From positions 1-31,885 of IMG/VR virus record IMGVR_UViG_3300013002_000047: DNA of 31,885 nucleotides. One strand, given 5' to 3'. The notes under the pieces were generated by a model. That model did no database searches and was not told the origin of the DNA. It saw only the letters and a list, made by a program, of their open reading frames with translations. Positions 1 to 31,885 of this stretch are shown piece after piece. Every line of letters begins with the position of its first letter. Positions within the stretch are counted from its first letter, which is position 1. The DNA is from a virus. The position numbers and the translations under genes were made by a program.

Positions 1-123
1 CATCGTACTTTGCCCAAGCTATCGACATATCATGAGCTTCCTTCATGCTTCCCTTAATGCCTGCCTTATAACTCAGCATGTAATCATCTCTGCGTTTCTG
101 ATTGGCCACTGTGTGCTTCTCAC
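1..123. repeat. Terminal overlap copy A (identical to 31763-31885), indicating circular closure or terminal redundancy
   Basis: Base-by-base comparison: catcgtactttgcccaagc...gtgtgcttctcac occurs at both window ends. Confidence 0.95.
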
Positions 124-187
124 AGAACTTCTCTCCCATTGGTACTCTTACGTTACAACCCTGCCAATTACATCTGTGCATTCTCAT
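1..187 (-). CDS. HNH endonuclease, N-terminal segment (gene wraps the window junction and continues from 31885)
   Basis: Minus-strand ATG at 187 with AAAGGA about 9 nt upstream gives MRMHRCNWQGCNVRVPMGEKFCEKHTV. This is in frame with ORF 31425-31871 through the 123-bp overlap (26 codons upstream of the GTG used by the ORF track). The N-terminus is Cys-rich. Confidence 0.7.
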   Translation of the reverse strand, partial: MRMHRCNWQGCNVRVPMGEKFCEKHTVANQKRRDDYMLSYKAGIKGSMKEAHDMSIAWAKYD

Positions 188-252
188 TGTCTGTGTCCTT
201 TCCTATGGTAAACAAAAACACCCATCGTATCTGACAGGTGTAATGTGTGTAG

Positions 253-381
253 TTATTTACTTATCTTATGGAGTTCTTTCAGTGTAAGCCCTAACTGCTC
301 CATGGATAATCCTATGGGTTGCAATTCCAAGCTCTTCCAATCTGGATGGCTCTTTTGTTCTCTCGTGTTTACCTTAATCAT
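253..381 (-). CDS. hypothetical small protein (42 aa)
   Basis: Below the ORF-track cutoff. ATG at 381 is preceded by GAGGAG and overlaps the stop of the upstream small ORF. Product: MIKVNTREQKSHPDWKSLELQPIGLSMEQLGLTLKELHKISK. Confidence 0.3.
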   Translation of the reverse strand: MIKVNTREQKSHPDWKSLELQPIGLSMEQLGLTLKELHKISK

Positions 382-517
382 CTATCTCTCTCCTCGTGCG
401 CCTCTTATGTTGTTCGTTGATTAGCAGTAGTGCGATGTCGATGTCCTGCTTGACCTGGTTAACTTCAGCAGTTGATTCTTTTACCTTAGCAATCAAATTC
501 TTCAATGTCTTATTCAT
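374..517 (-). CDS. hypothetical small protein (47 aa, coiled-coil-like)
   Basis: ATG at 517 with AGAGGAG upstream, 14 nt after the stop of 531-1373. Product: MNKTLKNLIAKVKESTAEVNQVKQDIDIALLLINEQHKRRTRREIDD. Confidence 0.35.
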   Translation of the reverse strand: MNKTLKNLIAKVKESTAEVNQVKQDIDIALLLINEQHKRRTRREIDD

Positions 518-530
518 ATTGTTTCTCCTC

Positions 531-1373
531 TTATCCTTGATTCTTACTTACAATACGTTCAATTTCTTCAACAAAGTGATAACTGTCTCGGCGTGTCTCT
601 GTGGTATCAAATGCCCTTACCATCTTCCCTGGGTACTTCGTTGCATCAAAGCACTTATCGAAGTATGGGTTATCCAATGCTTCCGTCAACCACTTTTGAA
701 TCCATACACTTGGTGCTCCCTGGTCAATCATCTCAAGGAATTGCTCTGCCTTCTTAACATTCTCAGAACGCATAATCTGAGCATCAGACACCAACAACCT
801 ATCAGCCTTCTCTCGTGCTCGACCTCCATCTGCCAACGTCTTCATAACATTCCGCATATGGTTATCAAACTGACGCTTGGTCATTCCAAGTTGTTCCATA
901 GCTTCAGAGGCACCCAACGTAAGCACAGCTGTGACATATCGTGTTGATGCTTCTCCAAAGATGCTTGGTGCCAGCGCTAGGACCCTGTTGATTTCATCGT
1001 CTGAATATGAGGTCCCTTGTACTGGTGTGACTTCTAGGTTCTCAACGATTGAACGACCATCTGAGTTGGTATCGGGTTGGAATAGCTTCATCGTGGCATT
1101 CTCATAATTAAATGTCTTCCGCTCTAGGTCCTTCCTGGCAAAGACCATATCCCTGTGTTGCTTACCATTCAGCGTTGTCCCGAAGTCTTGCAATGTGTGA
1201 TAGCGGTGTTCCAACAGTTCGATAAGCAATTCTTGCCTTGCGTCCATAAGGCTGATGTGAAGCTTGGATGCTAATACACCGGCTGTCTTGATAAATGTTG
1301 GGTCTGAAGTAATCATGTTAATTTGTTGTTCTGACATCTTGTTGTTGTTGTTGTTTTCCATCGTTATATCCAT
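531..1373 (-). CDS. hypothetical protein (possible HTH/sigma-like regulator)
   Basis: 280-aa ORF, the last large early gene before the HNH/terminase genes. The segment GASEAMEQLGMTKRQFDNHMRNVMKTL resembles a sigma-70 region-4-type helix-turn-helix. The start is ambiguous (1373 or 1361). Confidence 0.55.
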   Translation of the reverse strand: MDITMENNNNNKMSEQQINMITSDPTFIKTAGVLASKLHISLMDARQELLIELLEHRYHTLQDFGTTLNGKQHRDMVFARKDLERKTFNYENATMKLFQPDTNSDGRSIVENLEVTPVQGTSYSDDEINRVLALAPSIFGEASTRYVTAVLTLGASEAMEQLGMTKRQFDNHMRNVMKTLADGGRAREKADRLLVSDAQIMRSENVKKAEQFLEMIDQGAPSVWIQKWLTEALDNPYFDKCFDATKYPGKMVRAFDTTETRRDSYHFVEEIERIVSKNQG

Positions 1374-1473
1374 CTCTTTCTTTCTGTATCCCCTATGGGA
1401 GTTCTGTGTTATGTATCGGTTGCCACCTCTCTGTATTTGCGGTGGTCATCTCACGTCTCTGTCTCTGTCTGCT

Positions 1474-1578
1474 TTACTTAAACATGTTTCTTAACAACAT
1501 CACTGTCGCCACTATCATGGTCAGCCCTAAGCCGATTTCTATGCCAATCAGGATAACCAGTAACCACTCCATTAACAT
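1474..1578 (-). CDS. hypothetical 34-aa membrane peptide
   Basis: ATG at 1578 with GGGAGG 9 nt upstream, directly after the stop of 1581-2402. Product MLMEWLLVILIGIEIGLGLTMIVATVMLLRNMFK has one hydrophobic helix. Confidence 0.35.
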   Translation of the reverse strand: MLMEWLLVILIGIEIGLGLTMIVATVMLLRNMFK

Positions 1579-1580
1579 GT

Positions 1581-2402
1581 TTACTTACCTCCCTTAGGGT
1601 TTGAATGCTTTACAGGTACAACATACAAATTCGTTGCCTGCCATGGGTTATAAATCTCAGCGTCCTTCATCAGCGTCTTGTACTTGCTGTCAGGGGTTAC
1701 CAGGAAGTTCTGAGCAACCAGTGCTGATAGGCTGTATGTCTTTCCTCGGTGAGTCAGATTAATGTTGGTTGGGTACTTTGGATTTGCCACAGACATCTTA
1801 GCGGGTACCAATTGGCCATACTTCTTCTCCTTAAAGACATTTGCTTGAGCGTCAATGTATAGCCCTGGGATAACTCCCTGTCCTGGCAACACAACTGGAA
1901 TCGGTGCATTCTTAGAAGCTTCGATACGCTCTGTGAGGTATTCCTGGTTATCAATCCATTCCTGGTTATCTGCACCTGAGAAATATCGAAGCACATTTGC
2001 TGAATTGCTTAGTAATGTCAGGTTATTGGAGTGGTTGTTACTTGGGTCCTGGTCAATGTGGTGGATTGATGTCTGATTTGCTTTGGATGACCAAAGTTGC
2101 TTGAAGCCATAGGCCACCAAGCGATGTACCCCTGCGTTTGCATAATGCTTTCCTGCATACGTTAGGGAGACCTCGTGGTAACCTCGGAAGATAACCTGGT
2201 GTGGCTTATGACGGCCATTTAGGTCCATGATGTATCCACCGTCAACCACCCTAAGTGGCGTCTTTAGCACGCCTTCTGGAGTAACGAATAGGGTGGCCGA
2301 TGTGATTTCATGTCCGAAGACCTCTGTGGTTACGATAGGGTTCATAAACTTGCTGAACTGTGTGGTTGCTGATTGAGTTAGGTAAGTTGTTGTGTTTGTC
2401 AT
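1581..2402 (-). CDS. free-standing HNH (HNH_3-type) homing-like endonuclease
   Basis: 273-aa ORF. VHRLVAYGF...IHHIDQDPSNNHSNNLTLLSNSAN matches the His-Asn-Asn motif of phage homing HNH nucleases. Confidence 0.8.
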   Translation of the reverse strand: MTNTTTYLTQSATTQFSKFMNPIVTTEVFGHEITSATLFVTPEGVLKTPLRVVDGGYIMDLNGRHKPHQVIFRGYHEVSLTYAGKHYANAGVHRLVAYGFKQLWSSKANQTSIHHIDQDPSNNHSNNLTLLSNSANVLRYFSGADNQEWIDNQEYLTERIEASKNAPIPVVLPGQGVIPGLYIDAQANVFKEKKYGQLVPAKMSVANPKYPTNINLTHRGKTYSLSALVAQNFLVTPDSKYKTLMKDAEIYNPWQATNLYVVPVKHSNPKGGK

Positions 2403-2496
2403 GTTAAATTTCCTGCTTTCTTTTCCTGTGTTTTTGTGTTAAGGTTTATATTTGGGATACTGTCGAATTTCCCTATGTCGTTAAAAAAATAAATGA

Positions 2497-2658
2497 TTAC
2501 TTACGGTTGTACTTTTGTTCGATTTGCCACAGTTCATAGCTGTGATAGATTGATAATCCAACGTATGTCAGGATAAGCCCTGTTGCTAGAGCTGGTTGAT
2601 GGATAAACCATAGCCAGGCAAACTCTGCTCCGATGATGAAACTAATTGCTTTGTCCAT
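2497..2658 (-). CDS. hypothetical 53-aa membrane protein
   Basis: Below the ORF-track cutoff. ATG at 2658 with GAGGGGG upstream, 15 nt after the stop of 2674-3006. Product: MDKAISFIIGAEFAWLWFIHQPALATGLILTYVGLSIYHSYELWQIEQKYNRK. Confidence 0.45.
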   Translation of the reverse strand: MDKAISFIIGAEFAWLWFIHQPALATGLILTYVGLSIYHSYELWQIEQKYNRK

Positions 2659-2673
2659 TATGTGTTCCCCCTC

Positions 2674-3006
2674 TTAATACCTTGGTACCGTAACCAACTG
2701 TACATCGATTTGAATCTTCCATTGCGCATCATCTTGCTTTCCTTTGAACATCTTCAAATCACCCTCAAGCAAGACTGGGATGCCATTCAATTGGGCCTCC
2801 TTTAAGACATCAGCGTTACCAAAGTCGCTGAACTCGATGATGACCTTACCTCTGTTACCTACGCCCTCGATTGAGCCAAGACTCATCGTTTGTCCTGAAG
2901 CGGTTGGAAACTGGGTAAGTTGCTGAATCATGCCTGAGATGGCTACTTGGTTGACCTGACTAGAGGCCGTGAAGTTCTTTGCTGTTTCTGATTGTTCTTG
3001 AATCAT
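2674..3006 (-). CDS. hypothetical protein (110 aa)
   Basis: ORF-track ORF with GAAGGA upstream of the ATG. I recognise no motif. Confidence 0.6.
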   Translation of the reverse strand: MIQEQSETAKNFTASSQVNQVAISGMIQQLTQFPTASGQTMSLGSIEGVGNRGKVIIEFSDFGNADVLKEAQLNGIPVLLEGDLKMFKGKQDDAQWKIQIDVQLVTVPRY

Positions 3007-3169
3007 GTTATATCCTTCTTTCTATGTGCGATAAGGTAAACTATATGCCTTTGTTATTTAACCAGACGTTCTTAATATGCAGTCAATATTTAAAAAGTAT
3101 TTATTTTGAACGCTTTTGATGAAATTGTATAATAAGTTGCCTCATATCGCTGTCTTATGTATGAGTCTC

Positions 3170-4795
3170 TCACGGTTTGTTTATATATAGGCCTAAGGCC
3201 TTTTTGACTGTAACTTGCGTCATGTTGTATTGTGCCTTGAACTTACGTTGGCTCAGCGTCTGTACGTCATTCTTAAGTTGCTCACGTTGCTCTTCTGATA
3301 GTGAGTTAATCATGAGCTGGACCTTACCACGGCCAACCCTTTTAGAACCATTCTCAGAGTTGATTGATTGGATATAAGGCTTGTAAAACAGGTCCTTGTA
3401 ATTTGGTAAGAATCCCAACTTCAAAGCTCTTCCAACTGGATATTTAGCAAATGCCCTGCGTAGTTGGTCTTCTGTGTACATCGCTGATGTGACATTATAA
3501 TCCTCAAGCACACGTTCATCTTCTGCCGGTAATTCAATCGTTCCAAAGATGTCCCCAAACAATCCGTAGACCTCTTCAAACGTCTTCTCTTCACGGAGCT
3601 CTAACATACGGTTGAATAATTCCTTTACAGCCATCTCTGACTTAAGGTGCATCTTAGCTTCACGCATCGAGGCTGGACGATTTAATAGCATCTTGCGGAA
3701 CTCATCCTTGTTACCTACCAGTTGCGCTAGAGCTGTGCCACGCGACATTGCGACGTATAGGTTATTATTTGTGTAATAAGATGTTGCCTTTTTACTGATT
3801 GGTTCATTTCCCAAGAACACCAACACAGAACCCTTATAAGTTGCCCCTTGCACTGTATGAGGCACTGCATATGCTGATAATTCAAGCTTCTTTAAATCAA
3901 TCCCCTTATCAAGCTCCTTAACAAACGGGAATACCTTCTTCAAAGATTCATAATCTCGATTTTCTGGATTAAGCCAAACCTTGCTATCGTCTCGAACAAA
4001 TGGGAAGTAGCCTAACGCATCGTCTCCAAACTCACCTAGGATAATGTCATTCAATACTTGTCCACGCTTGTGTGATAAAGCAACCATCAAACGATTGTTC
4101 TTAACAGCATCGATAACAACATCATGGTACACAACCCCTTCTGGCTCATCTGATTGAATATCAATGGCCTTATCGATAACTGTGTTGATGTATTCATCAT
4201 CATATCCGTTAGAGAATCCTTGTGATGCCAATCGGTAATTCTTGTTAAGAATCGTTAACGGGATTTGGGTGTCTTCAAGGTACCAAGACTTTGGAGCTGT
4301 CAAGAACTCAAAGTCAACGTTCTGGTAAGCTTCCGCTGTCCAATCCCATACAGGCTGGTCAACGGTTGCTGATAGAAGCAACTCAAGCACTGAGTGTCCG
4401 GCTGGGACGTTTAATTGCTTCAAATCCCCGACCAAAGTGATTACAGCTCCTTGAACGTGCTGTGAGCGATACATCAATGACGTAAAGTGTGTATCTGGGA
4501 ATTGAGAAGCTTCTTCGATGTAAATCCGGTCATAGGCTTCCGTGTATCCATACATAACCTTGATACGCTTGTACTTCAATTCCTTAAGAGCATTCAAGCG
4601 TTCTTCCGATGACTCAATACCCATAGCTGTATCAATCGTTGCCCTTAACGATTCTCTACTTCCGTGCGTCGGTGTTATGGCAATCACTTGGTGTCCCATC
4701 AACATATCGTCTACTGCCATTTGTACAAGCTTCGTGCTCTTTGCTGTTCCAGGTTGACCCAAGATGGCCCTAATCTTATTACTGTTTAAATTCAT
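3170..4795 (-). CDS. superfamily 1 helicase (RecD/viral-helicase-like P-loop NTPase)
   Basis: 541 aa. Walker A GQPGTAKST; Walker B IYIEEASQ; motif III LVGDLKQL; motif IV NKNYRLA; motif V TVQGATYKGSVLVF; motif VI LYVAMSRGT. Confidence 0.8.
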   Translation of the reverse strand: MNLNSNKIRAILGQPGTAKSTKLVQMAVDDMLMGHQVIAITPTHGSRESLRATIDTAMGIESSEERLNALKELKYKRIKVMYGYTEAYDRIYIEEASQFPDTHFTSLMYRSQHVQGAVITLVGDLKQLNVPAGHSVLELLLSATVDQPVWDWTAEAYQNVDFEFLTAPKSWYLEDTQIPLTILNKNYRLASQGFSNGYDDEYINTVIDKAIDIQSDEPEGVVYHDVVIDAVKNNRLMVALSHKRGQVLNDIILGEFGDDALGYFPFVRDDSKVWLNPENRDYESLKKVFPFVKELDKGIDLKKLELSAYAVPHTVQGATYKGSVLVFLGNEPISKKATSYYTNNNLYVAMSRGTALAQLVGNKDEFRKMLLNRPASMREAKMHLKSEMAVKELFNRMLELREEKTFEEVYGLFGDIFGTIELPAEDERVLEDYNVTSAMYTEDQLRRAFAKYPVGRALKLGFLPNYKDLFYKPYIQSINSENGSKRVGRGKVQLMINSLSEEQREQLKNDVQTLSQRKFKAQYNMTQVTVKKALGLYINKP

Positions 4796-4926
4796 CTTTA
4801 TTTCCTTCTCTTTCTGATTTCTGATTTGGGCTTATCACCCTCTACATATATAGTTCATTGCTCTTAGTTTATAGTCACGTTTTATGTTACGAGTTTGTTA
4901 CAAATCGAGACACGTATCTCCTCATC

Positions 4927-4935
4927 TGTTATAAT
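4927..4935 (+). promoter_or_regulatory. candidate extended -10 promoter (TGTTATAAT) facing the helicase promoter
   Basis: TGnTATAAT match; GAGACA lies 17 nt upstream. Would transcribe rightward into the AT-rich tract. Confidence 0.3.
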
Positions 4936-4970
4936 TGAAGAGACAAACTCTAAATTCCTTTGTTAATACA

Positions 4971-4979
4971 ATTATACCA
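4971..4979 (-). promoter_or_regulatory. candidate extended -10 promoter (TGGTATAAT) for the helicase operon
   Basis: The reverse complement of attatacca is TGGTATAAT, about 170 nt upstream of the helicase ATG. The -35 is weak. Confidence 0.35.
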
Positions 4980-5039
4980 CGTTCCTTTCTTTGGATGTGA
5001 GAACCTCAATCTTATGACTTGACATTCTGATTGAAGTGT

Positions 5040-5160
5040 GATTTTTATTACTACACTTATTAATTTACCTATAACTTTTTAAAAAGTGCCATTTTGGCCC
5101 TATTTCGTCTAACCAATAATTGATTTGAAGTTAAATTTTATATAATTTCTTGTAAACCCT
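5040..5160. other. AT-rich tract (candidate DNA-unwinding element / origin flank)
   Basis: Hand counts of the two 60-nt lines 5041-5100 and 5101-5160 give 15/60 and 12/60 G+C. No ORF. Lies upstream of the helicase gene. Confidence 0.35.
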
Positions 5161-5245
5161 TGATACATAAGTTTTCTTGGGTGTTTTGGCATTCCAACAC
5201 AGGGTAATTCCAAGATTCTTAAGTGATAATTTAACGACTTGTCTT

Positions 5246-5270
5246 ATAAGGGGACATACCTTATTTTTAT
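5246..5270 (+). terminator. weak plus-strand intrinsic terminator
   Basis: ATAAGG ggacata CCTTAT followed by TTTTAT. Confidence 0.3.
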
Positions 5271-5457
5271 CACTTTTCCGTAAGTTATCTTCATAAGTCC
5301 TTCCCAAAGAACAATCATCATACCCATAGCTGAATAAGGTTTAATTCTGAAGAAGCGGTTTTCTTCTGAAGGATTATAAGCTTATTACAGGACCTCTGGG
5401 GTCTATCCCAGTTTGGGTGAAGACAACTTGTTGTCGAGGGCTGAATAAGCCCTGTAC

Positions 5458-5747
5458 CTTAGGTTAACTGAAGCAACTTAGGGTATTCCCAAAGTATTCC
5501 CTATGATACAGGGCAATGTTGCCCTCTCTCCAGTCGCAAAGCTCCTTACGATTCACCTCCAATTCTTTCTGATAAAGAAGCAATCCATTGATAATCCCTT
5601 GTTCATCAGGAAGAAAAAACCACTTCCTTTCAGAACAATTTCTTATCATGCTACCAACTTAGGGTCTTTTTTCAGCTTTATTACTTAAGGAAGTACACAG
5701 GGTTAACCTAAGTCCCTCAAACAGCCTAAGCCACTTATCCCCCTAAG
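5458..5747. repeat. Cluster of six CTTAGG/CCTAAG hexamers (three forward, three reverse) around a central CTTAAG palindrome
   Basis: CTTAGG at 5458, 5477 and 5658. CTTAAG at 5684. CCTAAG at 5707, 5725 and 5742 (17-18 bp spacing). A variant lies at 5819. The chance expectation for this span is far below one. Confidence 0.85.
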
Positions 5748-5770
5748 TCATTCCCCCATCGTTAGAATGC

Positions 5771-5834
5771 CAAAAACCCCCTAGCAAACCAGCCGAGGAA
5801 TCCACCAAGGTCAAGAATGCTAAGGGGTCTTTTT
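5771..5834. terminator. hairpin flanked by an A-run and a T-run (possible bidirectional terminator)
   Basis: CCCCCTAGC (5777-5785) pairs with GCTAAGGGG (5819-5827) with one mismatch. It is preceded by caaaaa and followed by tcttttt. Confidence 0.4.
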
Positions 5835-5843
5835 GTGCACCAA

Positions 5844-5957
5844 TCCTATCAGGCGTATGTCAGGAATGCCAATCTCCTATGTTCCCCACTTACGGGGACG
5901 CTCAATGCTCAGTTGCTTATGGTACGCCTCCTATCACAGCCACTGAGTATCCTATCA
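5844..5957. repeat. TCCTATCA iterons (three exact copies plus one TCCTATGT variant)
   Basis: Copies at 5844, 5929 and 5950 (exact) and 5875 (variant). Spacings are 31, 54 and 21 bp, close to integral helical turns. Confidence 0.8.
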
Positions 5958-6027
5958 TGGGCATTTTGCCCAGCTTATGTGGCTTATGGGCGGTCACCTA
6001 ACGGAGCGTTATATTTTACCGATTGAA

Positions 6028-6043
6028 AATAACACAAATGTTA
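6028..6043. promoter_or_regulatory. operator-like site AATAACACAAATGTTA (palindromic core TAACA-N4-TGTTA), copy 1
   Basis: Exact 16-mer also at 6690-6705. Extra TAACA/TGTTA half-sites at 6079, 6096 and 6110. Confidence 0.55.
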
Positions 6044-6065
6044 CTGTTAACGCCTGATATATCAA
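6038..6065 (-). promoter_or_regulatory. candidate minus-strand promoter TTGATA-N16-TAACAT overlapping operator copy 1
   Basis: -35 is the reverse complement of 6060-6065; -10 is the reverse complement of 6038-6043. Would transcribe into the GC-richer ORF-free block. Confidence 0.4.
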
Positions 6066-6181
6066 GCTTTCTCATGAATAACAATACGGAATTTTTGTTA
6101 ATATTTTTGTAACAATAGGTCTCCGTTCAATGTTTCCGGTACATCCAGGTGTCAAGCCCTAGTTTTTAGGGAATTATCCCC

Positions 6182-6210
6182 TTGAAAACAAAATGAAAGC
6201 TTGTCATAAT
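6182..6210 (+). promoter_or_regulatory. plus-strand promoter TTGAAA-N17-CATAAT with TG extension
   Basis: TTGAAA at 6182-6187; TGt-CATAAT at 6202-6210. Lies 70 nt upstream of a plus-strand ATG that has an RBS. Confidence 0.5.
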
Positions 6211-6280
6211 AAGGTTTGTCAGATTAATCAGCAAGCTTCTGGTGAATGCACGTCCTGTCTTCAAGAAAGGATGTTAATTT

Positions 6281-6319
6281 ATGGCAAAACAAAAACAAAA
6301 AGGCGTTAAGTTACCCTAG
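6281..6319 (+). CDS. 12-aa Lys-rich leader ORF (MAKQKQKGVKLP)
   Basis: GAAAGGA lies 9 nt upstream of the ATG. Ends in TAG TGA. The stop overlaps the GTG of the next ORF. Confidence 0.3.
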   Translation: MAKQKQKGVKLP

Positions 6320-6489
6320 TGATTATCGCCATAATAGTGTTTATGATTCATCGAGTTGAAGAATTATCTAGGCTCGTGAGTTTAATTCCAGCACCATATC
6401 GAGATGCTTGGGTTCAGGAAGCGTTTAATTACGCATCCCGTTACCTACCATCTGAATTTGTGGCCTGGTGGTACAGAATACACAAGTAG
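6319..6489 (+). CDS. hypothetical 56-aa membrane protein, possibly translationally coupled to the leader ORF
   Basis: The GTG at 6319 overlaps the TAG of the leader (uaGUG). Product: VIIAIIVFMIHRVEELSRLVSLIPAPYRDAWVQEAFNYASRYLPSEFVAWWYRIHK. It has no RBS of its own. Confidence 0.35.
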   Translation: MIIAIIVFMIHRVEELSRLVSLIPAPYRDAWVQEAFNYASRYLPSEFVAWWYRIHK

Positions 6490-6512
6490 ACTGTGCAACT
6501 GCCATATGCAGA

Positions 6513-6560
6513 CAAAAAAATACACCCAGGATATAAACTTGGCCGTTTATCCTTAGGTGT
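6513..6560 (-). terminator. minus-strand intrinsic terminator ending the 10142-6818 operon
   Basis: On the minus strand: ACACCTAAGGATA...TATCCTGGGTGT followed by ATTTTTTTGT. Confidence 0.6.
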
Positions 6561-6638
6561 CATATGTTATGCACGTGGCATTTATCTATATTTTTAAGTG
6601 TTATAAGACGTGTATATCGCCAGAATTAATTCTGACTT

Positions 6639-6676
6639 GAACCCTAGGAATTGCAGTTCTTAGGGTTCTTATTTTT
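6639..6676 (+). terminator. plus-strand intrinsic terminator of the small plus-strand cassette
   Basis: GAACCCTAGGAA ttgcag TTCTTAGGGTTC (one mismatch) followed by ttattttt. Confidence 0.65.
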
Positions 6677-6689
6677 CTTATGCATTAAT

Positions 6690-6705
6690 AATAACACAAA
6701 TGTTA
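6690..6705. promoter_or_regulatory. operator-like site AATAACACAAATGTTA, copy 2
   Basis: Exact repeat of 6028-6043, directly after the plus-strand terminator. Confidence 0.55.
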
Positions 6706-6817
6706 TATCATACAACAGACTTTGAAAGATTATGACACTTTACAATAGATTACTGCTTGTTGATGGCCTCTACGATACTTTGTGTAGCATCAGCAGTTTC
6801 TCCATCCTCAGTTTCAC

Positions 6818-8539
6818 TCAGAATGACTTAGGAATCCGAAACTTTTGATTCTCAATCCATTCTCTATCGGTATTAGAGATATGTTCACCAACATTTACCT
6901 CCCATAATTCTATGGTTTCTAATACCGCTTCGAAGTTATGTAACCTTTTATAATTCATAGCCATACGCTTGTATAACTTACTGTGTTGGGTAAATCCATC
7001 ACACAACAAGTCATTAAGGATTTTATTTGAGTATACAAAATCCTTTTCATCAATAGCAATACGATTTGCTTTAACAAACTTCTTTATAAATCTATTTTTC
7101 CTCTGTTCATCTGTTTCAACCACCCTAACCTTAGGCATTGCCCATCTCATTTTAAGTGTCGCATGAGCTTTAAAATGAGTTCCAAGTGTCATTCTTTCAA
7201 TCTCATAAATACGTTGCTCATACAACACATCATTTTCAGCTGAATGTTGTGCTAAATTTAATACACCAACATCTTCTTTGTAATACGCAATATAATCATC
7301 AACTCTATGATGACTCCATCCTTTATTTGCAAAATACTTACCAATAATCATAGTATCCCCAAAGGGATTAGTTAAGTCTCCTAACTCATGTTTATGCATG
7401 TTAAATCTTAAAAACGTCAAGTCAAAACCAATATTATGACCTATTAAAACATCATTACCAATAAATGAAATAAACCCCCGTAGCAACAGTTCTATGTCTA
7501 ATCCACTGTCAATATCTTCTTGTTGGATAGGTGAATTTTCTTTTAGAAATTTAGATAGGTATGATTTATTATTAAATCCCTGGAACTTGTCAATTATTGC
7601 TCCATCTCTAACTTTAACTGCAGCAATCTGAACAATTAAATCTTCCTCATAATCAAATCCAGTTGTTTCAACGTCTACAACTACATATTCATCGAAGAAT
7701 TCAATTCCTGTACGCTCATAATTCAAGTAAAAATTCCGATATTCAGGGTCATCAATTCCCGAAGGAACTGGCATATCTGCTGTTCCAGATTCACGCCTAA
7801 ACTCATCTATTTCATCAAGTAAAGTAGTATTATTTGTATCATTTTCAATTGAATCTGATGTTGGAGGCATATCTTCATGAATAACTTCTAGAGTAACTAA
7901 TTCATCAGGTTCACCTAAATATTCATCAACATCTTCAATCATTACTTCCTCATGAATGGGCTCTTTGCCTGATTCAATATTTGAAGTTTCTTGAGGTAAA
8001 ACAGTAGGAATTTCAACTAATTCTCTTTCTGCTTCAGCTTCATCTGACTCATAAATATTTTCCGTATGATTAACAACAGCATCTAACGCTTCATCATTGG
8101 TAAATTCATCTCTGTGACGCAACGAGTAAATGAAGGTGCGTATCATAAAAATGATAGCCCAAACAATCCATCCAAACACACCCAGTAACATGGGAACAGG
8201 CACTGTAATACCCAGAAGGAAGATAGGAATAACGCTGATAAACATCCACTTCATTTCCTTTTGATACTTAGCTGGCCAGTGACGATAGCTCATCTTTGAC
8301 TCAGGTACATTCTCAAGGCGCTCTGTGAGGCTTCTATGTGGCTTCTGAATCTTCTTAGCACCCTTCTCATCGACCCAGCTAAGACCGGTCCCAGGTATGC
8401 CCACAGTGGTTCTAGTGCGACCATTGGCCGTCTTAGTGTAGCGTGCCCCTTTAGTCCCCACAGACCAGCCAACACCCGACTTAGAGGCGTTAATTCTGAC
8501 CGGTCCCATCTTAATTGATTTGCGGTATCTCATTCCCAT
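6818..8539 (-). CDS. DUF4236-like N-terminal domain, transmembrane segment and DEDDh (DnaQ-like) 3'-5' exonuclease fusion protein
   Basis: 573 aa. N-terminus MGMRYRKSIKMGPVRINASKSGVGWSVGTKG. Hydrophobic stretch FISVIPIFLLGITVPVPMLLGVFGWIVWAIIFMI. Acidic linker. Exo motifs VVDVETTG, GHNIGFDLTFL and HSAENDV. Confidence 0.75.
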   Translation of the reverse strand: MGMRYRKSIKMGPVRINASKSGVGWSVGTKGARYTKTANGRTRTTVGIPGTGLSWVDEKGAKKIQKPHRSLTERLENVPESKMSYRHWPAKYQKEMKWMFISVIPIFLLGITVPVPMLLGVFGWIVWAIIFMIRTFIYSLRHRDEFTNDEALDAVVNHTENIYESDEAEAERELVEIPTVLPQETSNIESGKEPIHEEVMIEDVDEYLGEPDELVTLEVIHEDMPPTSDSIENDTNNTTLLDEIDEFRRESGTADMPVPSGIDDPEYRNFYLNYERTGIEFFDEYVVVDVETTGFDYEEDLIVQIAAVKVRDGAIIDKFQGFNNKSYLSKFLKENSPIQQEDIDSGLDIELLLRGFISFIGNDVLIGHNIGFDLTFLRFNMHKHELGDLTNPFGDTMIIGKYFANKGWSHHRVDDYIAYYKEDVGVLNLAQHSAENDVLYEQRIYEIERMTLGTHFKAHATLKMRWAMPKVRVVETDEQRKNRFIKKFVKANRIAIDEKDFVYSNKILNDLLCDGFTQHSKLYKRMAMNYKRLHNFEAVLETIELWEVNVGEHISNTDREWIENQKFRIPKSF

Positions 8540-8558
8540 AATCCGTACTCCTATCTTA

Positions 8559-8630
8559 CTATTTTAACAATCGTGACCAAAAACCTTGCTTAGGAGCCTT
8601 CTCTGTGGCTGGTGTCTCCCCTGTACGTTC
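8559..8630. repeat. about 70-bp direct repeat, copy 1 (paired with 9588-9656)
   Basis: Exact 23-mer gctggtgtctcccctgtacgttc at 8608-8630 and 9634-9656, plus a similar ccaRaaMccttgctta block. Confidence 0.85.
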
Positions 8631-8801
8631 TACAACCCTAACTTGCTCAACTACACTGCCGTCTTCAAGTTCAACCTTGGTAGTCGTGGTTGTGACTACC
8701 TTTTCAGTCATCGAATTTGTTACTTGTTTACTTTGGAATACTTCGAGAGCAACAGGAATAATCAGCAACTCACCAAGCTTTGATAACAAGGCAATTATCA
8801 T
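8559..8801 (-). CDS. hypothetical 80-aa protein with a hydrophobic N-terminus and a GETPA...KQGFWSRLLK tail
   Basis: ATGA overlap with the upstream ORF. The C-terminal tail is shared with the 9588-10142 product. Confidence 0.6.
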   Translation of the reverse strand: MIIALLSKLGELLIIPVALEVFQSKQVTNSMTEKVVTTTTTKVELEDGSVVEQVRVVERTGETPATEKAPKQGFWSRLLK

Positions 8802-8998
8802 TCCATCAGCTGACCGTTTACAGTATCAATAAGTATAAAAAATGTATAAGTAAGTAAAACTAACCCAGTTAGCGTATAAAACAATCTTCTACGCAGTACC
8901 GGATGACGCTTACCAAAACTACCACCAGACACAATACTGACAAATACTGTGAATACGATAAAACACAAGCCAAAAATTTGATACCCATCCAAATCCAT
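8798..8998 (-). CDS. hypothetical 66-aa two-pass membrane protein
   Basis: AAGGAG lies 8 nt upstream of the ATG at 8998. Two hydrophobic segments. Confidence 0.6.
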   Translation of the reverse strand: MDLDGYQIFGLCFIVFTVFVSIVSGGSFGKRHPVLRRRLFYTLTGLVLLTYTFFILIDTVNGQLME

Positions 8999-9056
8999 AA
9001 CCCCTACTCCTTATCTTATTACTCAGAACCCACCTATCAGGGTCCATTGTATACAA

Positions 9057-9120
9057 ATAACCCCCATAGAATGCTTTAGAATGGGCATCAACGCCCAGAC
9101 TATCACACCATGGGGGTTAT
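9057..9120. repeat. perfect 11-bp inverted repeat ATAACCCCCAT / ATGGGGGTTAT with a 42-nt spacer containing an inner TGGGC/GCCCA hairpin
   Basis: Arms at 9057-9067 and 9110-9120, in the intergenic region between 9151-9561 and 8798-8998. Confidence 0.8.
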
Positions 9121-9150
9121 CATACAGCCTTGACCGATTTATGGCCCCTG

Positions 9151-9561
9151 CTATTGAGCGTCCATATCGTCATCGTTATCAGTGTCAAATAATCCAACCA
9201 ACTCACCATTTGAGTCTCTAATTTCAACAACAAAAACATTAGCACCAGAGATTACAGGAGACGAACTTCCTCCAGCATAAAGGTATATTCCTGGAGTATC
9301 TTTTTCAAAAACAAGCCCCGTCTTCTCATAAATGTCCTTTTTCAATTCATCCTGGTAGTCTGATTTAAATAACCTATGCACTTCTTCATACGAAACAATT
9401 GAGTCCCCCATAAAATGCTTTATAATCCAACGCTTCATGGGTTCTTTTTCTTCAAACAATTTATTAATATCGGCTTCAAGAAGAGGCAACTTCTGATTCA
9501 AATCTCTTGAAAATCTTCTTACATGTTCAATCTTTACATTGTATTGCTTTGACGTTTCCAT
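9151..9561 (-). CDS. hypothetical protein (136 aa, AT-rich gene, acidic C-terminus)
   Basis: The ORF-track ORF starts at a GTG (9576). ATG at 9561 has GGAG 9 nt upstream. The product ends ...FDTDNDDDMDAQ. Confidence 0.65.
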   Translation of the reverse strand: METSKQYNVKIEHVRRFSRDLNQKLPLLEADINKLFEEKEPMKRWIIKHFMGDSIVSYEEVHRLFKSDYQDELKKDIYEKTGLVFEKDTPGIYLYAGGSSSPVISGANVFVVEIRDSNGELVGLFDTDNDDDMDAQ

Positions 9562-9587
9562 AATAAAAATCTCCACTTGTATTGTGT

Positions 9588-9656
9588 TTACTTAAACAGT
9601 TTACTCCAGAACCCTTGCTTATGGTTGTTATCAGCTGGTGTCTCCCCTGTACGTTC
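9588..9656. repeat. about 70-bp direct repeat, copy 2 (paired with 8559-8630)
   Basis: See copy 1. Confidence 0.85.
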
Positions 9657-10142
9657 ACCCTGCAATACGCTCTCTTCAATCTGCTTTGTGGCCTGAGCTT
9701 GAAGACGCTGGCTCTGGTCTGCTAGTTGCGCAAACTTATCGGCATAGGTCCTAACATCCTCCAGAGCTGAGATGTATTTCTCATTGAGCGCATCATGGTC
9801 CTGAGACAGCTTCTCAACTTGTTCCTTAAGTTCATCGTTGGCGTCTTGTATCATAGACCGTTCACTCTTAAGCACCTCAGCTTCTTTGGTGATACGTGTA
9901 TTCTCTTCCTTTAAACGTTCGATTTCTGCCTGAACACTTGCCAATTCCTTCAGTCGTAAAGCGTTCCCTGATACAGCACCACTACTCTGGTCAATCGTCA
10001 ACTTTTGGTAGTCCTCATCAGAAATACCTGCATCCGCTAAGTCATCGATGTTGATTCCCAATCGGTCTGCACGCCTGTATAGAGTGGCCCTGGTAATGCC
10101 AATGTCCGTAGCAAGCTTTGCTTTTGAATCAAAGTGTTTCAT
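9588..10142 (-). CDS. HTH DNA-binding protein with a long coiled coil and a C-terminal amphipathic tail
   Basis: 184 aa. N-terminal KLATDIGITRATLYRRADRLGI helix-turn-helix. Heptad-rich middle. Tail GETPADNNHKQGFWSKLFK. GGAGG RBS. Confidence 0.75.
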   Translation of the reverse strand: MKHFDSKAKLATDIGITRATLYRRADRLGINIDDLADAGISDEDYQKLTIDQSSGAVSGNALRLKELASVQAEIERLKEENTRITKEAEVLKSERSMIQDANDELKEQVEKLSQDHDALNEKYISALEDVRTYADKFAQLADQSQRLQAQATKQIEESVLQGERTGETPADNNHKQGFWSKLFK

Positions 10143-10210
10143 GGTGTACCTCCGTATAATCCATAGTTCAGCTATTTACTTACATGATACCACGCAGTAC
10201 GAACCGCGAT

Positions 10211-10323
10211 ACGATACAAATCAGACGATAGGGGAATCTTTATAAAAGAATGGTTGTTCACTTATACGTATCAAGGCCTGTATCGTCATAACAACTGAAT
10301 AGGGGTCTGTTTTACGATACAAA
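10211..10323. promoter_or_regulatory. ACGATACAAA direct repeats plus an inverted GTATCGT upstream of the HTH gene (candidate operators)
   Basis: ACGATACAAA at 10211 and 10314. GTATCGT at 10280. All lie in the 5' leader/promoter region of 9588-10142. Confidence 0.3.
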
Positions 10324-10355
10324 AAAGACATCCCAAGATGGTGCTCTGGAATGTC
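10319..10355 (-). terminator. minus-strand intrinsic terminator closing the ORF-free block
   Basis: On the minus strand: GACATTCCAGAG cacca TCTTGGGATGTC (with G-U pairs) followed by TTTTTTGT. Confidence 0.55.
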
Positions 10356-10358
10356 CTA

Positions 10359-11298
10359 AAAGATTACGCTTGATTTCAGCAAAGTCATTATATCCACAAA
10401 GGTCCATATAAAGCCAGCATCACGTATACCAATCAAAGGTTACATAATCTTGATTATACTGAGTTGCCCAATTACCAAGGGCTCAAGGTGGATTGCTCAA
10501 TCAGCCAATTTCACAAAGTCATATAAGTCCCTCTGGGGCATTTCACAAGCGCCATAGGTGGTCAAATTTCACAAAGTAGACCACTGATACATAATAGGCT
10601 GTGGTATCACTGGCTATCGCATCCAGTGAACCTAAGAGGCAACCAAACGCTATCCACCACGCACGCTGGACAAGTTCGATAATGTGAAGCCGATAAGGTT
10701 GGAATCACGCACGATAGGTAACAACCGGCACTTAGTAGCCTCACCGGCAGGCCAGCCACCTGATTGATTCCATCAATAAAAGCTCTTGACGTGCAAGACC
10801 CAATCAGCCACTTTGAGCGCTTGTCATGCTCCGGAGTATACAGTTGTCCCCTGAGTAGGAATCACAGAACAAATAAATGCTCTATGATGTTGGACAACTG
10901 CTCTAAAGCCACTTCTCACGAAGCCACGACCATCGAAACTCTGCTTGTTGTTAATCAAATCCTCACGCCTCTGATACTCCTACGTGTAATGGTTTCCCAT
11001 CGTGGACATGCCTTTCTGTACCTCTGCCCTCAAACGCCCTATATGAGCCTCTGAGAGCCTTTTAGCCACCCTGTCTGTTACCGGTAAGTAACTTCTGTTT
11101 TTACCATGCGATTTCTCGTTTAGGCTTTGCCATTTGGCTTGGAAGCATCAAAGACCGCTTACGCTCCCCGCACCCCTTAGATGTGAAGCAGTCACACCTT
11201 TGGGCATCTATTTGAATAATCGGGGTTGATGTTCCCCGCCATTGCTGGATAACCTGCTAACGGGGGTCTAACCCGTTGCCAAATGAACCTATAAGTAC
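10359..11298 (-). ncRNA. about 0.94-kb ORF-free, GC-richer, hairpin-dense block bounded by two minus-strand terminators (candidate large structured RNA or origin; strand inferred)
   Basis: No ORF with an RBS in any frame. Hand counts of lines 10681 and 10741 give 29/60 and 31/60 G+C. Many GC stems, including CAGTTGTCC/GGACAACTG and two GNRA-loop hairpins. Confidence 0.3.
10508..10576. repeat. three direct copies of ATTTCACAA(A)G
   Basis: Copies start at 10508, 10540 and 10566. The 12-mer TTTCACAAAGTC recurs inverted at 31218-31229. Confidence 0.8.
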
Positions 11299-11353
11299 AA
11301 AAAAAAGATTCCATACATTACGTGCCTTCATCTAACACGCTCTGTACGGAATC
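11299..11353 (-). terminator. minus-strand intrinsic terminator
   Basis: On the minus strand: GATTCCGTAC ... GTATGGAATC followed by TTTTTTTTGTAC. Confidence 0.6.
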
Positions 11354-11401
11354 CTTGAGTAATCTCCTGACCTTTTACAGTCCTGTTTGGAGCCTTACCT
11401 G

Positions 11402-11429
11402 TTGATTACACTTCTTGATATGGTATAAT
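11402..11429 (+). promoter_or_regulatory. plus-strand promoter TTGATT-N16-TATAAT with TG extension
   Basis: TTGATT at 11402-11407; TGgTATAAT at 11421-11429. Confidence 0.55.
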
Positions 11430-11534
11430 GATTATACGAAATCAGGAAGTTAAAAACGTGCCATATGAGTTCTGGTCATTTGGCACAGCTCGTAACTGAA
11501 GTTGGTAGCTTCTGTCACTTGCCTTTACTGATAT

Positions 11535-11563
11535 TTAATTGATAGACTAAGTTTATCAATTAA
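11535..11563. promoter_or_regulatory. perfect 10-bp inverted repeat TTAATTGATA-N9-TATCAATTAA (operator or RNA hairpin)
   Basis: Read directly from the sequence. Overlaps the -10 region of the minus-strand TTGACA promoter. Confidence 0.6.
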
Positions 11564-11579
11564 TCCGGCGTTTTGTCAA
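11550..11579 (-). promoter_or_regulatory. minus-strand promoter TTGACA-N18-TAAACT
   Basis: The consensus -35 is the reverse complement of 11574-11579. Would yield an RNA of about 250 nt ending at terminator 11299-11353, antisense to the 5' part of the plus-strand RNA. Confidence 0.4.
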
Positions 11580-11656
11580 GATAACCCCTTGGGCTATCAA
11601 GGTTTAAGCGCATACACAGCATATTTCTACTCCATAGAATTGCTAAACATACTGAA

Positions 11657-11694
11657 GCTTGTTGTTTGTCCTCCAAGACACAACAGGCTTTTTT
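11657..11694 (+). terminator. plus-strand intrinsic terminator
   Basis: GCTTGTTGT ... ACAACAGGC (9 bp including one G-U pair) followed by TTTTTT. Confidence 0.65.
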
Positions 11695-11796
11695 ATTACC
11701 CTAAAAACACTCCCTGACAGCGTTTCTGTGTAACAAAGTGGACCAAATACCACTAAGTAATGAACTTTTTGGACCTCTGAGAGCAATTCTTATACA

Positions 11797-11854
11797 CAAA
11801 AAAAGCCCCCTGACCGAGCATAGGACCGTTAAATCCTAAGCCAATCAGAGGGCT
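11797..11854 (-). terminator. intrinsic terminator after the endolysin gene
   Basis: On the minus strand: AGCCCTCTGA, a 31-nt loop, TCAGGGGGCT, then TTTTTTTGTG. Confidence 0.65.
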
Positions 11855-11859
11855 TTATC

Positions 11860-12960
11860 TTACTTCTTTAGCAATTCTCCGGCGTTATACCAGACCATGC
11901 CATAGCTACCTTCAACGATTCCAGCACCGTTTGAAGCGCCATCATAGGCATCAATCGTACCATTATCATATCCAGCCATAAACTTCACTGTGTCACCCAC
12001 CTTAGTTGGCGCAACATTTCCACGTGTCACGTTGTCTAATATGGCCAAAGGAATACCGTTCATTGTACAATCAACATCCTTACCACCGGCCATATCATAG
12101 TTGATAGCTTGCCACATGCCGTTTACATAGGCAATCTTGTCCACCTTGAACGTGCCATAGGCTGTGAACCTATCACCGGCGTTCTTGAATTGGTCAATGG
12201 CGCTTACCTTAGCAGGCTTAGCTGGCTCCACAACAGGGTCTGACTTATCATCTGAGTTAACCACTGGTGTTTGACCAGACGTGAAGAAATTATCATACAG
12301 CTGGTTCACATCGAACACACCATAAGAGCTACGGAACGTTGCTGAAGAGCTCCATTGCCAAGCGTGCTCAGTTGAGTAGTAATTTTGCGTTGACGTAGGC
12401 ACATATGGGTATGACGCAATCCAGGCCTTCTCACCAGCTGGCGTCACATCCATATGAGAGCCCATTGTGTACGATGTTGAGCGATACCCACCAACACGGG
12501 ATACCTCGTTCTCAAAGGCAGTTGCTACGGCTTGCATGTTTGCTCCCATTGCCATTTGCGCTGGTTCTTCAATATCAGCTACCAACACAGCACCGACTGT
12601 CAACCCGTCAGCTTGCGCCATTGATACAGCATATTGTGCTTCTGCAATCGCACCAGCCACCGTTGTTGCGTGGAGGTAGTGATAACCGTTCACATAGATG
12701 CCAGCCTGTTGAGCTGAGGCGATGTTACCCTTGGCCGTCCAGTCATGATAGGTGGTACCCTCGGAAATCTTGGTCACCATGGCTTTGACACCATAGGTAT
12801 TCCGCATATCTGTCCACTCAGGGGCCGACATAGCGCCATTGTGATTTGATACATCGACCATGTCAGTTCGTGGAGTGTCCGCATGAGCCACCGTTTGATA
12901 GCCGGCCGTCAAAAATACCGCTCCAGCAATTGCCAGGGCGGTTCTAAGAATTTTATTCAT
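11860..12960 (-). CDS. endolysin: GH25 muramidase with an N-terminal Sec-type signal peptide and a C-terminal SH3b-like wall-binding region
   Basis: 366 aa. Signal-like MNKILRTALAIAGAVFLTAGYQTVAHA-DTP. GH25 motifs VDVSNHNG and VLVADIEE. Sits at the end of the lysis module. Confidence 0.85.
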   Translation of the reverse strand: MNKILRTALAIAGAVFLTAGYQTVAHADTPRTDMVDVSNHNGAMSAPEWTDMRNTYGVKAMVTKISEGTTYHDWTAKGNIASAQQAGIYVNGYHYLHATTVAGAIAEAQYAVSMAQADGLTVGAVLVADIEEPAQMAMGANMQAVATAFENEVSRVGGYRSTSYTMGSHMDVTPAGEKAWIASYPYVPTSTQNYYSTEHAWQWSSSATFRSSYGVFDVNQLYDNFFTSGQTPVVNSDDKSDPVVEPAKPAKVSAIDQFKNAGDRFTAYGTFKVDKIAYVNGMWQAINYDMAGGKDVDCTMNGIPLAILDNVTRGNVAPTKVGDTVKFMAGYDNGTIDAYDGASNGAGIVEGSYGMVWYNAGELLKK

Positions 12961-13270
12961 TTATCGTCTCCTTCATCATCTTTACTGCGGTCTCGATAGC
13001 ATCATCAATCTGCTTAGCAGTAAACCATTTGCCCATACCGTGCTTTAGCAAAGCATCGTTAAGTTGCCTAAGAGCCTGAGCCTTCTGTGTCTGGCCTCCA
13101 GTGAAGGTAACCTCTGTGTACTGAACAGCCCGTGATGCAATCTTGAGTAACTCGACCAGGCGCCTATTGTTGGCAAAATGCTTTGATAGGTACCCAATGA
13201 GCAAAATTAAAAGCGCTGGAGCAATACCTGACTGCCATAGCGCTTCTGCAAACGTTATTAAGTTATTCAT
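12953..13270 (-). CDS. holin (LL-H-family-like)
   Basis: 105 aa, with N-terminal hydrophobic helix GIAPALLILLIGYL. Lies immediately upstream of, and overlaps, the endolysin gene. Confidence 0.65.
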   Translation of the reverse strand: MNNLITFAEALWQSGIAPALLILLIGYLSKHFANNRRLVELLKIASRAVQYTEVTFTGGQTQKAQALRQLNDALLKHGMGKWFTAKQIDDAIETAVKMMKETINE

Positions 13271-13487
13271 CGTGATGCTCTCTCCAATCTTCGATTATAG
13301 ATAGACGCTTCTCATGGTCATCAAGTCGTCTGTCGTAGGACTTAAGGGTTTCTTGTAGCCCAGCAATGGTCTTATTTAAGCTGTTGATTGACTTAACAAA
13401 TGTATGTTGAATGACAAACCACATCGCACCAGCTAATGTCGCAACCACTGTAAGCCAACCTGCTAAGTCGTGTGGGAAGAATCCCAT
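13263..13487 (-). CDS. second holin-like / membrane protein (74 aa, one TM segment plus a coiled coil)
   Basis: WLTVVATLAGAMWFVIQ hydrophobic segment. Overlaps the holin start. Confidence 0.55.
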   Translation of the reverse strand: MGFFPHDLAGWLTVVATLAGAMWFVIQHTFVKSINSLNKTIAGLQETLKSYDRRLDDHEKRLSIIEDWREHHDE

Positions 13488-13499
13488 AATTCTACCCCG

Positions 13500-13760
13500 C
13501 TATTCCGCTACTGTATTAGCAACCTTATCGGCCACCTTATCGGCTTCTGCAAACACCGTGTCTTGGAATGCTGACCATGCTGTCCGAAAATCAGATAGAT
13601 GTTCACGATAAATGACACCATCGTTGATGTAGTAGCCCATTGATGGAACACCATATTGGTCAATCGAACCACTCAAAGTTGCGTAGTTCACTGTGCCACC
13701 ATCTTCTGCGGTGATTGATAGCTGTTCGTTGAATTGCGTTGTCTTATCAATTTGTGCCAT
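13500..13760 (-). CDS. hypothetical protein (86 aa)
   Basis: ORF-track ORF. TAATG overlap with the upstream small ORF. Confidence 0.6.
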   Translation of the reverse strand: MAQIDKTTQFNEQLSITAEDGGTVNYATLSGSIDQYGVPSMGYYINDGVIYREHLSDFRTAWSAFQDTVFAEADKVADKVANTVAE

Positions 13761-13918
13761 TACTTCTCCTCCTTGCCAAGCTCGTCAATGCGTGACTTCA
13801 ATTGTTCGTTCTCTGATTGCAAAGTGCTCAATTGCGCCCGAAGTTGGGCATTTTCAATTGCCTTGTTAGCAATCTCAAAACCGAGATTTTGCAAAGTTTG
13901 TTGTTGTGCTTGTTCCAT
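13760..13918 (-). CDS. hypothetical 52-aa coiled-coil protein
   Basis: Below the ORF-track cutoff. ATG at 13918 with GGAG 8 nt upstream. Product: MEQAQQQTLQNLGFEIANKAIENAQLRAQLSTLQSENEQLKSRIDELGKEEK. Confidence 0.5.
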   Translation of the reverse strand: MEQAQQQTLQNLGFEIANKAIENAQLRAQLSTLQSENEQLKSRIDELGKEEK

Positions 13919-13933
13919 GTTTATTCTCCAATC

Positions 13934-16927
13934 TTATAAAGTGACGTTGAGCCACTTAGCAACTGTTCCATTTGAATTAATTGTTTGCGGTATTTTTACA
14001 GCACCAAGCCCACTTAAGGCCTTAATAACACGACTTAAAAAGTAGTAGTTTGTTCCTGATAACAAGTAAGTTTCACCTGAACCATAGGCCAGCCCAGCTT
14101 GCCCACGATTATCACCAAAGTATGGATAATTGAAACCATTAAATGTTTGAGTGCTAAAGCCAAGTTTCTGGTTAGTTTTACCTTGTACATTTATATCGTT
14201 ATTGAATGTTACTTGGTCATAAAATGTCCAACCAGTGTCAGCACCAGCAGGCTTTTGTGCGTTACCTCCTCTAAACCATGCCAGCTTAGTAGGATAAGTC
14301 CCAGATGTTGTACCGTTGTTTCTTGCGGAAAACGCCATAAAATCACCTGTTCCATCAAGATTGAATGACAGTCCCTTATAGTTAGATGGCATGCCAGTAT
14401 TACCAATTATTCCGATACCACCAATGGATTTTCCAGCCGCCGTTTGGTTCAGACCATCATAACCGAACGATGTCGTAATATTGCTTGTGCTAACTGTCAT
14501 ACCATCAGCAGTTATTTGGGTAGATTCATATCTACCGTTCCAATTGGATTGGATAAAGTTCGACACGTTACCAGAAATCTTGTTCACATCAAGGCTGGCA
14601 ATTTTAGCATTTGTAATCGAAGCGTCTGCAATTTGTGCAGTTCCAATCGAGGCGTTCTTAATCAGTGCACCGTCCATGAAATTCTTTCCAATAAAGGCAG
14701 TATCACCAGTAACAGTTAGCTTTTTACCAACGATGTTAAGGCCAGATGAGTCCCCGTTAATTCCAGAAATTAACGCACCAGTGTTATCTTGAATACCAAG
14801 CGCAAAGAAATCATTGAACAGCTTTAAAGTTGTTGAGTTATCTGTGCTTGCACCAGGAATATAAGCGCCCGTAGGTAGCTTCGTTGACCCTAAGTAAGGC
14901 CGTGATACTGACACATTACCGTGGCTGTACTGCGTGAATTGCCAGTATAGTGATTTTGTCCTCAAATCAAGCGTAATATCAGCACTGTAAGTGTTCCAGC
15001 CACTTGTTGCCGTATCAAATGACCCGCCAATTGGTGTTGACTTGGTAGTTTGACCATTAACATCTTGTTGAATAACCTCGGCTTTAAAGTAGGCGTTAGG
15101 CCCAAACGAACGGGCATACATGTCAAAACTTGCATGGAACTGATTACCACCCAAGCTCCCTGTGCTGATTGGTACGCTTGCCAGTGTCGAGATTTTGCGG
15201 TAAAAATCAACACTTCCATTGTAGAAGTTAGCAATACGGGCACCCTCGTGCATGTCTGAATTATCAATTCTCCAAAGTATGTCGCCTGATAGTGACCAGT
15301 TAGCAAGGCCATTAACGAATGATGAATCCACAATCAAATTGGTTGCTGATACTTGGGCCATTATGCCATCACTCACTTGGGAAATTTGGCTCTGCATACC
15401 GGTGTCATAACTTTTAATTTGGCTGGTTACGAAGTCCTTACCCGCTTGCAATGTAACGCTATCACCAGATTCTCTATCGGCAATCTCTTGCTTTAATACT
15501 GCTTCTCCATTGGTGACTTTATCATTTAGGTCACTGGTCAACTTAGCCTGCTTATCATTGAGTTCATCTGTGTAAGCCTTGGATGTATCAATTGCGTCAT
15601 CAACAGCATTATCAATACGCTTTTGTGTTTGAGTGTCCACTGAATCAACCCACTTACCGTTGGTGAATACACGAATGCCTGAATCAGAGCCATCGTCCCA
15701 GAACCATGTGTCACCTTCTTGTGGGTGTGCAGGCTCATTACGACCAGAGTAGTTTGAATTCTTACCATTGGCACTAATAACGGCCTGTGTGGCTTGCTCT
15801 TGGGCGTGAGTAACCTTACCTTGCAAATCTGATAAAGCGTTCTGGTTGGCTTCTGCAAATGATAGCTTGGCGGTTCCCACGACCATGCTGGTTACACGTT
15901 CTCCGATTGGGTCATAATGCAACTCATTTACGATGGCAGTAACGTTTACACCATATTCTGGTACGTAAACTGTTACCGTGTCGGTCAAGCCAATAGTCTC
16001 CAACTTAGCAAACTTGTCATTGTAATCAGCTGAATCCTGTAAGCTCAACACATCAACCTCGATTGTTACATCAGGCAAATCTTTCCCAGTATTCTCAGAC
16101 TTGGTAAACCAGTTGCTGGCATACGCATTTATCCGCTCAATAATAGTCACATCACTGTCACTCTCGTTAATCGTAATCTTATCGGTTACATCAACAGACT
16201 GCGTGTAGTAAATCGGGTAGCTATACACACGCTTGGAATAAACTGTGTTCCCCTCAACATAGCGTGTTGTATCACCCTGCGATACGTTTACCATTGGAAT
16301 AATCTGTGTGACCAAGTTTGATGTATCGACCGTGTATCGTAATCCATTGATGTTCTTACCAAGTCGGAATGTTGCCACGTTATCTCGACCACGTCTGTTT
16401 AACATAGCCACTCTGCGGTTCTCCCGCTTCATTTCACCGCCCCAATATTGTAGGAATGACCCTTGTGTACCAGCAATGGCTTCCATTGGGTTCACGTAAT
16501 TGAGAACAGATGTTGAGCTTGTCGTGATGTCGGAATACAGCGTGAAGATACTTGGGTTAACGATGGCTTTTTGTAATTGGCTCATGGCTGTGGAACCATT
16601 CCCCTGCATCGTCACTGACTTCACAAGATTATGCGTCAAATCATAGGTAATTGAATCAGCCTCAATCTGTAATGAATGACCGGAAATATCCAACTGTGTA
16701 TTCACGATACGAAAGGCGTGGTTATCATCAAGGGGTGATGGCTTAGCAAGGATAATCCGACCTTCTGTAATATCGGCATAATGTTGTCCTGTAACTGGAT
16801 ATGACCCTGTGAACGTTAACAAGCCGTTTCGTTGCTCTTGAATATCAACTGAGTAAAGTTCATTCAATTGTCCCAATCCGTTGTTAGTGAAATCAATCTC
16901 ATCACTTTTGTACAAAATCGGTGTCAT
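13934..16927 (-). CDS. tail-associated lysin-like (Tal) / receptor-binding tail tip protein
   Basis: 997 aa, directly after Dit. The N-terminus MTPILYKSDEIDFTNNGLG is typical of siphophage Tal proteins. Central coiled coil. Long beta-rich C-terminal region. Confidence 0.8.
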   Translation of the reverse strand: MTPILYKSDEIDFTNNGLGQLNELYSVDIQEQRNGLLTFTGSYPVTGQHYADITEGRIILAKPSPLDDNHAFRIVNTQLDISGHSLQIEADSITYDLTHNLVKSVTMQGNGSTAMSQLQKAIVNPSIFTLYSDITTSSTSVLNYVNPMEAIAGTQGSFLQYWGGEMKRENRRVAMLNRRGRDNVATFRLGKNINGLRYTVDTSNLVTQIIPMVNVSQGDTTRYVEGNTVYSKRVYSYPIYYTQSVDVTDKITINESDSDVTIIERINAYASNWFTKSENTGKDLPDVTIEVDVLSLQDSADYNDKFAKLETIGLTDTVTVYVPEYGVNVTAIVNELHYDPIGERVTSMVVGTAKLSFAEANQNALSDLQGKVTHAQEQATQAVISANGKNSNYSGRNEPAHPQEGDTWFWDDGSDSGIRVFTNGKWVDSVDTQTQKRIDNAVDDAIDTSKAYTDELNDKQAKLTSDLNDKVTNGEAVLKQEIADRESGDSVTLQAGKDFVTSQIKSYDTGMQSQISQVSDGIMAQVSATNLIVDSSFVNGLANWSLSGDILWRIDNSDMHEGARIANFYNGSVDFYRKISTLASVPISTGSLGGNQFHASFDMYARSFGPNAYFKAEVIQQDVNGQTTKSTPIGGSFDTATSGWNTYSADITLDLRTKSLYWQFTQYSHGNVSVSRPYLGSTKLPTGAYIPGASTDNSTTLKLFNDFFALGIQDNTGALISGINGDSSGLNIVGKKLTVTGDTAFIGKNFMDGALIKNASIGTAQIADASITNAKIASLDVNKISGNVSNFIQSNWNGRYESTQITADGMTVSTSNITTSFGYDGLNQTAAGKSIGGIGIIGNTGMPSNYKGLSFNLDGTGDFMAFSARNNGTTSGTYPTKLAWFRGGNAQKPAGADTGWTFYDQVTFNNDINVQGKTNQKLGFSTQTFNGFNYPYFGDNRGQAGLAYGSGETYLLSGTNYYFLSRVIKALSGLGAVKIPQTINSNGTVAKWLNVTL

Positions 16928-17662
16928 TTATAGTGTCCTCCATCTTGGCTCTATCGTTGCATTACCACTGCTGACCCAAAGGGTGTTGTTACCAGGCTTC
17001 AACGTTGGGAACGGCCCAACAGCCATCTTAGCGTTTTCGTTAATCATGACACCATTGTTAACCCGCCACACGTTCTGCATAGCGCTGTCCAACTCGATTG
17101 AACCAGTAACGTTCGTGAAGTTGTACTCGACTCCGTTTATCCTTAATATCACGTTATTATCACCGATAATCTTGATGTATGGTTTGGCCACATAATTGGT
17201 TGGATTAACCAGTGTTAATGTGGTACGGGTAATCGTAGCTGGTGCTTGTGCTGGTGCCACATAGCGATATGGTGCTGAAGACAATGTAATGGTTAACTCA
17301 CGGTAACTGTCCGAGTAGGTTGGGCGTGCAATTGTACCCGTGGATTGCCTGATGACTTGATACGTGTAATCAGGGTCAGAATACATTTGAAAATCAATGT
17401 ACTTGCCTGTGTCCAATGCAGATAAGAACTTTTGAATGTTGCTATCTGCCTGTTTACCCTCGAAACCAATAATCAATTGAATGTCTCTGTTGTTATAAGC
17501 ACCATCGTCAAACAAAATAGCCCTATCGATGCCGACAGGACTAGTATTCAGCGTTGTTTTACGCTCTGGCACTGTGATTGTTGGATAATTCAATATCCTT
17601 GCGTCAAGTTGGTCACTCGTTAATTGGTGACCTAATACGAAACTGCCTCTGTTCAATTTCAC
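16928..17662 (-). CDS. distal tail protein (Dit)
   Basis: Positioned between the tape measure and Tal genes. AGGAGG at 17666-17671 favours a GTG (17662) or TTG (17656) start over the track ATG at 17731. Confidence 0.7.
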   Translation of the reverse strand: MKLNRGSFVLGHQLTSDQLDARILNYPTITVPERKTTLNTSPVGIDRAILFDDGAYNNRDIQLIIGFEGKQADSNIQKFLSALDTGKYIDFQMYSDPDYTYQVIRQSTGTIARPTYSDSYRELTITLSSAPYRYVAPAQAPATITRTTLTLVNPTNYVAKPYIKIIGDNNVILRINGVEYNFTNVTGSIELDSAMQNVWRVNNGVMINENAKMAVGPFPTLKPGNNTLWVSSGNATIEPRWRTL

Positions 17663-17675
17663 TATCCTCCTAATG

Positions 17676-20600
17676 TTATCCAAACGCCCTTGTACGTGCG
17701 TTTTGCTTACGTGTGATTGAATCTTCGACAACCTTTTGCAACTTTTGTAGTGTGCCAGGTGTCAAATCTGCGTTCACTTGTATTGTAATGTTGTAAGAAT
17801 CCCCTTCATTTACAACTGATGAATTTCCTGCGACCTTATTATTTCCGTTGATTCTTTCATTTGCCTGTGCAAGTAAGTCGTTAGCCCTTGGCCTCTTAGC
17901 TGGGTCAAGTGGAATGATAATCTCTGGCATGTTTTGCTCTGCAATCTCGTAGAAGCCGTGTTGCGATACCACGCCACCTTGTGCAAATCCCTTACCAAAC
18001 AAGCGCTTTAGCAAACTTTTGTGTTCATCTGAATCATGCTTACCCTTAATTCCAGACAACATGTTGACAATTGGACTGGCAATTCCGTGAATTAGACCTT
18101 GTGTCATCATTGGAGCAACTGTTGAAACTAGTGGGCTACCTGTAATAGTTCCCACGGCACGATGCATGACATTGGTTAATGCCACGATTGGCTCACGTAA
18201 GAATGATGTTAATTGCGTCCACTTATCGGCAACCCAACCAACAGCACTGCTTAACCAGTCACTTGTACCACTAGCAAAGTGTGGCAAGGCATGAGCTGGG
18301 ATAACCGTTTCACCGCCACTGAACTCAACCAATCGATTGCGTCCTTCAAGTACCATGGCTTTACCAGAATTATCGATGATAGCTTCTTGATAATTCTCTC
18401 CAGGGGCATCGTTGACGATAGCCAACCCCTTCGGAGCGCCCTTGGTACCGTTAGCAAACTTAGGTATGCGTGACAATCCACGAGAACCACCAAACATACC
18501 GATAACGCTATTGATTGCCCCAATCCCGTTGTTGATAATCCCGATGACACCATTGATACCAGACTTAGCCCAGCCCATCATGTCATTCCACATAGAACCG
18601 AAGCCATCTGTGATGTCCTTCCAAGTGTTTGAGAACACTCGACTGATTGCATCTAACACCGGTGTGAACACATTTTTAACAGAGTTGACACCGCTGTCAC
18701 CAGTACGTACTAACTTGTTCCAAATGCCACCAAAGAAGTCTGCAATGCCATTCCACGCCTTGCTCCAAGTACCTGAGATTGCACCAACTGTATCAGACAC
18801 AATACGGTGAATTGAATCGATGATAGGCTTGAAAGCACGAACCATCTTGTTCCAGATACTGGTGAAGAAATCACCAATACTATTCCAAGAACGTGACCAT
18901 GCACCTGAGATAGCATCCATTGACTTGCTGAGCGTGTTACGGATGGCTGACATAGTGTTGTTCCATGCCTTTGAGATGCTGTTCAATACTCCAGAGAACC
19001 ACTTACCAATCGAGTTCCAAGTATTGGTCCACGCCTTTGATACCGGTGCCCAAACTTTCTTAAGCCACTTAGCAAGGTCACCAATAATCTTCTTCATTGG
19101 GCCAACTAAAGGCTTCATCAAGGTAACACCAATTCCAATAGGCAAAGCCATTGAAATCAGCACAATCTTGGCAAACGTCTTAAGCAACTTCGTGGCAAAC
19201 TTAGTAAATGAGTTCCAACCTTTCTGGAATCCCTTTACAAGGCCTGAGAACCACTTTCCGATGACATTTGCACCGTTACCGATAGACTTACCAACACCAC
19301 CAAACCACTTACCGATGTTCTTGAAGAATCTGCCGACTATCTTAGTTGCTGAAGCTACCCACTTGCCAAGTGGCTTGAAGAACTTGCCGGCTGATTGTAC
19401 TAGGCCGTTGATGAATGCACGGAATTTCTTATTGTGCTTGTACAGCTCAACAAACGCTACAACAAGGGCTGTAATAGCCGTGATGACCAACCCAATTGGA
19501 TTAGCCTTAAGAGCAAGATTAAAGGCCTTCTGTGCAAATGTCAGGGCTTTTTGAGCGCCTGTTGCAACTTTCTCAGACGTGGCTAATCTTACAAGCGCCT
19601 GACGCATACCGTTGATGTCAGATATGGTGGAATGAACACCTTTACCGAAATCAACCATTTTCTTAGCCATGAATGCCGTGGCAATAACAGCTCCAAGCGC
19701 TTTGATAGCTCCCTTATGCCTCAATATGGCTTCCAGAGCACCGTTGATAGTCTTAAGTGGGTCATGTGACTTCTTAGCATTGCCACCTATCGCACCTATG
19801 GCCTTAGCAACACCAATAATCGTGCCCTTGATGGTATTCCAGATAGCTCCACCCAGGATTACTGTAATATTGGCAATGTTAGAGAACATCTCCATGATGT
19901 CCTTCTTATGAGCTCGGATATATTCAACCATCTTCTCGACAACAGCCATAACTTTGCCCATTGCCTGAGAAATTGCTTGAGCGTATTTCTCCATCGACTT
20001 ATCCGAAGTGATGTCCAGTAAATCAGACTTCATCTTCTTCGACATATTAAACGATGATTGCTCAATTTCACCGAACAGTTGCGCTCTACGCTTACCAAGG
20101 TACATCGTCATACCCTGGAAACTTGTCATCGCTTCTGCTTGTCCATCCTTATACTTAACACCAAGCTCATCCATAGCCTTAACGAAGACATCTGAGGTCA
20201 GCTTACCCTGTGAAGACATCTGCCGAAGCTCTTGCATCGACTTTCCAGACGCCTTTTGGACCGCTTCACCAAACATAGGAAACCTGTCAATCATCATGTT
20301 CAGGTCTTCAGCACCAACCTTACCGCCGGCAACAATCTTGGCAAACGTCTTACCAGATTCCGCAATTTCAGCGTTGGATAAGTGCATCGTTGAGCCCAGA
20401 TTGATGAAATCTTGAGTCCATTGTTTAGTCTGCTTAGCGTTAGAACCAACGTGATAGAACGATTGCGCCATTTCATTGATTGAATCAGCTGAATAGATAC
20501 TCGAATTAGCCATATCATTGATAAAGCCAATCAATTCCTTACCGTCTTGAGGCGCTTCTGTTGTCAAAGCGTGCCAAACGGTCTTCATCGTGTCTTGTTC

Positions 20601-21749
20601 TTTGTTATATTCCGCTCCAGCCTCGATAGCGCCCTCTATGGACGTCCTGACGCTGTTAAATGCTTGCATTGCACCTTGTGCTAGGGCCGTTCCTTTGAAT
20701 ACTTCAGAGAATGTGCTAGACGCCTTCTCAGAAGTCTTTGATAGCCCCTTCATGTTGGAATCTGCTTGAGCGATAGCCGTTCTAGTACGCTCTAAGGCAA
20801 GCCTCTGCTTCGATATTGCATCGGTATTATCTCCCTCAGCCGACTCCAATTGTTTCAAGTGATTAGCTTGCTTCTCGTACAGCTGATTCATTAAGGAAAT
20901 CTTGGTTCTTAGACCCTCTTTGGCTTTAGCAACCGATTCAGTTTTCCGACCTTCAGCATCTAAGCGGTCTGTCTGGAGCTTTGTCAGCTCATCGTTTTCT
21001 TTAATCTTGCGGTTAAGCTCTGTAATACCGTCCGATTGAAGTCCATAAGCCGTCTTAGCTTTACGCTGTTGCTCAGTTAATTCTTCAAGTGATTGCTTAC
21101 CCTTAGCAATTGATGTACCTGTCTTATCAAGTGCAATCTTTTGCTTCGATATTGCCTCACTTGAAGCTTCACCAGATTGGGTCATCCTATCCAATTGCTT
21201 ACGCTGGGCTTCGTAGAGTTGACCTTGCTTCTCAAGCGTCCGTGCTAATCCCTTTTTCTGAACATCAATGGCTTCAGTCTCTTTACCCTCAGCTTTTAAC
21301 CGGTTAACTTGAGCTTCAGTCTCTTGAATATTCTGTCTTATTTCTTTGTTAAGCCCAGCAATTCCAGACTCTTGCAACTCATAGGCTTGTTTGGCCTTCT
21401 GTTGTTGAGATGTCATAGAGGCCAACTGTCGTTCTGCTTGTGTAATTTGGGAAGCATACTTCTGATAGGTCTGCTCTCCAGATTCTGTACTTCGATTGAT
21501 TTCTGACTGCTCTTGTTTGAGCTTTGCCAACACATCTTGTTGCTTCTCAACGGACTGTGTAAGTCCCTTATACTTAGCTTCAGAAGCACCAATCTCATCA
21601 CCAGATTGTTTCATCTGGCTTTCCATCTGTTTCCACTCGTTCGTTGAGTCCTTAACAGCAGACTTCAGTTGGTTAAGAGATTCTGTTGCCTTAGCTGTAT
21701 CAAGTCCGATTTCTGTGGACATTAGGCCAGCTACTTTTTCTTTTACCAT
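17676..21749 (-). CDS. tape measure protein
   Basis: 1357 aa. Coiled-coil N-terminal repeats, hydrophobic centre, Trp-periodic repeats. Follows the G/GT chaperone genes. Confidence 0.9.
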   Translation of the reverse strand: MVKEKVAGLMSTEIGLDTAKATESLNQLKSAVKDSTNEWKQMESQMKQSGDEIGASEAKYKGLTQSVEKQQDVLAKLKQEQSEINRSTESGEQTYQKYASQITQAERQLASMTSQQQKAKQAYELQESGIAGLNKEIRQNIQETEAQVNRLKAEGKETEAIDVQKKGLARTLEKQGQLYEAQRKQLDRMTQSGEASSEAISKQKIALDKTGTSIAKGKQSLEELTEQQRKAKTAYGLQSDGITELNRKIKENDELTKLQTDRLDAEGRKTESVAKAKEGLRTKISLMNQLYEKQANHLKQLESAEGDNTDAISKQRLALERTRTAIAQADSNMKGLSKTSEKASSTFSEVFKGTALAQGAMQAFNSVRTSIEGAIEAGAEYNKEQDTMKTVWHALTTEAPQDGKELIGFINDMANSSIYSADSINEMAQSFYHVGSNAKQTKQWTQDFINLGSTMHLSNAEIAESGKTFAKIVAGGKVGAEDLNMMIDRFPMFGEAVQKASGKSMQELRQMSSQGKLTSDVFVKAMDELGVKYKDGQAEAMTSFQGMTMYLGKRRAQLFGEIEQSSFNMSKKMKSDLLDITSDKSMEKYAQAISQAMGKVMAVVEKMVEYIRAHKKDIMEMFSNIANITVILGGAIWNTIKGTIIGVAKAIGAIGGNAKKSHDPLKTINGALEAILRHKGAIKALGAVIATAFMAKKMVDFGKGVHSTISDINGMRQALVRLATSEKVATGAQKALTFAQKAFNLALKANPIGLVITAITALVVAFVELYKHNKKFRAFINGLVQSAGKFFKPLGKWVASATKIVGRFFKNIGKWFGGVGKSIGNGANVIGKWFSGLVKGFQKGWNSFTKFATKLLKTFAKIVLISMALPIGIGVTLMKPLVGPMKKIIGDLAKWLKKVWAPVSKAWTNTWNSIGKWFSGVLNSISKAWNNTMSAIRNTLSKSMDAISGAWSRSWNSIGDFFTSIWNKMVRAFKPIIDSIHRIVSDTVGAISGTWSKAWNGIADFFGGIWNKLVRTGDSGVNSVKNVFTPVLDAISRVFSNTWKDITDGFGSMWNDMMGWAKSGINGVIGIINNGIGAINSVIGMFGGSRGLSRIPKFANGTKGAPKGLAIVNDAPGENYQEAIIDNSGKAMVLEGRNRLVEFSGGETVIPAHALPHFASGTSDWLSSAVGWVADKWTQLTSFLREPIVALTNVMHRAVGTITGSPLVSTVAPMMTQGLIHGIASPIVNMLSGIKGKHDSDEHKSLLKRLFGKGFAQGGVVSQHGFYEIAEQNMPEIIIPLDPAKRPRANDLLAQANERINGNNKVAGNSSVVNEGDSYNITIQVNADLTPGTLQKLQKVVEDSITRKQNARTRAFG

Positions 21750-21764
21750 TTACTTCCTCCTTTC

Positions 21765-22333
21765 TTAATCAGGTAGTGACATCCACTGTTTCATCATTTC
21801 TTCTGAAGAATACTTACGGTTATCTTCGTTAGCGTTCATGATTTCCATCAGTGGCTCATATTCTGCTTCTTCAATATCATCAACACTCCAATGCAAGTTG
21901 GTCATCACTTCTTTCTCAAAAAGTTGTAAATCCAAGATGTGGTTAGAGTAATCAATGACTCGTTGGGCTGGGGCTACTCTAAACCCTCTTCATCGTCCTT
22001 AGTTGGCTTTAGGGCCTCTTCAATTTCCTTCTCTGACATTCCCATCAAACGCATGTTCAAACGTTGTGCGATAGCCATAACTTCGTCTTGAGATAGCTCT
22101 TCAAGTGCTTCAATCTCAGTTGGCTTCAACTTCAACGTATCTACGATGTATTCTGTAACGTTATCCAAGGCTCCCAAGACTGCTTGTAGTGATTCCACAG
22201 GGGCATCTTCACTCATAGCGTCCTCTAACGTAGCCAGCTTCAATTGGATAGCATACGTCTTCTTCAGGTTCTTCAAGCTTGCCTTAACTTCAAATGGTGT
22301 CTTGCGTAGTTCTTTATATGAAATCTTCATCAT
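21765..22333 (-). CDS. tail assembly chaperone GT fusion made by -1 programmed frameshift
   Basis: The -1 frame is open from the slippery site to a TAA at 21765-21767 (74 codons: GFRVAPAQRVIDYSNH...MMKQWMSLPD). Confidence 0.7.
21974..22333 (-). CDS. tail assembly chaperone (G-like)
   Basis: 119-aa acidic ORF between the major tail protein and tape measure genes. Confidence 0.8.
   Translation of the reverse strand: MMKISYKELRKTPFEVKASLKNLKKTYAIQLKLATLEDAMSEDAPVESLQAVLGALDNVTEYIVDTLKLKPTEIEALEELSQDEVMAIAQRLNMRLMGMSEKEIEEALKPTKDDEEGLE
21980..21986 (-). promoter_or_regulatory. -1 slippery heptamer G GGT TTA
   Basis: Canonical X XXY YYZ heptamer two codons before the G stop codon. Confidence 0.7.
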
Positions 22334-22353
22334 GTATTTCCTTTCCGTTGTAC

Positions 22354-22392
22354 AAAAAAAGAGAGCTCACCTGACTAATCAAGTGAACCCTC
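22354..22392 (-). terminator. intrinsic terminator downstream of the major tail protein gene
   Basis: On the minus strand: GAGGGTTCACTTG attagt CAGGTGAGCTCTC followed by TTTTTTTGTAC. Confidence 0.7.
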
Positions 22393-22462
22393 GTCCATAA
22401 TTGGGCTTCTCACCCCATTTGAGCCTATTTATTGTCGTGGCTGTAAGACGATTGGTGTAACT

Positions 22463-23074
22463 TTACTTGTCTGTGCTGGGCGTAGTTGCTTCAGCATATC
22501 CACCTGCAACTTCTGCCAACATCTTAGCCTTATCGAACTTAGCGTCTCCACTGAAGAACATTTTCATGCCTTGACCATTCCAAGCGTCAACTCCGAATGA
22601 TTGGTATGTCAATGCATCCGTTACTCGAGACTCGTTAGCGTTGTCAGTTTGTGCGTTAACAGCAGTCTCTGACATTTGACCATTTGCAAAGGCGTAGAAG
22701 ATTGAGTTCTTACGGTCCAACGTCTCTGATTCAACAATCAAAGCAACTTGTGGCAAGTCCAATGATTGAACATACCCACCGGCTCCGTCACTTTCTCTTC
22801 CCAACAACTTAGCCTTGATGTCGAATGGCAAGTTATTCCATACACCTGCTACTTGTGGGAATGACTTAGCCTTAGTTACGTCCACCATTCCGTTGTCACC
22901 GAAGACTTGAGTTCCGTTCGTGCTGATGTTCGTGATATTAGCTGAAACAGTACCCAAGTCCTTAAAGTTAGACGTGTACAATCCATCAGCAGTTAAACCT
23001 GCATCACCCTTCAAAATCTTACCATCTGCACCAATCAATGCTAGGTATGTGTGCTTCAATCCTACTTGTGCCAT
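22463..23074 (-). CDS. major tail protein
   Basis: 203 aa. Position upstream of the chaperone genes. Followed by a strong terminator. Confidence 0.8.
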   Translation of the reverse strand: MAQVGLKHTYLALIGADGKILKGDAGLTADGLYTSNFKDLGTVSANITNISTNGTQVFGDNGMVDVTKAKSFPQVAGVWNNLPFDIKAKLLGRESDGAGGYVQSLDLPQVALIVESETLDRKNSIFYAFANGQMSETAVNAQTDNANESRVTDALTYQSFGVDAWNGQGMKMFFSGDAKFDKAKMLAEVAGGYAEATTPSTDK

Positions 23075-23112
23075 CGTTTATACTTCCTTTCAAATAAAAA
23101 ATGAGGTCAACC

Positions 23113-23499
23113 TTATAGGTCAATCTCATCAATGCTTACTGTCTTATTTATTTCGATATTTTTAATCATCTGTTGCCCATCGGTTTGGCTTATATCCAAG
23201 TACCGTGGCTGGCTGTCTGTAATACGCCATGAGAGCCCTTCTAAGGCTTTATACAGTGTTATCTCTTTACCGATAAGGTTCTCTTCATCAAGGCCGTAAA
23301 AGACCTGCAAACGATACCCTAGAGCCATCTCATTGAACGTGCCATTACCATAGGTTGTGATGCCTGAGTTGGACTCTATAATCAGTACCTGAGTAACGTT
23401 CTTATCATCAATGACTTCCTCTGGGATAGCATAGAAGTATACTTGCCAATCGGGGAACACTGAATGAACCACGTCTTTAATTTCTTCCACTGGTACCAT
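23113..23499 (-). CDS. neck/tail component (putative tail terminator or tail completion protein)
   Basis: 128 aa. Called by synteny between the gp10-like gene and the major tail protein gene. ATGA overlap with the upstream gene. Confidence 0.55.
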   Translation of the reverse strand: MVPVEEIKDVVHSVFPDWQVYFYAIPEEVIDDKNVTQVLIIESNSGITTYGNGTFNEMALGYRLQVFYGLDEENLIGKEITLYKALEGLSWRITDSQPRYLDISQTDGQQMIKNIEINKTVSIDEIDL

Positions 23500-23975
23500 T
23501 ACTTGTTCCTCCCATCGATAATCTTCTTATATGCTTCTGCTTGAGCTTGTAGCATCTTAGCTTGCAACTCAGGGCTGTTTCGTAAGTTGTCAATCGTATG
23601 GTCAGCGTTGATTAGCACCTGTCCACCGTTTTTGTACTTACGACCTTTGCTTGTGTACATAGGACGCTTTGTACCATTCTCAATGAAGTTGGCGATATAA
23701 GCCTTGTCCTTTGAGAATCCTACGGTTGATGCACCTGTCTTCATACCATCCACATTACTGTTCTGAACAATAACTGAATCAGCTAAGTGAGGATTCTCTC
23801 CGGTCTCACGATGGCGGTAGTGATTAGCCTTGTACTCTGCTTCAACTTCCTTAGCAAATACCTCAGCGCCTGCCTTAGTCACCTTAGCTTTATCCTCAAC
23901 GGTCATCTGAGTTGAGATTGCTTCTGCGTCTGCTACGAAGGCGTTCAAGATGTCCTCTAATGATTGTTCTGCCAT
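23499..23975 (-). CDS. HK97 gp10-like head-tail joining protein
   Basis: 158 aa. Called by synteny and size in an HK97-type morphogenesis module. Confidence 0.6.
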   Translation of the reverse strand: MAEQSLEDILNAFVADAEAISTQMTVEDKAKVTKAGAEVFAKEVEAEYKANHYRHRETGENPHLADSVIVQNSNVDGMKTGASTVGFSKDKAYIANFIENGTKRPMYTSKGRKYKNGGQVLINADHTIDNLRNSPELQAKMLQAQAEAYKKIIDGRNK

Positions 23976-23978
23976 ATC

Positions 23979-24314
23979 CTATGCCCTCCGTTTCAATGTT
24001 ACGAAGTCATACGCAATAATGGTGTTACTCTCATCTGGGCTGTACTGAACAATGTCGTACATCACACCGTCAATCTGAGCCGTCTTGATATTTTCCAAAG
24101 CCGCGTTATGCCTAACAACAATCAACTTCGTGTTGTCGAGAGAGGTACCTTGAATTTGATACTGTTGGTTTAACGTGCGGGTCTTAGGTGCGTACCATAG
24201 GCTGAATTGCTTTACGAAGGTCTTCTTGATGCTACCGTTGTTAGGATTCTGCTTCGATTTCACAGTCCCAAAGTCTACCTTACGATTGAAATCAGAAGGT
24301 TTAAATGTTGCCAT
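23979..24314 (-). CDS. head closure / head-tail adaptor protein
   Basis: 111 aa. Called by synteny after the connector gene. Confidence 0.6.
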   Translation of the reverse strand: MATFKPSDFNRKVDFGTVKSKQNPNNGSIKKTFVKQFSLWYAPKTRTLNQQYQIQGTSLDNTKLIVVRHNAALENIKTAQIDGVMYDIVQYSPDESNTIIAYDFVTLKRRA

Positions 24315-24608
24315 TTAAGCACCTCCTTTAACAATTCCTGTAAGTTGCTGAAGAACAATCATTTGACCGTGTGAGAAGCCACCTGTGAGCGCCCTATCGT
24401 AATACAACGATGTCGCTACGGAACCAACCAATCTGTTGAACTGTTCAGAGGCCACCTGAAGGGCTACCTGTTCCGTTAGCTGTGAATCAATTGAGCCACG
24501 AATCAATGCACTGGCGTCCTTAATCAATGTGCTTAACGTAGCAAGCTCAGTGGGGCTCTGGTCAATATGTAGCTCATCAGCCAACTCCTGTTGTGTAATA
24601 AGTGCCAT
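24315..24608 (-). CDS. head-tail connector (gp6-like)
   Basis: Start reassigned to the ATG at 24608 (MALITQQELADELHID), which has GAAAGGAGG upstream. Confidence 0.6.
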   Translation of the reverse strand: MALITQQELADELHIDQSPTELATLSTLIKDASALIRGSIDSQLTEQVALQVASEQFNRLVGSVATSLYYDRALTGGFSHGQMIVLQQLTGIVKGGA

Positions 24609-24756
24609 TGGTGGCCTCCTTTCATGTTTGTTGTTTAATAACCGCCCCAAAGGATTGGCCCAGTGGTATTGCTATCATTCCATATGGCGGTACTCACAGC
24701 CTATGTATTTACCATGTGGCTTACATAGCTGTCGTAAAAGTGTTTATTTTGTTAGA

Positions 24757-26010
24757 TTACTTTGAAGCTGGTGCTGGGGCTGGGGCAAACGTCAAGAACT
24801 TACCAGCTTGCGCATCAGCAACTTGCCAGTCGGCACGCAATGCAACGGCCAACTTCTTACCGAAGATGTCATCATCTTGCCACTCAACAGCGATATCTGA
24901 ACGCATAGCCTCCAAAGCAAAGGCCTTTACATCACCAACGAAGGCGTGAGCTTCACCAGCCTTACCAAGAACGTCATCGGCAACTACAACTACTGGGGCA
25001 CCCAACAATTGCTTACCTGATGGTGCAGTGATTGAGTCTTGCAACAAGTAACGACCGTCTGCATCCTTAACCTTGTCGATTTCAGCAAAGAATGACTCAG
25101 ATACAACGAACATACGGTTGTAGTTTGACAATCCCTTGTTAAAGGCGTCCTTGATACCATCAACGTCTGATACAGCAACTGCCGTAGCCTTTTGCAATAC
25201 TTCACCAATCTTGTATTGCTCAGTCAAAGCCTTAGCTTCTGAAACGTAAGCTGAAACAACTGATTCAATCTCAGGTGCATCTTGCAACATTTCCATTGAT
25301 ACTGGCATTACACCTCGGTAAGTCAAAGCCTTGTAATCAACACCCGTCAATCCCATTTCTGCCAATTCTGGGTTAACCTTTAGCTCTTCAACAGATGCCA
25401 AGCGTGCTGTGTTCTTAGCCAATACTGGCAAAGTTCCTGAACCAGAGGTAACTGATACACGGTTAACGTATGATGCCAATTGCGTTGGGTCATTTGGAAC
25501 CTTTTGGATGTCCAAGATTTCCTTTGGAATTACCACAGCTCCTTGAACCGTCGTCAATCCATCACGCACTTCACCTGTCTTCAAAAAATCTTCAAATGCT
25601 GAGTTGTTCTTTCCAATTACTGCTTCCATGTTTGTTAGTTCCTTTCCTGAACGTGTTTCTTCTGCTGAGTTAATCTCTTCGTCTGCTGTGTCATCTGGAA
25701 TAATAATGTCGTCATCTTCCCCATCACGCTTATCTTCTGGTTTAGCGTCTTCTGCTGTCTCCGTAGCGTTATCTTCGGGTGCTTCTGGTTCGGATTCAGA
25801 CTCCAAATCCAGCGCCTCATTGATAGTCTCAATTTGGCTTGTCAACGTTTCGACTTCTTCCTTGAGTTGCTTTACTTCTTCCATACCGGCTTGAACATCG
25901 GCTACGTCAGTAACATCATCTTCTGCACCAGCACGAACTTCTTCAATCTTTGAGTTCAGAATTGACTTCTTTTCCGCCAACTCTTCATTCAACTTGTTTA
26001 GTCGTTCCAT
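24757..26010 (-). CDS. major capsid protein (HK97 fold) with an N-terminal coiled-coil/acidic delta-like domain
   Basis: Start reassigned to the ATG at 26010 (MERLNKLNEE), which has AAAGGA upstream. Acidic scaffold-like region. Follows the prohead protease gene. Confidence 0.85.
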   Translation of the reverse strand: MERLNKLNEELAEKKSILNSKIEEVRAGAEDDVTDVADVQAGMEEVKQLKEEVETLTSQIETINEALDLESESEPEAPEDNATETAEDAKPEDKRDGEDDDIIIPDDTADEEINSAEETRSGKELTNMEAVIGKNNSAFEDFLKTGEVRDGLTTVQGAVVIPKEILDIQKVPNDPTQLASYVNRVSVTSGSGTLPVLAKNTARLASVEELKVNPELAEMGLTGVDYKALTYRGVMPVSMEMLQDAPEIESVVSAYVSEAKALTEQYKIGEVLQKATAVAVSDVDGIKDAFNKGLSNYNRMFVVSESFFAEIDKVKDADGRYLLQDSITAPSGKQLLGAPVVVVADDVLGKAGEAHAFVGDVKAFALEAMRSDIAVEWQDDDIFGKKLAVALRADWQVADAQAGKFLTFAPAPAPASK

Positions 26011-26049
26011 GTGATTTCCTTTCTGTGAGTAAAATAAAACCGGCACCAG

Positions 26050-26631
26050 TTACCCGATGTCGATTTCATAGGTTGGTAAGATGCTTAGCACCTTAGCCTT
26101 GTATTCTGATTGCTTTGTGAACTCTTTGAAGCTTCGTGTTACTTCAACGCTGGTATCGTCATAGGCTGGTACTGATACAATGCTTATTTCCCGCATCGTA
26201 GCAATCTTGCTGATGTACCTAACAGGCTTCCCGTTAACGTTCTTCCATTGTTCACCACCATCGGCAATTGTGAACCTGAAGGATAGACCTTTAAGATTTC
26301 CAACTTTGATTTGCTCATAAATGTCTCTTCCAAGAGTGGTGTTGGGAATGTCCAGTGTAAAGTGCAAACCATGCTTATCAATATCCAGCTTGAGCGTACC
26401 GCTATCAACACGACCCAACACATTAGCAAAATCATGGTTATACAACGCCAAAACCTTTGATAGGTCTACACCATCAAGTGCACCAGCCTTGATTACTTCG
26501 ATAAACGGTAGGTTTGTTGACGGCGTGTCCCATACGATTGAATATCCTGCAATTTGTCCTATGGAATCACCTTGGCCAGCCCTAAGCTCACCAGCATCAA
26601 GCTCAACTGCTCTGTATTCAACTTCTGCCAT
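26050..26631 (-). CDS. HK97-family prohead protease
   Basis: 193 aa. LYNHDFANVLGRV...GLSFRF pattern. Lies between the portal and capsid genes. Confidence 0.85.
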   Translation of the reverse strand: MAEVEYRAVELDAGELRAGQGDSIGQIAGYSIVWDTPSTNLPFIEVIKAGALDGVDLSKVLALYNHDFANVLGRVDSGTLKLDIDKHGLHFTLDIPNTTLGRDIYEQIKVGNLKGLSFRFTIADGGEQWKNVNGKPVRYISKIATMREISIVSVPAYDDTSVEVTRSFKEFTKQSEYKAKVLSILPTYEIDIG

Positions 26632-26632
26632 G

Positions 26633-27742
26633 CTATATCACCCCCTTCTGCGTTAGGAGGTCATGGGCTTCCTCAGTACCAACGATGCCCTTATCAACTA
26701 AGTTAATTAGGTTGGTTGTAAGTTGTTGGTTACCATAGTCTGTAATGGATTGCATATCAATATTGATACCGTCACCAAGCTTCATATTCAACTCAGAGAG
26801 CATCGGCTCAATGTATTTGTTCAATCCGTTCACATATAGCGCTGTAATCATGCTCAGTGAGCTCTGTTGGTCCCCTGTGCCGTTTAGGTAGCTATCGGGA
26901 ACACCAAACACCTTAGCAATCTGTGACCGTCCCCAGTCCAAACTGGTTAGGTACTTAGCAACGTCTGCGTTAATTGAGACCGTTGAGAAGTTGGCTGTTT
27001 CGTCTAAGATAATTGTGCGTCCTGAGTTCTCACCAGAATTTGCTTTCTCAAAGGATGACCGCACAGCTTCCTTAGCTTCATCAGTCATCATTCCGGCTTC
27101 AGGGAGCTTCAGGATAGCGCTAGGATTGATAGCATTCTTCAAAGTGGACAATGTAAGCCTGTTAGCCGTAGCCTGTTGTCGAAGCTCAGTGGCTAGGGCT
27201 TCAAGTGGGCTGTGTCCAAGTAAGTTATCAAGCATCGTAGGCCCGTAAGCCATAACACGTGCATGGATAACGTCAGAGGCCTTATAAGACCCACCAGGAA
27301 CGTTTGCAAAGGCGCTTACCTTATAGGTCACAACACCAGTTACATCGTCTAGGTCAATTGTCACAGCGCTTGTAGGCACGTTGATAAGCCCAATTGCAAG
27401 GCCCTTAGCATCACGCTTGATAATACTGATAGCATTTCCGTTTAACAGAAGGTTCAATAGGAACGTTTGCCAAAAGTTATAAGGCGCCACATCGGTTGAT
27501 GGTTGATTTAATAGGTCAACATATGGGCCAACTCCATTAAATCGGGCGCCCGCTATGTCTGAACTGATTAAGCTTGTGACAGCATACAAATCAGAGTTCT
27601 TTAAGGCCACATCAGCTGATACTAAGGCATCTGGGCTTAGGCTGTTTCCACTTACGATAAATGGCGCCATAGAGCCGGCTGATACTGATACAGAGCTACG
27701 TGTCTCACCGGTTGGATTAAAGATACTGTTTAAAATGCTCAT
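26633..27742 (-). CDS. portal protein (HK97 family)
   Basis: 369 aa. Called by synteny. Confidence 0.85.
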   Translation of the reverse strand: MSILNSIFNPTGETRSSVSVSAGSMAPFIVSGNSLSPDALVSADVALKNSDLYAVTSLISSDIAGARFNGVGPYVDLLNQPSTDVAPYNFWQTFLLNLLLNGNAISIIKRDAKGLAIGLINVPTSAVTIDLDDVTGVVTYKVSAFANVPGGSYKASDVIHARVMAYGPTMLDNLLGHSPLEALATELRQQATANRLTLSTLKNAINPSAILKLPEAGMMTDEAKEAVRSSFEKANSGENSGRTIILDETANFSTVSINADVAKYLTSLDWGRSQIAKVFGVPDSYLNGTGDQQSSLSMITALYVNGLNKYIEPMLSELNMKLGDGINIDMQSITDYGNQQLTTNLINLVDKGIVGTEEAHDLLTQKGVI

Positions 27743-27906
27743 CGTTGCTCACCTTGAGTGTTCAAGGCGGTTGCTGACATTAGACCCAGGATAATCAGAA
27801 ATGCTCCGGTTACGAATAGGCCGATAATCGTATTCAATAAAAATGACCCTACGGCAGTCGTTACGAATCCCATAAGGAACAGAATCAGCGGAATAAATTT
27901 AACCAT
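27739..27906 (-). CDS. hypothetical 55-aa two-helix membrane protein translationally coupled to the portal gene
   Basis: Below the ORF-track cutoff. AAGGAG lies 7 nt upstream of the ATG at 27906. Product: MVKFIPLILFLMGFVTTAVGSFLLNTIIGLFVTGAFLIILGLMSATALNTQGEQR. Its TGA overlaps the portal ATG (ATGA). Confidence 0.55.
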   Translation of the reverse strand: MVKFIPLILFLMGFVTTAVGSFLLNTIIGLFVTGAFLIILGLMSATALNTQGEQR

Positions 27907-27981
27907 ACACTCTCCTTTCTCTATATGAAATTTTCATCATGTATTTACAATGCTATTACGTTGACCTGCGTTAAAATGTAC

Positions 27982-28015
27982 AAAAAAAAGACCCAGCCCA
28001 ATTAAGGCCAGGTCT
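27982..28015 (-). terminator. strong intrinsic terminator after the toxin gene
   Basis: On the minus strand: AGACCTGGCC ttaattg GGCTGGGTCT followed by TTTTTTTTGTAC. Confidence 0.75.
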
Positions 28016-28023
28016 TCTTATAG

Positions 28024-28299
28024 CTATTTCTTGTAAACATCACCACGCTTGGCAACTTGCAGAACTAATACAGTTAACATCTCATCTCTGATGTCTGCGA
28101 TGATTCTATAACCACCAACTCGGTATCTCCAAAGGGTCTTAAAGTTACCCTTTAAAGCCTTCCCTTGTAGTCTAGGGTCAGCTGTATTCTGTATGTTCTC
28201 ATCAAGCCACTTCAAAACTCTAATTTGAACTGGCTTATCCAGCTTCTTAAAGTTTTTTAAGGCCTTCTCGTCAAATTGCCATTGAAACATTTTATTCAC
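28024..28299 (-). CDS. RelE/ParE-superfamily toxin
   Basis: 91 aa. The C-terminal WRYRVGGYRIIADIRDEMLTVLVLQVAKRGDVY pattern is typical of RelE/ParE toxins. Overlaps the antitoxin gene by 8 nt. Confidence 0.85.
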   Translation of the reverse strand: MNKMFQWQFDEKALKNFKKLDKPVQIRVLKWLDENIQNTADPRLQGKALKGNFKTLWRYRVGGYRIIADIRDEMLTVLVLQVAKRGDVYKK

Positions 28300-28507
28300 C
28301 CATAATCTGCTTCAAAACTTCATCACGTGATACGGTAGCATTATTTTCATTCAAGACAGCAATACCTTGCGCATAGTCTAACTCGTCTTCGATACGGCTC
28401 ATTAAAGTTTCTCGAATAAAGTCAGCCAACGTCTCACCATGAAATTCAGCAGATTCCTTTATTAAGTTATGTTGCTCATCATTTAAACGAACAGTTAACG
28501 TTGTCAT
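28292..28507 (-). CDS. RelB/ribbon-helix-helix-type antitoxin
   Basis: 71 aa. TVRLNDEQHNLIKESAEFHGETLADFIRETL is RHH-like. Lies upstream of, and overlaps, the toxin gene. Confidence 0.8.
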   Translation of the reverse strand: MTTLTVRLNDEQHNLIKESAEFHGETLADFIRETLMSRIEDELDYAQGIAVLNENNATVSRDEVLKQIMGE

Positions 28508-28552
28508 AATACTTTCCTTGCCCTTTCGTATATCCGTTGGACTATGTACTTA

Positions 28553-28581
28553 ATTATAAGGATGAATACATTTGTAGTCAA
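28553..28581 (-). promoter_or_regulatory. near-consensus promoter TTGACT-N17-TATAAT for the toxin-antitoxin cassette
   Basis: -35 is the reverse complement of 28576-28581; -10 is the reverse complement of 28553-28558. An imperfect palindrome lies just downstream. Confidence 0.65.
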
Positions 28582-28584
28582 CGG

Positions 28585-30435
28585 TTAAAACGTGAGGTTC
28601 ATATAATACTCGTTGATTTGCTCTGGGCTCCAACCTGACATAAAGTTCTTTGACTTGGTTTGCTCAACGTTAGTGTAATTTTCAAAGTAATACATGCCTT
28701 CATACAGCGCATTTACCAAGCTATCAACAACGTCAATCTTGGCTGTATGTTTGTTCTTATCAATCTTATAACCGGCAACGTTTCCTACTGTAATCGCATT
28801 GGATAGTCCTGCCATCATAACTTCGTCTTCAAAGCGGGTAATCTCACCTCTGATAATTCCATTACGCAGAAACTTCGTGGGCTCAAACAGCTGAGGTGTT
28901 GTCTGCTTAACTGGCATAAGCAATAGGTCTGGGAATGCTGAATCCAGCTTCTCAACGAACGACTGGCTATTCCAGGCGTCATATAGAACCGCATGTACTT
29001 TTAAGTGATAGGTCTCTATGAAATCCGTGAGCCATTCAAATATCTGTCTCTGGTCTATCTGTCCAAACTCATCGGTACTGATTGTGGAATATCCTAACTC
29101 CTCAGAGTGCTCGTAGTTGATACCATCTTGCTTAGACTTGGCTGGTACACTCCCTGCTCGTTCCCAAGGAATAAAATAATGGCCATATAAGTGGAATTTG
29201 TGTGAGCCATCATCAGCAACGTATGGGAATAAAAATCCTAACGCAGAATCATCTGATGTAGCTGAGAAGTCCATGCCTATGAATACATCACGGCCAGTTA
29301 TATCGAAGTCCTCTGTTGGTATCACGATATTTTCAAGCTGGGTTGCTGTAAGGAACGCATCGTCCTTAGCATTAACGAATCTGTTCATGTTCTTGGTAAT
29401 GAAATCAGGAAGCTTCCCGTTTGCCATAAGTTCATCACGTTCTGAAATAAGCTTACTTGTCGCTGAGATACGCTTAGCTTCAATCTCAAACAATGGATTA
29501 CTCTTAATCCAAGTCTCTGGGTGGTATATCTCATCATCATTGTCTTGTTGCCAGAATAAGAATAAGGATGTATCAATGTCCTGATAATTACCTTTGTTAA
29601 ATACCTCTTTAAAGCGCTTGTAATCAGCGTACATAGGGCTTCTTAAGTCCACTCCAGCGGTACTGATAAAGACCACCTGTGAGAACGGCATAAAAGCCTG
29701 TCCACTTGTAATCGAGTTGATAAAGCTTCTGTCTTGGAATAGGTGATACTCATCCACAATAGCGTACCCAAAATGCCCGACACCATCGCTGGGTGCTGAC
29801 TGAGCAGATAACTTACGCATCACAGTAGATTGACTTGGAATCGTCATCTGCAACTTATTGTCTTCAACCTTAAGTCGTCTTTGAACAGATGTGAATGCTC
29901 CAGCTTTTAGGTCTGTCCATTGTGACCTCATATAACCATATAAGGCGTCTGCGTGACTACTGTCGGCCGATGCTACGGCAAGTTGTCTGTTTGTCTTAGG
30001 TTGTCCAAAAAGAAAGTTGTACAGCGCTAAGACGGCCATGATAGCGGTCTTTCCATTTGCTCGGCTCATGCTGATATAAGCACGGTCAAAACGCTTAGCC
30101 CCTTCTATCGTTGGGTCAATCCATCCTTCCAGCTGGCCGATAATAAACTCCTGATAAGGTGTTAACACGAAGAGCTCTTTGGTCTCCAGGTCACGAAGTA
30201 AGCCAGCAAAGTTTATAACAGCTGATGTACGCTCAGGCTGATAGGTATATCTGAAATTATCATCGTCCCATTGGCGTTGTAAGTCCCTTAGATGCCTGAA
30301 CGAAGCTCTTTGGATTAAATCACCTGCAACCTTATCACCAGTCAACACAGAACGGGCATAGGCCACCGTTGGCTCATCTGGATATTTCTTAAACACATCG
30401 TCAAATTGGCTCAGGTCTAACTTATCAAGGTTCAT
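28585..30435 (-). CDS. terL: terminase large subunit
   Basis: 616 aa. TAATG overlap with terS. Called by synteny. Confidence 0.9.
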   Translation of the reverse strand: MNLDKLDLSQFDDVFKKYPDEPTVAYARSVLTGDKVAGDLIQRASFRHLRDLQRQWDDDNFRYTYQPERTSAVINFAGLLRDLETKELFVLTPYQEFIIGQLEGWIDPTIEGAKRFDRAYISMSRANGKTAIMAVLALYNFLFGQPKTNRQLAVASADSSHADALYGYMRSQWTDLKAGAFTSVQRRLKVEDNKLQMTIPSQSTVMRKLSAQSAPSDGVGHFGYAIVDEYHLFQDRSFINSITSGQAFMPFSQVVFISTAGVDLRSPMYADYKRFKEVFNKGNYQDIDTSLFLFWQQDNDDEIYHPETWIKSNPLFEIEAKRISATSKLISERDELMANGKLPDFITKNMNRFVNAKDDAFLTATQLENIVIPTEDFDITGRDVFIGMDFSATSDDSALGFLFPYVADDGSHKFHLYGHYFIPWERAGSVPAKSKQDGINYEHSEELGYSTISTDEFGQIDQRQIFEWLTDFIETYHLKVHAVLYDAWNSQSFVEKLDSAFPDLLLMPVKQTTPQLFEPTKFLRNGIIRGEITRFEDEVMMAGLSNAITVGNVAGYKIDKNKHTAKIDVVDSLVNALYEGMYYFENYTNVEQTKSKNFMSGWSPEQINEYYMNLTF

Positions 30436-30914
30436 TACTTATCACCTCCGTTAATTCCCAGCTTACTCATCAAGTTATCGAAGTCCTCAGAATCATCCGC
30501 AACACTTAAGTCCATCAGGTTTGCTCTGGCAGATGGAGACAATCCAAGTTCTGCCCCTAACATTCTTAGCTTTGTTTGCTGGTCACTTAGGATGTCTGCT
30601 GATGGGTTCTTATAAATACGCCCGCTATCTGACATGTATGTTGTTCCGTTTTCCTTAATGGATTCCCATGATTGTCGAATCATGCTATATGCCATCACGA
30701 ACGCTTCTAACGTTGGCTTGTCTGATTCAGTGATAAGTCCTGACTTGTTTAGCTGTGGTACCAGCTGGGTCCATAGGCGTGAGCTTATCTTATCCAGGTG
30801 TCTTGGTGGAGTTAATTGAAGTCCTTGTTGTCCCTCAGACGTTTCACGAAGCTTCTCTGCCCTAGCCTTTTGCTCAGGACGGCCGTTAGAGTCTATCTTA
30901 GTTTGTCTTGCCAT
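30435..30914 (-). CDS. terS: terminase small subunit (P27-family-like)
   Basis: Start reassigned to the ATG at 30914 (MARQTKIDSNG), which has GAAAGGTG upstream. PPRHLDKISSRLWTQLVPQL pattern. Confidence 0.8.
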   Translation of the reverse strand: MARQTKIDSNGRPEQKARAEKLRETSEGQQGLQLTPPRHLDKISSRLWTQLVPQLNKSGLITESDKPTLEAFVMAYSMIRQSWESIKENGTTYMSDSGRIYKNPSADILSDQQTKLRMLGAELGLSPSARANLMDLSVADDSEDFDNLMSKLGINGGDK

Positions 30915-30957
30915 ATCAAAGTACGCACCTTTCATTAAATTGATTATTTTTATGTAC

Positions 30958-30999
30958 AAAAAAAGACCCATATATCAACGCTATGTCGACATACAGGTC
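30958..30999 (-). terminator. terminator-like hairpin immediately upstream of terS
   Basis: On the minus strand: GACCTGTAT, a 17-nt loop, ATATGGGTC, then TTTTTTTGTAC. The loop overlaps the palindrome TATGTCGACATA. Confidence 0.45.
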
Positions 31000-31315
31000 A
31001 CAGGAAAAATTAGAGATTGGTCAAAGTCCGCACCCATATCAAGGAAAGAAAGAGGAAAAAAACCTTGATACTTCAACGTTTCAAGCCGTGATTATCAGTG
31101 CGGGGGACACCATATAAAAACATTTTCAAAACGTTGGCTTTAAAAAGGACGACACTTTGTTGTGTTAGGTACTTTCCTAAAGTCAATAGGGGCGGGGGTT
31201 TGTGAGATTTCATGCCCGACTTTGTGAAAAAATGTTTTAATTTCACTGGGTGTCGAGTTTGACTGGTAATGACGGACCAATCAGGAATCTCACTATCAAC
31301 TTCCTCTTACATAAC

Positions 31316-31428
31316 TAATACGTAAGCTTGCGTTAAAATCGACCAATCCCTCTTATACCTTTAATACGTAAGCTTGCGTTAAAATCGACCAATCCCTCTT
31401 ATACCTTTAATACGTAAGCCTGCGTTAA
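31316..31428. repeat. 46-bp tandem direct repeat, 2.5 copies
   Basis: 31316-31361 and 31362-31407 are identical (taatacgtaagcttgcgttaaaatcgaccaatccctcttatacctt t). A third partial copy with one mismatch runs into the HNH stop codon. Confidence 0.9.
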
Positions 31429-31885
31429 TTTCCATAGAGCCTGTCCCTAAGCACCTTAGACCACCATTCCTTAGTAAGGTGCCTGAGCATATCTCCCTTG
31501 CCTTCCCTAAGCATCTTAGCTTCCATGTTGGTCTTAAGCTGGTGCTCTCTTCGACTTAGGAGCCATAGGTTGTCTGAGTTGTACCAGTCACCCTCAGGTA
31601 ACAGAGACCGCTTCACTATGTGGTCTACCTGGATGTTGTTATCTCTAAGTATCTGTCCTGTGATTGCTGAGGTATAACTGTCCCTCACTCTGATATGGTT
31701 TGCTGTGTGCTTCCATCGTGTCGATAGGTAGAACGCTGTGGCATCTTGGTCCCTTGATTCTGCATCGTACTTTGCCCAAGCTATCGACATATCATGAGCT
31801 TCCTTCATGCTTCCCTTAATGCCTGCCTTATAACTCAGCATGTAATCATCTCTGCGTTTCTGATTGGCCACTGTGTGCTTCTCAC
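31425..31885 (-). CDS. HNH endonuclease (terminase-associated), C-terminal part; the gene continues across the junction to 187
   Basis: VDHIVKRSLLPEGDWYNSDNLWLLSRREHQLKT is an H-N-H motif. Located just upstream of terS/terL, as in HK97-like cos phages. Confidence 0.85.
   Translation of the reverse strand, partial: EKHTVANQKRRDDYMLSYKAGIKGSMKEAHDMSIAWAKYDAESRDQDATAFYLSTRWKHTANHIRVRDSYTSAITGQILRDNNIQVDHIVKRSLLPEGDWYNSDNLWLLSRREHQLKTNMEAKMLREGKGDMLRHLTKEWWSKVLRDRLYGN
31763..31885. repeat. Terminal overlap copy B (identical to 1-123)
   Basis: See copy A. Confidence 0.95.

Follow-up and report, generated by a model that had tools for sequence, protein, structure and literature searches.

Bacteria and their viruses have so far yielded very few large structured RNAs, and each new class, among them OLE, GOLLD, ROOL and raiA, has opened new biology. 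Among plasmids, ColE1 RNA II is a structured RNA of about 550 nt that is transcribed towards the origin, and its folding decides on a persistent hybrid and priming, with no plasmid initiator. Origins of phages of lactic-acid bacteria are used for phage-encoded resistance and for vector replicons. The origin of lactococcal Ceduovirus (c2-type) phages is a non-coding region between two promoters, where an untranslated, structure-dependent transcript is implicated in initiation, and its ori types have no mutual sequence similarity (PMC7150918). ROOL and GOLLD are encoded by phages and prophages, often near tRNA islands, and their function is unknown; like OLE, they form homo-oligomers via intermolecular pairs (PMC12286853).

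We analysed a stretch of viral DNA of 31,885 nucleotides (IMG/VR record IMGVR_UViG_3300013002_000047; hereafter the window), in which a preliminary description had noted two families of short repeats in a 2-kb gap upstream of the helicase gene and had proposed an origin or a protein-sponge RNA. From comparison with related loci, we regard the gap as the probable site of a candidate new large structured phage RNA, read from the gene-sense strand, with the repeats as its parts. Against Rfam, the window and nine related loci scored no match at gathering thresholds, nor did window positions 4700-6900 at E <= 10 or six loci at E <= 1; the element most likely belongs to no described RNA family. The repeats, too, are most likely parts of a conserved non-coding element and not free-standing protein-binding iterons. 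Among possible functions, we consider an RNA-dependent replication origin the most likely, at somewhat under even chances.

The non-coding gap and its relatives

The gap is real and spans 4796-6817 of the window, between an exonuclease and a helicase gene, but it is not empty, as a small plus-strand cassette lies inside it (6182-6668). All phage genes lie on the window minus strand, referred to here as the gene-sense strand. Pfam and PHROGs recognised only three early genes, those for a RecD/Dda-like helicase, a DnaQ-like exonuclease and an HNH protein. Genes for an initiator (Rep), a primase or a polymerase were not recognisable among the early genes with the same resources, and no tRNA or tmRNA genes were found in the window.

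The comparison covered every relative that could be retrieved and comprises 11 loci in five sequence lineages. Lineage A consists of the window, L008 and L007; the others include lineage B, L001 and L017, the last of which is a Weissella hellenica prophage (GCA_045527645.1). The order of exonuclease, gap (1.0-2.3 kb) and helicase is kept in 11 of the 11 loci that have both genes. The structured core of the gap, delimited below, is 71-81% identical in DNA sequence to L007 and L008, whereas in the neighbouring helicase gene the DNA can be aligned over about 130-146 nt only; helicase proteins are 33-45% identical. This comparison indicates that the non-coding DNA of the gap is under selection, its core being better kept than the DNA of the adjoining helicase gene. 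When six-frame open reading frames of at least 30 amino acids were compared among all gaps, none was conserved between lineages and only short multi-frame fragments were shared within lineage A. A pseudogene reading was dropped, since the reading frames are not conserved among the gaps.

Neither the gap nor 25 kb of the window had a DNA match among GenBank phages, whose closest helicase, from Enterococcus phages, is 28% identical. No additional members were found in IMG/VR (searched with the helicase protein, two RNA patterns and the exonuclease alignment), in JGI metagenomes (exonuclease alignment and RNA pattern) or in GTDB genomes (exonuclease alignment). The lineage-B RNA pattern returned only chance matches from GTDB genomes, as checked with model R1. 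The family is small and rare, comprising one small group of Weissella-type phages. Rep3 plasmids carry a 131-nt match to the region, which we considered as an independent module and rejected; it is a truncated 5' part of the region, travelling with the exonuclease gene.

Helices of the structured core

The core is about 610 nt long (5785-5175, minus strand) and is bounded in every lineage by a long closing helix, P1. In the window, P1 pairs TTGGCATTC with GAATGCCAA (5785-5761 with 5200-5175, minus strand). Its 5' arm, GGGGGUUUUUGGCAUUCUAAC (5761-5785), contains the last of three TTGGCATTC-like copies, and its 3' arm, GUUGGAAUGCCAAAACACCC (5175-5200), marks where the structured core ends on the 3' side. 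The predicted helix has 34 bp and -41.7 kcal/mol, a value that none of 200 shuffles reaches. It is bipartite, with TTGGCATTC...GGGGG facing CCCUG...GAAUGCCAA, and an equivalent bipartite closing helix is present in all lineages; the duplexes range from -28 to -58 kcal/mol and are matched by no shuffle (0/200) in seven of ten loci. In L008, the block UGGCAUUUUUGGCAU co-varies with AUGUCAAAAAUGUCA and includes two G.U pairs. Across lineages, the pair beside GGCAUU also switches, from C:G in A and L001 to G:C in B and L017. On these alignments, P1 is supported by block covariation. In all lineages, TTGGCATTC-like words occur as direct copies 5' of the core and as inverted copies 3' of it. A MITE or other mobile element, as inverted repeats flanking 550 bp might suggest, was rejected on three grounds, namely the synteny of the element, its divergence along with that of the phages and the compensatory changes that maintain its inner hairpins.

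Within the core, four hairpins, H1-H4 (5453-5351, minus strand), follow in the same order in all lineages while their sequences differ. Pairs change on both sides in four of the six pairs of H1 (5437-5453; nine sequences), six of the seven of H2 (5422-5435) and five of the six of both H3 (5396-5411) and H4 (5351-5367), the last with a conserved loop, AAAACC(G/A). The variants of H2, for example, are GACAAC/GUUGUC, GACAGC/GCUGUC, AGCUG/CAGCU, GACUCUC/GAGAGUC and GCUUGC/GCAAGC. The alignment behind these counts was fitted to the hairpins by hand, leaving out the junctions and padding with N. In it, all 202 cells pair (two as G.U, the others Watson-Crick), 20 of 25 pairs change on both sides, and no shuffle of 500 does as well; in slid controls, 40-56% of cells pair. 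The hand alignment, controlled by an objective motif search, was used because automatic alignments misplaced the hairpins: MAFFT did so across lineages, and an iterated covariance model misaligned L007 and L008. The search for an H1-H2-H3 triple hairpin returned exactly 5396-5453 (minus strand) in the window and one syntenic site in each of the 10 other loci, on a background of 11 matches per Mb of shuffled sequence. A covariance model built from lineage B alone found the syntenic place in the window (5345-5454, minus strand) weakly (E = 1.3), and also L008 (E = 0.02) and L007 (E = 9e-4). The element agrees with large structured RNAs in general in being non-coding, with no conserved reading frame, and in having helices kept by compensatory change (H1-H4).

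Further hairpins are predicted in the central domain (5511-5627, minus strand), namely GGAAG...CUUCC (5609-5627), CGUAAG...CUUUGCG (5535-5550) and H0, GGGCAACAUUGCCC (5511-5524). Read off the alignment, H0 becomes GGAGC...GCUCC in L008 and GGGC...GCCC in L007, changes that were left out of the formal count because of indels.

The short repeats occupy both the core and the sequence before it. A recount confirmed all of the motif positions described previously: CTTAGG at 5458, 5477 and 5658, CCTAAG at 5707, 5725 and 5742, CTTAAG at 5684, TCCTATCA at 5844, 5929 and 5950 (with no other copy in the window), TCCTATGT at 5875, and GTATTCCC at 5483 and 5494. The start of CCCTAAGT had been given as 5740 and is correctly 5741. 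The enrichment of the hexamers also stands, with six copies in 290 bp against 0.047 + 0.060 expected, and TCCTATCA has three copies in 120 bp against 0.003 expected (both first-order Markov). The hexamer cluster is unusual but not overwhelming alone, since six of 100 simulated windows hold six copies of any hexamer plus its complement within 300 bp. Instead of the "about eight" further copies reported before, 22 occur elsewhere in the window (12 CTTAGG and 10 CCTAAG), and the two words are about twofold over-represented across it.

On the gene-sense strand, most of the hexamers fall into two tracts of about 50 nt each. The 5' tract (5749-5700) holds three CUUAGG words, e1 (5739-5749), e2 (5720-5734) and e3 (5702-5712), corresponding to CCTAAG at 5742, 5725 and 5707. 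The 3' tract (5501-5455) holds a duplicated GGGAAUAC, which is the GTATTCCC pair at 5483 and 5494, and two CCUAAG words, m (5473-5487) and l (5458-5468), corresponding to CTTAGG at 5477 and 5458. RNAduplex predicts -44.3 kcal/mol for tract against tract in the window, matched by two of 200 shuffles, and in the window, L008 and L001 (the last with other words) one or two of 200 shuffles are as good. The idea that forward and reverse hexamers form long-range RNA helices is borne out to the extent that the two tracts are strongly complementary in the window and its relatives. They are best read as the putative strands of a long, irregular, register-ambiguous stem. The conserved best partner of e2 is m in all three lineage-A sequences, and for e2 with m and e3 with l together 92.5% of cells pair, compared with 24-48% when the partner is slid by one to three columns. 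CTTAGGTTAAC (5458) and GTTAACCTAAG (5702) are perfectly complementary over 11 nt, and this previously proposed helix (5458-5468 with 5702-5712) is kept in L008 via a compensatory change from U-A to A-U. Covariation in the hexamer helices is thin, at one compensatory pair from three sequences, and is equalled by 249 of 500 shuffles. The register is ambiguous because the same word is used three times. A nested register would pair e2 with l and e3 with m, while a crossing register would pair e2 with m and e3 with l and could represent a pseudoknot, alternative conformers or intermolecular pairing.

The third CCUAAG copy, f (5654-5666, minus strand; CTTAGG at 5658), lies inside the central domain and is changed to CUUAAG in L008 and CUUAUG in L007; the lineage-A pairing comparison revealed no consistent partner for it. 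CCUAAG was also considered as part of an 11-nt GAAA-tetraloop receptor, a reading rejected on inspecting the sequence, in which no matching UAUGG strand or GAAA loops were seen. In related genomes, the element and its pairing are kept, but copy number, spacing and words vary: L007 lacks one hexamer copy, L008 has extra ones, and L001 has different words at the equivalent place (CUGAAG/CUUCAG and CUUAAG). Clustered short inverted words in phage gaps can be the trace of long-range RNA stems and not of iterons.

Transcription signals, strand and competing explanations

Ahead of the core, a 5' leader (about 6015-5835, minus strand) carries four UGAUAGGA-like copies, all of them outside the core itself; on the gene-sense strand, the TCCTATCA copies read TGATAGGA(T). 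Two UGAUAGGA copies (5947-5957 and 5926-5936, equal to TCCTATCA at 5950 and 5929) belong to a nearly invariant hairpin element (5920-5995, minus strand), about 90% identical to L007 and L008. Covariation bears on this hairpin neither way, as its predicted stems CGCC/GGCG, GCCAC/GUGGC and GGGC/GCCC never vary. The fourth copy (TCCTATCA at 5844) is the -10 box of a promoter-like site, TTGGCA-N18-TG-a-TAGGAT (5872-5843, minus strand), identified by promoter scan. The site occurs only in the window, in L008 (3282-3309, with a 16-nt spacer, also by promoter scan) and in the plasmid L003; L007 has an inserted small gene in its place. Upstream of the leader lies a conserved 18-mer, ATTGTTACAAAAATATTA (6099-6116, minus strand), with the palindrome TTGTnACAA. 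L001 has a 100% identical copy and L007 one with a single mismatch in 18 positions, both within different flanking sequence. TTGTnACAA appears again at 4894-4904, upstream of the helicase gene, where lineage B has TTTGTGACAAA. We consider ATTGTTACAAAAATATTA a candidate promoter- or operator-like site.

Between the upstream promoter-like site and the core stands T1 (5830-5770, minus strand), a strong hairpin between an A-tract on its 5' side and a U-tract on its 3' side, whose 3' arm overlaps the 5' arm of P1. Its predicted stability is -34 kcal/mol (z = -3.9) on the minus strand versus -25.9 kcal/mol on the plus strand; it is kept in L008, L007 and L003 (-28 to -40 kcal/mol), and it has an invariant U.G pair that is C.A on the other strand. 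T1 looks like an intrinsic terminator of upstream, exonuclease-side transcription. After the core, all lineages have an AT-rich stretch, in the window a spacer at 4980-5174 (minus strand) with a GC content of about 0.29 and 82% identity to L007, which separates the core from the helicase operon promoter. The extended -10 box of this promoter, TGGTATAAT (4971-4979, minus strand), is conserved in all of lineage A, L001 has TGTTATAAT there, and the box faces TGtTATAAT on the plus strand (4927-4935). By promoter scan, predicted promoters flank the region.

Strand indicators lean to the gene-sense strand, although they are not decisive. In eight of nine loci, P1 has the lower energy on this strand, by 4-14 kcal/mol, and the consensus folding energy is better on it in three alignments. 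Pairs predicted on both strands have equal counts of G.U and A.C cells and are uninformative on strand, and there was no enrichment of GNRA tetraloops to serve as a strand indicator. The core has no convincing promoter of its own on the gene-sense strand and no terminator after it, and a good terminator, T1, precedes it. On the opposite strand, a good promoter (4907-4935; 10/12 matches plus TG) and the A-tract side of T1 would frame a neat unit of about 890 nt in lineage A.

A gene-sense RNA would run from the leader through T1 (5830-5770) into the core (5785-5175), closed by P1 and followed by the hexamer stem, H1-H4 and further helices. Transcription would begin at the promoter-like site at 5872-5843 or upstream of it, pass through T1 and head for the AT-rich stretch and the helicase gene, and the RNA would prime or open the DNA. 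That it acts in cis, as an element of the phage replication origin, strikes us as the most likely function, at somewhat under even chances, a reading that draws on position and analogy, with the c2 PE1-T transcript and ColE1 RNA II as models. A cis role is favoured by the place of the element in the replication module, which is the same in every lineage, and an RNA-dependent origin would explain how replication could start without a recognisable initiator, primase or polymerase. We speculate further, and with considerably more reserve, that the element may represent an undescribed class of ornate RNA of about 600-900 nt in Weissella siphophages and prophages, forming the RNA part of an initiator-free origin. 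Its complementary words would form a register-shifting or intermolecular stem, a conformational switch or self-association that licenses initiation.

The next most likely function, a real possibility although we doubt it, is that of an ornate RNA working in trans outside replication, comparable to ROOL or GOLLD, with repeated words that may pair molecules in self-assembly. The element agrees with such an RNA in its size (about 600-900 nt), its numerous helices, its closed architecture and its occurrence in phages and prophages of Lactobacillales, and the best-supported hexamer helices, e2 with m and e3 with l, cross, which fits a pseudoknot or intermolecular pairing. On the other hand, we find no sequence or structure match to ROOL or GOLLD and no tRNA genes nearby, and the strictly fixed position in the replication module favours a cis role. 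Rather improbable, in our estimate, is a functional plus-strand RNA, antisense to the genes, that would start from the promoter at 4907-4935 and extend over roughly 890 nt (about 4942-5835), ending on the A-tract side of T1. Its promoter, GAGACA-17-TATAAT with TG (10/12), is the best match in the gap, the extended -10 box is kept in L008 (TGGTATAAT), L007 (TGATATAAT) and L001 (TATAAT), the A-tract upstream of T1 allows termination both ways, and the well-supported hairpins, made of Watson-Crick pairs throughout, can form on both strands. However, lineage B has a degenerate box (TATATC, TATGTA) and lacks an antisense terminator ahead of its core. In nearly all loci, P1 and T1 lose stability on the plus strand, which also turns both G.U pairs of P1 in L008 into A.C. 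Another possibility is that the two -10 boxes facing each other form an inverted repeat of operator type across the helicase promoter.

Taken at the DNA level, the preliminary description's origin would have CTTAGG/CCTAAG and TCCTATCA as iterons bound by an initiator protein, which we think improbable. The repeats are indeed enriched and lie in the replication module, adjoining an AT-rich stretch, and the direct and inverted TTGGCATTC-like words flanking the core in all lineages could be read by a dimeric DNA-binding protein. Nevertheless, the copies have only 6-8 nt in common (6 nt among the hexamers), number and spacing vary among close relatives and the words differ among lineages. No regular array of 17-22 bp direct repeats with conserved number and phase exists, the repeat report listing no tandem families, and we found no Rep/initiator gene and no DnaA box with <= 1 mismatch in the window gap. 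Iterons would also leave the compensatory changes in H1-H4 and the G.U-tolerant changes in P1 unexplained. A structure in single-stranded DNA, used for lagging-strand priming or helicase loading like the single-strand origins of rolling-circle plasmids or primosome assembly sites, seems very unlikely. The supported hairpins are nearly pure Watson-Crick (2 G.U in 202 cells), and the phage encodes a helicase with no primase recognised; yet P1, T1 and the hexamer stem use several G.U pairs, which are weak in DNA, and the element is far larger than known single-strand origins, at about 150-300 nt. We give hardly any credence to the protein-sponge RNA proposed earlier, whose UGAUAGGA/AGGA copies would serve to titrate either ribosomes or an RNA-binding protein. 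Four AGGA-containing copies do lie within 115 nt, two of them in the nearly invariant hairpin element. There are only these four, however: copy 2 is not conserved in L008, where it reads CAUGGGUGG, copy 4 coincides with the promoter-like -10 box, lineages B, L001 and L017 do not have the motif, and the copies form no tandem array of the kind seen in type III antitoxins.

Comparison with described systems

The element resembles iteron origins in its clustered short repeats beside an AT-rich stretch in the replication module. Iteron origins have direct repeats of 17-22 bp in regular arrays with a cognate Rep, whereas the copies here have 6-8 nt in common, are divided three plus three in inverted orientation at a distance of 230-290 nt, and vary among relatives. 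Type III toxin-antitoxin loci have tandem repeats of about 34-36 nt by a toxin gene, or many GGA loops, and we found neither arrangement here. ColE1 RNA II differs in being part of an enterobacterial plasmid system regulated by antisense RNA I, and neither an RNase H site nor Pol I dependence can be inferred for the phage element.

The c2-type origin, with its PE1-T transcript, is similar in that several hundred bp of non-coding DNA are involved in a phage of lactic-acid bacteria. The c2 region has two promoters in the same direction, the second of which drives early or replication genes, and both the length and the structure of its untranslated transcript matter. In the element, the predicted downstream promoter recurs in lineage A, with a similar box in L001, and the putative upstream one is confined to the window, L008 and L003 and is followed by T1. 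The c2-type ori types share function and position with no sequence similarity, and the five lineages described here share an architecture with little sequence. The c2 origin differs in lying between divergent early and late blocks and not between exonuclease and helicase genes. The present element, characterized from its sequence alone, further differs in the terminator-like hairpin T1 between the putative promoter and the core, and the GenBank phage search showed no sequence similarity.

ROOL and GOLLD resemble the element in their size of 600-900 nt, their many helices, covariation-supported stems and low sequence conservation, and their presence in phages and prophages, those of Lactobacillales included. 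The differences are that the element has no Rfam match, even at E <= 1-10, no tRNA neighbours, a fixed place in the replication module and a distribution confined to one small phage group. Its position in the replication module gives a testable functional hypothesis, an RNA-dependent origin, which ROOL and GOLLD do not have.

Locus organisation and relatives

The window is a ~32 kb siphophage with every gene on the minus strand, including those for terminase, portal, capsid and tail proteins, a GH25 lysin, a RecD/Dda-like helicase and a DnaQ-like exonuclease with a DUF4236 domain. We found no similar sequence among the GenBank phages, IMG/VR, JGI metagenomes and GTDB genomes searched. The gap reported between the helicase and exonuclease genes (4796-6817) is real, and eleven loci, obtained through protein searches followed by retrieval of the contigs concerned, show the same arrangement of an exonuclease gene, a gap of 1.0-2.3 kb and a helicase gene. 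By sequence, the loci form five lineages: the window, L008 and L007 (lineage A); L001 by itself; the temperate, integrase-bearing lineage B (L009, L010, L012, L021, L022 and L023); L017, a Weissella hellenica prophage; and a Rep3 plasmid lineage (L003-L006) with the exonuclease gene and a truncated 5' piece of the gap. The lineage A gaps align collinearly on the gene-sense (window minus) strand, with 71-81% DNA identity in the ~610-nt core (5785-5175), and the adjacent helicase gene has diverged nearly beyond DNA alignment. The lineages have no conserved gap ORF in common, no tRNA genes were found, and no lineage gave an Rfam match at gathering thresholds or permissive E-values.

The plasmid locus (L003-L006, 7575-7860) combines Rep3/resolvase/MmeI plasmid genes with a phage-type DUF4236-exonuclease gene. 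It keeps the first ~260 nt of the non-coding region (promoter-like site, terminator-like hairpin T1, GGCATTC copies and the first two CUUAGG copies, e1 and e2) and ends after e2, which is evidence of phage-plasmid exchange. A second long gap in the window (10143-11859, 1.7 kb) separates the early genes from the lysin gene; it contains no convincing ORFs and is 75-78% identical to the equivalent place in L007. At this position temperate relatives encode an integrase and, on the reverse strand, a 297-aa ORF. No remnant of either was detected in the window (tblastn of L012 proteins against the whole window), which points to a lytic derivative or a different module. In L012 (950-967) and L017 (2860-2877), 18-nt matches to the tmRNA 3' end adjoin the integrase genes, which suggests that these prophages integrate into ssrA. 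A ParE-family toxin gene and a small gene resembling an antitoxin (RHH/TacA/DUF6290) also occur in the window, on the minus strand at ~28024-28507, where they separate the portal gene from that of the large terminase.

Structure of the core

GC content is 0.42-0.50 across 5300-6000 versus ~0.29-0.34 in the flanks. Adjoining the left side of the repeat interval are four minus-strand hairpins, H1 (5437-5453), H2 (5422-5435), H3 (5396-5411) and H4 (5351-5367), whose order and spacing are constant in all lineages and whose sequences differ. In a hand-built alignment with junctions removed and N padding, standard pairs occupy 202 of 202 cells and both sides have changed in 20 of 25 pairs, a level reached by none of 500 shuffles; moving the partner by 1-3 columns gave 40-56% pairing. 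Because this alignment was fitted by hand, we added an objective check, searching for runs of three perfect hairpins at the H1-H3 spacings. It returned exactly one syntenic site per locus in all eleven loci (5396-5453 in the window); elsewhere it gave four matches in ~290 kb, and shuffled sequence gave 11 per Mb. A covariance model built from lineage B only recovered the lineage A sites at the expected coordinates, weakly (E = 9e-4 in L007, 0.02 in L008 and 1.3 in the window).

In every lineage the core is closed by a long bipartite helix, P1, which pairs 5' TTGGCATT(C/G)...GGGGG with 3' CCCUG...(G/C)AATGCCAA (window 5785-5761 with 5200-5175). The window duplex (34 bp, -41.7 kcal/mol) was equalled by 0/200 shuffles, as were those of 7 of 10 loci overall. 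Next to GGCAUU, lineages A and L001 have a C:G pair and lineages B and L017 a G:C pair; L008 has a co-varying block, UGGCAUUUUUGGCAU with AUGUCAAAAAUGUCA.

The preliminary description had drawn attention to repeated words, whose coordinates we reproduced except that CCCTAAGT starts at 5741, one position off. The claimed hexamer enrichment is borne out, with six CTTAGG/CCTAAG copies in the 290-bp span versus ~0.11 expected under a first-order Markov model. There are, however, 22 more copies rather than about eight, the word being ~twofold over-represented across the whole window, and a cluster of six of some hexamer within 300 bp arose in 6 of 100 simulated sequences; the cluster alone is thus suggestive, not compelling. 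Under the same type of model, TCCTATCA occurs three times versus 0.003 expected in 120 bp, and has no copy in the rest of the window.

On the gene-sense strand, the CUUAGG copies e1, e2 and e3 lie immediately after P1 (5749-5700), and two CCUAAG copies, m and l, immediately before H1 in a 3' tract (5501-5455) that includes the duplicated GTATTCCC. Of the long-range helices suggested between these words, the complementarity holds: the tracts pair at -44.3 kcal/mol in the window (2/200 shuffles), -43.6 in L008 (1/200), -33.4 in L007 (21/200) and, with other repeated words (UUCUGAAG/CUUCAG and CUUAAG), -38.4 in L001 (2/200), and more weakly in lineages B and L017. The best partner of e2 is m in all three lineage A sequences (15-21 bp). 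The 11-bp helix proposed between e3 and l is kept in L008, where it reads AUAGGUUAAC/GUUAACCUAU with a compensatory U-A to A-U change, and is absent from L007, which has no e3. Pairing occupies 92.5% of cells in the hexamer helices versus 24-48% in slid controls, but covariation is not significant, as three sequences offer only one compensatory pair. Repetition of the word makes the register ambiguous: the stem may be nested (e2 with l, e3 with m) or crossing (e2 with m, e3 with l). Neither the third CCUAAG copy, f (5654-5666), nor the CTTAAG palindrome is conserved as a word, and no partner could be assigned to either.

Repeated purine-rich modules of the type GGAGC(C)GAAG(G)CG(U/G)AACGG, enclosed by GGGCUU...AAGCCC stems, occur in lineages B, L017 and L001 (cores of L012, e.g. 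6650-6790, L009, L017 and L001) and in one L007 hairpin. They are gained or lost as whole units between relatives, and may represent a recurring tertiary-structure motif.

Leader and strand

The TCCTATCA copies are confined to lineage A and all lie outside the core. Two fall within a nearly invariant 76-nt hairpin element (5995-5920), where lack of variation leaves no covariation. Another serves as the extended -10 box within TTGGCA-N18-TGaTAGGAT (5872-5843), a promoter-like site that is flagged in L008 as well, and the variant CAUAGGAG lies just upstream of its -35 box. T1 (5830-5770), a hairpin that is both strong and conserved and has A- and U-tracts, separates this site from the core.

Several other features surround the leader. 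In L007, an insertion (7483-7927) interrupts the leader and stands in place of the window's promoter-like site. It brings a strong promoter of its own (TTGACT-N17-TATAAT with TG) together with a 48-aa ORF containing the internal repeat EEDSR..L..F.D. A 22-nt direct repeat, ATTRAWAATAACACAAATGTTA (6022-6043 and 6684-6705, 91% identical), brackets a small plus-strand cassette (6182-6668), opposite to all phage genes, comprising a promoter-like site (6182-6210), a tiny ORF from 6283, a 56-aa ORF (6319-6489) and a terminator (6639-6668). The 56-aa ORF matches the C-terminal portion of a longer antisense ORF in L008 (170 aa, 2763-3275), and the cassette resembles a moron that was inserted and has partly decayed. 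Copies of the palindrome TTGTnACAA lie upstream of the leader (6099-6116) and just upstream of the helicase gene (4894-4904), with TTTGTGACAAA at the equivalent place in lineage B (L012 7420, L021 7356, L022 7263); these sites resemble operators for a putative regulator, bracketing the whole element. An inverted repeat (4927-4947/4959-4979) carries facing extended -10 boxes, TGtTATAAT (plus strand) and TGGTATAAT (minus strand), ~40 bp centre to centre, with predicted transcripts overlapping by ~20 nt. Lineages A and L001 preserve this arrangement, which in lineage B is degenerate; it may represent a pair of convergent promoters or an operator covering the helicase promoter.

Strand assignment is the weakest point of the gene-sense RNA reading. 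Several indicators favour the gene-sense strand: P1 is 4-14 kcal/mol more stable on it in 8 of 9 loci and includes two G.U pairs in L008, T1 contains a U.G pair that never varies and gains 8 kcal/mol in stability, consensus folding energies are better in three alignments, and lineage B has neither an antisense promoter nor an antisense terminator. Against this strand, T1 is expected to halt sense transcription right before the core, no promoter lies between the two, and in lineage A a good plus-strand promoter (4907-4935) and T1 would frame an antisense unit. Pairs predicted on both strands are uninformative.

Possible roles and known systems

Among the roles considered, we tentatively place an RNA-dependent origin as the likeliest, given that the element has a fixed place in the replication module, that no initiator, primase or polymerase is recognisable, that in all lineages the core is followed by an AT-rich stretch and the helicase promoter, and that Ceduovirus (c2-type lactococcal phages) offers a precedent. 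Ceduovirus origins are non-coding regions flanked by two promoters, with an untranslated transcript implicated in initiation, and their ori types share a function and no common sequence (PMC7150918). Nearly as likely is a trans-acting or self-assembling RNA resembling the large ornate ROOL and GOLLD RNAs (PMC12286853), although the window element falls outside both families in their membership tests. We rate four further readings as less likely: an iteron origin, a sponge RNA, a site in single-stranded DNA and a mobile element. The element has no Rfam counterpart, and we found no description of it in the literature searched. We file it among the large structured non-coding RNAs of phages, as a member of narrow distribution and putative expression.

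Follow-up and report, generated by a model that had tools for sequence, protein, structure and literature searches.

In temperate phages of lactic acid bacteria with small genomes, membrane-bound superinfection-exclusion proteins, such as those of the Sie2009 type in lactococcal phages and Ltp of the S. thermophilus phage TP-J34, are encoded between integrase and repressor. They are expressed from the prophage and block the DNA entry of other phages by a mechanism thought to be steric, and they carry no nuclease domain. In eukaryotes, TREX1 is a DEDDh 3'-5' DNA exonuclease that has a hydrophobic membrane anchor and clears unwanted cytosolic DNA. Two bacterial systems bring a nuclease to the membrane against phages. 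SNIPE, a nuclease bound to the membrane, destroys entering phage DNA, and its homologues differ greatly in the N-terminal anchor region, where one or two membrane helices occur (bioRxiv 10.1101/2025.11.03.685801). Mpr is a mycobacterial membrane-anchored 3'-5' exonuclease that has been proposed to degrade linear phage DNA on entry; its additional domain is essential for defence, and its nuclease region is without similarity to known nucleases (PMC12596739).

We analysed a 31,885-nt stretch of DNA from a Weissella phage (IMG/VR record IMGVR_UViG_3300013002_000047; hereafter the window), in which a sequence-only reading had described one gene composed of several unlike parts. The 573-aa ORF was confirmed at 6818..8539 on the minus strand (573 codons and a stop; all features below are on this strand), with an AGGAG ribosome-binding site at ~8548-8552, 8 nt upstream of the ATG. 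Pfam, charge and AlphaFold2 analyses bore out the architecture of a DUF4236 domain, a hydrophobic hairpin, an acidic linker, a complete DEDDh exonuclease and a C-terminal domain, here considered TPR-like. The DUF4236 domain (aa 3-55, 8375..8533) is basic and rich in Gly, Ser and Thr, and matches Pfam PF14020 over profile positions 1-54 of 55 (E 4.9e-23, 81.8 bits versus a cutoff of 27). Its beta strands were modelled at pLDDT 30-40 by AlphaFold2 from an alignment of only four sequences, so no conclusion is drawn on the DUF4236 fold. The hydrophobic hairpin (aa 96-140, 8120..8254) consists of two predicted membrane helices with a short Pro-rich turn between them (KD hydropathy 1.7-2.4), placed at residues 91-110 and 116-146 in the AlphaFold2 model. 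It is followed by an acidic disordered linker (aa 141-280, 7700..8119) with a net charge of -34 and pLDDT <50 for aa 141-238. A Pfam scan of the protein at E up to 1 returned only DUF4236, RNase_T and a weak wing-domain match.

The domain at aa 281-450 (7190..7699) is a member of the DEDDh (DnaQ-like, PF00929) 3'-5' exonuclease superfamily, of the DnaQ/PolC-exo type. It matches RNase_T over aa 286-440 (E 1.1e-16, 62.3 bits versus a cutoff of 24), and the catalytic residues D289 and E291 (DVETTG), D373 (GHNIGFD), and H432 and D437 (HSAEND) are invariant across 23 homologues. The AlphaFold2 model of the domain has pLDDT 70-94. PDB profile matches were 2p1j, 8h18, 9qpc, 8fy9 and 8zef, and Foldseek retrieved the S. 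aureus DinG exonuclease, the PolC exonuclease and epsilon, with probability 1.00 to PolC-exo, DnaQ, epsilon, RNase T and ExoI. The closest solved relatives (PolC exo, DnaQ, Cas2-DEDDh and DinG exo) are all DNA exonucleases, and together with the conservation of the catalytic residues they lead us to predict an active nuclease that probably acts on DNA. In keeping with the earlier view that this is not a standard replication function, a PolC-exo or DnaQ-epsilon identity was rejected because NCBIfam scores are far under their cutoffs (PolC NF001688, 93.5 bits versus 873; TIGR00573 dnaq, 42.2 versus 71.5; dnaQ_proteo, 30.4 versus 222.7), there is no polymerase domain, and the C-terminus is TPR-like and not an epsilon tail. 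PADLOC gave domain-level matches only. Its PDC-S48 assignment was rejected because the match is limited to aa 285-383 against profile positions 20-119 of 512, and a Cas-associated DEDDh was rejected because that model covers the domain alone; Pfam and PADLOC scans of the neighbouring proteins contained no cas-domain proteins.

The C-terminal domain (aa 451-573, 6821..7189) is conserved, with a mean column identity of 72% in 13 homologues. AlphaFold2 placed five confident helices at aa ~477-568 (pLDDT 83-95; pLDDT 81 when the domain was modelled alone). Its top 12 PDB matches are TPR domains, with target-relative TM-scores of 0.25-0.75 and E 0.14-0.39; the best small-TPR matches, 3ma5, 1na3 and 1elw, reach TM up to 0.75 but only E 0.1-0.7, and the BFVD matches give the same TPR picture. 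A weak Rgg_C match was seen in nine of the 13 members (best E 0.003). The domain is presumed to bind a protein or peptide. A recurrence of it in P0087, a DUF4236-hairpin protein without nuclease, was rejected on profile comparison (probability 1.7%, E 0.029).

Membrane anchoring, which the sequence-only reading had proposed, is supported in silico by hydropathy, by the AlphaFold2 helices and by a hydrophobic N-terminal segment upstream of the nuclease in every close homologue (23/23), where it is of three kinds. Such a segment is also found in all eight scanned DUF4236-exonuclease proteins of a clade that is ~25% identical. This conservation across homologues suggests that the membrane tether is under selection. 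One 313-aa representative, P0083, is without a membrane segment and may be a truncated gene call. In the homologues with a single helix, the helix starts at residue 1-4 and is mostly followed by a Lys/Arg-rich flank, and the DUF4236 N-termini carry charges of +15 in the window protein (aa 1-95) and +15 to +22 in its relatives. From hydropathy, the modelled helices and the positive-inside rule, we infer that both ends of the hairpin are probably cytoplasmic.

The sequence-only reading had also noted a drop in G+C within the gene and proposed that two different genetic materials were joined in frame near codon 140. Sliding GC agreed with its hand counts, at 0.547 for 8300-8524 versus 0.27-0.35 across 7250-8000, and the maximum-likelihood GC3 changepoint lies at codon 142 (nt 8113), where GC3 falls from 0.528 to 0.218 (Fisher p 1.6e-11; 0/2000 codon-order shuffles reached the observed value). 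The break is thus not merely an amino-acid effect; four-fold degenerate sites drop from 0.43 before the changepoint to 0.16 after it. Since the backbone genes of the window have a GC3 of ~0.39-0.55, the outlier is the exonuclease part. The module junction (8093..8113) comprises this changepoint and then the conserved post-hairpin motif RHRDEF (aa 144-149); the motif, as HRDEF, HRSEF or HKDEF, is shared with P0084, P0087, P0089 and the M2 protein described next.

The proposed joining gained further support from an unfused orthologue, from mosaics of nucleotide identity and from a leftover piece of the ancestral 3' end. The sister element NZ_CP020929.1 (Weissella cibaria M2 "plasmid") is collinear with the window, with 81% nucleotide identity over 15.8 kb of structural genes, and its equivalent locus encodes a 220-aa DUF4236-hairpin-tail protein without a nuclease. 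This M2 protein is 46% identical to aa 1-180 of the fusion, and the DUF4236 region shares 69.7% nucleotide identity with the first 58 codons of its gene. The first ~40 aa of the linker are still alignable with the tail of the ancestral DUF4236-hairpin protein, the M2-tail alignment reaching aa 180. A search for the halves in unfused form, as suggested earlier, thus found the M2 protein for the first, and for the second an exonuclease half that in other elements lies behind a plain single N-terminal membrane helix. At the nucleotide level, the window is 88% identical to phage L011 over 9177-8091, ending at nt 8091, and 87.6% identical to plasmid L004 over 8561-7932, whereas its exonuclease part shares just 66% identity with each of them and has its closest match in W. 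cibaria plasmid pNH9449-2 (76.5%). Between the window and phage L029 there are just 5 codon differences in codons 140-573, and backbone identity is 68-91%. The ancestral DUF4236-hairpin gene has left a decayed piece of its 3' end (VILSETEDGETADATQSIVEAINKQ*, 6750..6827), which runs over the exonuclease stop codon in a different frame and lacks a start codon. This piece is homologous to the C-terminus of the 220-aa M2 protein and to intact orphan ORFs located after exonuclease genes (43 aa in L011, 41 aa in L008); three elements have such remnants of the ancestral tail downstream of their nuclease gene. The window gene is a chimera, an intact modular in-frame fusion near codon 140. It is likely that the 5' 142 codons, encoding DUF4236 and the two-helix membrane hairpin, were a resident gene of the Weissella phage lineage, and that an AT-rich cassette encoding the acidic linker, the DEDDh exonuclease and the TPR-like domain recombined into the acidic tail of that gene. 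Regardless of function, the locus offers a clean and datable case of phage domain shuffling that combines a compositional break with an unfused orthologue and a residual gene end.

As to function, we tentatively prefer the reading that this is an accessory gene which tethers a cytoplasmic exonuclease to the membrane, where it attacks entering DNA in superinfection exclusion or defence, and we give this reading slightly less than an even chance. The product would reside in the cytoplasmic membrane with both ends inside, holding the exonuclease at its inner face by a flexible tether of ~140 aa. There the nuclease would encounter linear DNA as it comes in and digest it starting at free 3' ends, assuming that entering phage DNA offers the free 3' end that a DEDDh exonuclease requires. 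In cos phages, trimming of a 3' cohesive overhang might leave the genome unable to circularise; a literature search on the cohesive-end polarity of Weissella phages returned nothing usable. Their location and lack of free ends would protect the chromosome and the resident circular element. Adaptor roles towards the entry machinery or partner proteins could fall to the TPR-like domain and to the exchangeable anchor at the N-terminus.

The gene neighbourhoods favour this exclusion reading over membrane-bound replication. The window gene sits in the non-structural arm, with a lysis cassette on one side and an SF1-helicase-like gene on the other, and is co-oriented with all other genes. The earlier placement in a phage "early region" is right only in a loose sense for the window; in the integrated relatives, Weissella prophages, close homologues are among the first few genes after the integrase. 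Expression of the lysogen type is extrapolated from such relatives and would apply to the window by analogy: it has no integrase remnant by tblastn, and no repressor was recognised in it. In the distant DUF4236-exonuclease clade, the gene points the same way as repressor and integrase, and the replication genes diverge from it; in one case it follows a CI-like HTH_3+Peptidase_S24 repressor gene by 11 nt and precedes the integrase, and in another the order is again repressor, gene, integrase. The same repressor-to-integrase slot is filled by a DUF4236-only gene in Faecalibacterium phage FP_Epona, and in a Latilactobacillus phage such a gene forms part of the lysogeny arm. The occurrence of the exonuclease gene on a Rep3 plasmid, next to a restriction enzyme, and on a RepB plasmid also fits an accessory role. 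Pattern-based locus searches of GTDB genomes, IMG/VR and JGI metagenomes that used the family alignment did not confirm any relatives, so that the evidence on context comes from 12 look-ups of exact proteins and from two annotated plasmids. The region had no megablast match among GenBank phages.

In the main rival to the exclusion reading, the nuclease would work at the membrane in the DNA metabolism of the element itself, in proofreading or in 3'-end processing of replication or recombination intermediates, together with the SF1-helicase-like protein and a gene-free stretch as candidate origin. The order exonuclease, gene-free stretch of 1.2-2.4 kb, AAA_30/RecD-like protein of 527-541 aa is indeed constant in the window and in at least seven phage contexts (L001, L011, L012, L014, L026, L027 and L029), the gene lying directly upstream of the stretch, which is conserved. 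On the RepB plasmid pNH9449-2 the gene shares its strand with repB and a DNA-binding protein gene, which precede it. Among families it matches the PolC exonuclease domain and DnaQ-type proteins best, and neighbouring proteins of the window also appear membrane-associated, one of them an HTH/coiled-coil protein whose C-terminal tail is MinD-like. However, the M2 sister element has no nuclease although the gap, the helicase and every other gene are retained, and the nuclease is therefore dispensable for the phage. In L012 a strong terminator-like hairpin stands between the nuclease unit and the helicase gene, and on plasmid L004 (Rep3) the gene lies 4.6 kb from rep, between a resolvase and an MmeI-type restriction enzyme. 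The divergence from replication genes in the distant clade, the distance from all PolC/DnaQ equivalog cutoffs (for example 93.5 versus 873 bits) and the foreign composition of a nuclease part that moves between backbones likewise argue against a role in the element's own replication, which we regard as unlikely. Promoter-like sites were no commoner than in shuffled sequence and were left out as evidence. tRNA and Rfam scans of the window, and of the gene-free stretch at a permissive threshold, found nothing credible, and a 331-nt piece of this stretch had no match among PLSDB plasmids.

It is less probable still that the membrane-bound exonuclease is a weapon or counter-defence of the lytic cycle that degrades host or competitor nucleic acids, such as the DNA or RNA of defence systems or host DNA near the membrane. 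DEDDh substrates include many small DNAs and RNAs, RNase T, oligoribonuclease and TREX-type relatives are among the fold matches, and the co-orientation with all window genes would allow transcription during lytic growth. Yet the gene is also found on non-phage plasmids, adjoins repressor and integrase genes in the distant clade and has DNA exonucleases, not RNases, as nearest relatives, and its neighbourhood indicates no specific defence target. An outward-facing nuclease, acting on extracellular or cell-wall-associated DNA like the competence membrane nucleases, could result from a topology with, for example, one or three helices. How many helices there are is uncertain, as the hydrophobic region, 45 aa long here, reaches as much as 67 aa in P0024 and P0025, but the strongly basic N-terminus, the absence of a signal peptide, the two helices of the AlphaFold2 model and the Lys/Arg-rich flank of the single-helix homologues, which by the positive-inside rule puts the C-terminal part inside, make this arrangement very unlikely; DEDDh exonucleases are, moreover, known as cytoplasmic enzymes. 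Hardly credible, and the weakest of the alternatives, is a fusion that arose as a recombination accident and has no selected function as a fusion, or a gene in decay. The event does appear to be recent because the decayed end of the ancestral gene persists, and the composition has not yet equilibrated. Against this stand the intact reading frame with its good ribosome-binding site, the invariant catalytic residues, the 12 synonymous and 7 non-synonymous codon differences between the window and L029, and the DUF4236-exonuclease architecture itself, which occurs in four protein clusters with different linker junctions and again in the independent, ~25% identical clade.

If the exclusion reading is true, it would provide a first functional handle on DUF4236, a domain common in phages, as an exchangeable membrane anchor in lysogeny modules. 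The cargos seen with DUF4236 anchors are the DEDDh exonuclease of the window protein, a HIRAN domain (P0035), bPH+SHOCT, FtsK and TPR. A broader proposal, which we consider doubtful as a whole, is that DUF4236 and the hairpin form a docking anchor of temperate phages and plasmids of Firmicutes that places interchangeable 3'-end-recognising modules at the entry site of foreign DNA. The exonuclease form would then be an undescribed one-gene exclusion system that distinguishes self from non-self solely by location and a free 3' end, trims the cos ends of superinfecting phages and gains new specificities through swaps of anchor or cargo at the acidic linker. Exclusion by this gene would also have practical relevance to the phage resistance of Weissella and Leuconostoc strains used in food fermentation.

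The sequence-only reading did not recognise the architecture as a described system. This stands for the family, of which we found no description in the literature (a search combining DEDDh, transmembrane and anti-phage gave nothing relevant, and DUF4236 has one passing mention and no functional account among the texts found), but not for the principle, since a tethered nuclease has been published for SNIPE and proposed for Mpr. Among enzymes of the same fold, the DEDDh exonucleases of DnaQ/PolC-exo type, stand-alone or fused, that occur in Firmicutes and their phages (PolC exo, the N-terminal exonuclease of S. aureus DinG, Cas2-DEDDh and PRK06807-type proteins) share the five catalytic residues with the window protein; none of these matches is described as membrane-anchored or as having its C-terminal domain, and the window protein in turn has no polymerase, helicase or Cas partner domain. 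TREX1, of which a similar structure (9mrc) was among the Foldseek matches, differs in having a C-terminal anchor on the endoplasmic reticulum, so that the likeness is one of convergent architecture only. With Sie/Ltp-type proteins the likeness is one of gene position, which is that of the DUF4236 genes and the distant DUF4236-exonuclease clade; no search made of the window protein revealed sequence similarity to them.

SNIPE comes closer in design. Both are single polypeptides, and the N-terminal membrane anchor, cytoplasmic middle and nuclease at the inner face of the membrane that make up SNIPE are predicted for the window protein; the variable anchor of SNIPE has its counterpart in the three putative anchor types of the window family, and both proteins carry an extra non-catalytic domain that is a potential adaptor. 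They differ in their parts, as SNIPE combines DUF4041 with a GIY-YIG endonuclease that cuts internally, whereas the window protein combines a TPR-like domain with a DEDDh exonuclease that requires a free 3' end; Pfam detected neither DUF4041 nor GIY-YIG in it, and there is no homology to SNIPE. SNIPE is chromosomal in E. coli and its function is demonstrated, whereas the window family is carried by Weissella phages and plasmids and its function is inferred. Mpr is a membrane-anchored 3'-5' exonuclease with an additional domain, as the window protein is predicted to be, but the window nuclease has a canonical DEDDh fold, DUF4352, the Mpr domain, was not detected in it by Pfam, and Mpr is a host gene of another phylum whereas the window family is a phage and plasmid gene. 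If exclusion is indeed its function, the DEDDh fold would be the third unrelated nuclease fold used to guard the membrane, after the GIY-YIG of SNIPE and the novel fold of Mpr, and the tethered-nuclease strategy would appear general and repeatedly evolved. Taken together, we tentatively propose that the window protein is analogous to SNIPE and Mpr and homologous to neither.

Pfam, hydropathy, charge and AlphaFold2 confirmed the multi-part architecture that the sequence-only reading had assigned to the 573-aa ORF at 6818-8539, which is preceded by an AGGAG ribosome-binding site. A DUF4236 domain (aa 3-55; Pfam E 4.9e-23) lies in a basic N-terminus (aa 1-95, net charge +15) and is followed by a hydrophobic hairpin (aa 96-140; hydropathy and two AlphaFold2 helices), an acidic linker (aa 141-280, net charge -34; aa 141-238 disordered in the model), a complete DEDDh exonuclease (aa 286-440; Pfam RNase_T E 1.1e-16, pLDDT 70-94) and a C-terminal domain of five helices (aa ~477-568, pLDDT 83-95). 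All five DEDDh catalytic residues are unchanged across 23 homologues, and the nearest solved structures by sequence profile and fold are the PolC exonuclease domain, DnaQ domains, Cas2-DEDDh, the S. aureus DinG exonuclease and epsilon. The C-terminal domain, with a pLDDT of 81 when modelled alone, resembles small TPR domains, among them 3ma5, 1na3 and 1elw, with TM of at most 0.75 and E of just 0.1-0.7, and a weak Rgg_C signal is present in 9 of 13 members; with moderate confidence, we regard its predicted fold as TPR-like.

A hydrophobic segment precedes the nuclease in 23 of 23 close homologues and is also present in all eight scanned DUF4236-exonuclease proteins of a second clade (~25% identical). 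Membrane tethering is thus a predicted theme conserved across the family. Three types of anchor occur: one helix that begins at residue 1-4, DUF4236 with the hairpin and, in protein P0005, a degenerate DUF4236 with the hairpin. Among more distant representatives, a membrane helix also opens P0080 (two nuclease domains), P0081, P0082 (two C-terminal domains) and P0088; it is missing from P0083, whose gene call may be truncated. DUF4236 N-termini carry net charges of +15 to +22, and single helices are in most cases followed by a Lys/Arg-rich flank, from which, by the positive-inside rule, we infer a cytoplasmic nuclease. The same DUF4236-hairpin anchor carries other cargos, namely HIRAN (P0035), bPH_3+SHOCT (P0089), FtsK and TPR domains.

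The suspected composition break inside the gene proved real at synonymous sites: GC3 falls from 0.528 in codons 1-142 to 0.218 in later codons (Fisher p 1.6e-11; reached by 0 of 2000 shuffles), and G+C at four-fold sites falls from 0.43 to 0.16. GC3 is about 0.39-0.55 in the backbone genes of the window, so it is the nuclease part that looks foreign. Each half also exists unfused. At the orthologous locus of the Weissella cibaria M2 element (NZ_CP020929.1), a 220-aa protein, 46% identical to aa 1-180 of the window protein, consists of DUF4236, the same hairpin, a post-hairpin motif (HRSEF vs RHRDEF in the window protein) and a short acidic tail, without the nuclease; stand-alone DUF4236-hairpin proteins are common (P0084 and many more). 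Conversely, other Weissella prophages encode the nuclease and C-terminal domain (51-58% identity) after a simple N-terminal membrane helix and an acidic linker.

Nucleotide identity is likewise mosaic. In its 5' part the gene matches phage L011 (as far as nt 8091) and plasmid L004 (as far as nt 7932) at 88% identity, whereas the nuclease part shares just 66% with both and is nearest to plasmid pNH9449-2 (76.5%). Moreover, what is left of the ancestral gene's end still lies downstream of the nuclease gene. The M2 protein ends in ...KKLDELETELVPTPDIDLSVTAEEPDVTKQVVEAMDK, and orphan ORFs homologous to this end follow the nuclease genes of pNH9449-2 (41 aa) and L011 (43 aa); in the window, a start-less remnant in another frame (VILSETEDGETADATQSIVEAINKQ and a stop codon; 6750-6827) overlaps the nuclease stop codon. 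Taken together, these four independent lines, the unfused M2 orthologue, the nuclease behind other anchors, the identity mosaic and the surviving gene end, agree that a resident DUF4236-hairpin gene took up a cassette into its acidic tail by recombination, and so bear out the earlier suggestion that different genetic material had been joined in frame. The junctions differ among elements, all within the low-complexity linker. Between the window and phage L029 (742-2472), only 5 of 434 codons (140-573) differ while the backbones are 68-91% identical, which points to a very recent swap of either the cassette or the entire fused gene.

The exact 123-bp direct overlap between the contig ends (1-123 and 31763-31885) implies that the window is a complete circular phage genome of ~31.8 kb. 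It is of siphovirus type, with all long ORFs on the minus strand. Transcription runs through the small and large terminase, portal, protease, capsid, tail and tape measure genes to the holin (12953-13270) and endolysin (11860-12960) genes, 3' of which lies a gene-free stretch of ~1.7 kb (10143-11859). Parts of this stretch are 80-85% identical to the M2 element, and the matching region of integrated relatives contains their integrase gene, after that for the endolysin; no integrase was found in the whole 31,885 nt of the window. The closest annotated relative, M2 "plasmid unnamed1" (31,447 bp, circular), is collinear with the window (81% nucleotide identity across 15.8 kb of structural genes) and has a RelE/RelB pair between its portal and terminase genes. 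Its deposition as a circular plasmid, this pair and the missing integrase hint that the lineage may persist extrachromosomally as a phage-plasmid prophage.

After the ~1.7-kb stretch come minus-strand genes for a 184-aa HTH/coiled-coil protein (9588-10142), a 141-aa protein, a 66-aa protein with two hydrophobic segments (8798-8998) and, just upstream of the exonuclease gene, an 80-aa protein (8559-8801). The 184-aa and 80-aa proteins share a C-terminal tail, TGETPA...KQGFWS[KR]L[FL]K (BLASTP E 1e-7), which we take to resemble MinD-type amphipathic membrane-targeting sequences; with the 66-aa two-helix protein, these tails raise the possibility that the whole block 6818-10142 encodes membrane-associated proteins. 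A palindrome with a 13-bp stem (6639-6668; GAACCCTAGGAATTGCAGTTCTTAGGGTTC), lying 150 nt beyond the end of the exonuclease gene, has its T-run solely on the plus strand and so would terminate antisense, not sense, transcription. A second gene-free stretch, of ~2 kb (4796-6817), separates the exonuclease gene from minus-strand genes for a 541-aa AAA_30/RecD-like (SF1-helicase-like) protein, a 110-aa protein, an HNH endonuclease and a 280-aa protein. It has no ORF above 70 aa on either strand, is 70-91% conserved with L011 and has no Rfam match; at this position, all relatives have 1.2-2.4 kb in which hardly any or no genes are called. The window has 10 copies of ACTTAGG where 3.3 are expected; four of them, in both orientations, lie within 5476-5748. 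The stretch could serve as an origin or encode an unannotated RNA. Its 128-nt G+C-rich patch (5754-5881) is 88.5% identical to L004 11623-11750, a site 50 nt past the DUF4236-exonuclease gene of this Rep3 plasmid, which is otherwise unrelated to the window. On its minus strand, a promoter-like site (5872-5843) and a terminator-like hairpin (5810-5779) suggest that the patch could be a small RNA gene travelling with the cassette.

Close homologues in five Weissella prophages (L001, L012, L014, L026 and L027) are the first to fourth gene after the integrase. Two SHOCT-domain proteins and a 149-aa protein are encoded directly 5' of the exonuclease gene in L014 (8401-9929) and L026 (2425-3953); given the bPH_3+SHOCT cargo of P0089, SHOCT and DUF4236 modules seem to have one accessory locus in common. 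Full-length DUF4236-nuclease genes also lie on a Rep3 plasmid (15 contigs), with a resolvase on one side and an MmeI-type restriction-modification enzyme on the other. P0005 is carried by the RepB plasmid pNH9449-2 and by a second contig, L007, whose sole plasmid-type marker is a weak Mob_Pre match; a further contig, L006, encodes pilus proteins, sortase and part of an integrase. In the distant clade, one gene begins 11 nt past that for a CI-like repressor (HTH_3+Peptidase_S24), with a serine integrase after it and a Cro-like gene in divergent orientation; another is flanked by an HTH_3 repressor and a tyrosine integrase. DUF4236-only genes fill the repressor-to-integrase slot of Faecalibacterium phage FP_Epona; in Latilactobacillus phage TMW 1.1365 P3 they belong to the lysogeny arm. 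The repressor-integrase region is the classic site of prophage-expressed genes that protect the carrier.

That the nuclease serves the element's own DNA metabolism is the main rival reading, and we consider it unlikely. The M2 sister element lacks the nuclease, which shows it to be dispensable for the phage. At least seven phages keep the order nuclease, gene-free stretch, SF1-helicase-like gene, but a terminator-like hairpin parts the nuclease and helicase units in L012; the gene comes after repB on pNH9449-2, but the Rep3-plasmid copy adjoins a restriction enzyme, the distant clade has it in the lysogeny module, and the protein scores far under every PolC/DnaQ equivalog cutoff. A lytic-cycle or counter-defence nuclease is less likely still, an outward-facing one is improbable, and a functionless accident hardly credible.

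We tentatively favour an accessory protein that tethers a 3'-5' DNA exonuclease at the inner membrane face and degrades entering linear DNA. Held there by a flexible tether of ~140 aa, the exonuclease would meet linear DNA on entry and degrade it from a free 3' end, and the chromosome and circular resident element would be spared through location and topology. The window's phage family has a P27-type small terminase with an adjacent HNH endonuclease, and phages so equipped package from cos sites; if the cos overhangs are 3', trimming one would be enough to stop circularisation. The TPR-like domain and the exchangeable anchor could act as adaptors.

The family is small, with just 10 representatives (50% clustering) at E < 1e-30 among 1.84 billion proteins and no members in pattern-based scans of GTDB genomes, IMG/VR and JGI metagenomes. 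SNIPE, a membrane helix with DUF4041 and GIY-YIG domains, cuts lambda DNA during injection, and its homologues have variable N-terminal anchors (bioRxiv 10.1101/2025.11.03.685801); the mycobacterial 3'-5' exonuclease Mpr is anchored in the membrane and carries DUF4352 (PMC12596739). The proposed logic is like that of both systems, but their nucleases are unrelated to this one, and a Pfam scan of the window protein found neither the DUF4041 and GIY-YIG domains of SNIPE nor the DUF4352 of Mpr; it is therefore an analogue rather than a member. Our literature and database searches found no description of the DUF4236-exonuclease family, and the literature search none of a DUF4236 function. The earlier view that this is not a described system thus holds for the family, but the principle is already known from SNIPE and Mpr.

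Follow-up and report, generated by a model that had tools for sequence, protein, structure and literature searches.

ColE1/pMB1 plasmids encode no initiator protein of their own: a long folded sense RNA, the pre-primer RNA II, runs towards the origin, and a short antisense RNA, RNA I, acts against the 5' end of that transcript through loops that set incompatibility. In ColE1 the sense RNA stays at the origin as a persistent hybrid, where RNase H cuts it and Pol I extends it. We know of no earlier ColE1 counterpart outside the Proteobacteria. In pT181 and in the Inc18 plasmids pIP501 and pAMbeta1, an antisense RNA is directed against the leader of an essential replication transcript, an intrinsic terminator stands in that leader downstream of the antisense target, a rep ORF follows the attenuator, and the antisense RNA abolishes an alternative antiterminator (preemptor) fold; in Inc18 a gene for a small HTH protein (CopR, CopF) is linked nearby. 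GOLLD and ROOL are large RNAs (several hundred nucleotides) with elaborate structure and no ORFs, located on mobile elements of Lactobacillales. Among parABS cluster-A mycobacteriophages 95% are without repA, and Wetzel et al. (2020, PMC7157519) describe the non-RepA prophage origin as RNA-based, with replicon function shown by experiment.

The locus compared here with these systems lies in a 31,885-nucleotide viral sequence (IMG/VR record IMGVR_UViG_3300013002_000047), referred to in its whole length as the window. An earlier note, made from the letters alone, had singled out positions 10359-11298 as an ORF-free, G+C-rich, hairpin-dense block delimited by two minus-strand terminators. Both terminators are real, but the block does not have the limits of the conserved unit. 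That unit is larger and runs from about 10591 past the 11299-11353 hairpin to about 11706, where plasmid homology stops, and 10359-10590 belongs to a distinct element, the A block. Judged by its sequence features and relatives, the segment 10591-11706 with its neighbors to 9588 is probably a replication and maintenance module of the plasmid type, with RNA in place of a Rep protein, which would make the phage a phage-plasmid. A more specific and more tentative proposal, which falls somewhat short of an even chance, is a family of protein-free, RNA-primed theta replicons in Bacillota. In such a family one ornate RNA of ~1 kb would act as the primer of replication, and a kissing-loop antisense RNA would hold it in check; the family would have split into several incompatibility types, and siphophages would have become phage-plasmids by taking up the module in their integrase slot. 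The features on which these proposals draw are as follows.

9588-10142, minus strand: module-linked HTH gene, encoding a protein of 184 aa (N-terminal HTH, coiled coil, amphipathic tail)
10319-10355, minus strand: terminator T (hairpin and U6, z -2.6), between the RNA body and the HTH gene that lies downstream
10420-10585, unstranded: A block, conserved and non-coding, with ATTTCACAAR repeats at 10508, 10540 and 10566
10591-11298, minus strand: structured core (~700 nt) of the predicted long RNA (RNA-L), marked by strand-specific folding, covariation and G-U asymmetry
10611-10668, unstranded: invariant box of 58 nt at the 3' end of the RNA body, TGGCTATCGCA...AACGCT...ACGCNCGCTG
11101-11251, minus strand: 5' domain of the core, 151 nt and 9 helices, captured by covariance model R1
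about 11135-11170: supported helix GGGGAGCG/UGCUUCC
11222-11239: supported helix CGGGG/CCCCG
11299-11353, minus strand: leader hairpin (terminator or attenuator), 14 bp and -27 kcal/mol with U8 after it, separating the antisense target from the RNA body
11402-11429, plus strand: P(+), predicted promoter of antisense RNA-S, TTGATT-16-TATAAT with TG
11437-11530, plus strand: predicted antisense RNA-S, ~90-100 nt (fold z -4.06), complementary to the RNA-L 5' end
11535-11563, unstranded: I2, a 14-bp inverted repeat (93% complementary) over the P(-) -10 hexamer
11550-11579, minus strand: P(-), predicted promoter of RNA-L, TTGACA-18-TAAACT with TG before the -10 (10/12 matches)
11654-11697, plus strand: intrinsic terminator (hairpin and U6, z -4.19) that bounds the conserved module on the right

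The block is indeed free of credible ORFs. Within 10359-11298 the longest minus-strand ORF is 50 aa, and the plus strand has a single ORF of note, at 10764-11054 (96 aa, TTG start). With the lysin gene on one side and the early genes on the other, the block occupies the slot where, as the earlier note had pointed out, a temperate relative would have attP and an integrase. Pfam and PHROG scans detected no integrase in the window and no Rep, primase or integrase among the unnamed ORFs, and the annotation of the relative NZ_CP020929 lists no integrase either; a ParE-family toxin gene is also present in the window. An occupied integrase slot with a 96-aa frame in it might suggest a decayed gene for an integrase or a Rep protein, but this idea is scarcely credible. 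Substitutions relative to the plasmid homologue fall 95/92/109 by position modulo 3, which amounts to no codon periodicity, nearly all indels are frequent small ones of 1-2 nt, identity of ~77% extends over ~1 kb across many elements without a shared ORF, and the helices covary (see below). The frameshifted gene remnant against which the earlier note had set its proposal is therefore not what the block contains.

G+C content is 46.4% in the block and 48.6% in its core, above the 42.7% of the window as had been observed, yet the lysin gene reaches 48.9%, so the block lies within the coding range and not beyond it. Searches for tRNAs and for tandem repeats were negative, the sole repeats being three TTCACAA copies in the A block, and tRNA-like, tandem-repeat and iteron explanations of the block were rejected on these grounds.

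The large structured RNA that the earlier note had put forward as a candidate is supported, for the minus strand, by several lines of evidence, and the hairpin density proves both real and strand-specific. The minus strand of 10600-11300 has a minimum free energy of -245.5, compared with -215.3 +/- 6.9 for shuffled sequences (z -4.35), whereas the plus strand gives z +0.05; independent dinucleotide shuffles agree (z -3.8 and +0.4, respectively). When a structure derived from type 1, one of several sequence types among the relatives, is placed on an alignment of 15 sequences, 79% of cells are paired, as against ~40% when partners are slid, and 49 pairs have changed on both sides, as against 15-29 in the slid controls. 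The core alignment contains 394 G-U cells and 129 A-C cells. A full-length MAFFT alignment of types 1 and 2 gave only a sparse RNAalifold consensus because its divergent parts are misaligned, and it was replaced by the type-1-derived structure and by covariance-model alignment.

Covariation is strong in the 5' domain. Model R1, trained on type 1 only, matches type 2 at E ~1e-11 and the M2 phage-plasmid at 2e-8. In the alignment obtained with this model, pairing holds for 95% of cells, both-side changes occur in 17 of 35 pairs (1-5 in slid controls), and the covariation score is 0.303 compared with at most 0.058 in controls. R1 searches did not detect types 3 and 4, and the homology of their cores therefore rests only on shared architecture and the invariant box. 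Among individual helices, the 9-bp pairing CAGTTGTCC/GGACAACTG noticed by eye is real, although its first arm lies at 10841-10849 and not at 10846-10854; the second sequence type has CAGTTCACCCATAG/CTATGGGTGAACTG in its place. The two GNRA-loop hairpins, with GAAA and GUGA loops, are likewise present on the minus strand, and their stems covary (AUGG/CCAU, GUCG/CGGC, AGCGG/CCGCU). No promoter was found for the core apart from read-through from P(-).

In size and in host clade this RNA recalls GOLLD and ROOL, to which the earlier note had tentatively likened it, and like them it is ORF-free, highly structured, several hundred nucleotides long and carried by mobile elements of lactic acid bacteria. 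That suggestion was not borne out. A cmscan search with 4,227 Rfam families was negative at gathering score for the window as a whole, and relaxation to E <= 10 on 10100-11900 brought up only five matches, all of chance level and to unrelated families, with GOLLD, ROOL, HEARO and raiA absent on either strand; no threshold tried produced a covariance-model match to GOLLD or ROOL. A group II intron finds no support from cmscan, which gave neither an Intron_gpII nor a group-II-D1D4 match, or from the block, which holds no ORF; such introns usually carry one for a reverse transcriptase. The Rfam RNAI family and the Rfam countertranscript families of plasmids were also without a match. Membership in a known RNA family, whether one of these ornate classes, a group II intron or a plasmid countertranscript family, can thus be given almost no weight. 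Furthermore, GOLLD and ROOL differ from the Weissella RNA in that the latter has a dedicated antisense-RNA control region and is found on elements for which no Rep gene is annotated.

The relatives of the block bear on its function. In 10 Weissella plasmids, non-coding DNA is ~77% identical to the block over ~1,060 nt, another 4 plasmids match a second core type, and overall the block is present in at least 13 Weissella plasmids; a blastn search against 50,697 phage records gave no match, and all occurrences so far come from this one genus. None of the 8 block-carrying records with full gene tables that were inspected has an annotated Rep gene, and none of the 8 is assigned a MOB-suite replicon type. 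PLSDB gene tables leave out pseudogenes, so that a small unrecognized initiator may still be present, for example among the conserved ORFs of 59, 96 and 119 aa in type-1 plasmids, which are, at the same time, missing from the phage and from pWcMBF8-1. In an all-versus-all ORF comparison no protein was common to the phage, the type-1 plasmids and one type-2 plasmid, and the block was their sole common element. Two closed circular "plasmids" that carry the block, NZ_CP020929 (strain M2, 31,447 bp) and NZ_CP049098 (strain N17, 31,622 bp), are whole phages syntenic with the window. The hallmark of a phage-plasmid, a complete phage as a closed circular replicon, is observed in these two relatives only.

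Upstream of the core is a region whose anatomy, as read from sequence, is typical of plasmid copy control. P(-) would start RNA-L at about 11543; its position is kept in type-1 relatives, and type 2 has TGTGTTATAAT at the aligned position. The overlapping inverted repeat I2, kept in type-1 relatives as TTAATTGAT...ATCAATTAA, is a candidate operator. On the opposite strand, P(+) has equivalents with 11/12 matches in type 2 (L015, 4067-4095) and in type 3 (L017, 1305-1334). The predicted RNA-S folds into two stem-loops (11458-11486 and 11488-11522). Its 3' end is uncertain: the second hairpin and the U-run after it form a clear terminator in types 2 and 3, giving an RNA of ~85-90 nt, and in the window RNA-S may extend to 11697, where the terminator at 11654-11697 may form the 3' end of a long antisense form. 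The stem of that terminator shows compensatory changes between the window (CTTGTTGT/ACAACAGG) and the plasmids (CGGTTAT/ATAACTG). RNA-S stems are conserved and the loops hypervariable, with loop 2 flipping between TTGGCG and CGCCAA; in strain N17 the two coexisting replicons differ in both loops.

The hairpin at 11353-11299 separates the antisense target from the RNA body, and type 2 has at this position a hairpin and U-run of unrelated sequence (e.g., AACGGGCTGGAAT...ATTCCAGCCCGTT). A consensus scanner missed both this terminator and that at 10355-10319 because their loops exceed 8 nt. In the plasmids, a segment homologous to terminator T directly follows the invariant box. Minimum free energy folds of nascent and of target-blocked leaders all retain the leader terminator, and no antiterminator is visible in these purely thermodynamic predictions. 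A type I toxin-antitoxin system encoding a small toxin peptide was also considered and rejected. The leader ORFs are only 9 and 24 aa long, and neither can be conserved, because the type 2 terminator sequence at this place is unrelated.

This arrangement combines traits of two kinds of plasmid. Like ColE1/pMB1, the module appears to do without a plasmid-encoded initiator (no annotated Rep in 8/8 gene tables), is predicted to produce a long folded sense RNA directed towards an origin, and has, to judge from sequence, a short antisense RNA against the sense-RNA 5' end with loops that would set incompatibility. It differs in its Gram-positive host, in a sense RNA about twice as long, and in the hairpin and U8 terminator between the antisense target and the RNA body. 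Given no homology to RNA I or RNA II and no other sequence relation, the Weissella module is an analogue of ColE1 and not a member of its family. With pT181 and Inc18 it would share an antisense RNA against the leader of an essential replication transcript and an intrinsic terminator in that leader downstream of the antisense target (here the 14-bp hairpin and U8), and with Inc18 a small HTH protein gene linked nearby. In those plasmids, however, the attenuator precedes a rep ORF, whereas here it precedes a 700-nt non-coding RNA, and thermodynamic folding of the Weissella leader yielded no mutually exclusive antiterminator fold.

The sharing of the block with plasmids that lack an annotated Rep, together with a terminator inside the unit after the sense/antisense region, makes replication and maintenance a likelier function than that of an independent "ornate RNA". 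It is conceivable, although unlikely, that the RNA is a large structured non-coding RNA with another job (a new ornate RNA, a decoy, an anti-defense RNA or a regulator), gated by the antisense RNA and the leader terminator, and that the plasmids and the phage replicate by other means. Its size, strong structure and covariation would suit such a role, as would its presence on Lactobacillales mobile elements, a trait of GOLLD and ROOL as well, and the true origin could then lie in a second ORF-free region of the window, 4796-6817 (~2 kb), which also has high folding potential. This region, in which cmscan against Rfam at E <= 1 (4700-6900) found chance-level matches only, has no counterpart in the block-carrying plasmids, whereas the block is the only element common to the phage and to type-1 and type-2 plasmids. 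Moreover, the block matches no Rfam family, and antisense loops that differ between coexisting replicons are a hallmark of copy and incompatibility control.

If the block is a replication module, as is preferred here, the invariant box is a candidate for the origin or for the site of RNA-to-DNA transition. It is found in all sequence types, including 19 metagenome loci, and it also occurs outside the complete module as truncated copies beside parA and cps genes (L025, L029, pCBA3612-02). RNAalifold on 25 sequences yielded essentially no consensus structure for the box and no significant known motif was found in it; it is therefore treated as a sequence motif. The best DnaA box candidate, CTATCCACC, has 2 mismatches to TTATCCACA and was discarded, since chance alone is estimated to yield 4-5 sites of this quality over the two strands of 1.7 kb. 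These properties of the box, and its truncated copies elsewhere, count against the replication module, as do the single genus of all occurrences, the leader terminator that forms with or without a blocked target, and the failure to find a separate promoter for the core.

A box conserved across all types as sequence and not as structure, with a GATAGC motif repeated within it, could also point to an origin that acts as DNA. Host initiators would then recognize the box, and the transcripts would only activate or throttle initiation and would not serve as primer, a scheme to which the lack of a visible switch in the leader also lends itself. Such an origin is improbable, somewhat more so than an RNA with a non-replication role. 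The box has neither iterons nor significant DnaA boxes, and ~700 nt of strand-specific, covarying RNA between promoter and box would be hard to explain as a by-product.

Two further elements accompany the module. The A block, which holds the window's only three exact ATTTCACAAR copies, is kept in the plasmids and the M2 phage-plasmid, where its placement with respect to the core differs, and in relatives always lies near the HTH gene; it is a candidate binding site or centromere. The 184-aa protein has a weak HTH match and coiled-coil matches. Its homologues occur solely on block-carrying Weissella plasmids and phage-plasmids, and a tblastn search of the phage collection gave no match.

In the proposed mechanism of RNA-primed replication, P(-) at 11579-11550 would start RNA-L, a minus-strand transcript of ~0.95-1.2 kb. 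Its first ~100 nt would be the target of the fully complementary ~90-nt RNA-S, transcribed from the convergent promoter at 11402-11429. The two RNA-S stem-loops would make first contact through their loops, so that the loops would set specificity, i.e., incompatibility. The hairpin and U8 at 11353-11299 would halt most RNA-L transcripts, and RNA-S may govern how many read through. Transcripts that pass the leader terminator would fold into the ~700-nt core and reach the invariant box at 10668-10611. There, RNA-L would either stay hybridized to its template or be processed and would prime the leading strand by means of host enzymes, in the manner of ColE1. The HTH/coiled-coil protein and the TTCACAA repeats would be accessories in regulation or in tethering and partition. 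Placed in the integrase slot, the module would allow the phage to be kept as a low-copy circular plasmid prophage.

The nearest phage parallel is the non-RepA origin of mycobacteriophages (PMC7157519). Both cases involve a temperate siphophage without an integrase that is kept as a plasmid (for the phage studied here, by deduction from its relatives). In the mycobacteriophages, too, an ORF-free region, transcribed there, occupies the integrase slot downstream of the virion genes, exists as diverged sequence variants and is often beside parA; parA likewise directly adjoins the block in Weissella plasmids of types 2 and 4. The hosts differ, being Actinobacteria in one case and Bacillota in the other, and no sequence similarity is detectable. 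The mycobacteriophage region is ~600 bp long and transcribed away from parA, and the accessible text describes no antisense RNA, leader terminator or covarying structure for it. Replicon function is experimental there and deduced for the Weissella block, which, unlike the mycobacteriophage origins, is also the apparent replicon of ordinary plasmids.

If this proposal is correct, it would explain how Weissella plasmids without a recognizable Rep replicate, among them bacteriocin, EPS, copper-resistance and conjugative plasmids to which MOB-suite assigns no type, and how integrase-less Weissella siphophages persist as plasmids. The module offers a tractable model in which a large RNA with covariation-supported structure is joined to a clear antisense control region and to natural specificity variants. 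It may also be of use as a compact protein-free replicon, with a set of compatible variants, for Weissella vectors and as a marker for such plasmids and phage-plasmids in genome and metagenome data. RNA-based initiation, demonstrated in enterobacteria with ColE1 and in prophages of mycobacteriophages, would then extend to the lactic acid bacteria.

The window, ~32 kb, is the genome of a siphophage and has all its genes on the minus strand. In the phage collection the closest counterpart is WCP30, a Weissella phage with which it shares just ~70% identity, over the lysin-holin-tail region only. No integrase was found in the window by Pfam and PHROG scans of unnamed ORFs. The non-coding block lies in the following setting:

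11860-12960: GH25 endolysin gene, one flank of the block
11855-11800: strong terminator of the endolysin gene
11353-11299, minus strand: hairpin terminator (14-bp stem, -27 kcal/mol, then U8)
10355-10319, minus strand: hairpin terminator, then U6
9588-10142, minus strand: small helix-turn-helix (HTH) gene, the other flank

The earlier note described 10359-11298 as an ORF-free, G+C-rich, hairpin-dense block between two terminators. The block has no credible ORF (minus-strand maximum 50 aa; the sole sizeable plus-strand ORF is a 96-aa TTG ORF), and both delimiting terminators are genuine hairpins with U-runs. The block (46.4% G+C) and its core (48.6%) are richer than the window average (42.7%) but not than the coding range (lysin gene, 48.9%). 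All of the named stems exist, although one first arm was misplaced by ~5 nt and lies at 10841-10849. Hairpin density is borne out, on one strand only: for 10600-11300 the minus-strand fold has -245.5 kcal/mol versus -215.3 +/- 6.9 in dinucleotide-shuffled sequences (z -4.35), whereas the plus strand equals its shuffles (z +0.05), and a separate shuffle set repeats this asymmetry (z -3.8 and +0.4). A decayed gene is ruled out, as mismatches with a plasmid homologue are spread evenly over codon positions (95/92/109) and indels are nearly all 1-2 nt. An Rfam cmscan with 4,227 families returned nothing at gathering score across the window and no relevant family at E <= 10 in 10100-11900, thereby excluding the GOLLD and ROOL membership that had been considered, as well as group II introns and plasmid countertranscript families.

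The 1.7-kb interval holding the block has no match among 50,697 phage records and matches 10 Weissella plasmids. Non-coding plasmid DNA of ~1,060 nt is collinear with window 10645-11706 at ~77% identity. The A block (10420-10585) and the segment around the U6 terminator (10279-10382) match separate plasmid segments, which lie on either side of a gene for an HTH/coiled-coil protein of 154-176 aa, a homologue of phage gene 9588-10142. Because of this partition, the natural unit is ~10591 to 11706, extending beyond the 11299-11353 hairpin, rather than the block first delimited. Two of the matching "plasmids" are entire phages, syntenic with the window and without an annotated integrase:

NZ_CP020929: W. 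cibaria M2, 31,447 bp, closed circle, 81% identical over structural genes
NZ_CP049098: W. confusa N17 p1, 31,622 bp, closed circle

Wider searches with the M2 version, a W. hellenica version and the invariant motif as queries added further plasmids, two W. cibaria KACC 11862 contigs and 19 metagenome loci. Between its portal and terminase genes the window encodes a ParE/RelE-family toxin (28024-28299, minus strand; Pfam E 2.6e-13), and at the matching position NZ_CP020929 is annotated with a RelE/RelB pair. Addiction modules of this kind suit an element living as a plasmid.

Further support for a folded RNA comes from comparison of two of the diverged sequence types of the block, types 1 and 2. 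A consensus structure predicted from nine type-1 sequences was projected on an alignment of 15 sequences belonging to these two types, where 79% of cells pair versus ~40% with partners slid, and 49 pairs are changed on both sides versus 15-29 in slid controls (by cells, 143 versus 43-63). G-U cells exceed A-C cells (394 versus 129), a count biased by prediction on the minus strand; the unbiased z-score asymmetry agrees in direction. Covariance model R1, trained on type 1 only and covering the first 151 nt of the RNA body (window 11251-11101), picks up type-2 plasmids (E ~1e-11) and also the M2 phage-plasmid (E 2e-8). In the R1 alignment, which is fitted to the model and so favours pairing, 95% of cells pair. 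Even with this fitting, double changes far exceed those of the slid controls (17/35 pairs versus 1-5), and the covariation score is 0.303 versus 0.058 or less. One stem changes from CGGGG/CCCCG to GGCGG/CCGCC and CGGAG/CUCCG, and that of a GAAA-loop hairpin from AUGG/CCAU to GUCG/CGGC and AGCGG/CCGCU. The block is very probably a conserved structured-RNA module common to plasmids and phage-plasmids.

The family is modular, combining exchangeable sequence types with one constant part:

10611-10668: invariant box TGGCTATCGCA...AACGCT...ACGCNCGCTG, present with ~100 nt beside it in all members

The core (~460 nt) and control region occur as at least three or four sequence types, mutually beyond BLAST alignment, and in both type 1 and type 2 the spacing from box to leader U-run is steady at ~685-710 nt. 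R1 fails to detect type 3, whose core (locus L017, 470-1230) folds better than shuffled sequence on either strand (z -3.5 and -3.65), versus one strand only for the window's type-1 core. No consensus structure was found for the box, which is treated as a sequence signal. Partial copies, consisting of the box and ~100-200 nt only, lie between parA and capsule (cpsB) genes (L025 1924-2222; L029 1874-2370; NZ_CP041195 about 17100-17200), and plasmid pCBA3612-02 has a partial copy of this kind besides a full type-2 block.

Upstream of the core, two convergent promoters are predicted:

11299-11706: control region
11579-11550, minus strand: predicted promoter TTGACA-18-TAAACT with upstream TG
11402-11429, plus strand: predicted promoter TTGATT-16-TATAAT

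The predicted plus-strand RNA, RNA-S, folds into two stem-loops. In types 2 and 3 its promoter equivalents score 11/12 and its second hairpin is an unmistakable terminator, giving an RNA of ~85-90 nt that ends at the start of the predicted long minus-strand RNA, RNA-L; RNA-S as predicted is thus fully complementary to the RNA-L 5' end. The RNA-L leader (fold z -5.59) has a hairpin and U8 downstream, and at that position type 2 also has a hairpin with U-run, unrelated in sequence. No alternative leader fold linking antisense binding to termination was found. Among type-1 relatives the RNA-S stems are conserved, with a hypervariable loop 1 and a loop 2 that alternates between GGAA-TTGGCG-TTCC and GGAA-CGCCAA-TTCC, so that loop 2 appears to have been inverted with its stem retained. 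Loop 2 (window 11503-11509, and the aligned position in L001, L002, L003, L007 and L036) can be the exact reverse complement between close relatives. In strain N17 a phage-plasmid coexists with a 17-kb plasmid that shares its block type, and the two differ in exactly the RNA-S loops (CTGCTT and CGCCAA versus TCGTG and TTGGCG), a pattern that would be expected of kissing-loop incompatibility determinants.

Full gene tables were read for eight records that carry the block (10 to 34 kb), among them the bacteriocin plasmid pWcMBF8-1 and one conjugative plasmid. No Rep is annotated in any of the eight, MOB-suite assigned none of them a replicon type, and Pfam and PHROG scans of unnamed ORFs found no Rep, primase or integrase. 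In an all-against-all ORF comparison the phage, type-1 plasmids and a type-2 plasmid have zero proteins in common, and the block is their sole common element. By elimination, it is the best candidate for a shared replication and maintenance function. A run of small ORFs (59, 96 and 119 aa) without Pfam match is kept among type-1 plasmids (L003 2201-3068; L001 1573-2438; NZ_CP041195 5516-5982) and is missing from the phage and pWcMBF8-1; those of 59 and 96 aa occur also in one type-2 plasmid.

Homologues of the HTH/coiled-coil protein occur only on block-carrying Weissella elements. The A block, which holds the window's only exact ATTTCACAAR copies (n=3), keeps near this gene in relatives although its place relative to the core varies. 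Type-2 and type-4 plasmids lack the gene and have parA directly adjoining the invariant box instead, which suggests that either ParAB or the HTH protein can serve as the maintenance partner. The protein ends in ...ERTGETPADNNHKQGFWSKLFK, and its plasmid homologue in KRGWLTRLFG. We take this amphipathic tail to resemble the MinD membrane-targeting helix (KKGFLKRLFGG), which suggests by analogy that the protein may be a DNA-membrane tether. An 80-aa ORF two genes downstream (8559-8801, minus strand) has a near-identical end, ...ERTGETPATEKAPKQGFWSRLLK.

A second ORF-free stretch of ~2 kb (4796-6817; longest ORF 69 aa) lies between the AAA-ATPase and DUF4236/RNase T genes and has no plasmid or Rfam match. 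Both strands of 5471-6815 fold much better than shuffles (z -3.4 to -5.8), and the stretch could be a lytic origin or a site of more RNAs. The adjacent 573-aa protein (6818-8539, minus strand) joins an N-terminal DUF4236, a predicted membrane segment and an RNase T/DnaQ-type exonuclease domain; the DUF4236 protein of NZ_CP020929 is far shorter (220 aa).

The anatomy of the block matches that of an RNA-based replicon that lacks Rep and has its copy number under antisense control, with ColE1 as the textbook analogue, and on balance we favour the block being the replicon. More tentatively, the RNA itself might act as primer for DNA synthesis, at the invariant box or close to it. The main rivals, both clearly less likely than the replicon reading, are a large RNA serving some other role and, at slightly lower probability, a DNA-level origin with purely regulatory transcripts. 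The nearest biological precedent, an experimental one, is the parABS cluster-A mycobacteriophages: according to PMC7157519, repA is missing in 95% of them, and in those a ~600-bp transcribed non-coding region occupying the integrase slot is both necessary and sufficient for replication as a plasmid. No prior description of the block element was found in the literature searched, a scope without the pWcMBF8-1 paper. As RNA-based replication with antisense control is already known, the element is best filed as new in its host group, in its unrelated and larger RNA, and in being shared by ordinary plasmids and phages.
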